Under the pieces are notes generated by a model. It was not told where the DNA came from. It made no database searches and saw only the letters and a list, made by a program, of their open reading frames with translations. A stretch of 40,320 nt of DNA from an uncultured bacterium (GTDB lineage: Bacteria; Chlamydiota; Chlamydiia; Chlamydiales; SM23-39), in NCBI GenBank assembly GCA_964618335.1, contig CAZTYI010000003.1, positions 1 through 40,320 of the forward strand, written 5' to 3'. Each line of letters begins with the position of its first letter. Position 1 is the first letter of the stretch. Below, in pieces: positions 1-40,320 of the stretch. The translations under genes were made by a program, and so were the position numbers.

Positions 1-48
1 ACTACTCTTGGGCTTATTTTTATGTGGTTAGAAGATTTACTGAGATAG
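1..48 (+). CDS. possible 3' end of an upstream membrane-protein gene (TTLGLIFMWLEDLLR*), partial
   Basis: Frame 1 is open from base 1 to TAG at 46-48 and is hydrophobic. Too short to identify. Confidence 0.3.
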   Translation, partial: TTLGLIFMWLEDLLR

Positions 49-65
49 GTTCTTAGAAATAAAGT

Positions 66-94
66 TTGACTTTTCTAGTTTTGAGTGTTAGTTT
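66..94 (+). promoter_or_regulatory. sigma70/sigma66-type promoter of dxr-rseP
   Basis: TTGACT(66-71)-17 bp-TAGTTT(89-94), with an extended -10 TG at 86-87. Confidence 0.5.
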
Positions 95-117
95 TTCTTT
101 TTATTTTCTTTTAATTT

Positions 118-1251
118 ATGAAAACAATCACTCTTTTAGGATCGACTGGTTCAGTTGGTCAAAATACTTTAGAAGTTATTCGCCATTTTAAGCATGACTT
201 TAAAGTATTTGCTTTAGCAGCTAAAAAAAATAGCACTCTTTTAGAAAAGCAAATTTTTGAATTCAAACCTCAAATAGCGGTGCTTTTTGATGAAAAAGCA
301 GCAGCGGATCTTAGAAAAAAAGTTTCTTGTCCGGTTTTAAGCGGAGCTCAAGGTCTTTTGGATATTGTTCAGAGATCTGAAGTTGATTTAGTAGTAGCTG
401 CTATGAATGGACTAGATGGCCTTTCTCCAGTGCTGGCGGGGATTGAAGCTGGTAAAACAATAGCTTTAGCTAATAAAGAGACACTAGTAGCGGCCGGCAG
501 CTTAGTAATGGACAAAGCCAGACAAAACAAAGTTCAGATTTTACCAGTGGATAGTGAACATAGCGCTATTTTCCAGTGTCTTACAAATGAACCTAGAGAA
601 TCCTTAAAAAGAATTATCCTAACGGCTTCCGGCGGACCCTTTTTTCAAAAGAGTTTAGAAGAGCTACAAACTGTAACTTTAAAAGCAGCTCTTCATCATC
701 CGACTTATCAGATGGGTCGAAAAATTACTGTTGATTCATCGACTTTAATGAATAAAGGACTCGAAGTGATCGAAGCTCATTTTCTCTTTGGAGTACAAGC
801 AGATAAGATCGATGTAGTGGTTCATCCTCAAAGTCTGATTCATAGTTTCGTAGAATTTTCAGACCATGCTATTTTAGCTCAAATGAGCTATCCAGATATG
901 AAGTTACCGATTCAGTATGCCTTGCATTATCCGCAACGCAGTCCAGCAACCATTAAGAGTTTTGATTTTACTAGCGCTTTAGAAATGAGATTTTATCCTC
1001 CCGATTTAAAAAAGTTTAAGTGTTTAGCTCTAGCTTATGAAACTTTGAAAATGGGTAAAAGTGCACCTTGCTATTTAAATGGAGCCAATGAAATTTTAGT
1101 GCAAAGATTTTTAAAGGGAGAAATTCTTTGGAGAGAGATTGGAGAGAAATTAGAAAAATTAATCTCTTCTCACATTCCAGAAAATATGGTAGATTTAAAG
1201 GCTATATTGGAAGTAGATTTGCAAGCTCGCAGAAAAGCTGCGGAAGCATAG
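118..1251 (+). CDS. dxr: 1-deoxy-D-xylulose 5-phosphate reductoisomerase (MEP pathway)
   Basis: LGSTGSVG NADPH motif, LANKE, LPVDSEHSAIFQ, TASGGPF, MGRKITVDSSTLMNKGLEVIEAH. Confidence 0.98.
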   Translation: MKTITLLGSTGSVGQNTLEVIRHFKHDFKVFALAAKKNSTLLEKQIFEFKPQIAVLFDEKAAADLRKKVSCPVLSGAQGLLDIVQRSEVDLVVAAMNGLDGLSPVLAGIEAGKTIALANKETLVAAGSLVMDKARQNKVQILPVDSEHSAIFQCLTNEPRESLKRIILTASGGPFFQKSLEELQTVTLKAALHHPTYQMGRKITVDSSTLMNKGLEVIEAHFLFGVQADKIDVVVHPQSLIHSFVEFSDHAILAQMSYPDMKLPIQYALHYPQRSPATIKSFDFTSALEMRFYPPDLKKFKCLALAYETLKMGKSAPCYLNGANEILVQRFLKGEILWREIGEKLEKLISSHIPENMVDLKAILEVDLQARRKAAEA

Positions 1252-1291
1252 AACAGAAACATAAGTGTAATTTACATAAAGGCGTTTCATT

Positions 1292-3220
1292 ATGATTTTT
1301 GATGTTTTGTATATTATTTTAGCTATTTTAGGTTTAGGTCTTTTAGTTTTTATTCATGAGCTAGGTCATTACTTTATGGCTAAAAAAGAGGGCATGAAGA
1401 TCGAGGTTTTTTCGATTGGTTTTGGTAAAGCTCTTTATAGCTGGAAAAGAGGGCAAGTGAAATGGCAGATTGGTATTCTGCCTTTTGGTGGTTATGTCAA
1501 AATTGCTGGCATGGAGAAAAAAAAGGAAGGGCCGGAGCTTTCTGATATTAAAGATGGGTTCTTTGGTAAAACACCTTGGCAGAGAATTAAAGTAGCCTTT
1601 GCCGGACCGCTAGTTAATTTAATCTTTGCTTTCTGTGCTTTTACTCTACTTTGGATCTCAGGTGGAAGAGATCAGGCTTTTCAATTTTTTTCCAAAAAAA
1701 TTGGCGCTATATACACAGATTCCTCTCTTTATACTAAAGGTATTAGAGCAGGCGATGAAATTTTAAAATATAATGAGCGTCCTTATAAGGATTTTAAAGA
1801 TTTAATTTTTGCTTCTGTAAGTAAAAAAAATGAACTGAGCATTAGCGGTAATCAAATTGATTATTATCATCAGTTAAAATCAAAGCCTTTTAGTTTAACG
1901 CTGAAAACTTATCCGCTAGAAATTGAAAAAGAAAAAAACTTTTCTACAATCGGCATTGAAAACCCCGCCAATCTTTTAATTTATGATCAGAAAGCAACGA
2001 TAGCAAGTGGCAATCCTTCGGTACAAGCCAGCGGCATCCAAGATCAGGATCGACTGCTTTGGGCTGACGGGGAATTAATTTTTTCTCTACCTCAATTACT
2101 TCAATCGATTAATGAGCCGACTTGCTTTTTAACGATTAAAAGAGCTGGCCAGATTGTTCAGGATAAGTTTTATAAAGTTAAGATCGAAGATCTTAAAATG
2201 ACCTATTTTGATGAAAATGAAGTTAATGATTGGAAGTATGAAGCCCGTCTTTCTGGAAAACTAAACGAACTCTTCTTTTTAAATTACTTTTTTAATAAGA
2301 AAGGCATTGTTGAAAACCGTTTGTCTTTGCTGGATGAAAAGCTAGCAGAAAAAGTCTATCGGTCTAATTTTGGAGCTTTGCAAAAAGGCGATCAAATTCT
2401 AGCTGTCGACGGTGTCAGGGTTGCTTCATCTTACGATATTCTAAAAGCTTTGCAGAAAAGAAAAGTACTGATGATTGTTCAGCGCGGTTTTAATCCAACA
2501 GGTATCAATTCTCAAAACTGCGATCATTATTTTGATAAAGTATTTTTAGAAACTGATATTTTGAAAATGGTGCAAAGCATTGGTTTGAAAACACCGATCT
2601 CTTCTGCTGGTGAATTACATCTTTTAAAACCAATTGAACCGATGACTTTAGCAGCTTTAATGCAAGCCTCTTCGCATAAAGAGCTTTTTAATCAAGAGCT
2701 GTTAGAAAAAGAAAAAACTATTTTAAAAAACAGAGATGCTAAAGAAAGAGAAGCAGCGCTAAGTCTTTTGAAAAAACAAACCAAAGAGCTGCGTTTAGGA
2801 ATGGGACTGGTTGATGTAAAAGTCAATTACAACCCTACTCCTGGTGCTCTCTTTGCTTCTAGCTTTAAAGAAATGCAAAGAACGATAACAGCCTTATTTA
2901 CAGGGCAGATCCATCCTAAATGGATGGCCGGTCCAGTAGGTATTGTCCAAATGATGCACAGAAGCTGGTCGGTCAGTTTTTGGGAAGCTCTTTATTGGCT
3001 GGGCTTTATTAGTTTGAATCTAGGGTTGATCAATCTTGTGCCGCTTCCAGTTTTAGATGGTGGCCATATTTTATTTTCTATAGTAGAGAGCATTACTGGA
3101 AAACCCTTGAAAGCTAAAACCATGGAAAGGCTGATCATTCCTTTCGTAGTCATGCTGATTTTATTTTTTGTTTATATGACTTATAATGATTTATTGCGAT
3201 TGATCAAAGGGTTCTTTTAG
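1292..3220 (+). CDS. rseP: RseP/site-2 (M50) intramembrane zinc protease with PDZ region, long chlamydial form
   Basis: HELGH zinc motif, FSIGFG, PFGGYVKIAG, AGPLVN, NLVPLPVLDGGH; follows dxr. Confidence 0.95.
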   Translation: MIFDVLYIILAILGLGLLVFIHELGHYFMAKKEGMKIEVFSIGFGKALYSWKRGQVKWQIGILPFGGYVKIAGMEKKKEGPELSDIKDGFFGKTPWQRIKVAFAGPLVNLIFAFCAFTLLWISGGRDQAFQFFSKKIGAIYTDSSLYTKGIRAGDEILKYNERPYKDFKDLIFASVSKKNELSISGNQIDYYHQLKSKPFSLTLKTYPLEIEKEKNFSTIGIENPANLLIYDQKATIASGNPSVQASGIQDQDRLLWADGELIFSLPQLLQSINEPTCFLTIKRAGQIVQDKFYKVKIEDLKMTYFDENEVNDWKYEARLSGKLNELFFLNYFFNKKGIVENRLSLLDEKLAEKVYRSNFGALQKGDQILAVDGVRVASSYDILKALQKRKVLMIVQRGFNPTGINSQNCDHYFDKVFLETDILKMVQSIGLKTPISSAGELHLLKPIEPMTLAALMQASSHKELFNQELLEKEKTILKNRDAKEREAALSLLKKQTKELRLGMGLVDVKVNYNPTPGALFASSFKEMQRTITALFTGQIHPKWMAGPVGIVQMMHRSWSVSFWEALYWLGFISLNLGLINLVPLPVLDGGHILFSIVESITGKPLKAKTMERLIIPFVVMLILFFVYMTYNDLLRLIKGFF

Positions 3221-3231
3221 GAAGGATGATT

Positions 3232-3386
3232 ATGGACAAAAAAAATCAGTAAATGAGTTTAAAGCAAAATGTTTTCAAATTATAGAAAAAGAGGAAAAAG
3301 CTGTTTTTAACGGACTTAAGAATTCTGTGCTTTTTTTAACTGATATTATTAATCCTAGTGATGAGATTTGGAATGCAGATTCTTAA
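3232..3386 (+). pseudogene. degenerate Phd/YefM-family type II antitoxin (frameshift plus internal deletion)
   Basis: ATG GAC followed by an A8 run. Adding one A gives MDKKKSVNEFKAKCFQIIEK-EEKAVFNGLKNSVLFLTDIINPSDEIWNADS*, matching the EFKAKC N-terminus and the GxLKxSV..DIIxPxDExW C-terminus of this family. The central ITKRGKPVA-type strand is missing. Confidence 0.65.
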
Positions 3387-3456
3387 AGAAATTAAAGATA
3401 GTTATTAAAGAAAGGATCCTTTTTTTTAAAAAAAAATAATAAAATAAAGTTAAAAC

Positions 3457-3490
3457 AAAAAAAAGCCCGCTTGTAAAAAGCGGGCTTTCT
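3457..3490. terminator. intrinsic terminator, mainly for dnaK (minus strand), possibly bidirectional
   Basis: AAAGCCCGCTT-GTAAA-AAGCGGGCTTT hairpin, with A8 on the left (U-tract on the minus strand) and TTTCTCTTT on the right. Confidence 0.9.
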
Positions 3491-3557
3491 CTTTAAACAC
3501 ATGTTTTCTTTTTAGAAGTTCTTATTATCTTATTTTTTATTATTTTTACTTTTATCT

Positions 3558-5516
3558 TTATTTTTTCTCGTCTTCCATAATTTCTACATCAGCTTCTTCA
3601 AGATCAGGCTTGTTCTCTTTGCTTTGACCTTGTCCAGCTTTTTGATTTGGCTGAGGTCCAGCACCAGCTTGACCTTCAGCACCAGCAGAGCCTTGAGCTT
3701 TAGCCAGCTCTTCGCCAATCTTCTGCATATGCTGTTGCAGTTCTTCTGAAGCAGCCTTGACAGCCTGATGATCAGTCCCTTTGAGAGCTTCTTTGACATT
3801 GTCAACCTTCTCCTGAATCTCTTTAACGATCTGAGCAGGCAGTTTGTCTTTATACTCTTTCAAAGACTTTTCAGCTCTGAAGCAAAGAGCATCGGCTTCG
3901 TTACGAACCTCGATCTCTTCTTTCTTTTTCTTATCTTCTTCAGCGTGTATTTCAGCTTCACGGACTTTGTTTTTAATTTCTTCGTCAGATAGTCCAGACT
4001 TGGCTTCGATTTTAATTTTCTGCTCTTTGCCAGTCTGTTTATCTTTGGCTGAAACATGCAAGATACCGTCAGCATCGATGTCAAAAGCGACTTCGATCTG
4101 TGGTGTTCCACGAGGAGCAGGAGGAATATCGGTTAAATCAAAACGTCCGATTTCCTTGTTGTCCTTAGCCATAGAACGCTCTCCCTGCAGAACCACAATC
4201 GTCACAGCAGGCTGATTATCGCCAGCTGTAGAGAATACTTGTTTTTTCTGGGTAGGGATTGTAGTGTTACGCTCAATTAACGGAGTCATAACATTACCCA
4301 GCGTTTCAATACCAAGTGTTAAAGGAGCAACGTCTAAGAGTAAAATCTCTTTAGAGACATCGCCTCTCAGCACTCCGCCTTGAATAGCAGCACCGGAAGC
4401 TACAGCTTCATCGGGGTTGATACCTTTGTTAGGCTCTTTATTAAAGAGTTCTTTAACAGAGCTAATGACAGAAGGCATTCTAGTCATACCGCCGACTAAA
4501 ATTACATCGTCGATTTGATCAGCCGTTAGTCCTGCATCTTTTAACGCTTTTTGGCAAGGAGCTTTTGTGCGGGTGATTAGATTGTCGCACAGGCTTTCCA
4601 ATTTAGCGCGGGTTAAAGTTAAAGATAGGTGTTTAGGACCAGAAGCATCCATGGTAATGAATGGCTGGTTGATTTCTGTAGACTGAGTGCCTGAAAGCTC
4701 TATTTTAGCTTTCTCTGCAGCATCTCTGAGTCTTTGCAGAGCCATTTTATCTTTACTTAGATCAATAGAATGCTCTTTTTTAAACTCGTCTAAAATCCAC
4801 TGCATAATGATCATATCGAAATCATCGCCGCCAAGGTGAGTATCACCGTTGGTTGAAAGGACTTCGAAGACACCATCGCCGAGTTCTAAAATAGAAATAT
4901 CAAAAGTTCCGCCGCCAAGGTCATAGACTGCGATCTTTTTGTTTTTATTTTTGTCATCATCACTATAACCATAAGCTAAAGCAGCTGCAGTAGGCTCAGG
5001 AATAATCCGTTTGACTTCCAGGCCTGCGATTTTTCCAGCATCTTTAGTTGACTGTCTTTGAGAGTCGTTAAAATAAGCTGGTACAGTAATAATGGCTTCA
5101 GTTACTTTTTCACCTAAATAGCTTTCAGCAGTCTCTTTCATTTTGATCAAGACTTGAGCAGCAGCTTCTTCCGGAGTGATGATTTTGCCATCGATTTCAA
5201 AAACAGCTTCGCCATTTTTGCCGGCAACAACTTTATAAGGAGCGTGCTTGATTTCTTCTTGGACTTCGCTAAATTTACGACCGATAAAACGCTTCGTTGA
5301 AGAAAGGGTTTTTTCTGGGTTGGTAATAGCTTGTCTTTTACCGAGAACGCCGACAACTCTTTGTCCGTCTTTATAAGAAATGACAGACGGGGTAGTTCGA
5401 TTGCCTTCTTGGTTAGCGATGACCACTGGACTACCGCCTTCCATGATAGAGACACAAGAATTGGTAGTACCAAGGTCGATACCGATAATTTTACTTTTTT
5501 TATTTTTATTATTCAT
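3558..5516 (-). CDS. dnaK: chaperone DnaK (Hsp70)
   Basis: [66 protein letters not shown]. Confidence 0.99.
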
Positions 5517-5520
5517 GATT

Positions 5521-6135
5521 TTATCCTTGGTTGCTTGTTTTTAAATCTTCTTTGACAAAAGGCTTTTTAGCGACTTTGACTTTAGCCGGTCTAATCACAC
5601 GGCTTTCGCTTTTATAACCTTTTGAAAACTCTTCTAAAATAGTACCATCGCTATGCTGGTTCGTTTCTACGATTTCCATAGCTTCATGGAAATTAGGGTC
5701 GAAATGATTGCCCTCTGAATGGAAAGTGACGATGCCGTGACTATATAATACATCTCTAAACTGGGTGATGATCATCTGAAAACCAGAAGCCCATTTTTTG
5801 ACTTCTTCTGAAGAAGAGGAAGCGAACTTCAAAGCATTTTCAAAATTATCTAAAACCGGCAGAAATTCTGAAATGGTATTTTCAACTACATAGCTGATGG
5901 TTTCTAACTTTTCTTTTTGCAGTCTTTTACGAAGATTTTCCATTTCAGCCAATGTACGTATATATTTGTCTTTATAATCGATGGCTTCTGGTTTTTCTTG
6001 CTCAGTAGTTTTTGGGTCAGATTTGGCTTCAGTTTTATCTTTTTGATTGTTTTTATTTTCTTCAGCTTTCGTTTCTTCGGCTGGTTTCTCTTTTAGTACT
6101 TCTGGGTCTTCTTTAAGGGTTTCTTCTTGTTTCAT
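5521..6135 (-). CDS. grpE: nucleotide exchange factor GrpE
   Basis: [44 protein letters not shown]; lies between hrcA and dnaK. Confidence 0.97.
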
Positions 6136-6149
6136 TTTTAAAAATCTCC

Positions 6150-7274
6150 TTATTTGCTTTTATTTTCTAATAATATGGATCTACTTTCTTTCAGAGAGCT
6201 GGCTTTGCTGCTAAAATGGCCAGGTCCAAAAGGAATTTTCAATTTAGAGACACTCAGTGTTAGCAATTGCGAAAGCTTTTCTGAAAAAGCTTCTATAATA
6301 CCAAAGAGTTGGGCGTAAGCTGCTCTTTTAGGGACCAGCACGGCTACAGAGCCGACTGGCAGATGGCCGATTTTATAAGTGTGGGCGATGACGGCAATGT
6401 CAGCCAGATCATGGCCAAAGATATTGAGCTCTTCTGCAATCCAACTGGTTAAACGGTTAATTTTTACGCTTTCTTTTAAAATAGATACCATTTGGCTTTG
6501 GTCTTCAAAAAGCGAGAGCATTTTAGTTAACTGCAGAGGATCGTTAAATTCTCTGTATTTAAGTAATTTGGAAAGACCGGTACGGTAAAGTGGTTCTTTT
6601 TTATTGTAGCTGGTGACTTGGCGCAGCATAATTTCTGTGTAGAATTTCTGGGCTATTTTATTCAGTTTTTCATTTTTGGTAGTTAGAGAAGATTTACCTA
6701 TTTTCCAAAGCAAAAATTGTTCGATGTATTTAAGATCTTTTTCACTGAGTTTTTGGTTTACATAGAGTATTTCAGTTTTAATTTCACCGAAATCAGTCAG
6801 TAAAAGCACTAGGAGTTTTTCACTGGTTAAAGTAAATAATTTAATTGTCTGGATAAAGTCCTGGTCGAAATAGGGGGTCAGTAGAAAAACTGCTCCACCA
6901 GTGATTTCAGAGAGCTTTTCGGCGCTTTTTTGCAGAAGGGTGGTAACTTCCTTGTTTTGCAGTTTGAGGTGTTTGGCGAGGTCAGCAATCTCTTTTTTAG
7001 AGCTCTTAGGGTTGTTTAAAGCAAAATTGACATATTCGCGGAAAGCTGGAGTGGTCGGTATTCTTCCTCCTGAGCAGTGCTGTTGGGAGAGGAAACCCAT
7101 TTTTTCCCATTTAGCGAAGTAATTACGAATAGTAGCTGGACTTAGATATTCAAAGCCGCTTTCTTGAAGCGTTTGTGATCCGACCGGCTTGCCGGTCTTA
7201 ATATAAAGGTCGACTAAGCCGAGTAAGACGGCTCTTTCTCTTTCTTGTTTTGGAATTTTTTTCTCTATTGGCAT
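6150..7274 (-). CDS. hrcA: heat-inducible transcription repressor HrcA
   Basis: LYIKTGKPVGSQTL, SPATIRNYFAKWEKMGFLSQQHCSGGRIPT wHTH motif; first gene of hrcA-grpE-dnaK; CIRCE upstream. Confidence 0.95.
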   Translation of the reverse strand: MPIEKKIPKQERERAVLLGLVDLYIKTGKPVGSQTLQESGFEYLSPATIRNYFAKWEKMGFLSQQHCSGGRIPTTPAFREYVNFALNNPKSSKKEIADLAKHLKLQNKEVTTLLQKSAEKLSEITGGAVFLLTPYFDQDFIQTIKLFTLTSEKLLVLLLTDFGEIKTEILYVNQKLSEKDLKYIEQFLLWKIGKSSLTTKNEKLNKIAQKFYTEIMLRQVTSYNKKEPLYRTGLSKLLKYREFNDPLQLTKMLSLFEDQSQMVSILKESVKINRLTSWIAEELNIFGHDLADIAVIAHTYKIGHLPVGSVAVLVPKRAAYAQLFGIIEAFSEKLSQLLTLSVSKLKIPFGPGHFSSKASSLKESRSILLENKSK

Positions 7275-7312
7275 ATTTACCTAAAGATGAACTTGCTTAA
7301 TTTTATAATTCG

Positions 7313-7342
7313 ATTCTAACACAAGCTTTAAAAAGGATGCAA
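7313..7342 (-). promoter_or_regulatory. promoter of hrcA-grpE-dnaK
   Basis: Minus strand TTGCAT(7342-7337)-18 bp-TAGAAT(7318-7313), with an extended TG. Confidence 0.6.
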
Positions 7343-7348
7343 GAAATT

Positions 7349-7375
7349 TTAGCACTTAAACAGCAAGACTGCTTA
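7349..7375. promoter_or_regulatory. CIRCE operator (HrcA binding site)
   Basis: TTAGCACTT-N9-GACTGCTTA versus consensus TTAGCACTC-N9-GAGTGCTAA; immediately upstream of the hrcA -35. Confidence 0.88.
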
Positions 7376-7521
7376 ATTTAAAATGTAAAGTATTGAAAAT
7401 TAAATATTTCCGCGTATAAAAAAAATTCAAGAATTGTTTTGAAAAAAAATCTTTTCTAATTTAAAAAAAAAATGTAACCTTGTTCCCAAGTTTTTTAAAA
7501 AAATTAAATGGAGGATCTATT

Positions 7522-8004
7522 ATGGGATTACAAGGTATTGTAGAAGGTGTAAAAGCGGCTCCTGGAGCAGTTGTAGAAGCAGTTAAAGGAGAAGTAGGAA
7601 AAGCGCATGGTAAAGATTGGACTTATCTGAGCTCAATTATTGTATGGGCTCATGAAAATATTATTGCGCCTTTACCACGTGATGAAGAGTCTGGTAAAAT
7701 ATTAAAATTAAAAACTGTAGCAGCTCTTGTCATGAAAGTTGTCTATGCTGGTGCTTATCTAATTGGCGTGCTAACAGGTGTTGTTGGTTGTGCTATTGGT
7801 GAAGTTACTCGTGGATTAATCGGCATCAAAAATGTTGTTAAAGATACTACTACTAAGGTTTGGAGCAAGATTTTTCCTAAGACAGAAGAAGGGGAAGAAG
7901 CAGCTAAACAAAAAAAAGGAAAAGTAAGAGCAGCAGCAGGTAACTTAGTGCGAAGACTGACTCCAAGTAGAAAAAGTGAAGTTGTTGAAGAAGCAATAGT
8001 TTAG
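7522..8004 (+). CDS. orphan protein (about 160 aa) with a central ~35-40 aa hydrophobic Gly-rich segment and a basic C-terminus
   Basis: GGAGG RBS at 7510-7514 before ATG 7522 (preferred over the TTG at 7480); own terminator; no family recognised. Confidence 0.75.
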   Translation: MGLQGIVEGVKAAPGAVVEAVKGEVGKAHGKDWTYLSSIIVWAHENIIAPLPRDEESGKILKLKTVAALVMKVVYAGAYLIGVLTGVVGCAIGEVTRGLIGIKNVVKDTTTKVWSKIFPKTEEGEEAAKQKKGKVRAAAGNLVRRLTPSRKSEVVEEAIV

Positions 8005-8061
8005 TAAATAGATGTTTATTGGTGGTTAACTAAAACTTAACAACCAATGAACTTGAAACTT

Positions 8062-8100
8062 AAAGAACGCTAAGTTTTTGACTTAGCGTTCTTTTTTTTT
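8062..8100 (+). terminator. intrinsic terminator of the orphan gene (between convergent genes)
   Basis: AAAGAACGCTAAGT..ACTTAGCGTTCTTT hairpin ending in T9. A second imperfect stem (ATTGGT-GGTTAA..TTAAC-AACCAAT) lies at about 8018-8048. Confidence 0.9.
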
Positions 8101-8148
8101 GTTTGGTTGTTTTTAATAACGCCGAAAGCCGTAAACAGAAAGAAAAAG

Positions 8149-10113
8149 TTAATTTTTCCTGAGTAACCTTAAGCCATTCAACCCCACCAACACCGTTCCT
8201 CCTTCATGCAAAAGAACCGCTACCCAAAGAGGGATCCAGCCTAAAAGAGCCGGCAGAGAAGCACAGACAATGACACTCAGAGCCAGCAGAATGTTTTCTT
8301 TGACAATCAACTGGGTTTTATAGGATTTTTTAAAGAGCCAGGGCAAGACTTGTAAATTGTCCTTAATCAAAATCACATCAGAAGCATCAACAGCTGTAGC
8401 TGAACCGATCTGTCCCATAGAAATACCAACAGTCGCTTTAGCGAGTGCCGGAGCATCATTAATACCATCGCCTACCATAGCCATAGGAGAGCTGTGAGAG
8501 AATTGAGAGATTAGCTTGAGTTTGTCTTCAGGCTTTAGCTCTGCGTAGTATTCATCCAGCTTTAAATCCTCTGCTATTTTTTGAGCGTTTATTTTACTGT
8601 CTCCGGTTAGTATTAAAGAAGATAATTTCATTTTTTTTAGTTTCAAAATTAGCTCTTTAAGGTGGCTCTTGACTTGCTCTTCAAACTGAAAAGCAAAAAT
8701 ATTTTTTTCAATAAACAGAAAGACAGAGCCTTTTTTTAGTTCTAAAAGATGTTCAGCTTTTAGATAGGAGGGATGACCTAGAAAGACTTTTGTTTTTTCT
8801 TTTAAGCTAGCAATATCCAGTTCTCCCTCTACTCCATAACCAGGAATCACTTTGAGATTTTCAATTGGCAATAAAGAGAGTTTTTTTTCTTGGGCTGCTT
8901 CAGTAATAGCGTTGGCAATCGGATGTTTAGCCCCCTGTTCTAGACTAGCAGCAATAGCTAGCGCGTCTTGTTCTAAAAGATCTTTTTCAGAAGAAGGGAG
9001 GTTAGAATCGTTAATTTTTTCTAAAGAAAGCAACTTTAAAGATCCTTGTGTTAGCGTGCCGGTTTTATCAAAAGCGATTTTTTTAATTGAAGCCAGCGCA
9101 TCTAAAATAATCCCGCCTTTCAGAATAATGCCTTTTTTGGCAGCAGAGGAAATAGAGCTTAAATAAGCAGCAGGCACCGCTAAAATCAAAGCACAGGGAG
9201 AAGAAGCGATGAGAAAGGCTAGAGCTCGATAGAAAGAACCCGTTTTTCCAAAATAGGTCAGATCAAAAAAGAGGGGGAGGGTAAAAGCAAAAATAGCTGT
9301 CAGACCAATAATGGTTAGCGCATAAGCTTTGGAAAAACTATCGAAAAAAGTTTGGATCTTTGGTTTTTGATTTTGGGCGCTTTGGATTAAACGGATGATG
9401 GTATTTAAAGTAGAGTAGTTAAAAGTTTTTAAAACTTTGATCTTAAATGCACCTTCTTGGTTTTTAGCGCCGGAAGGGATCTCATCACCAGTTTTAACTA
9501 GTACAGGAGTGGCTTCTCCAGTTAAATGCTCTAGGTTTAAAGAAGATGAGCCGGAAATTACCACACTATCTAAAGGTACAATTTCACCAGCTTTAATTAA
9601 GAGGAGATCTCCGACAGCAATTTCTTTAATAGATTTTTCAACGGTTGAATCATCTTCTTTTAATAAAAGGACTTTAGTGGGATTGATTTTATTTAGTTCA
9701 TGAATAGCGCTCTTGGTTTTGAAAGCTACTTGTTCAGTTAATGCATTGGCTAGTGCAAAAAGGACAAGAAGAAGGGCTCCTTCATAAGGAGAGCCAATTA
9801 AAATAGCTAAGAAGGCGGCCAACGTCATCAGGACGTTGATGTTGACCTTAATTTTAAAAATGTCTTTGGAAGTTTTTAAAATAGCAGGAGTGCCTAGTAA
9901 AAAATAAATAACGGTTAGAGAAAAATAACTGAAAGGCTGGTTTATGGTAGCAATAATATGAGCGAACAATAATAAACCAAGAGCAAACAGTCCGTTTTTT
10001 AAAGAAAGGCTCTTTCCCCATTTTTGAGAGCTTTGAGATAAAAAGGGGTTGACGCTAGGTTCTAGGCCGGAAAGAAAAAACTGATCGAAATTATAAGCTT
10101 TGGGTTTTGTCAT
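8149..10113 (-). CDS. heavy-metal P-type ATPase, P1B-4 subclass (ZntA/CadA-like)
   Basis: TGE actuator, SPC in TM4, DKTGTLT, HP, GDGINDAPAL, HEGGT in TM6; no N-terminal CxxC domain. Confidence 0.95.
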   Translation of the reverse strand: MTKPKAYNFDQFFLSGLEPSVNPFLSQSSQKWGKSLSLKNGLFALGLLLFAHIIATINQPFSYFSLTVIYFLLGTPAILKTSKDIFKIKVNINVLMTLAAFLAILIGSPYEGALLLVLFALANALTEQVAFKTKSAIHELNKINPTKVLLLKEDDSTVEKSIKEIAVGDLLLIKAGEIVPLDSVVISGSSSLNLEHLTGEATPVLVKTGDEIPSGAKNQEGAFKIKVLKTFNYSTLNTIIRLIQSAQNQKPKIQTFFDSFSKAYALTIIGLTAIFAFTLPLFFDLTYFGKTGSFYRALAFLIASSPCALILAVPAAYLSSISSAAKKGIILKGGIILDALASIKKIAFDKTGTLTQGSLKLLSLEKINDSNLPSSEKDLLEQDALAIAASLEQGAKHPIANAITEAAQEKKLSLLPIENLKVIPGYGVEGELDIASLKEKTKVFLGHPSYLKAEHLLELKKGSVFLFIEKNIFAFQFEEQVKSHLKELILKLKKMKLSSLILTGDSKINAQKIAEDLKLDEYYAELKPEDKLKLISQFSHSSPMAMVGDGINDAPALAKATVGISMGQIGSATAVDASDVILIKDNLQVLPWLFKKSYKTQLIVKENILLALSVIVCASLPALLGWIPLWVAVLLHEGGTVLVGLNGLRLLRKN

Positions 10114-10123
10114 CTAAAAATAA

Positions 10124-10873
10124 TTACCTCAAAGACTGGATAAACTTGGTTAGAAAAAAAGTAGCAAAACCTAGAAAAGCTAAAGCAGCGATATTCCAAA
10201 AAATAAGAAAGGAAAGATTGCTTTTTTCTTCTCTGATAGTAATTGAAGAAGCTCCAATCATGGCAATAGCAATCAGTAGAAAAAATTCAAACCTAGCTCC
10301 GATAATAAGTGCGGAAGCTGCAAACAGAGAGGTGAAGAGAACGCCTAGTGCAGCAAACATACCCTGTTTTAAAGGGTGTTCGAACTGGCCAAGAGTTAGT
10401 CCCATTTCTTCTTCAATCATAACTTGCAGAAGACGGTTATCATCAGCCATTAAAGTATCAATCACATCATTTAAAAGAGGGCCGGAAAAACCTTTGGCTG
10501 AATAGATCATTTCTAACTCTTCTCTTTCTCTTTTACGGTGGTGTTCGATTTCGTACTTTTCATCTTCAATAATGCGATTCAGTTTGTGTAGCTTTAACCA
10601 AGCTAAGAGAGTGACTTGGCAGATTTTATAAAGAATAAAAACTGCTAAAAAAATAAAAATTAAAAAACGTATCGAAGAAAATTCTAAACCGCTTTTGTCA
10701 AAAATAATAAACAGGATTAAAGAGAGGGCTGCAGTTTCTTTAGCTCCGTTGACTGCCGAGGAGATATGCTCGGGTAATTCTGATTTATAAAATTCAGAAC
10801 CAGCGCCTTTTTTGACAAGGCGCTTTTTAATAAGATTTTGTACGAATTTTTTAGTTTTTGAAGATTTTTCCAT
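10124..10873 (-). CDS. VIT1/CCC1-family (Fe/Mn transporter-like) membrane protein
   Basis: Glu-rich cytoplasmic domain EREELEMIYSAKGF..LLQVMIEEEMGL flanked by TM helices. Confidence 0.75.
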   Translation of the reverse strand: MEKSSKTKKFVQNLIKKRLVKKGAGSEFYKSELPEHISSAVNGAKETAALSLILFIIFDKSGLEFSSIRFLIFIFLAVFILYKICQVTLLAWLKLHKLNRIIEDEKYEIEHHRKREREELEMIYSAKGFSGPLLNDVIDTLMADDNRLLQVMIEEEMGLTLGQFEHPLKQGMFAALGVLFTSLFAASALIIGARFEFFLLIAIAMIGASSITIREEKSNLSFLIFWNIAALAFLGFATFFLTKFIQSLR

Positions 10874-10908
10874 AATTAGAAACTTTCTTCCTTAATAAGA
10901 AAAGAATA

Positions 10909-12186
10909 TCAAGCTTTTAGAATGGTTATCTCTTTTTCTAAGTATTTGTGCAAGATTTTTGGTAGAATAACAGAGCCATCTTTTTGCTGATTATTTTCTA
11001 AAATAGCTACCATCAGCCGTGAAGTAGCGACTCCTGAACCATTTAAAGTATGAACCAGAGCAGGCTTTTCATTGGCTTTTTTAGAACGGATCTTTGAACG
11101 GCGGGCTTGGAAATCCGTACAGTTAGAAACAGAAGAGACTTCGTAATAACGATCTTGGCCTGGTAAAAATACTTCTACATCAACAGTCTTGGCCGCAGCA
11201 AAAGACATATCGCCAGTAGCTAAAAGCATATTGCGGTAATGCAATTCCAATCCTTCTAAAACTTCATTAGCAGAAGCTAAAAGGGTTTCAAATGCTTTAG
11301 TGCTTTCTTCAGGTTTAGAGAAACAGAACATCTCGACCTTATTGAACTGGTGCATACGGATCAGCCCTCTTTCTTTTTTGCCGGCAGCTCCGCCTTCTCT
11401 ACGGAAGCAGGGAGTGTAAGAGACATAGTTAATAGGCAGTTTGTCTTCTTCTAGAATTTCATCGAAGTGCATTCCATTGAGAGCTACTTCTGCGGTTGGA
11501 ATCAGATAAAGCTGATAGTCTTCATCTTTTATTTTGTAAAGCTGGCTTTCGAATTTAGGGAGCTGACCAGAACCTTGCATAATCTCTGGTTTGACAAGCA
11601 GGGGAGGTTGGATAGGAATAAAGCCATTTTTTAAATGGATATCGAGCATGTAATTTATTAGTGCCCATTCCAGTCTAAAACCGATGTTAGTATATAAAGG
11701 CCAGTGAGCGCCGGAAATTTTAGAAGCCCTTTCAAAATCAAAAAGTTTTAACTTTTCATTTAGTTCAAGATGGTTTTTAAAAGGAAAATCAAAGGTTTTT
11801 TTCTGGCCAAAAGTTTTAATGGAAACATTGTCTTTAGGATCGGGAGAGACGGGAACGTCGTCATCAGGAATATTAGGCAGCAGTAAAAGTTTGGCTATTT
11901 TTTGCTCTTCGATAATTTTAAATTCAGCGTCTAATTTGAGAGCTTTTTGTTTCAGCTCTTCCATCTGCTTTAAAATTGGTTGAATAGCAGCTTTATCGCC
12001 CTTTTTAGAGCCGATTTCTTTAGAAGCTTGGTTTTGCTTGGCGCTAATCTCCTCGGTCTCAGTTTTCAGCTTTCTGGATTTTTCATCTAATTCTAAAAGT
12101 TCTTTTAAATCGATTGAAGAATCTTTGGTTTTTAGTTTTTTTTCGATCTCAGCGGGGTTGGCTCTGAGCTGTTTCATATCGAGCAT
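10909..12186 (-). CDS. serS: serine--tRNA ligase
   Basis: N-terminal coiled coil, LIPTAEV, CFRREGG, GLIRMHQFNKVE, EVSSVSNCTDFQARR, HTLNGSG. Confidence 0.99.
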   Translation of the reverse strand: MLDMKQLRANPAEIEKKLKTKDSSIDLKELLELDEKSRKLKTETEEISAKQNQASKEIGSKKGDKAAIQPILKQMEELKQKALKLDAEFKIIEEQKIAKLLLLPNIPDDDVPVSPDPKDNVSIKTFGQKKTFDFPFKNHLELNEKLKLFDFERASKISGAHWPLYTNIGFRLEWALINYMLDIHLKNGFIPIQPPLLVKPEIMQGSGQLPKFESQLYKIKDEDYQLYLIPTAEVALNGMHFDEILEEDKLPINYVSYTPCFRREGGAAGKKERGLIRMHQFNKVEMFCFSKPEESTKAFETLLASANEVLEGLELHYRNMLLATGDMSFAAAKTVDVEVFLPGQDRYYEVSSVSNCTDFQARRSKIRSKKANEKPALVHTLNGSGVATSRLMVAILENNQQKDGSVILPKILHKYLEKEITILKA

Positions 12187-12335
12187 GTGGAAAACTCCTT
12201 TTAGATGCTATTGTTTGTAAGTCCTAATATAAGTCTTATGTTTGTTAATCTTATAATAGATGCAATTTTTTAAATTTATAGCACTTCTTAAGTGCGCTTT
12301 TTATGTTAAATGATTTTTTAATAAAATGTTTCTTA

Positions 12336-12365
12336 ATGTTACGAGGGAAGAGTGAAAATTGTCAA
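12336..12365 (-). promoter_or_regulatory. candidate promoter of serS-VIT1-ATPase
   Basis: Minus strand TTGACA(12365-12360)-18 bp-TAACAT(12341-12336); implies a leader of about 140 nt. Confidence 0.35.
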
Positions 12366-12518
12366 TAAAGGGGTCAAATCCTGAGTTTTTTAAAAACTAT
12401 TTTTTAATCCAATATTCAATATAAAAAATATAAAATTAATTTTAATGTTTAAGCTGAAGGATTTTAAAAAGCTCGGTTTTCAATAAATTTTTATTAAAAA
12501 AAAGCCTTTTCCTTTCCC

Positions 12519-12548
12519 TTGCCAAGGGGGTTTTGGTTATGTTAGTAT
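12519..12548 (+). promoter_or_regulatory. candidate promoter of the UPF0158-E1 operon
   Basis: TTGCCA-18 bp-TAGTAT with an extended TG; the -35 lies within the palindrome CCCTTGCCAAGGG. Confidence 0.45.
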
Positions 12549-12572
12549 AGTTGATTATTTAAAGGTGAAACT

Positions 12573-13712
12573 ATGACTAAAACTACTGTTGCAAAAATTC
12601 CTTTAATCCTCCGTTTTCATCGTTTGATGGATGCTTTTACCAAGTCTAGTGATGAGAGGGATTTTTATCTGGATAAAATAGAAGGCTTTTTAGTGTTTGT
12701 AGACCTAAATAGGGGCACTGAAGAGCTGGAAGCTTTAGAAGCAGAACTACTAAAGAATAAAGAGCGCTATTGTTTAGTGCCTAAAATGACCTTTTTTGAA
12801 ATTAAGAAATTCATGGAAGGCTTTGTAAACGAAAAAGTTTACGATATTGATACTAAAGAAAAACTTTTAGACATCATTAGCTCTAAAGATTCACGCGAAA
12901 CCTTTCTGGAATTTGTCTACGATCAGTTAACCGAATTAGAAAAATGGCAACAATATTACGTAGAAAGATCACGTATTAAGGTGATTGAATGGTTGCGTTT
13001 GAATGATATTCATTTTGTCTTTGAAGAGGATCTGGAGTTTACCAAAATAGTGATGGAAAAACTGAAACGTACTGCTTTTGAAGATAGGGTGTCAAGAGAT
13101 GTATCCACAGCACGGGGTATAGTGATTGCTAAATCTAAGACTTATTATTCTAACGAAGCTTTAAATCCCCGTCCAAAAAGAGGTCGTCCGCCTAAACAGA
13201 TTATTAAAACTGCGATCGAGCCTCAGTTTACGATTGATATTTATACGCATGTGCCATCGACTGTCAGACCTTTTTTATATATTCCAGATATTGCTTCTGC
13301 CACTGCTATTACCTTCTCCTCTAAATTTGACTCTGAAGATCAGCTCTTAGCTTCTTTAAGAGGAACTACGCGGATTAAAGTAGACGAAAAGTTAGAAGCT
13401 CTTTCTGAAAGACTGGAATCTTTGAAAAAACTCTCTGACCGTTTTGCTGGAGGAGATATTTCTAAACTCGATGAAACACTAAGAACTTTCAAACCGTTAG
13501 GCACAACTCAGCAAGCACAAAAACCTCTGCATACTTTTGCAGAAGAGAAAAAAGATATTAAAGTAGAAAAAGCTATTTCTGGATTTTTACCTAAAAAACA
13601 GGGCCGTCCTCAGAAAGAGAAAGAGGGTGAATATAGCGGTCCTAAGAAAAAGGCTTTTTCAATTAAAAAAGTAGCTCCTATAACCCATAAAAAACCAAAA
13701 AAAGAAGACTAA
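12573..13712 (+). CDS. UPF0158-family conserved chlamydial protein with AT-hook-like motifs
   Basis: PLILRFHRLMDAF.KS.DERDFYLD..EGF, YYSNEALNPRPKRGRPPKQ; resembles the chlamydial CT429-type family from memory. Confidence 0.8.
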   Translation: MTKTTVAKIPLILRFHRLMDAFTKSSDERDFYLDKIEGFLVFVDLNRGTEELEALEAELLKNKERYCLVPKMTFFEIKKFMEGFVNEKVYDIDTKEKLLDIISSKDSRETFLEFVYDQLTELEKWQQYYVERSRIKVIEWLRLNDIHFVFEEDLEFTKIVMEKLKRTAFEDRVSRDVSTARGIVIAKSKTYYSNEALNPRPKRGRPPKQIIKTAIEPQFTIDIYTHVPSTVRPFLYIPDIASATAITFSSKFDSEDQLLASLRGTTRIKVDEKLEALSERLESLKKLSDRFAGGDISKLDETLRTFKPLGTTQQAQKPLHTFAEEKKDIKVEKAISGFLPKKQGRPQKEKEGEYSGPKKKAFSIKKVAPITHKKPKKED

Positions 13713-15868
13713 TGAATCCTAATTTTACTTCAGATCAGTCAGTGTCAGCTTCAGAGGCTTCTTTAAAGCCTACTGTTTCTGCACAAGCTAATTTGAAAGT
13801 AGATTTAGGTGGTTTAGATAAGGTAGATCTAAAGAAAGATTCAAATGAAAAAGAGCATGCTTTAAAAGTCTTAAATTTAATGCTTTTAACCCGTTTTACC
13901 GATGATAAAATGAACAAAATGGTAAAACAAAATAAGGGCACAACTTTTTTTCTATCTGTAGCCGGTCATGAAATTATCGGAGCTTTAGCTGCTTTAGAAA
14001 TGCAAGCAGGCAGAGACTGGGCTTTTCCTTATTATCGTGATAGAGCTTTAGCTTTAGGCCTTGGCTGCCCGTTAAAAGAGATTTTAGCTGCTTTCTTAGC
14101 TAAAGAACTACCGCATCATTCTGGTGGCAGAATGATGTTGGACCATTTTTCTGATAAACCAAGAAGAATTCCCCCACAATCGAGTTGCGTAGGTTCTCAG
14201 CTTTTACAAGCTGTCGGAATAGCTAAAAGTATTAGCTTAAGAAAAGCTAAAGAAGTAGTTTATGTTTCAGCTGGTGATGGAGCGACTTCACAAGGTGATT
14301 TTCACGAAGCATTGAACTTTTCTAGCATCCATCGTTTACCGATTGTCTTTGTGATTCAAGATAATGGCTGGGCAATTTCTACTCCTTCGATTGAACAGAC
14401 AGCCGGTGGTTCAATTGCTAAAATGACCTCGGGCTATCCTGGTTTAAAAGTCTTTTCAGCAGAAGGTGCTGATTTTTTAAAGACTAAATCAGTTTTAAGA
14501 GAAGCTTTTGAATTAGCACGTGAGAAAAGTTCTCCAGCATTAGTCGTAATTAAAGTGCCAAGATTAGGCTCTCATACAAATTCTGATGATGCTAGCAAAT
14601 ACCGTGATGAGAAAACCTTAGCCTCAGAACAGAAAAGAGATCCGCTGTTACATTTAGAAAACTGGGTTTTAGAAAAAAAATACATAACTCAAACAGAACT
14701 TGACTCTTTAAAAGAAAAAATAAAACAAGAAGTTGAAAAAGCAGCTGTCGAAGCAGAACAATATCCTGAGCCTAAAAAATCAGAAGCAAATACTAAGGTC
14801 TTTAAAGAATTTACCGTAGAAGAAAGCACAGAATTGAAAACAGCAACAGCTTCTACATCAGATACAGAATCCGTAGAAGAAATTGTTATGATGGACGCTA
14901 TTAACAGAGCGTTAATCGAAGAGATGGAACGTGATAGTGGCGTCATAGTCTTTGGAGAAGACGTAGCCAGAGGCAAAGGCGGTGTGTTTGGTATGACCCG
15001 TACTTTAACTGACAGATTTGGACCAACGCATTGTTTTAATACACCTTTAGCTGAATCTACGATTATTGGTACTGCCATGGGCCTTTCTTTCGACGGTGTT
15101 CATAAGCCGGTAGTGGAAATTCAATTTATGGATTATATCTGGACTGGCATGAACCAATTAGTGAATGAATTAGCTTCACTGCATTATCGTTCTAACGGAG
15201 AATGGAATTGCCCAGTCGTTGTGCGGATGCCTTATGGTGGATATATCCAAGGTGGCCCTTATCATTCTCAGAGTATTGAAGCAGTTTTCACTCATATTCC
15301 TGGATTAAAAGTAGTTGTGCCTTCTAATGCTTTTGATGCTAAACGACTTTTAAAAACAGCGATCAGAGATCCTAATCCGGTCATTTTTTTAGAGCATAAA
15401 GCGCTCTATCGCCAAAGAGCTTTTTCAGCTAGAAAAGAATCCTCAGAAAATGCACTTTTACCTTTCGGTAAAGCTAATGTAGTTACAGAAGGTAAAGACA
15501 TTACAGTAGTCGCCTGGGGTATGATGGTGGTGATGGGTGCTGATGTTGCTGCTAAGCTAAAAAAAGAGGGGATTGAAGTTGAGTTGATCGACTTGAGAAC
15601 TTTAGTTCCGTTAGATCTAGAAACGATTTTAACTTCTCTGAAAAAAACTGGCCGTCTGTTAATTATGCAGGAAGCGGCAAAGACTTCTGGCTTTGCTTCT
15701 GAGATTGCTACCCGTGTCATGGAAGAGGGTTTTCATTTATTGGATGCGCCAATTCAAAGAGTTACTGGCGCTGACTGTCCGATTCCTTATAACAAAGAAT
15801 TAGAAAACGCTGTTCTGCCTCAGAAAGAAGATATTGAAAAAGCGATTTTAGATTTAGTGAAGTTTTAA
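13712..15868 (+). CDS. fused 2-oxoacid (branched-chain/pyruvate) dehydrogenase E1 alpha+beta
   Basis: TPP motif GDGATSQGDFHEALN..IQDN, FPYYRD; beta half GEDV..GGVF, FNTPLAES, EIQF.DY, GGPYHSQS, FLEHKALY; TAATG translational coupling to the upstream gene. Confidence 0.93.
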   Translation: MNPNFTSDQSVSASEASLKPTVSAQANLKVDLGGLDKVDLKKDSNEKEHALKVLNLMLLTRFTDDKMNKMVKQNKGTTFFLSVAGHEIIGALAALEMQAGRDWAFPYYRDRALALGLGCPLKEILAAFLAKELPHHSGGRMMLDHFSDKPRRIPPQSSCVGSQLLQAVGIAKSISLRKAKEVVYVSAGDGATSQGDFHEALNFSSIHRLPIVFVIQDNGWAISTPSIEQTAGGSIAKMTSGYPGLKVFSAEGADFLKTKSVLREAFELAREKSSPALVVIKVPRLGSHTNSDDASKYRDEKTLASEQKRDPLLHLENWVLEKKYITQTELDSLKEKIKQEVEKAAVEAEQYPEPKKSEANTKVFKEFTVEESTELKTATASTSDTESVEEIVMMDAINRALIEEMERDSGVIVFGEDVARGKGGVFGMTRTLTDRFGPTHCFNTPLAESTIIGTAMGLSFDGVHKPVVEIQFMDYIWTGMNQLVNELASLHYRSNGEWNCPVVVRMPYGGYIQGGPYHSQSIEAVFTHIPGLKVVVPSNAFDAKRLLKTAIRDPNPVIFLEHKALYRQRAFSARKESSENALLPFGKANVVTEGKDITVVAWGMMVVMGADVAAKLKKEGIEVELIDLRTLVPLDLETILTSLKKTGRLLIMQEAAKTSGFASEIATRVMEEGFHLLDAPIQRVTGADCPIPYNKELENAVLPQKEDIEKAILDLVKF

Positions 15869-15932
15869 AGATCTTTTATTTTCCTATTAACAATTAATCC
15901 ATTACAATTGCTTCTTTAAAAATGAGAAAAAG

Positions 15933-16727
15933 ATGCAGGGATTTTGTCCGCTCGCTTCCGGTTCTAAAGGCAATTCAATTTATCTAGAGACTGAAAAGAC
16001 CAAGATCTTGATTGATGCCGGTCTTTCTTTTAAAGAACTGAAACGGCGTCTTTCAGAAATTAGCATTGATATCTCTCAAATTGACGCTGTTTTAATCACT
16101 CATGAACATATGGACCATATTGAAGCGCTGAAAGGGATTAATGAGCATACGAACATTCCTGTTTTTTGTAATTCAGAAACAGCTAAAGGGATTTATCAAA
16201 ACTTACGCTTTTTACCTAAATGCAAAATTTTCTCTTCTGATGAATCTTTTGCTTTTCAAGATTTAATTATTCAGCCTTTTTCTATTCAGCATGATACATT
16301 AGATCCGGTTGGTTTTTTGATTTACTATAAAAGCTTAGAACTAGGTAAGAGTTTTAAGCTTGGTTTTTGTACAGACTTGGGCATTGCTACTACTAGTGTT
16401 AAAAAACACTTGGAAGGCTGTAATTATCTCTATCTAGAAGCCAATCATGAACTGAATATGCTGATGGCTTCCAACCGGCCGGAGATGTTAAAGCGTAGGA
16501 TCTCTTCAAGGCAGGGACATCTTTCTAATGAAGAGACTTTTAATCTTCTTGCCTCTTTGCTGCATTCTGATCTGAAACATATTTTTTTAGCTCATCTTTC
16601 GGCAGACTGCAATAGTCATGAGCTTTTAACAGATCGGATGGGAGCTTTTTTAGAGAAGCATAAGAGTAGTGCTGGTTTTGGATTGGCTTGGCAAAAAAAA
16701 GTCTCTGAGTTTATAAAGTTTTCTTAA
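15933..16727 (+). CDS. MBL-fold metallo-hydrolase (YycJ/WalJ-like)
   Basis: LASGSKGN, LIDAG, THEHMDH, HD..DPVGF, TDLG, EANH, GHLSN, LAHLS. Confidence 0.9.
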   Translation: MQGFCPLASGSKGNSIYLETEKTKILIDAGLSFKELKRRLSEISIDISQIDAVLITHEHMDHIEALKGINEHTNIPVFCNSETAKGIYQNLRFLPKCKIFSSDESFAFQDLIIQPFSIQHDTLDPVGFLIYYKSLELGKSFKLGFCTDLGIATTSVKKHLEGCNYLYLEANHELNMLMASNRPEMLKRRISSRQGHLSNEETFNLLASLLHSDLKHIFLAHLSADCNSHELLTDRMGAFLEKHKSSAGFGLAWQKKVSEFIKFS

Positions 16728-16737
16728 TTTTTTTGTT

Positions 16738-19245
16738 TTAAGAGTTATCTTCTTCCGCAAAATCTCTTTCATTTTCCATTAAAATTCTTCTAGGCTTAGA
16801 ACCTTCTGATGGACCGATGACGCCATTTTCTTCTAAAGTATCGATCAAAGAAGCAGCTCTGGCATAACCAATTTTTAGCTTCCTTTGCAGAAAAGTAGTC
16901 GAAGCATTTTTATACTGCAGAACAATGAGCAGTGCTTGGTCATAAAGCACATCGCCCTCTTTGTTATCTTTGGTATTAACAGATTCAGTTTTAGGTAGAG
17001 CATCAAAAGAAGGAATTAAATAAGAAGGAGAACTCTTGGCGCAAATAGCTGCGATGATTTCATTGATATCGTTATCGGAAATATAAGCGCCCTGTGCACG
17101 CAATAGATGTGAAGATCCAGGAGGAGAGAAGAGCAGATCTCCATTGCCAAGCAAACTTTCAGCTCCATTTTCATCGATAATGATTTGAGAGTTAATTCTA
17201 CTGGACACTTTAAAAGCAATCCGGGTTGGGAAGTTAGCTTTAATAATACCAGTAATAACTTCTCTAGAAGGTCGTTGGGTAGCTAAGATCAAATGAATAC
17301 CGACAGCTCTGGCCATCTGGGCGATCCGGGCAATCGGTGTTTCTAAATCAGAAGAAGAAACCATCATTAAATCAGCAAACTCATCAATAATGGCGACAAT
17401 TAACGGCAGCTTTTCCGGTATAGGGAAAGCTAGCTCTGATTCTCTGGCTTTATTGATTTTACGAGCGTTAAAAGAAGTGACATTGCGATGACCCAGCTGT
17501 TTAAAAATCTCATAGCGATGGTGCATTTCTCTAACTAGCCATTGCAGAGCAGCATAAGCTCCATGGGATTCAGTGATCACCGGTGCAATCATATGCGGTA
17601 GCTCAGAATATTGCGTCAGCTCTACTTTTTTAGGATCAATCATTAAAATCCGAATATCTTCCGGAGAAAGGTTCATTAAGATAGACATGACAATAGTATT
17701 GATGCAGACGGATTTACCAGAGCCGGTAGCTCCGGCAATTAACAAGTGAGGCATTTTAGCCAGATCGGCAGTCACATATTCGCCAGAGACCGTTTTACCT
17801 AATAATAGAGGGATGCTGAGCTTTCTTTTTTGAGTTTGATAATAGGCAAGCAGCTCTTTTAGAGTTACAGGCTGAGGATGGATGGAAGGGATCTCTACGC
17901 CGACAGCAGCTTTTCCAGGAATAGGAGCTATAATTCGGATGGATTTGGCTTGTAGGTTTAAAGCAATGTCATTTTCCAGTGCTTTGATTTTTTGGACTTT
18001 GACACCGATAGCCGGCTGGACTTCAAAAGAAGTAATAGTCGGGCCGCAATTGATTTGGCTGACTTTGCCTTCGATGCCGAAACTTTTTAGGGTTTCTTCT
18101 AAAACCTGTGCTTGATTGCTCAGTTCTTTCTTAATCGATGGCATATCAGCTTTAGGAGGATCGGTTAGCATGGTTAAAGGAGGAAGTTCATAATTACTTC
18201 TTAGGCTTTCTTTAACCGTTAAAGGTTTTTGCTGTAGGGAAGGTGGAAGTTGATGATTGATTTGAGTAGAGGCCGTGGATGCTGCAGCCGGCGTTTTAGA
18301 GGGAGTTGCAGATGGAGTTTCTTTTTTGATAAATTTATCGACTCTTTTTAAAGAGGGCAGAGAAATTAGCGGTTTTTTATTTTTGTATATATTTTTAGTT
18401 TGATTCTGATTGTCATCATTATTTTGATTAGTAAAATTGCCCTTTAAAAAATTCTCTCTGAGCTGGTCAAAAGGAATTGTGTTTTTGAGTTGTGGAGAGC
18501 GTGATTCTGCTTTTAATTTTAAGAAAAGTTTTTTGATCAAAGAGGGTAGAGTTTTGAAAGCAGAAATGATTTTTAAGCCGCTCAGCAATAAAAAAGAGAC
18601 TAGTGCTGAAATAGAAAAAAGAAACAGTGTACCAGTTGAGCTGAAGAGGTTTTCTAGGCTGAGGATGGGTAAGTCTTTATAAAGATAATAAGTGGGAAAC
18701 CCTCCTAAGTAACTACGGGTCTGCGCTTGCAGGAAGGGTATGGTTTTATAGATCTTTTCGCTGAAGATTTGGTTTTGGAACCAGTCCATTTGCAAAGTAT
18801 ATTTTTCAGCTAAAACAGTGAGCAGGATTGAAGCACTGAAAAGAAAAATAGTAAAATAGAGTGTGTTTTGAATTAAGCTGAAGTTTTTTTTGTTAGAGAT
18901 GATTTGCCAGCCTATATAGGCCAGGAAAGGAATGATCAAGTAGCAGCTGACGCCGAAAAGAGCGAAAAGGCTCCAGCCAATAGTAAAGCCAACGCCTCCT
19001 AGAAAATTGGTACTAGTATGCGAATAGGAAATCAGAGATAGGGTCAGAAGAGCGCTTAAAGATAAAAAAATTAAGCCTTTTGCTTCGCTGGTTAATTTAG
19101 AGGGAGCTTTTATTTTAGACTTACTTTTAGCTTTTTTAAGTTTGTCTCTAGATCTGGCAGTAGCTTTAGCTTTCTTTTTGGCTTTAGCCTTGGCCTTCAT
19201 TCTAAAAAGGAAATTATTTTTTTTTGTTTTTTTCTTTTTTCTCAT
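16738..19245 (-). CDS. ftsK: DNA translocase FtsK
   Basis: N-terminal TM domain, linker, PHLLIAGATGSGKS, IDPKKVEL, IIDEFADLM, HLILATQRPS, gamma domain LQRKLKIGYARAASLID; ATGA overlap with uppP. Confidence 0.97.
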   Translation of the reverse strand: MRKKKKTKKNNFLFRMKAKAKAKKKAKATARSRDKLKKAKSKSKIKAPSKLTSEAKGLIFLSLSALLTLSLISYSHTSTNFLGGVGFTIGWSLFALFGVSCYLIIPFLAYIGWQIISNKKNFSLIQNTLYFTIFLFSASILLTVLAEKYTLQMDWFQNQIFSEKIYKTIPFLQAQTRSYLGGFPTYYLYKDLPILSLENLFSSTGTLFLFSISALVSFLLLSGLKIISAFKTLPSLIKKLFLKLKAESRSPQLKNTIPFDQLRENFLKGNFTNQNNDDNQNQTKNIYKNKKPLISLPSLKRVDKFIKKETPSATPSKTPAAASTASTQINHQLPPSLQQKPLTVKESLRSNYELPPLTMLTDPPKADMPSIKKELSNQAQVLEETLKSFGIEGKVSQINCGPTITSFEVQPAIGVKVQKIKALENDIALNLQAKSIRIIAPIPGKAAVGVEIPSIHPQPVTLKELLAYYQTQKRKLSIPLLLGKTVSGEYVTADLAKMPHLLIAGATGSGKSVCINTIVMSILMNLSPEDIRILMIDPKKVELTQYSELPHMIAPVITESHGAYAALQWLVREMHHRYEIFKQLGHRNVTSFNARKINKARESELAFPIPEKLPLIVAIIDEFADLMMVSSSDLETPIARIAQMARAVGIHLILATQRPSREVITGIIKANFPTRIAFKVSSRINSQIIIDENGAESLLGNGDLLFSPPGSSHLLRAQGAYISDNDINEIIAAICAKSSPSYLIPSFDALPKTESVNTKDNKEGDVLYDQALLIVLQYKNASTTFLQRKLKIGYARAASLIDTLEENGVIGPSEGSKPRRILMENERDFAEEDNS

Positions 19246-20054
19246 TGGACAACATTTTTTAAATAAATCAGTGAAAAAATCCCCATCAAAAAAGTATAGG
19301 CCGCAAAGTATAGCAGTCTTTTTTTGTATTTAAGAGCAAAAATCAGACGGATGCAGATCAGGCCGACTATAAATGAGGCTAAAAAGGCAGTCAGATAAGA
19401 GCTAAACTCGATGCCTGCTAAGCTTTGAGTTTGTGTTAGGCTTTGATTTTTTAAACGGTTAGCAATCTCTATCACGCTGCCTCCTAATATAGTAGGGATG
19501 GCTAAAAGAAAAGAAAAGGTCAGGATTTCTTTTAAGCTCCACCCTCTAAAAGAGCCGGCAAAGATCGTAGCTCCACTGCGCGATAAGCCGGGAACTAATG
19601 CCAGCACTTGCATTAAGCCTATAAATAACACATCTTGGGTTTTTCGCACACTCTGCTTTTTAGCTAAGGTTTGCTGCGTTTTGCTAAAAGCGGCAATCGT
19701 TAAGAGCAAAGCGGTCAATAAAAAAGCAAAACCTAGATAATGTGGCTGAGCAGAATAGGCTTTAATGAAGCTGCCGAGCAAGGGGTAGAGAATAATTAAA
19801 GGTAGGAGGGCTAGAGCAAAATAAAGGATCTCTTTAGGCCGTTTAAAAAGAATAGAAGTAATTTCTTTTTTTAAGAAAATAATAGTAGAAAGGGTTGTTC
19901 CTAAATGGCAGGTCAGGTTGAAAAAAACCGGGTCATTTAATTCTTTTAAATTAAAAAAATATTTTAATAGGGTCAAGTGAGCTGAAGAGCTAACTGGGAA
20001 AAACTCGGTTATGCCTTGTAAAATACCAAAAAAAAGAGCCTGTAAAAAACTCAT
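19242..20054 (-). CDS. uppP: undecaprenyl-diphosphate phosphatase (BacA)
   Basis: GILQGITEFFPVSSSAHL, HLGT, ALVPGLSRSGATI, FSFLLAIP. Confidence 0.95.
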   Translation of the reverse strand: MSFLQALFFGILQGITEFFPVSSSAHLTLLKYFFNLKELNDPVFFNLTCHLGTTLSTIIFLKKEITSILFKRPKEILYFALALLPLIILYPLLGSFIKAYSAQPHYLGFAFLLTALLLTIAAFSKTQQTLAKKQSVRKTQDVLFIGLMQVLALVPGLSRSGATIFAGSFRGWSLKEILTFSFLLAIPTILGGSVIEIANRLKNQSLTQTQSLAGIEFSSYLTAFLASFIVGLICIRLIFALKYKKRLLYFAAYTFLMGIFSLIYLKNVVQ

Positions 20055-20070
20055 TAGCTACTATATAAAA

Positions 20071-20148
20071 TGGGGCGAACGACGGGATTCGAACCCGCGA
20101 CATTTGGAACCACAATCCAACGCTCTAACCAGCTGAGCTACATCCGCC
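20071..20148 (-). tRNA. tRNA-His (GUG), with encoded G-1 and CCA
   Basis: GGCGGATGTAGCTCAGCTGGTTAGAGCGTTGGATTGTGGTTCCAAATGTCGCGGGTTCGAATCCCGTCGTTCGCCCCA; 8-bp acceptor stem, GTG anticodon, TTCGAA T-loop. Confidence 0.98.
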
Positions 20149-20163
20149 GTAAAATTGAAATCT

Positions 20164-20193
20164 ATGATGGCAAAAAAAAGGTCTATTTGTCAA
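20164..20193 (-). promoter_or_regulatory. promoter of tRNA-His (probably read through into uppP-ftsK)
   Basis: TTGACA(20193-20188)-18 bp-CATCAT with an extended TG; only 16 nt separate the tRNA end from the uppP start. Confidence 0.5.
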
Positions 20194-20294
20194 CTGAAGC
20201 TATTTAGTTTGTCTGATTACTAAGGCTGAAAAGGCTTTTTAGCCTGAGCAAGAGAAGAACTTGAACCTCACTCGCCTAAATGATAAATCTTTTT

Positions 20295-21893
20295 TTAAAA
20301 AATAGGATGGGGGTTAAGAGCGCTTTTAGACTGGTATTTAAATAAAATAGCCCAGAAGAAAAAGATGAAAAGCCAAATGATCACTAGAGGAAAAGAAAGG
20401 CTTTTAGTACGCAGAGAAAAATTCAAGAATTGAGGATAAGAAGCCAGGAACTTTAAAGAGATGGCTGTGAGATGATCAGCTAAAAAAAAGAACATGGTAC
20501 TAAGGGGAATGATAGGTGCCAGTGGCAGGGTCATCAGAGCGATTAAAAGCAGGTAAAAAGAAAATGAAATTAACAACGGAAAAAACAGGTTATAAACCAA
20601 GCCAAGCAGGGGAAAGCTATGGAAATAAAAAAGCAGCAGTGGCAACAAGCATAAAGTAACTGAAAGACTAACAGTGATAGCTGCTCTTAAATAGTTGATG
20701 AAATGTGCGCCGGCTTTTTCTAAAAAACTTAAACCTTTGCAATCGAAAGCTGTTCTTTTTTGTAACCAACAACTTAAAAAATCGCTGAGCGGATTATATA
20801 AAAATAAAATAGCGCCTACCGATAAAAAAGAGAGCTGGAAACTTAAAAAAGTTAAATTAATAGGGTCTATTAAGAGCTCTATCAGCAGGCCGAGGCCCAT
20901 GGCATTGAGGGCAAAACTATTTTTGCCGATAATTTTAGCAGTCAGAGCAACGGAAGCCCCAATCCAGGCTCTTTGTACGGAAGGCGACGGACCAATATAT
21001 AAAGCATATAGAGAAAGCAGGATCAGCAGAGTCCAGGGCAGGAAGCGGGACAGGGGCAGCCGTTTGAGAAAGAAAGAAAAAAAGAAGACTAATGCCATAA
21101 AATGAAAGCCGGAAATAGCTAAAATATGCTGCATTCCGGTTTTTGTAAAAATAAAGCGCCAAAGATTACTTTTCATAGAGCCGGTTAGTTGACCGTTTAA
21201 AAAAATAAAAGACGAATTATGTTTGATCTTTTTTCTTAAAAGCCTTTCTAACTTTTGTTGTAGTACGAAACGCTTTTCTGTTAAAAAATTCCAGCAGGAA
21301 CCGATCGGCTTGAAGTTTTTTTGAGCTTTAAAAATATAATAATAGAGGCCTCTATTTTTAACCGTGCCTTCTAGTGCGTAAATTTGATCGGCTGAAGGGC
21401 GTTTTTTTTGAGAGCAATAAACAGTGCAGGGCAGGTTGTAATAGGTTTTACTCTTAGAGTTATCAGATCCCTCAGAAACTAAATTGAGAGTTTTTAGAGT
21501 ACCTTTTAAAAGATAGGCTTTTTTATAAGTTGTGGTCTCTGCTATCGAATGGATCTTGAAAGTAGCAGTAGCAGGAGTTTTATCTTCTACTTTTAAAAAA
21601 GAGGGGTGTAAGAAAAAAGTTTCTAAATATCCAACTAAGATTAGAAAGGCAAACGTAAAAATCAGAGTTTTATTTTTGAGGAGTTTTTGGTTTTTTATTT
21701 TTTTTTTACTTTTAGAAAATAAAAATAAGACTGAAAAAAATAGAAATAAAAATAAAAAAACTAGCGCTAAAAGTAATGGATGAAAAGCTAGTTTTAGCCA
21801 AATCCCCCCAATAAAAGCTAACGCAAAAAAAAGTAGAGGCGCTTCCAAAAAAGCAAAAATAAAAGCCTCTTTAATACGAAAAAAAAGAGTCAT
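20295..21893 (-). CDS. comEC: ComEC/Rec2-family competence channel lacking the C-terminal MBL domain
   Basis: F.KTGMQHILAISGFH, G.SPSVQRA, LSFQLSF; multiple TM helices. Confidence 0.88.
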   Translation of the reverse strand: MTLFFRIKEAFIFAFLEAPLLFFALAFIGGIWLKLAFHPLLLALVFLFLFLFFSVLFLFSKSKKKIKNQKLLKNKTLIFTFAFLILVGYLETFFLHPSFLKVEDKTPATATFKIHSIAETTTYKKAYLLKGTLKTLNLVSEGSDNSKSKTYYNLPCTVYCSQKKRPSADQIYALEGTVKNRGLYYYIFKAQKNFKPIGSCWNFLTEKRFVLQQKLERLLRKKIKHNSSFIFLNGQLTGSMKSNLWRFIFTKTGMQHILAISGFHFMALVFFFSFFLKRLPLSRFLPWTLLILLSLYALYIGPSPSVQRAWIGASVALTAKIIGKNSFALNAMGLGLLIELLIDPINLTFLSFQLSFLSVGAILFLYNPLSDFLSCWLQKRTAFDCKGLSFLEKAGAHFINYLRAAITVSLSVTLCLLPLLLFYFHSFPLLGLVYNLFFPLLISFSFYLLLIALMTLPLAPIIPLSTMFFFLADHLTAISLKFLASYPQFLNFSLRTKSLSFPLVIIWLFIFFFWAILFKYQSKSALNPHPIF

Positions 21894-22135
21894 AATTTTT
21901 AAAAAGTGTAGAAAAGATTAAGAAAAAAGAAAATTCTTTTCTTTTTTCTTTTAAAAAAGTTTTTTTTTACATTACCATAGTAGAGCGATAGCAAGAGGAT
22001 TTGCATATGGTTAATCATTCTAAGCAAATCCAGCATTCTAGTTGTGGATTTTTAAGAACCAAAAGAGAAAGAACCTAACGAAAGAGCGAAAGAAAATATA
22101 GAGAAAAGGATTTAAAGCTTTAGTCAGAGGCAAGC

Positions 22136-23152
22136 TTGAAAGTTAAAGACCTTTTTAACAAGCATAGTAAAAATCTTTTGTTACAGCTGATCGCCGGCGC
22201 TGACGGTTTACAGCGCGACATTCTGAAGGACGAAGTTCATCGTCCAGGGCTTGCGCTCTCTGGGTTTTTCAAACATTTTTCTTTCGATCATATTTTGGTA
22301 TTTGGCCAAACAGAAATAGAATATTTAAAGACTTTAGAACCAAAAGTCAGAGAAAGTAGATTAGCTGAGCTATTATTAAAAGATACTCCGGCAGTGATTC
22401 TGGCAAACGGAGAAAAACCTGACCATGAGCTGATGAAAATTTGCGCTCTCAGAAGAATTCCTCTTTTTAACACTGCTTTGACGACTCGCAGTTTGATCAA
22501 TAAGTTGTTTTTTCTGTTACATGAAGAATTTGCTCCAACTGAGACACTACATGGCACTTTAGTAGAAGTTTTTGGCATCGGCGTGATTATTCAGGGAGAT
22601 TCTTCCATAGGCAAAAGCGAAGCGGCTTTAGGCTTATTGGAAAAAGGACATCGGTTGATTTCAGATGATGCAGTCACAGTTAAAAAACAGCTCAGCAAGT
22701 TAATCGGCTCAGGACCGGTTTTAACTCGCCATATGATGGAAATCCGTGGGATTGGCATTATTAATGCAGCACAGTTGCATGGAGCAATTTGTATTCGGCA
22801 TAACATTGAAATTGAGTTGGTGGTTAGATTAGAAGAATGGAATGAAGATAATTTTTATGACCGCATAGGTTTAGAAGAGAAATTTTTCGATATTTTGGAA
22901 ATGCAAGTTCCTCTGCATATTTTGCCGGCAAAAACAGGCAGAGATATTGTTTTATTGATTGAAACCGTTGCTTTAAACCATCGATTAAAGGTTTTAGGGT
23001 ATCATTCAGCTAAAGAATTTAATGCTAAATTAGTTGAAGCAATTAAAAATCAAACAACCCTTTCTAAAAGAAATGGTTGTTTTGATATGAAAAATGATAA
23101 AAATAAAAGAAGTAAAAGAGAGAAAAACAGTGAAGCTTGTCAAAAATATTAA
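22136..23152 (+). CDS. hprK: HPr kinase/phosphorylase
   Basis: VHRPGLALSGFF, LHGTLVEVFGIGVIIQGDSSIGKSE, GHRLISDD, MEIRGIGII, GRDIVLLIE; TTG start. Confidence 0.95.
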   Translation: MKVKDLFNKHSKNLLLQLIAGADGLQRDILKDEVHRPGLALSGFFKHFSFDHILVFGQTEIEYLKTLEPKVRESRLAELLLKDTPAVILANGEKPDHELMKICALRRIPLFNTALTTRSLINKLFFLLHEEFAPTETLHGTLVEVFGIGVIIQGDSSIGKSEAALGLLEKGHRLISDDAVTVKKQLSKLIGSGPVLTRHMMEIRGIGIINAAQLHGAICIRHNIEIELVVRLEEWNEDNFYDRIGLEEKFFDILEMQVPLHILPAKTGRDIVLLIETVALNHRLKVLGYHSAKEFNAKLVEAIKNQTTLSKRNGCFDMKNDKNKRSKREKNSEACQKY

Positions 23153-23396
23153 AGTTAAAAACGCTTTAGGTCTGCATATTCGGCCGGCAGCTTTAATTGT
23201 TAAAATTTTGCAGCTTTCTAAATCGTCTGTTTTTTTTACTTATAAAAAAGAAACGGTCAATGCTCGCAGCATTATGAATATTTTAACCTTGGCAGTTAAA
23301 AAAAATTCAGAGATTACTATTACAGTTAAAGGCGATGATGCTGCTTTCACCATGGAAGCTTTAATCGAGGCTTTTGAAAGTTGTTTTGAGGAATAA
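23130..23396 (+). CDS. ptsH: phosphocarrier protein HPr
   Basis: GLHIRPAA (His15) and NARSIMNIL (Ser46); likely GTG start at 23130, overlapping the end of hprK. Confidence 0.95.
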   Translation: MKLVKNIKVKNALGLHIRPAALIVKILQLSKSSVFFTYKKETVNARSIMNILTLAVKKNSEITITVKGDDAAFTMEALIEAFESCFEE

Positions 23397-25133
23397 ATGG
23401 TAGAAAAAAAAATAAAAGGTTTGAAAATAAGCTCTGGTATTGCTTTTGGAGTGCCTTTTTTAATAAAACCTGTTTCTCATAAACCGCAAGATGTTTTACT
23501 GAAAAAAAACGAAGTCTCGCATGAAATCGAACGCTATAAGAGTGCTTTGGAGCAAAGCCGTGAGGATTTAAGGTATTTGCAAAAACGCAGTAGCGGAGAG
23601 GGTAAGAACGCAGTTGTCCAAATTTTAGAAGCTCATTTAGAAATTTTAAAAGATCCGCTTATTACCGAAATGATTATTTCTAGAATTTCTAAATTACAAA
23701 AAAATACAGAAACCGTTTTTCAGCAATTTTTAGTTGAATATGAAAATAACTTTAGAAAAAAAGATCAGTTTTTCAAAGAGCGCATGAATGATATCCAAGA
23801 TGTGGCAGGACGTATTCTGAGCCATCTTTATCCCCGTTTTAAAGAACCTAACAATTTGATTTTTAAGGAAGCCATTATCTTTACAAAAGAATTGATTCCC
23901 TCTTTGGCTTTGGAACTTGCTCAGAAAAAATGTGCCGCTTTTGTGACTGAAAAGGGTTGTTCTACTTCCCATATGGCCATTATTGCGCGCGCTAAAGGCA
24001 TTCCTTGTGTCTCCGGTATCAACCTAGACTCTCTCAAGCAGCCTTTAAAGCAGGTCATTGTAGATGGTGACAAAGGAGAAGTGATTGTCAATCCTACAGT
24101 TAGCACGATTCGACTATATGTTAAAAAACAGCAAGCTTTACAACTAGCTTCTAAGTCTAACGTTTTAAGCGGCTGTTTAAAAACTCTGGATAGAAAAAAA
24201 GTATTTCTTTTTTCCAATGTTGAAGATGATGGCAAGCTCAATAGCGATAAGACAGCCGGTATTGGACTTTTTCGCTCAGAGTATCTCTGTTTAAAAGCTA
24301 AAAAATTTCCTTCTGAAGCAGAGCAGCTGAAAGTGTATAGAAATCTGCTTTTACAAATGCAGAATAAGCCGGTCATCATTCGGCTTTTTGATGTCGGATC
24401 AGATAAGAGCTTAAGAGGCAGCGAAAATGTAGGCTTTATGCCGAAAGAAGACAATCCCTCTCTTGGTTTTCGTGCTATTCGCTTTTTACTCAAAAATACT
24501 CAAATTTTAAAAGAGCAGATTAGAGCTTTGCTGAGAGCTTCGCCTTTTGGCAACTTACATATTTTAGTGCCTTTGATTTCTGATCTGAGCGAATTACTTA
24601 AAGTGAAAAGTCTAATTTCAGAAATCACAGAGCAGCTCGGTAAAGAGGGCTTAGAAGTGAAAAAAAATGTGCCGGTCGGAGCTATGATCGAAGTTCCATC
24701 AGCGGCTCTGATGTGCCAGGCATTAGCTGAAGAAAGTGATTTCTTATCAATTGGCACGAATGATTTAACACAATATCTGATGGCAGCGGATCGTTCTAAC
24801 AGGGCAGTCAGACATTTTTATGATTTTGCCTCTCCCGCTCTGATTTATTTGTTAGATCGGATCTCAAAAGCGGCCAAGCAGGTTCAAAAGCCTCTTTTTA
24901 TCTGTGGAGAAATGGCAGCTGATCCTAAGTTTACCGAACTTTTGATTGGTTTGGGATTAGAGAATTTTTCTCTTTCTCAGACTCTTTTTGAACCGATTCA
25001 ACAACAGGTTAAAAAAATTAACAGTAAGAAAGCTAAGAAGTTGCTTAAAAAAGCGCTAATTTGCTCTTCTGTTGAAGAACTGCGCTCACTCCTTTTTAAC
25101 GACTCCGTCCAGCTCGACCGCAGTAAAGTGTAA
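23397..25133 (+). CDS. ptsI: PEP-protein phosphotransferase (PTS enzyme I)
   Basis: TSHMAIIARAKGIP (phospho-His), IGLFRSE, IRLFDVGSDK, NPSLGFRAIR, MIEVPSAA, SIGTNDLTQY, CGEMA. Confidence 0.97.
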   Translation: MVEKKIKGLKISSGIAFGVPFLIKPVSHKPQDVLLKKNEVSHEIERYKSALEQSREDLRYLQKRSSGEGKNAVVQILEAHLEILKDPLITEMIISRISKLQKNTETVFQQFLVEYENNFRKKDQFFKERMNDIQDVAGRILSHLYPRFKEPNNLIFKEAIIFTKELIPSLALELAQKKCAAFVTEKGCSTSHMAIIARAKGIPCVSGINLDSLKQPLKQVIVDGDKGEVIVNPTVSTIRLYVKKQQALQLASKSNVLSGCLKTLDRKKVFLFSNVEDDGKLNSDKTAGIGLFRSEYLCLKAKKFPSEAEQLKVYRNLLLQMQNKPVIIRLFDVGSDKSLRGSENVGFMPKEDNPSLGFRAIRFLLKNTQILKEQIRALLRASPFGNLHILVPLISDLSELLKVKSLISEITEQLGKEGLEVKKNVPVGAMIEVPSAALMCQALAEESDFLSIGTNDLTQYLMAADRSNRAVRHFYDFASPALIYLLDRISKAAKQVQKPLFICGEMAADPKFTELLIGLGLENFSLSQTLFEPIQQQVKKINSKKAKKLLKKALICSSVEELRSLLFNDSVQLDRSKV

Positions 25134-26606
25134 AAGGGTGTCTAATTTATCTGATGGTTTGTTTTCTGTTACGGGTTTTTCAATAGTTTGAGTTTGTGGA
25201 GCTGCTTTAGCTTGTGGAATTTCATTTTTTATAATTTCTGGAATTCTTGGTTCAGGCTTGGTTGGAATCGGTTCTGGTTTTTCTAAAAAAACAGCTTTTT
25301 CTTTAATTGGAAGAGGATTTTTTAAAGTAGGTTCTGCAACTGGTTTTTGAACTGGTTCTGTTGGAATTTGAGCCTTTGGTTGAGAATCTGATAAAGGGTC
25401 TTTTTTTAAAAGAGCCTCTTTTGCTTCAACTGGTTCGGTGGTAAGATTTACGCTTGTTGATTTGATTTGCTGTTCCAGTTCGATCAGCCTTTGCACTAAA
25501 AGCGGCAAAGAAATTCTTTTTTTAGAGCGAATGATTTGCAAAAGTAGCATTTCCACAGTAGTTTTTTTAGAAAGACTTTTTTGCACCATGCTAACTGTAG
25601 ATAAAAGCAGCTCTATGATATATGAGAGCTCTTCTTTGCTATATAAAGCGCTGTTTTCTTCATATTTTTGTTTGACGTCCGCACTTAGTTCTAAACTCCC
25701 TTTTTGATATTTTAAAACCAGATAACGGCGAAAATGTTCGATTAACTCCTGAGTAAAATGAGTAAAATCTTTACCTAAAGTGTAAATCGTTTCGGACATT
25801 TCATAAGCAAAGGCTTCTTCACCATTTTTAATGGCTTCGTCTAATTTAAAAAAATAGTCTTGAGGGATCAATCCTAAGATTTTACTGACTACGGGTTCGC
25901 TGATGACATCGCTTTCATAACATAGAAGCTGGTCTAAAAGGGATTGGCTATCTCTGAGCGATCCATCAGAGAAGCGGGCAATTAAATGCAGAGCTTTTTC
26001 TTCTGATTTACGGCCTAAGTCTTTTAAAATAGTTTTTAGCTTATCGACGATTTTTTCATAACTGATGCGCCTCAGATCGAATCTCTGGCAGCGGCTTAAA
26101 ATGGTCGGGGGTACTTTATGGGGTTCTGTAGTGGCAAAGAAAAACTTAATAGATGAAGGAGGTTCTTCCAGAGTTTTTAAAAGGGCATTGAAGGCTTCTT
26201 TAGTCAACATATGCACTTCGTCGATAATATAAATTTTATATTTACCGGAAGAGGGAGCATAGCCGATGGTTTCGTTGATTTGCCTGATATCATCGATACC
26301 GCGGTTTGAAGCACCGTCAATTTCTAAAACATCCAAAGAGCAGCCGTTAGTAATTTCCAAGCAGGAAGAGCATTTATTGCAAGGTTCCTGATCTTCAGAA
26401 AGCTCGAGACAGTTAAGGGCTTTGGCTAAGAGGCGGGCAAGCGTAGTTTTTCCAATTCCCCTTGATCCCGAAAAAAGATAGGCTTGGGCTAACCGGTTGA
26501 AATGGATACTATTTTTTAAAATTTTTACCGTTTCTTCTTGGCCAATGACCGATTGAAAAGTCTGAGGGCGGTACTTTCTTGCTAAAACTTGATAATTATC
26601 ACTCAT
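25086..26606 (-). CDS. dnaX: DNA polymerase III subunits gamma/tau
   Basis: LARKYRPQTF, GSRGIGKTT, zinc C-x8-CxxCxxC, EIDGASNRG, IIDEVHML, SRC; Pro-rich linker; 48-bp convergent overlap with ptsI. Confidence 0.97.
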   Translation of the reverse strand: MSDNYQVLARKYRPQTFQSVIGQEETVKILKNSIHFNRLAQAYLFSGSRGIGKTTLARLLAKALNCLELSEDQEPCNKCSSCLEITNGCSLDVLEIDGASNRGIDDIRQINETIGYAPSSGKYKIYIIDEVHMLTKEAFNALLKTLEEPPSSIKFFFATTEPHKVPPTILSRCQRFDLRRISYEKIVDKLKTILKDLGRKSEEKALHLIARFSDGSLRDSQSLLDQLLCYESDVISEPVVSKILGLIPQDYFFKLDEAIKNGEEAFAYEMSETIYTLGKDFTHFTQELIEHFRRYLVLKYQKGSLELSADVKQKYEENSALYSKEELSYIIELLLSTVSMVQKSLSKKTTVEMLLLQIIRSKKRISLPLLVQRLIELEQQIKSTSVNLTTEPVEAKEALLKKDPLSDSQPKAQIPTEPVQKPVAEPTLKNPLPIKEKAVFLEKPEPIPTKPEPRIPEIIKNEIPQAKAAPQTQTIEKPVTENKPSDKLDTLLHFTAVELDGVVKKE

Positions 26607-26735
26607 AGAAACCCGTTTTGCTTGTTTTTATTTTTCAGAAAAAGAGTTTTGTCGTCCAGCTAAATATTTATTTTGCCTATAGATGTAATTTGTAATAATA
26701 TATTATTATAAAAAGAAGACAATCCAAAAGGATCT

Positions 26736-28886
26736 ATGGCTAGTTCTTTTTTTAAGATGAGTTTTTCAAAATTAATTATTTGGAAAAGTTATTTATTTAA
26801 AGATGATTTAATTTTCCGTCTTTTTATTGGACTATTAAGCCTTGTTTGTATTTTTCTTTTTATTCATTTTAGAGAAGTCAAAGTTGAGACCCTCGAATTA
26901 GGCTCGACAGCATCTTCTTACGTAGTAGCTCAGACTGATTTTGATTTTCCAGATGATGAAGCAACGACTATTTTAAAACAGGAAGCGCTGAGAGATTTAG
27001 GGCCGATTTTTAGTTTTAACGATAAAGCTCTGTTTCAAGTACGCTACGATTTTGAATATTATTTAATTCACGATACTATCTGGAAAGAAAATCTTAAAGA
27101 GACCTCTTTGGAGGATCTTTATAAACAGACAGATGCTTTGGTTTCTTTTTTTAAAAAATTACGTTTTGCCGATGTAACGACTTTAAAAAAGATGCAGAAA
27201 TTTGATATACCGGTTGTAGATTTTATGGTTTTTACACCGGCCAAAGAAGAAAAAGAAATTGAGCTACCCCATGAATATTGGGTACGTTTGGAAGAGGTTT
27301 TTTTAAAAGAAAATGCTTTTCCGAAATCAGAAATAAATTTTATTTTGAATTTTTTTGCTGCTAAAAAATGGCTTTTGAGCGAAGACGAAAAAGCCGAAAA
27401 TCATCTACGCTCGAGGATTGACAATAGTATTCCGCAGAAATATACCGAAATCAAAGCCGGCACTCGCATTATTGCTGGTGGAGAGAAGGTGACGGTTAGG
27501 CATATTTCCATGCTGGCTGCAATGAAGCAGTCTCTTTCAGAAAAACGCAATCTTTTGACGCCTTTTAATATTATCGGCAATTTAATTTTTGCTTTTGTTT
27601 TTATTGTGCTTTCTTTTCTTTATCTAAGAATTGATCAAGAGGAAGTCTTAAAATCCTTACAAAAGCTCTCTCTGCTTGTTTGTATTACGATTTTAACTTT
27701 AGCTTTTGCCAAAGTGACTGAATATGTACTTTTGCAAAATACCTCGACCTTATTGGAATCGGTGCGCTATCCCGTGATTGTGCCTTTTGCCGCTTTTCTT
27801 TTAAGTATTTTATTTAATCCGAGGCTAGCTCTTTTCGGCACAGTCTTTTTATCGATTCTGCTTTCTATCACGTTAATGGTAGATATGACTCAATTTTTAG
27901 TGATTAACTTGATTGCCGCTTTAATTGTGGTGGTTTCTTCTTCTTGTATGAGAAAAAGAAAGGAAGTCTTTCAAGTCTGCGCTAAATGCCTTTTAGGCAT
28001 AGTGCCTATTATTTTAGCTTTTCATCTGCTCTCTGAAAAGTTTTGGACTTTTAGTTTGATTCAGGACATCGGCATGAGCATGCTCTTTATGCTGATTATT
28101 TCAGTTTTAGTCATGGGCATTCTACCACTTTTAGAATCGCTTTTTCATGTCATGACAGATATTACCTTAATGGAATACATGGATCCTTCCAACGAACTTT
28201 TAAAACGGCTAGCTTTGGAAATGCCTGGCACTTATCAGCATTCGCTAGTACTTGGCAATATCACTGAAGCGGTAGGAGTCGCTATAGGCGCTAATGCGCT
28301 GCTTTGCCGCGTAGCCACTTTGTATCATGATATCGGCAAGCTTTCCAATGCTCATTTCTTTACTGAAAATCAGCCTCCAGGAGTCAATATTCATCAGCTG
28401 CTCACTCCTGCTGAATCAGCTCAAGTGATTATAGCCCACAGCAAAGACGGAGTAGCGTTAGCTAAAAAATATCGTCTGCCCCAGCCTTTTATTGATATTA
28501 TTCAAGAGCATCACGGCACTACACTGGTTTATTATTTTTATCATCAAGAGTTAGAAAACCAACATGGCGATGCTTCCAAAGTAGATGAGAGTCTCTTCCG
28601 TTATCCTGGCCCTAAGCCTCATTCCAAAGAATCCGCGATTATTATGATCTCTGACAGTGTAGAAGCAGCTTCTCGTTCAATTGAAAAGCCTAATGAAGAA
28701 GAGATCATTAAGTTAGTCAGTCAAGTGGTTAAAGAACGCATTGATGATAACCAGCTAGAAGAGTGTAATTTGACTTTTGAAGAGCTGATGATTATTAAAA
28801 AGACATTGGTGAAGATTTTAATTGTTAGCCACCATGTCAGAGTTAAATATCCTGAGAAAAATCCAAATCCAAATAAAGATTCTTAA
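26736..28886 (+). CDS. 7TM-HD (HDIG) membrane phosphohydrolase, PgpH-like c-di-AMP phosphodiesterase
   Basis: N-terminal TM plus extracytoplasmic domain, 7TM region, PGTYQHS, YHDIGK, IIAH..DG, EHHGTT, FRYPGPKP, DSVEAASRS. Confidence 0.88.
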   Translation: MASSFFKMSFSKLIIWKSYLFKDDLIFRLFIGLLSLVCIFLFIHFREVKVETLELGSTASSYVVAQTDFDFPDDEATTILKQEALRDLGPIFSFNDKALFQVRYDFEYYLIHDTIWKENLKETSLEDLYKQTDALVSFFKKLRFADVTTLKKMQKFDIPVVDFMVFTPAKEEKEIELPHEYWVRLEEVFLKENAFPKSEINFILNFFAAKKWLLSEDEKAENHLRSRIDNSIPQKYTEIKAGTRIIAGGEKVTVRHISMLAAMKQSLSEKRNLLTPFNIIGNLIFAFVFIVLSFLYLRIDQEEVLKSLQKLSLLVCITILTLAFAKVTEYVLLQNTSTLLESVRYPVIVPFAAFLLSILFNPRLALFGTVFLSILLSITLMVDMTQFLVINLIAALIVVVSSSCMRKRKEVFQVCAKCLLGIVPIILAFHLLSEKFWTFSLIQDIGMSMLFMLIISVLVMGILPLLESLFHVMTDITLMEYMDPSNELLKRLALEMPGTYQHSLVLGNITEAVGVAIGANALLCRVATLYHDIGKLSNAHFFTENQPPGVNIHQLLTPAESAQVIIAHSKDGVALAKKYRLPQPFIDIIQEHHGTTLVYYFYHQELENQHGDASKVDESLFRYPGPKPHSKESAIIMISDSVEAASRSIEKPNEEEIIKLVSQVVKERIDDNQLEECNLTFEELMIIKKTLVKILIVSHHVRVKYPEKNPNPNKDS

Positions 28887-30631
28887 ACTTTAAGAATAGT
28901 CAGTTTTAGTTCTTTTTCTAACAGTTCTAATTTTTGATCAGCACTGGCTATTTTTTGTTTCAGATTTTTTTTATCTGCTATTTCTTTAATTCCTAAATAG
29001 ACTTTAATTTTAGGCTCTGTCCCTGAAGGACGGATGATGATTTTACTTTCATCTTCTAGCCAAAAACTAAGCACATTAGCTTTAGGCAAGGTTAAAAAAG
29101 TTGAAGTTTTTAGTTTCAGGTTATCTTTTTGAGAAGAGAGGTAATCTTCAGTTATTGTGATCGGGATTTTGTTGATTTTAGTGGGTGGTTCTGAACGTAG
29201 GTTTTGCATAGTTTTTTGCATTTGCTCCAGACCTTCCTGTCCCTCGGTAAATTTAATTGAAAACAGCTTTTCGCGGAAAAGTCCGTAAGTTTGATAAAGC
29301 TCTTCTAAAAGATCTACCAGAGTTTTGCCTTCTAGCTTGGCTAAGAGAGCCATTTCTGCGATCAGATAAGCTGCGCTGATCGAATCCTTGTCTCTGACAA
29401 AATCTTTGTATAAATAGCCTAATGATTCTTCAGCTCCTAAAATAAAAGGCCTTTGACCTTCTAACCGTCCAATTTTTTCAGCTATGTATTTAAAGCCGGT
29501 TAAGACATTGCAGCATTCTACTTTGAAAGCAGAGCAAATGGCTTTAAAAAGTTCGGTAGTGACTATGCTTTTGACGCAAAAGCCATTATGAGGCAGCTTT
29601 TTTTGTTTGATCAGAGTTTTTAAAATATAATGAACTAACAAAGAAGCTATCTGGTTGCCTGAAAAAATAACGGCTTGATCTTGATGCAGAGCTACCGCAG
29701 CTACTCTGTCAGCATCGGGATCGGTAGCCAGCAATAAATCATATTTTTTTGCTTTTAGTTCACTGATGCCCATTTCCAAAGCTTTTTCTTCTTCTGGATT
29801 AGGGAAAGGAGCAAAGGGGAAATTACCATCGATGGTGGATTGCTTTTCTACTAAAGAAAAAGAGGTAAAGCCAAAGTCTTTTAAAGCTTTAGGGAGTAGA
29901 GTGATTCCGGTTCCATGCAGGGTGGTATAAAGGATTTTTAGTTTAGAGCCTTCTTTTTTAACGATTTCTGGATAATTATTAACACTTTGCAGCTCTTTTA
30001 AATAAGCCTGATCGACCTCTTCTAAGATTTTATGGATGAGCGGATCATTTGGAGCAGCCAGCTTAATAGTTGAAGGATCTTTTATTTTGTCTAATTCTAA
30101 GAGGATGTTTTGATCATGAGGAGAAAGGATCTGAGCTCCTCCCTGCCAATAGACTTTATAGCCATTGTATTCGGGAGTGTTATGGGAAGCAGTGATCATA
30201 ATAGCTGCTTGGCATCGTTTATATCTGCAGCCGAAAGAAACCAGCGGCGTAGGCCTTAATTCGCTGAACAGAAAAACCTGAATACCGCTAGCTGCTAAAG
30301 TGCAAGCTGCTTCCTGTGCAAATTCTTGTGAGTGATTGCGATTGTCAAAGCCGATCAGAACACTGATTTTAGTTTGAGGAAAGGACTTTTTAAGATGAAG
30401 AGCTAAAGCATGACTCAGTGCCCTGATGGTATACTTATTAAGACGATTAGTGCCGATGCCCATAACAGCTCTAGCACCGCCGGTACCAAAAGAGAGCTTT
30501 TTAAAAAAAGCATTTTTGAGTTCTTGAGGATTTTCTTTGATTAGTCTTCGGATTTCTTTTTTAGTTTTTTCATCATATTGGCCGTTGAGCCAGGAATCGA
30601 TATTTTTTTGAGTGTTAGCGTCAAAACCCAT
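28883..30631 (-). CDS. phosphoglucomutase/phosphomannomutase
   Basis: FGTGGAR, TASHN (phospho-Ser), DPDADR, GAEES, RPSGTEPKIK; probable start ATG 30631 with an AAGGA RBS (ORF track starts at 30703). Confidence 0.93.
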   Translation of the reverse strand: MGFDANTQKNIDSWLNGQYDEKTKKEIRRLIKENPQELKNAFFKKLSFGTGGARAVMGIGTNRLNKYTIRALSHALALHLKKSFPQTKISVLIGFDNRNHSQEFAQEAACTLAASGIQVFLFSELRPTPLVSFGCRYKRCQAAIMITASHNTPEYNGYKVYWQGGAQILSPHDQNILLELDKIKDPSTIKLAAPNDPLIHKILEEVDQAYLKELQSVNNYPEIVKKEGSKLKILYTTLHGTGITLLPKALKDFGFTSFSLVEKQSTIDGNFPFAPFPNPEEEKALEMGISELKAKKYDLLLATDPDADRVAAVALHQDQAVIFSGNQIASLLVHYILKTLIKQKKLPHNGFCVKSIVTTELFKAICSAFKVECCNVLTGFKYIAEKIGRLEGQRPFILGAEESLGYLYKDFVRDKDSISAAYLIAEMALLAKLEGKTLVDLLEELYQTYGLFREKLFSIKFTEGQEGLEQMQKTMQNLRSEPPTKINKIPITITEDYLSSQKDNLKLKTSTFLTLPKANVLSFWLEDESKIIIRPSGTEPKIKVYLGIKEIADKKNLKQKIASADQKLELLEKELKLTILKV

Positions 30632-30662
30632 AAGTCTTTTTCCTTGATTTTCTCTTATCTTT

Positions 30663-31076
30663 TTATGCCAGATCTGTTTGATAGTTTTCCAGCCATTTTT
30701 CAATTTCTGCTTGAGAATGCAAAGTACCTTGATCGATACCAGGACAGCTGGTTTTTAAGTTTTGCCAGCTCTCAGCGGATTTTAAATTATCAGGCCAAAA
30801 GGGAAAAGCCACACATTGAAAAGGACGCACGGGATAAATCAGACATTTTTTATTTTTGAAAAAAATACAGTCGTAAGAAGGTAGGGTTTCTTTCAGGGAA
30901 ATTCTACCATAGGTTTTATAAGTATAAGTTTCTAGAAAAGTGGTTTGATCAAGAGACAGATAATCTGCAATCTTTTTAATTTCAGCTTTTTTGAGCCAGA
31001 CAAAACCAGAAAATCCAGTGCAGCAATTTCCGCAGCCTTGGCAAGTAAAATGCAGTCCTTTTTTATAAATAGACAT
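30663..31076 (-). CDS. YkgJ-family CxxCxxCC cysteine-cluster protein
   Basis: CQGCGNCC, CIFF...CLIYPVRPFQC..FPFWP, CPG. Confidence 0.88.
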   Translation of the reverse strand: MSIYKKGLHFTCQGCGNCCTGFSGFVWLKKAEIKKIADYLSLDQTTFLETYTYKTYGRISLKETLPSYDCIFFKNKKCLIYPVRPFQCVAFPFWPDNLKSAESWQNLKTSCPGIDQGTLHSQAEIEKWLENYQTDLA

Positions 31077-31134
31077 AATTTCAGATGATTTATTTTATTT
31101 TTTTTGTTTTGGCTTGTGACTGGTAAATCTTAAA

Positions 31135-32001
31135 TTAAAGTTCAAAAGATTGAGTTTCCAGTTCCTTCCATTCATCTTTAAATTCAAAGACCTTAACCTC
31201 TAATTTTTTATCTTCTAAAGAGAGTAAATTTAATCTTCCAATCGTATTTAAAGCTGAGCTGCCTGAATCTAAAACAATCGGCAGATGATCTTGTCTATGA
31301 TCTTCAATCGCATGCTCATGGGTATGGCCATGAAGATAAAGAATCACCTCAGGATGTTTTTGTTTTTTCAAAATAGCTGCCAGTGCTTCTTTACGTCTCA
31401 GAGTTTTTCTGGAAGATGTAATGTCTAGAAAGGGAAAATGGTTAACCATGATAATTTTGTCGGAAGAGGGGATTTGGATGAGTAGATTTTTGAGATTTTT
31501 TTCTAGCTGGCAGGAAAATAACCCGTGTGAAGAAAGCAGGCCGGTGGGCAGAGAAGTATCTAACCCGAGATACCAAACGCCTTCTTTAAGAAGATGTGCT
31601 TCCACTCCTTCTTCTTTTAAAGAGAGCAGCTTATGAGGATTATGGTTGGCAAAATACTGATAAAAAAGTTTTTTATTTTGAGCTTCTTTAGTGTAATGAT
31701 CGTGGTTGCCAGGTACAAAAAAGCATTTTATCCCAACTTGTTCCATCTCTTTAAACAGGTTTCTGGCTAGTTTAAACTCTGCTTCCAGAGAAGTAGAACT
31801 GAGATCTCCCGAGACAAAGACATATTCGATATTTTGGCTTTGGAACAGTGCTTTGAGTTTAAAGAGCTGTTCTCCTTCAAAATGAGCTTTTCTTTTTAAA
31901 AAGTAATTTAATTGACCTAGCAGCCGTTTAGAAAAAAAATCGGCTATTTCAAAAGTAGGGACAAAAAGATGTAAATCAGAAATATGAGCAATTTTAAGCA
32001 T
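31135..32001 (-). CDS. calcineurin-like metallophosphoesterase (Icc/CpdA-like)
   Basis: HISDLH, SGD, PGNHD, NHFP, LHGHTH. Confidence 0.9.
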   Translation of the reverse strand: MLKIAHISDLHLFVPTFEIADFFSKRLLGQLNYFLKRKAHFEGEQLFKLKALFQSQNIEYVFVSGDLSSTSLEAEFKLARNLFKEMEQVGIKCFFVPGNHDHYTKEAQNKKLFYQYFANHNPHKLLSLKEEGVEAHLLKEGVWYLGLDTSLPTGLLSSHGLFSCQLEKNLKNLLIQIPSSDKIIMVNHFPFLDITSSRKTLRRKEALAAILKKQKHPEVILYLHGHTHEHAIEDHRQDHLPIVLDSGSSALNTIGRLNLLSLEDKKLEVKVFEFKDEWKELETQSFEL

Positions 32002-32092
32002 GAAAATATATTGACATATTCATCGTGGTTAACGCTAGAAAAAAGTATGGCTAACGTTAAAAATAATAAAGAAAAAAGACTTTTTTTCTTTA

Positions 32093-32353
32093 TTATTTTT
32101 GAGGGCTTTTGTGAGCTCTTTTTCTAAAAACAGGGGTACGTTTTTTCATTTTGTGGTTCTTTTCTTCTAAAGTCGGAGACTCGGGAGTGTGTTCTTCTTT
32201 GGTTTTTCTCTGTTCCAGTTTTTTTTGTTTTTTAATTTGCTTTTCCGATGGCTCTTGTTTTTGAGCTTTTTCTAATTCCTCTTCTCCAGAGGGTGATTCG
32301 TGTTTAGCCATTTGTTTTAAGAACTTATTTAAATTATGCGGTACGTCTTTCAC
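32093..32353 (-). CDS. small charged, Lys-rich hypothetical protein (86 aa)
   Basis: GAGGT RBS before a GTG start, own promoter, fills the intergenic gap. Confidence 0.7.
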   Translation of the reverse strand: MKDVPHNLNKFLKQMAKHESPSGEEELEKAQKQEPSEKQIKKQKKLEQRKTKEEHTPESPTLEEKNHKMKKRTPVFRKRAHKSPQK

Positions 32354-32401
32354 AATTACCTCTTTATTATAGAGACATTACTGTCTCTTTATTAATTATA
32401 T

Positions 32402-32429
32402 ATTATAATAATAGTTAATTAGATTTCAA
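32402..32429 (-). promoter_or_regulatory. promoter of the 86-aa gene
   Basis: TTGAAA(32429-32424)-16 bp-TATAAT(32407-32402); 5'UTR hairpin AGAGACA-GTAA-TGTCTCT at 32371-32388. Confidence 0.55.
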
Positions 32430-32676
32430 GGATAAAAGGATATTAATTACTCCAAAAACGTAATTAAGTAATTACGGCTTAGTTACATCTAAATAACTAA
32501 CCAAAAACCCATTTTTATAAAGCAGAGGAAATTTGGTGTAATTTTGTATTTTTGGTGTAAGAAGTTGATGCTTAATATGATTTGTCTTTTTCAAGGGAGT
32601 GTATGTTCTGATCAAAATTGACATACTCTTTGTGTCTAAAAGCAGAGAGTTTTATGCCTTTGTTGATAAAAATCTT

Positions 32677-33720
32677 TTAAAAATGAGAGAGGCTATTCAA
32701 TTTTAATTGGGTGAAAGCTTTTAAAATATGACTGACTGAAGTGAACTTTTGCCAATGGTTGGGTTTGATTCTTAGAAACTTAAAATTAGGAACCCATTTC
32801 GGAGGAAAGGCTAAGAAGGCCTTTTTCCAGCCTGGCTGCCAGAGAATTAGTCGTTTAGGATCATTAGTAATAATCAAAGTCGGTAGGTTTAAAAGCGAAG
32901 CTAGATGCACTGGCCCTGAGTCGTTCCCAATCAAAGCAGATGACTCGTAAACATAAGAGGCCAGAGCGCTTAAATTAGGAAAAGCGGGTAAGAGAAACCC
33001 TTGCAAGGTAATTTCTTGCCATTCTGCTCTCTCTTCAGGATGCATAATGAAAGCAATTTCATAACCCTGGGCTTTGAGTTTTCGGGCAAACTGCAGATAC
33101 TTTTTTTTATCCCAGGTTCTGGTCGGACAGGTAGAGGTAGGATGAATTAAAAGTCTTTTTTTATACTTTTGAAAATGTAAATGGGCAGGTATTTTTAGAC
33201 CAGTCTCTTTCGTTGGATTTTCCAGCTTAAAAAACTCTTTGCCCATCAACTGCAAACTCTCAACTAAAGGCAGATCTTTATGGCAGATAAAATCATCTTG
33301 ATCCAAAGGCTGATGGCGCTGGGGATTAAAAGCAGCATAGACCAAAGATAATCTTTTCAGTTTTTGGCGATTTTTTTTAAGTTCTTCAACGAAAGGAGTA
33401 TTAGAGTATTGACAGAACACCCAATCGTAACTAGTTAAAGTCTCATAATCGACTGATGGCTTTACCGAGCTCTTTAAGGCAGTAGCATTTTTATCATCGG
33501 TTTTATCTTGATCTTTCCAAATGTTTAAATTCTCAGATTTATTTTTAAAGTTATAATCTGGAAACCACTCTTTCAGTTCTTCTAGATGAGGATTGAAAAT
33601 ATCTACAGTGTAGCCCAATTTAACCAAATGCTGGGCCAAAACAGTCATGATTAGCCCATCGCCCAGCCCTTTGGAAGTAATGACAACAGCTTTCATTTTG
33701 TTATTTTTAGCATTTTTCAT
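32677..33720 (-). CDS. glycosyltransferase family 9 (heptosyltransferase-like)
   Basis: N-terminal GLGDGL, IHP.S..P.R.W, IGNDSGPVHLASLL.LPTL, WQP; start likely at 33720 or 33696 rather than 33786. Confidence 0.85.
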   Translation of the reverse strand: MKNAKNNKMKAVVITSKGLGDGLIMTVLAQHLVKLGYTVDIFNPHLEELKEWFPDYNFKNKSENLNIWKDQDKTDDKNATALKSSVKPSVDYETLTSYDWVFCQYSNTPFVEELKKNRQKLKRLSLVYAAFNPQRHQPLDQDDFICHKDLPLVESLQLMGKEFFKLENPTKETGLKIPAHLHFQKYKKRLLIHPTSTCPTRTWDKKKYLQFARKLKAQGYEIAFIMHPEERAEWQEITLQGFLLPAFPNLSALASYVYESSALIGNDSGPVHLASLLNLPTLIITNDPKRLILWQPGWKKAFLAFPPKWVPNFKFLRIKPNHWQKFTSVSHILKAFTQLKLNSLSHF

Positions 33721-33766
33721 GATAAGAGAACCCTTTCCTTTAGGAGGGGTGATTGATTTATAATGC

Positions 33767-35425
33767 TTAACTCTTATCTTCGCCAATCAGTGCATCGCTA
33801 ATGAGCAGCATGCTGCCGGTAGAGACAGCGTGGATCAGCGAATTTTTAACAACTTTAACGGGATCGATAATGCCGGCTTTTAAAAGATCTTCTATTTTTT
33901 CAGCTTCGACGTTAAAGCCCATGTTTTTATTTTGATCATTCAGAATTCTTTCTAAAAAAAGATGCGGATCGATACCACTATTCTGCATTAAAATTTTTGC
34001 TGGTTCTAAAAGAGCTTTTTGCAAAATCTTGATCCCGATGAGTTCTTCTTCGTTGGTTTCTGCTTTTTTGTCTGATTTTTTAGACGTAGTTTTTTCTATC
34101 TTCTTGTCTATTTTTGACTTTTTTTCTGTCAGAATAAGTTTTTCTAGCTCCGTAGAGGCTCGTAAAAGGCTCACTCCTCCTCCAGCTACAATGCCCTCTT
34201 CTAAAGCAGCTCTAGTCGCTGCTAAACTGTCTTCAAAGATATTTTTTTTATCTTTCAGTTCAGGATCGCTGCCAGCACCTACTCGAATAATAGCCACACC
34301 GCCTTTGAGTTTGGCTTTTCTCTTCTCTAGCTTTTCTTTATCATAGGCATTAGTACTGTTTTCGCTGGCTTTAGCAATTTCTAAAATTCTTTTTTCAACA
34401 GCTTCTTTGTGGCCATTGCCATCGATAAAAGTAGTTGTATCTTTACTGATGAAAACTTTTTGAGCTTTACCTAAATCGCTAAGAATAGCTTTGGTGATAG
34501 TCAGTCCTTTTTCTTCACTATAAAAAGTTCCTCCAGTCAAAATAGCGATATCTTCTAAAACAGCCTTTCTCTCATCTCCAAACGAGGGAGCTTTAATCGC
34601 CGCTACTTTTAAAATCCCTTTAAGCTTGTTAATCACTAAAGCAGCTAGTGCATCGCCTTCGAGATCTTCAGCGATAATCAGCAGTTCTGAACCGATAGCG
34701 GAGACATTTTGTAAAATAGATAGAAGATCATGCACTGAGCTAATTTTTTTATCGGTGATTAAGATATAGGGGTTGTTCATTTCCACAGTTAATTTTTCTA
34801 AATTAGTACAAAAATAGGGACTGATATATCCGCGCTCTATTTCCATACCTTCGACTAATTCTATTTTAGTTTCCAAACCCTTGGCTTCTTCAATTGAAAT
34901 GACCCCATCTTTGCCGACTTTTTGAAAACAGCTAGCAATAATTGATCCGATTTCTTGATTGCCTTTAGCTGAGACAGTAGCGATGTTTTTGGTTTCTTGT
35001 TCACTCTTGACCGGCAAAGCCAAAGCCTTGATAGCTTTGAGTGCTGTTTCCAGTCCTTTTTCTAACCCTTTTTTAATAAAAACAGGACTGGCTCCTCCAG
35101 CGATATTTTTTAGTCCCTCTTTAACTAAAGCAGACATGATTACTAAGCCGGTAGTAATTCCATCGCCGGTATTTTCTTTGATTTTGGCGCTCATTGACTG
35201 AGCTAACTGAACAGCTAGATTTTCAAACTGGTCTCTTAGTTCTATTTCATCAATAATATGATTACTGTCAGAAGTGATTTTAGGAGCTCCGATGGTTCTG
35301 CTTAAAGCAACATGCCTCCCTTTCGGTCCCAGAGTAATATTGATGGTCTCAGAGAGTTTGTCGATGCCATCTGAGAGTTTTAGCCTGGCTTCTTCATCAA
35401 AAACTAAAACTTTAGCGCTGCCCAT
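33767..35425 (-). CDS. groEL: divergent chaperonin GroEL paralog without adjacent groES
   Basis: TLGPKGR, GDGITT, VGKDGVISIEE, GYISPYF, KAPSFGDERK, GGVAIIRVGA, EEGIVAGGG, GIIDPVKVV; no GGM tail. Confidence 0.93.
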   Translation of the reverse strand: MGSAKVLVFDEEARLKLSDGIDKLSETINITLGPKGRHVALSRTIGAPKITSDSNHIIDEIELRDQFENLAVQLAQSMSAKIKENTGDGITTGLVIMSALVKEGLKNIAGGASPVFIKKGLEKGLETALKAIKALALPVKSEQETKNIATVSAKGNQEIGSIIASCFQKVGKDGVISIEEAKGLETKIELVEGMEIERGYISPYFCTNLEKLTVEMNNPYILITDKKISSVHDLLSILQNVSAIGSELLIIAEDLEGDALAALVINKLKGILKVAAIKAPSFGDERKAVLEDIAILTGGTFYSEEKGLTITKAILSDLGKAQKVFISKDTTTFIDGNGHKEAVEKRILEIAKASENSTNAYDKEKLEKRKAKLKGGVAIIRVGAGSDPELKDKKNIFEDSLAATRAALEEGIVAGGGVSLLRASTELEKLILTEKKSKIDKKIEKTTSKKSDKKAETNEEELIGIKILQKALLEPAKILMQNSGIDPHLFLERILNDQNKNMGFNVEAEKIEDLLKAGIIDPVKVVKNSLIHAVSTGSMLLISDALIGEDKS

Positions 35426-35452
35426 AAGAAACTCCTTTTTTTTAGAAAATCT

Positions 35453-35481
35453 AATCTAGCTTGCTTTTTGGAAAAAAGCAA
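35453..35481 (-). promoter_or_regulatory. promoter of the groEL paralog (no CIRCE seen)
   Basis: Minus strand TTGCTT-17 bp-TAGATT, overlapping the inverted repeat TTGCTTTTT-GGA-AAAAAGCAA. Confidence 0.5.
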
Positions 35482-35658
35482 TAGGAGGATTTTCTGAAAA
35501 TTACGCGAATATTGTTTGAAGCTCGAATCCAATGTGCTTTGGTCGTTGGTTGAGCACGTCAAATTAACTGAGGACTTGTTTTTTTAAGGCAACTGAGATA
35601 TTGTGTTAATTGCTTTATAATAAGTAACATAGAAAAAATAAGAATTAACAATAGGTTT

Positions 35659-35736
35659 AAATGGTTTAAATTTAACTTGTGTTATTTAAACCATTTGACT
35701 CAAAAAAACACTTTGAGTTAAAATAGAGTCAAATGG
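35659..35736 (+). promoter_or_regulatory. promoter with interlocking inverted repeats (putative operators) for the Schlafen-like gene
   Basis: 13-bp IR AAATGGTTTAAAT(35659-71)/ATTTAAACCATTT(35684-96); 11-bp IR CCATTTGACTC(35691-701)/GAGTCAAATGG(35726-36); TTGACT-18 bp-TAAAAT. Confidence 0.65.
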
Positions 35737-37091
35737 AGATGATACATATGAGATATCCAGGGGCAGAGTCATCTATCTTAGAGTTTAAAAGAGAGCTTCC
35801 CAAAAATGATCAGATTATCAGAACAATCATAGGTTTTTGCAACCAAAATGGAGGGAAGTTAATCATTGGCATTTCCGATAATGGTGAAATTGAAGGGCTT
35901 AACATCAAAGATTTGGAGCATGCTTTGAATTCAATGGAAAAAGCAATTTTTGAGGCGACCTATCCTCCGATTATTCCTCGTATTTTTTCCAGACGATTTG
36001 AAGAAAAAAATGTACTTGAAATAGAAGTCTCTTCTGGAATGAGTAAGCCTTATTATCGTAAATCAGAAGGCAAAGAAAGAGGTACTTATATACGCCTTGG
36101 GCGAAGTACTTTACGAGCCACCTTCGAATTGATCAAAGAACTCCAATGGCAATCAAGCGGGCTTTCCTTTGAGACAATGCCTCAGTATCAAGCAAATGAG
36201 GAAGAGATTGATCTAAAAAAATTCAGCCATTTCTTAGGGATTAGAAAAAATAAAGGTAAGGCTGAATCAAGTAAGACTATTCTTATGGCTTATAATTTGA
36301 TTTTAGAAGAGCATTCTAAAACCTATCCAACAGCAGCAGGACTTTTGCTTTTTGGAGAAAATCCTCAGAAACTATTGAGCGAAGCGATGATCATCTGCTC
36401 TCATTTTCGCGGAATCGCTGGACGCGAAGCTCTTGCTACCATTGACTGTGAAGGAGATCTTTTCAATCAGTTTCATCAAGCAGAAGATTTTATCTTAAGC
36501 CGGCTTTCGAGTTCTTATACAATTCAGTCATCAAGACGCTCTGAATTATTGGAAATTCCTAAAATTGCCATACGCGAAGCTCTATTAAATGCAATTGTCC
36601 ATCGTAATTATCATCTTAAGGCACCAACTAAAATCGCTATTTATGAAAATAGGATTGAGATCTTCAGTCCTGGTCAATTTCCTGGTCCGTTAGATTTAAA
36701 CAATCTAAGAGCTGGAATTACTTATCTTCGTAATCCAGTAATATGCAAAATTTTTCGTGAAGCTGGATATGTAGAGAAAATTGGATCAGGACTGATTGCG
36801 ATTTTAGATTCCTATGAAAAACAAAATTTAGTTGATCCTCAGCTAATCGAAGGCGAAAATTATGTTAAATGTATTCTTCCTAGAGTCAAAAAACAAAAAA
36901 AATCAATGAACGATTCTGAGAAAATTTTAGCATTATTTGATATATATCCTGAGATAACCCTAGATCAAATTCAGAATGTCTTGTCAGTTTCTCGAACTAC
37001 TGCAACTCGTCGTATAAGCAAATTGATTAGTTTAGGAAAAGTCGTTCGAATTGGTAAAACACGATCAACTCGCTTCTGCCGTTTATCCTGA
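35733..37091 (+). CDS. Schlafen/AlbA_2 domain + HATPase_c_4 (RecG C-terminal-like) + winged-HTH protein
   Basis: ESSILEFK, F.N.NGGKLIIGISD.G, YIRLG, T.AGLLLFG, REALLNAIVHRNY, IEIFSPG, RNPVI..IF, VEKIGSG, C-terminal HTH; alternative start ATG 35748 after GGAG. Confidence 0.85.
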   Translation: MEMIHMRYPGAESSILEFKRELPKNDQIIRTIIGFCNQNGGKLIIGISDNGEIEGLNIKDLEHALNSMEKAIFEATYPPIIPRIFSRRFEEKNVLEIEVSSGMSKPYYRKSEGKERGTYIRLGRSTLRATFELIKELQWQSSGLSFETMPQYQANEEEIDLKKFSHFLGIRKNKGKAESSKTILMAYNLILEEHSKTYPTAAGLLLFGENPQKLLSEAMIICSHFRGIAGREALATIDCEGDLFNQFHQAEDFILSRLSSSYTIQSSRRSELLEIPKIAIREALLNAIVHRNYHLKAPTKIAIYENRIEIFSPGQFPGPLDLNNLRAGITYLRNPVICKIFREAGYVEKIGSGLIAILDSYEKQNLVDPQLIEGENYVKCILPRVKKQKKSMNDSEKILALFDIYPEITLDQIQNVLSVSRTTATRRISKLISLGKVVRIGKTRSTRFCRLS

Positions 37092-37192
37092 CTATTTTAA
37101 CATGCTAGTTAAAATAGTTGGAGTTAACTCTCTAAGAATAAGCAATATAATGAAAATAGAAATAATTAATTTAATGTATCAGGAACTGATAA

Positions 37193-38008
37193 TCAAAGGC
37201 TTTTTTTATAAAGCACATTTTTCTTCGTCTTCAAAATCTTCGCTGCCAGTTTCAGAGCTTCTTTATTAGTTAAAGAAAACTTCTCTTTAAGAATATTTAA
37301 CAGCTCTTCCAGCTCGATGTTTTCATTTTCCAAAGGATATTCTCTTTCTTCGATCAGCAGTACAATTTCGCCTTTCAGCGGATGATTAGCATCAGAAAAA
37401 TATTCAATCAGTTCTTCAGCAGTGCCTTGCACAGACTCTTCAAACACTTTAGTCATTTCTCTAACTACCGATATTTTTCTTTCGGGATCTAGTTTTTTCA
37501 AAAGTTTTAAAGATGCAATCAACCGATGAGGTGATTCAAAAGCAATCGAAGTTCCGCTGTAAGAAAGCATTTGTAAAATTTGTTTTTTTAATTCTCCAGC
37601 CTTTCTTTTTAAAAACCCTCTGAACTGAAAAGGTATGCTTTGAAAGCCAGAAAGTACTAATGCATTAATAGGACTGCAAGCTCCAGGCAATGCAGTGAAG
37701 GGCAGTTTTTGTTTGATACAGGCTTGTACTAAGCTTTCTCCTGGATCAGAGATCAATGGGGTTCCTGCATCAGACAAAAGAGCGATGTTTTTATCTGCTT
37801 TAAGATCAGCTAGAATGTTTGCTTCTTTTTTTTGTTCAGAGAATTTTTCAAAGCTAATGCATTTTTTAGAAATTTTGAAATGTGAAAGTAAAATTTGAGT
37901 TTTGCGGGTATCTTCAGCTAATACGTAATCGCAGGATTTTAGAATGGTTAGAGCTCTCAGTGTGATGTCTTCTAAGTTTCCGATTGGAGTAGCGATCAGG
38001 TATAGCAT
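37193..38008 (-). CDS. rsmI: 16S rRNA (cytidine1402-2'-O)-methyltransferase
   Basis: MLYLIATPIGNLEDIT.RA, AEDTR, SDAGTPLISDPG, FESPHR, REMTK.FEE, KGEIVL. Confidence 0.97.
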   Translation of the reverse strand: MLYLIATPIGNLEDITLRALTILKSCDYVLAEDTRKTQILLSHFKISKKCISFEKFSEQKKEANILADLKADKNIALLSDAGTPLISDPGESLVQACIKQKLPFTALPGACSPINALVLSGFQSIPFQFRGFLKRKAGELKKQILQMLSYSGTSIAFESPHRLIASLKLLKKLDPERKISVVREMTKVFEESVQGTAEELIEYFSDANHPLKGEIVLLIEEREYPLENENIELEELLNILKEKFSLTNKEALKLAAKILKTKKNVLYKKSL

Positions 38009-38084
38009 AAATATGGTCTTAATTATCTAGCGCACAAAACTAAAAGCATTTCCGTTCATTTTAATAAAATAAATTTTTGAAAAA

Positions 38085-38155
38085 AGGTGGCACCCGGATT
38101 TGAACCGGGGATGGAAGTTTTGCAAACTTCTGCCTTACCGCTTGGCTATACCACC
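38085..38155 (-). tRNA. tRNA-Cys (GCA), CCA not encoded
   Basis: GGTGGTATAGCCAAGCGGTAAGGCAGAAGTTTGCAAAACTTCCATCCCCGGTTCAAATCCGGGTGCCACCT; U73 discriminator followed by a T-run. Confidence 0.97.
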
Positions 38156-38225
38156 TGATTGACCTAGCTCTCTTGTTAGCTAAACTAGCTTGTTGGCTAG
38201 GTTAACTTAACCTTTTAGCTATAGT

Positions 38226-38254
38226 ATTATGGGTGATTTTTTAAAAATAAGCAA
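38226..38254 (-). promoter_or_regulatory. promoter of tRNA-Cys
   Basis: TTGCTT(38254-49)-17 bp-CATAAT(38231-26); the ~60-nt leader contains an ACCTAGC/GCTAGGT inverted repeat. Confidence 0.6.
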
Positions 38255-38435
38255 ATGGTTATTTTTGGGATATTATTAGGTTTGAATTGTTGATAAGAGG
38301 GTATTAATAGGTAAAGTTTTTTTAAAAAATGGGAAGATGTGGGGAATGAGGAAGGGGCAAGGATAAGAGTTTGGGGAGTTGTTTTTAGGGTTTTGGGGAG
38401 GCTGTGTTTTGTTTTTATTTGGGAGGTGGGGGAGT

Positions 38436-40320
38436 TTATTTTTTTCTTTTTCTTCTTTTTTGTTGTTCTGTTGCTCTTGTTGTTTTTTCTGCCATTTTTG
38501 CTCTTATGTCTTTTTGTTGTTCTGCGCTTAATGCTGCTTCTGCTCTTTTTAATTCTTGCGCTGCTTCTGCTCTAGCTTGTTCTGTTGCTTTTGCTTTTGC
38601 TACTGCTTTTGCTCTTGCTACTGTATTTTTTTCTTTCTTTCCTTTTTGTTGGTTTAATTGTCGTAGTTCTGCTTGTGCAATAGTATTTGCATCGATTGTT
38701 GTTTTTAGTTTTGCTTTTGCTTCTGTAACTGCATTCTGTGCTGTTTGTAGTGGTGTTAATGGTTGAGCTCCTCCTTCTGGCGGTGGTGGTACTGGTCTTT
38801 CCCTTAAAGGAGGCGTATATCTTCCTGCTGTAGGGCTTTTGCCTCTTCTTTGTGGTGTAGGGGATGGATTTCTTGGATCTGCTGGTGGTGTTACTTCTAC
38901 TGCAAGTGTAGACGTTGTAGGTGAAAAACCTAGTACTAGAGGGCATTGTGTAGCTTTAATTCCTTGTGCTGTTAAAATTTCAGTTAAAACTTCTTGCGCA
39001 TTTTTATCTTTGCTGTTTTCGATAAAGTTAACTGTAGCATCATTATGCATTTCCCAACGATTGCCATTACGGACTAAAGAGAAAAAATGTCCGGGAACAC
39101 TGATAAGAATAGAATTTAAAACCATGTCTACTTTTAGACTTTCTTCTAAAGCACCTGCATCATTATGAGTATGAAAAGGAATGGTAATTCTATCAGCAAT
39201 AGTAGTTCCTGCAGGAACAGCTATAGAAAAACTATTAAGTTGTTGTGCTTCATTTAAAGCTAAGTAATCTTGTTGTTCGACATTGTCACTGTTTTCTGTT
39301 AATTGTTCAGGAAGGTTTTTTTGGGTATTTAATTTTTTTAGTGCTGCTTGATACTCTAAGTTACTATTTTGGAAATTGGTTGAATCGGTATGATAAAAAT
39401 TTCCTAATGAGGGAACATAACAAAATTGTTCTTTAACAGTTGAAAATCCATCTATCAATTCTTGAAGATTTAGTTCTACGCCTGGTTTATGAGGTAGATG
39501 CCAAACAAATGAAGTTGTTAGGGCTGGTTGTGTTAAAGGATTAGACCCGTTTTGGGTTGAAAGATATGTTCGTTGCTGTCCTAACGATACTGGATTATAT
39601 CTTAAGTTTTGAAAAATACATTCTAGAAATTTAGGCGCGTCATTAGGTTCATTAGGTTTAAAAGGTGTAATTTTTTCTTGGGAGGGGTTTGTTGTGTCGT
39701 TGATTAAGTTTAGTTTTTGGAAAAGAGCTTTTTGTAAGCTTTTAATTTTTTCTTGATCAGGCTCTGGTGCATGAAGTTGTTCATATAACTCGCGTAGTAT
39801 CTTTTTTAAATTTTTTTGCAAATTAGTATCATTATCGCGATCTTGGAATAATTCAATGGCATTTGGTTGGCTGAATAAAAAAGCAGTAGCAGCATTGGCA
39901 TAGCAGCTATTACTGTAATTTGGCAGACCGCTAAATGAAACTTTATTAGCAGCAATGCCTTCAATTTCTACGCCTGTTCTTTTAATAGCTGCTTCTGCTG
40001 TTGGTTTTTCTTGAAATTCCAAAGGAGCTTGGGTAGCAGTACCAGTAGTAGCAGTTCCTTCAGTTAAATTAAGTGTAGTAGTCTGTTGTAAAGGAAGAAG
40101 GGAAGCTCCTTCAAAAGTATGTAATGTTCCCATTAGCTCCATGACTTTTTGTGCAGATTCTAAATAAGCTGGATCACCTGGTTTTAATCCTTCAGCTATT
40201 TTATCGCCTCTTAAGAAAGTTACTCTGTAGTAAAAATCACCAACTTGTAATATTCCTTCGTTTGGATTTGTGATTTCAGAGGGTGTTTCTTCTACTGGGG
40301 TTGTTAGTTCTGGTGATATT
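38436..40320 (-). CDS. USP (peptidase C19)-like deubiquitinase domain protein, 5' end beyond the window; putative effector
   Basis: Cys box GLPNYSNSCYANA, NDAPKFL motif, His box GHFFSLVR...WEMHNDATV. The frame stays open upstream of 40142 to the window edge (..ISPELTTPVEETPSEITNPNEGILQVGDFYYRVTFLRGDKIAEGLKPGDPAYLESAQKV-MELMG..). Confidence 0.8.
   Translation of the reverse strand, partial: ISPELTTPVEETPSEITNPNEGILQVGDFYYRVTFLRGDKIAEGLKPGDPAYLESAQKVMELMGTLHTFEGASLLPLQQTTTLNLTEGTATTGTATQAPLEFQEKPTAEAAIKRTGVEIEGIAANKVSFSGLPNYSNSCYANAATAFLFSQPNAIELFQDRDNDTNLQKNLKKILRELYEQLHAPEPDQEKIKSLQKALFQKLNLINDTTNPSQEKITPFKPNEPNDAPKFLECIFQNLRYNPVSLGQQRTYLSTQNGSNPLTQPALTTSFVWHLPHKPGVELNLQELIDGFSTVKEQFCYVPSLGNFYHTDSTNFQNSNLEYQAALKKLNTQKNLPEQLTENSDNVEQQDYLALNEAQQLNSFSIAVPAGTTIADRITIPFHTHNDAGALEESLKVDMVLNSILISVPGHFFSLVRNGNRWEMHNDATVNFIENSKDKNAQEVLTEILTAQGIKATQCPLVLGFSPTTSTLAVEVTPPADPRNPSPTPQRRGKSPTAGRYTPPLRERPVPPPPEGGAQPLTPLQTAQNAVTEAKAKLKTTIDANTIAQAELRQLNQQKGKKEKNTVARAKAVAKAKATEQARAEAAQELKRAEAALSAEQQKDIRAKMAEKTTRATEQQKRRKRKK

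Follow-up and report, generated by a model that had tools for sequence, protein, structure and literature searches.

A strongly diverged USP-family protease gene beside rsmI in a lake-water chlamydia, a candidate host-directed effector

Bacterial proteases of the ubiquitin-specific protease (USP) type have been described in chlamydiae before. SnUSP1-3 of Simkania negevensis, a chlamydia-like bacterium that is obligate intracellular, are reported as active USP deubiquitinases with Cys and His mutant controls (Boll et al. 2023, PMC10643670), and a 2026 review places them beside TssM (PMC13720258). As that first report describes them, they have a canonical Cys/His active site with an aromatic gatekeeper beside the His, are large, contain extra non-catalytic regions and are presumed effectors; an ISG15 probe labels SnUSP2 as well, and SnUSP3 shows hardly any chain cleavage (PMC10643670). 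Burkholderia TssM is likewise a bacterial USP-class enzyme that diverges from the eukaryotic consensus, in which a large internal deletion removes the Fingers and a "Littlefinger" loop is used instead (PMC10719079); it is described as preferring ester-linked ubiquitin (PMC13720258). USPL1 is given as an example of a SUMO protease with a USP fold (PMC10719079). ChlaDUB1/Cdu1 and Cdu2 of Chlamydia trachomatis are described as chlamydial ubiquitin-removing effectors too, but they belong to another clan and fold (adenain-like CE, Peptidase_C48-like), unlike the USP considered here.

Here, we analysed a window of 40,320 nucleotides, the whole of contig CAZTYI010000003.1, in a 1.26-Mb chlamydial metagenome-assembled genome. 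A gene at the contig end (Table 1) of this lake-water chlamydia probably codes for a cysteine protease of the USP family (MEROPS C19) that has diverged strongly and is likely exported to the host. The best reading of the protein is a secreted deubiquitinase effector, for which we infer activity, substrate and export. Like SnUSP1-3, it has a USP-type domain in a chlamydia-like bacterium, a canonical active site with a gatekeeper, and large non-catalytic parts. Compared by description, SnUSP1-3 show an "obvious similarity" to eukaryotic USPs (PMC10643670), whereas the present protein falls below the Pfam cut-off; unlike them, as far as they are described, it has lost the HxG and Gln motifs, its N-terminal mini-domain is a different one, and its C-terminus is a basic tail.

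Table 1. Window coordinates of the USP-like gene, its parts and the adjoining rsmI-like gene
Feature	Position	Strand	Basis or remark
USP-like ORF, 627 codons + stop (38436-38438)	38436..40319	minus	5' end open, contig ends at 40320
N-terminal mini-domain, residues 21-95, two beta-hairpins + helix	40035..40259	minus	aligns with G001 ortholog from residue 14
USP catalytic domain (C19, PF00443-like), residues 128-462	38934..39938	minus	Pfam, hhalign, Foldseek
Cys box GLPNYSNSCYANA, residues 131-143	39891..39929	minus	C139 codon 39903-39905; oxyanion-type Asn = N134
Degenerate QQD box PNDAPKFL, residues 225-232	39624..39647	minus	D227, F231, L232 kept; both Gln replaced
His box GHFFSLVRNGNRWEMHNDATV, residues 410-430	39030..39092	minus	H411 catalytic, F412 aromatic gatekeeper, W422, N426-D427
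Pro-rich linker, residues 463-524, 27% Pro, net charge +3	38748..38933	minus	composition
Ala/Lys/Gln/Glu-rich basic tail, residues 525-627, net charge +15, ends KRRKRKK	38439..38747	minus	lineage-specific
rsmI-like TP_methylase gene, directly downstream of the USP-like ORF	37193..38008	minus	Pfam PF00590, 106.7 bits

The 627-residue protein is cut by the end of the contig, in agreement with the initial annotation, which had the frame open to the window edge and longer than 620 residues. The annotated span (38930-40320) does contain the USP region, but it omits the last 164 codons, the Pro-rich and basic tail at 38439-38929. The numbering used there started at an ORF-track Met at 40142, an internal residue that is M60 of the full frame; the conversion is exact (C80 = C139, H352 = H411, N367/D368 = N426/D427). 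M60 is almost certainly not the true start, because the sequence conserved with the ortholog in a genome of the same genus (G001) already starts at residue 14 of the full frame, ahead of this Met. About 140 residues precede the shared mini-domain in the G001 ortholog, and the present frame probably lacks about 100-150 N-terminal codons. Contigs of the lake-water runs X1, X3 and X4 extend past 40320, those of the runs X1-X4 by 50-70 bases. The last 200 bases had no overlap with other contigs of the genome, among which there was neither a contig-end ORF of matching composition nor a convincing match to the N-terminal part of the G001 ortholog. A scan of 37900-38600 found no terminators and three promoter-like sites, all on the wrong strand.

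The sole Pfam match of the protein is UCH (PF00443), with 17.8 bits and an E-value of 0.0026 over profile positions 2-241 of 254; on its own, the protein thus misses the gathering cut-off of the family (23.9 bits), and in a six-frame search of the genome the gene scores 16.1 bits. A far stronger signal was obtained when residues 94-470 were aligned by hhalign with a profile that combines 15 USP domains of other genomes in the order and leaves out both this protein and the G001 ortholog (probability 97.8%, E 1.3e-12, 262 columns). A local rerun gave 1.2e-13, compared with 0.56 for the reversed sequence and 0.14 for the best of 20 shuffles. The homology is therefore more than chance, since values of 1e-12 to 1e-13 stand against 0.14 or worse in the 21 controls, and we regard the assignment of the domain to the USP family (MEROPS C19), as judged from these alignments, as solid. 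The nearest named ESM Atlas clusters, found with a protein language model, also carry PF00443 (scores 0.90-0.93).

It is highly improbable that the motifs came together by chance or that eukaryotic host DNA was mis-binned here, a reading to which the modest Pfam E-value and the typically eukaryotic occurrence of USPs would lend themselves. Besides the profile-profile result with its null controls, the 40-kb contig contains the bacterial genes rsmI, Cpn60, HPr kinase and DnaX, the G+C content at the gene (about 36%) matches the rest of the window, and the gene order is kept with three other genomes of the family. The hhalign controls and the conserved gene order refute both variants of this explanation within the tools used. 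For the Cpn60 paralogue, the best relatives come from Chlamydiae and Parachlamydiales metagenome-assembled genomes.

Single-sequence searches reached few relatives. A word-index homolog search with residues 100-470 left none of 5257 candidates at E <= 0.01, and against the PDB the protein by itself had nothing but low-complexity matches to its Pro-rich part. With phmmer, the 357-residue domain had four matches at E <= 0.001 among 1.84 billion representatives, and the G001 ortholog was not one of them. Two of the four, P0004 and P0005, are genuine USPs of small size that score 85.6 and 50.2 bits on PF00443; the others, P0002 (3694 residues) and P0003 (815 residues), were discarded as tandem-repeat artefacts judging by their sequences.

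The AlphaFold2 model, together with Foldseek, had been proposed as a check of the fold, and its outcome is mixed. Foldseek gave 216 matches to the PDB at E <= 0.001 (best 2.7e-7), and all those listed are USP entries, including Ubp8, USP14, USP28, USP30, USP21 and USP1; this result is not independent of the sequence evidence, as the model was built on a USP-domain alignment. The TM-scores of the model against USP structures range from 0.29 to 0.60. Its mean pLDDT is low (56.8), with 73-92 in the Cys-box and thumb part (residues 131-200), 80-83 in the His-box strands (residues 411-430) and 32-48 in residues 241-380, the expected site of the Fingers. Eukaryotic USPs (USP12/46, Ubp8, USP2, USP7, USP14, USP28 and USP30) are the best structural and profile matches, and the boxes follow one another as in their catalytic domains; in contrast to them, the present protein is bacterial with bacterial-type neighbours, and it shares only about 10-14% identity with them in structural alignments. 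Taken with the alignment and hhalign results, the placement of the Cys, His and Asn/Asp residues upholds the annotated USP/C19 domain as a predicted papain-fold protease.

The annotation had placed Cys, QQD-like and His boxes in the correct order, and this proved right, with the catalytic residues in invariant or near-invariant columns. Aligned with USP domains (19 sequences), C139, G410 and H411 occupy invariant columns, and N134, N137, D227, W422 and D427 occupy columns that are at least 90% conserved. The Cys box GLPNYSNSCYANA resembles the pattern GLxNxGNxCYxN, with both the catalytic Cys and the preceding Asn present, and the His box GHFFSLVRNGNRWEMHNDATV resembles the pattern GHY...W...ND..V with GHY changed to GHF; its N426-D427 provides the third catalytic position and the conserved Asp. 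Other positions have been lost. A146 replaces the Gln after the Cys box, which is invariant in the 15 order-mates, as is Gln92, the first Gln of the QQD box, which is also gone. Before the His box, both the His and the Gly of the HxG motif, kept in 15 of 15 order-mates, are missing. The HxG segment forms a loop that lines the Gly-Gly cleft in USPs. D227 and H411 are separated by 184 residues, a spacing compatible with a Fingers subdomain, and the finger region is without zinc-ribbon cysteines. Unlike TssM, the inter-box region is of full length, and the hhalign alignment continues through to finger-bearing order-mates; because of this spacing and the uninterrupted alignment, the protein is, as far as the comparison of sequences goes, not of the TssM type.

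The rsmI-like gene provided the gene-order anchor by which USP genes at the same position were identified in other genomes. It is 68% identical to its copy in G001, where a USP gene lies directly upstream of rsmI as here, and it adjoins a USP gene at loci L005, L034 and L035; altogether, the rsmI-adjoining USP gene is found in four genomes of three genera. The G001 ortholog matches the present protein with an E-value of 7.2e-15 (BLASTP 1.9e-16, 30% identity), while BLASTP against the G036 and G004 genes gave no match at E <= 0.01. On PF00443, these rsmI-upstream genes score 97.1 (G001), 84.5 (G036) and 96.1 bits (G004). The gene order thus supports the USP identity that we assign to the diverged gene. 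Position and orientation are the same as in G001:C14, G036:C4 and G004:C12, and so is the order of the parts, namely a low-complexity N-terminus, a small N-terminal domain and the USP domain; unlike the present protein, all three retain HxG and GHY. The N-terminal mini-domain is common to the genes at this position, with a similar segment in L034 and L035; it is modelled with a pLDDT of about 51-72, and no Pfam family matched there.

The C-terminal ends differ. The G001 protein stops soon after the USP domain and lacks the Pro-rich linker, the G004 protein has about 370 extra residues, and the protein here ends in the Pro-rich and basic tail. The DNA of the basic tail contains short imperfect tandem repeats, and NCBIfam returned a weak, low-complexity TolA-like match for it and nothing else. 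A macro-type domain had been considered for the G004 extension and was dropped, as no Pfam family matched at E <= 0.01.

The divergence is extreme: the terminal branch of the protein has a length of 3.64 changes per column, where the median is 1.4, and is among the longest on the tree. Such a branch would fit an arms race and a relaxed constraint equally. We consider it rather unlikely that the gene is a decaying or catalytically silent USP fold, be it a scaffold that binds ubiquitin or a gene in drift because selection has relaxed. The long branch, the 17.8 bits compared with 84-97 bits for the three genes at the same position, the disappearance of several residues invariant elsewhere and the poorly modelled central region would all agree with decay. 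However, 627 codons without a stop at this G+C content, the retention of Cys, His, Asn/Asp, the oxyanion Asn and the aromatic gatekeeper, and near-identical DNA in contigs of four lake-water runs (few differences, with no indels among those listed) argue against it.

If the protein acts as its family does, C139 would attack the (iso)peptide bond that follows the Gly-Gly at the C-terminus of ubiquitin or of a ubiquitin-like modifier, with H411 as the base, positioned by N426/D427; N134 would supply the oxyanion hole, and F412 would serve as the aromatic gatekeeper against the Gly-Gly tail. The genome contains one FHIPEP (SctV-type) gene, on contig G000:C14, with 760.4 bits, SctV being the sole type III secretion component searched. 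Since the bacterium has no ubiquitin of its own and has type III secretion, export into the host cell is most likely. The host cell would probably be a protist, in which the protein could strip ubiquitin marks from the vacuole of the bacterium or from targets of the host; secretion and localisation are probably the functions of the low-complexity N-terminus and of the Pro-rich, basic tail at the C-terminus, a role that we infer in the case of the tail. The host-associated lifestyle read from this gene in the annotation is supported by a chlamydial genome with a type III SctV.

The same features raise the question of the substrate. An active USP-fold protease that prefers something other than lysine-linked ubiquitin, for example a host ubiquitin-like modifier (SUMO-, NEDD8-, ISG15- or a protist-specific one) or ester-linked ubiquitin, is unlikely. 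The lost HxG motif would lie at the cleft itself, and both conservation and model confidence are lowest in the central region, where ubiquitin is recognised in USPs. Precedents are described in SnUSP2 and SnUSP3 (PMC10643670), in TssM (PMC13720258) and in USPL1 (PMC10719079). No particular modifier is positively indicated, though, the catalytic and gatekeeper residues are typical of ubiquitin proteases, and ubiquitin is the substrate of most USPs characterised so far, those of bacteria included. A related proposal, which we hold to be doubtful, is that the rsmI-adjoining gene is an arms-race effector re-targeted in this genus, in which the changed cleft, without HxG and Gln and with a remodelled central region, would suit a non-canonical modifier or linkage and the lineage-specific, Pro-rich and strongly basic tail with its KRRKRKK end would direct the protein to the host nucleus or to acidic membranes; it would then be a nucleus-directed chlamydial USP. 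The secreted deubiquitinase remains our preferred reading.

PF00443 exceeds the cut-off in 201 of 301 genomes sampled from the order, where multiple copies and very large proteins with several domains are frequent, and in 20 of 24 genomes of the family. The strong novelty claimed in the initial annotation does not survive this count, nor the activity described for SnUSP1-3 (PMC10643670). The gene appears as another, fast-evolving copy of a USP protease commonly carried by environmental chlamydiae, not a new kind of enzyme; particular to it are the extreme divergence, the loss of HxG and Gln, the low-confidence central model and the Pro-rich, basic C-terminal tail. About two thirds of the genomes sampled from the order carry USP domains, which suggests that the ubiquitin proteases most common in environmental chlamydiae are of the USP class and not of the CE or OTU classes. 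This prevalence is not reflected in the passages of the deubiquitinase literature that deal with these enzymes (PMC10643670, PMC13720258). The main text of Domman et al. 2014 (PMC4209131) does not contain USP, UCH or "ubiquitin-specific", and we found no paper stating the frequency of USP domains in chlamydiae; supplementary tables of chlamydial pangenome papers may list them.

For specialists, this wider result is more useful than the single gene. The gene itself is a further USP-type candidate effector, an unusually diverged one, in an environmental chlamydia, and it has annotation value, as Pfam alone would label it "hypothetical". It also represents a natural experiment in how far a USP can drift with the catalytic residues kept, and the rsmI-adjoining genes are tractable diverging orthologs for studying what drives effector evolution.

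Within its own genome, a PF00443 search found no gene besides this ORF, and the two weak tblastn matches (E 0.71 and 6.4) both lie in unrelated ORFs. The OTU family (PF02338) had no match in this genome and likewise none in the control genomes, which makes this negative uninformative. A separate, weak Peptidase_C48 match is present on contig C1.

The ORF that encodes the candidate deubiquitinase is open at its 5' end (table below). Because the window is the entire contig C3 of a 1.26 Mb assembly (116 contigs, 96.5% complete), the frame is truncated where the contig itself stops, rather than by the choice of window. The observation made in the initial annotation was confirmed: the frame is real, and so are the Cys, QQD-like, and His motifs named there, all of which were found in it. 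The catalytic residues, then counted from an internal Met at 40142, map exactly onto the open frame, with C80 as C139, H352 as H411, and N367/D368 as N426/D427. The span assigned at that time (38930-40320) was too short and left out the final 164 codons. The Met at 40142 is almost certainly not the start, because it lies downstream of a short N-terminal module that precedes the USP domain and is common to the window protein and the three rsmI-adjacent USP proteins of related genomes (G001, the other species of the genus, and G036 and G004, from related genera of the family). In the G001 ortholog, short peptides repeated in tandem and an acidic run make up the N-terminus, which a stretch of N interrupts in the assembled sequence; the contig probably broke at the window end because of a similar repeat.

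Taken alone, the window protein is a borderline case for the USP family. Its sole Pfam match is PF00443 (UCH; E 0.0026, 17.8 bits), below the 23.9-bit cut-off and covering profile positions 2-241 of 254. The USP domain gave no match in the PDB by sequence and no homolog in a word-index search, and phmmer against 1.84 billion cluster representatives returned four matches, two of which we read as tandem-repeat artefacts and two of which are small true USPs (E 1e-4 and 7e-4). The nearest named clusters in the ESM Atlas are PF00443 clusters, with scores of 0.90-0.93 that by the tool's own calibration are a lead only. At the sequence level, the evidence from relatives is decisive for the homology. 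For hhalign, a profile was built from 15 USP domains encoded by other genomes in the order, with the window protein and its G001 ortholog excluded. Residues 94-470 matched it with E 1.3e-12 (probability 97.8%), in an alignment of 262 columns that begins at the Cys box and continues beyond the His box. A local rerun gave E 1.2e-13, the reversed sequence E 0.56, and 20 shuffles E 0.14 or worse. In an alignment of 19 sequences, C139, G410, and H411 occupy invariant columns, and N134, N137, D227, W422, and D427 occupy columns at least 90% conserved. The earlier assignment to the USP family holds, as a very divergent member.

We modeled residues 1-470 with AlphaFold2 from the 19-sequence alignment; the mean pLDDT is 56.8 and the pTM 0.53. 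The pLDDT is 73-92 for the Cys-box helix and thumb (131-200), 80-83 for the His-box strands (411-430), and only 32-48 for residues 241-380, the expected place of the Fingers. Foldseek against the PDB gave 216 matches at E <= 0.001 with TM-scores of 0.29-0.60. The matches listed are USP entries, including Ubp8 in SAGA, USP14, USP28, USP30, USP21, USP1, USP36, USP35, USP4/15, USP18, and USP2, as well as 3jcr_V from a tri-snRNP entry, which we take to be USP39. The predicted fold is consistent with the sequence evidence but does not count as independent support, as USP sequences were used to seed the model.

Compared with its 15 order-mates, the window USP has lost the Gln after the Cys box (A146 here), the first Gln of the QQD box (Gln92), and, in the HxG motif that precedes the catalytic His, both His and Gly. 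The His box reads GHF instead of GHY, and the aromatic gatekeeper beside the catalytic His, a criterion for DUBs in Boll et al. (PMC10643670), is kept as Phe. Unlike the fingerless TssM of Burkholderia, the window USP has 184 residues between D227 and H411 with the hhalign alignment continuing through the region, so it is not of the TssM kind. Two further segments follow the USP domain, and the G001 ortholog lacks both: 62 residues of which 27% are Pro, and then an Ala/Lys/Gln/Glu-rich tail of 103 residues that carries a net charge of +15 and ends in KRRKRKK. Two F/L-rich plus-strand ORFs opposite the Lys/Ala/Glu-rich tail are antisense shadows and not genes.

The domain itself is common in the order. 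Among the genomes sampled, 201 of 301 in the order and 20 of 24 in the family have PF00443 matches above the cut-off (for example, loci L006 on G059:C3, L011 on G059:C120, and L031 on G300:C77); the same search matched none of 14 control genomes. Several copies are frequent (up to 8 matches per genome), as are proteins of up to ~3000 residues. Some of these domains form the C-terminal part of giant open frames (3087, 2392, and 2248 aa). According to Boll et al. 2023 (PMC10643670), three USP-type enzymes (SnUSP1-3) were identified in the chlamydia-like Simkania negevensis, which react with Ub-PA and cleave Ub-AMC and chains, and whose Cys and His mutants lost activity. A 2026 review states that only a few bacterial USPs have been identified, and those it lists are TssM and SnUSP1-3 (PMC13720258); another paper notes putative USPs in the amoeba symbiont Amoebophilus (PMC8831229). 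The novelty first proposed for this protein does not survive, given this distribution and the active SnUSP1-3. We found no published frequency of the domain in chlamydiae in the literature, and supplementary tables may hold such figures. The window gene is a new, fast-evolving member of a kind of chlamydial effector that is already known, and a secreted effector is the best available reading, which we infer.

The sole close relative is the G001 gene (E 7.2e-15 in the genome search; E 1.9e-16 and 30% identity by BLASTP). As in the window, this gene has an rsmI-like methylase gene immediately downstream, and the orientation is the same. A directly downstream rsmI was found in three of the nine family USP loci checked (L005 and L032-L039), those of G001, G036, and G004, in three genera; some of the remaining loci are cut by contig ends or have short flanks, where a missing rsmI does not mean absence. 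The PF00443 score of the G036 gene is 84.5 bits. The two species of this genus share 68% identity in the neighboring rsmI and ~30% in the USP, so the USP evolves much faster than its housekeeping neighbor. In a maximum-likelihood tree of 19 domains, the end branch of the window USP measures 3.64 changes per column, compared with a median of 1.4. Its pairing with the G001 gene has modest support (86/72) and is flagged by the tree tool as a long-branch join that may be false.

Coordinates of the features discussed (positions in the window unless a contig or locus is named)
Feature	Position	Strand	Remarks
USP ORF	38436..40319	-	627 codons without stop
Two F/L-rich ORFs (78 and 120 aa)	38339-38766	+	rejected
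Divergent Cpn60 paralogue	33767-35425	-	PF00118, 211 bits
452-aa protein	35733-37091	+	Schlafen AlbA_2 (75.8 bits) and HATPase_c_4 (70.7 bits); between Cpn60 paralogue and rsmI
Weak Peptidase_C48 match (CE-clan, ChlaDUB-like)	G000:C1:29904-30218	-	21.6 bits, cut-off 20.7; 289-aa frame
G001 USP ortholog (G001:C14)	L005:982-2604	-	PF00443, 97.1 bits
G004 rsmI-adjacent USP gene (G004:C12)	L035:608-3343	-	912 aa; PF00443, 96.1 bits; ~370-residue extension past USP domain, no Pfam family in it at E <= 0.01

The neighbors in the window are ordinary bacterial genes: rsmI, the Cpn60 paralogue, and genes for a heptosyltransferase, phosphoglucomutase, DnaX, PtsI, and HPr kinase. The Cpn60 paralogue has its best relatives in two MAGs, 'Chlamydiae bacterium' (53%) and 'Parachlamydiales bacterium' (49%). 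Flavobacteriales/Vicingaceae MAGs follow at 44% among the matches listed, a ranking that may be only an effect of the pattern-based scan. The 452-aa protein is a putative ATP-dependent DNA-binding regulator. The genome holds one SctV-type FHIPEP gene (760 bits), and the Peptidase_C48 frame may encode a second protease for ubiquitin or a Ubl. Lake-water metagenome runs contain, at low depth, contigs with DNA nearly identical to the window; in three of the four runs compared, contigs extend past the window end. Two sites in the basic tail differ from the window (38689 and 38695, in runs X2 and X4), and five are clustered near the N-terminal end in run X3 (40247-40265); at a depth of 2-4, these differences suggest strain variants.
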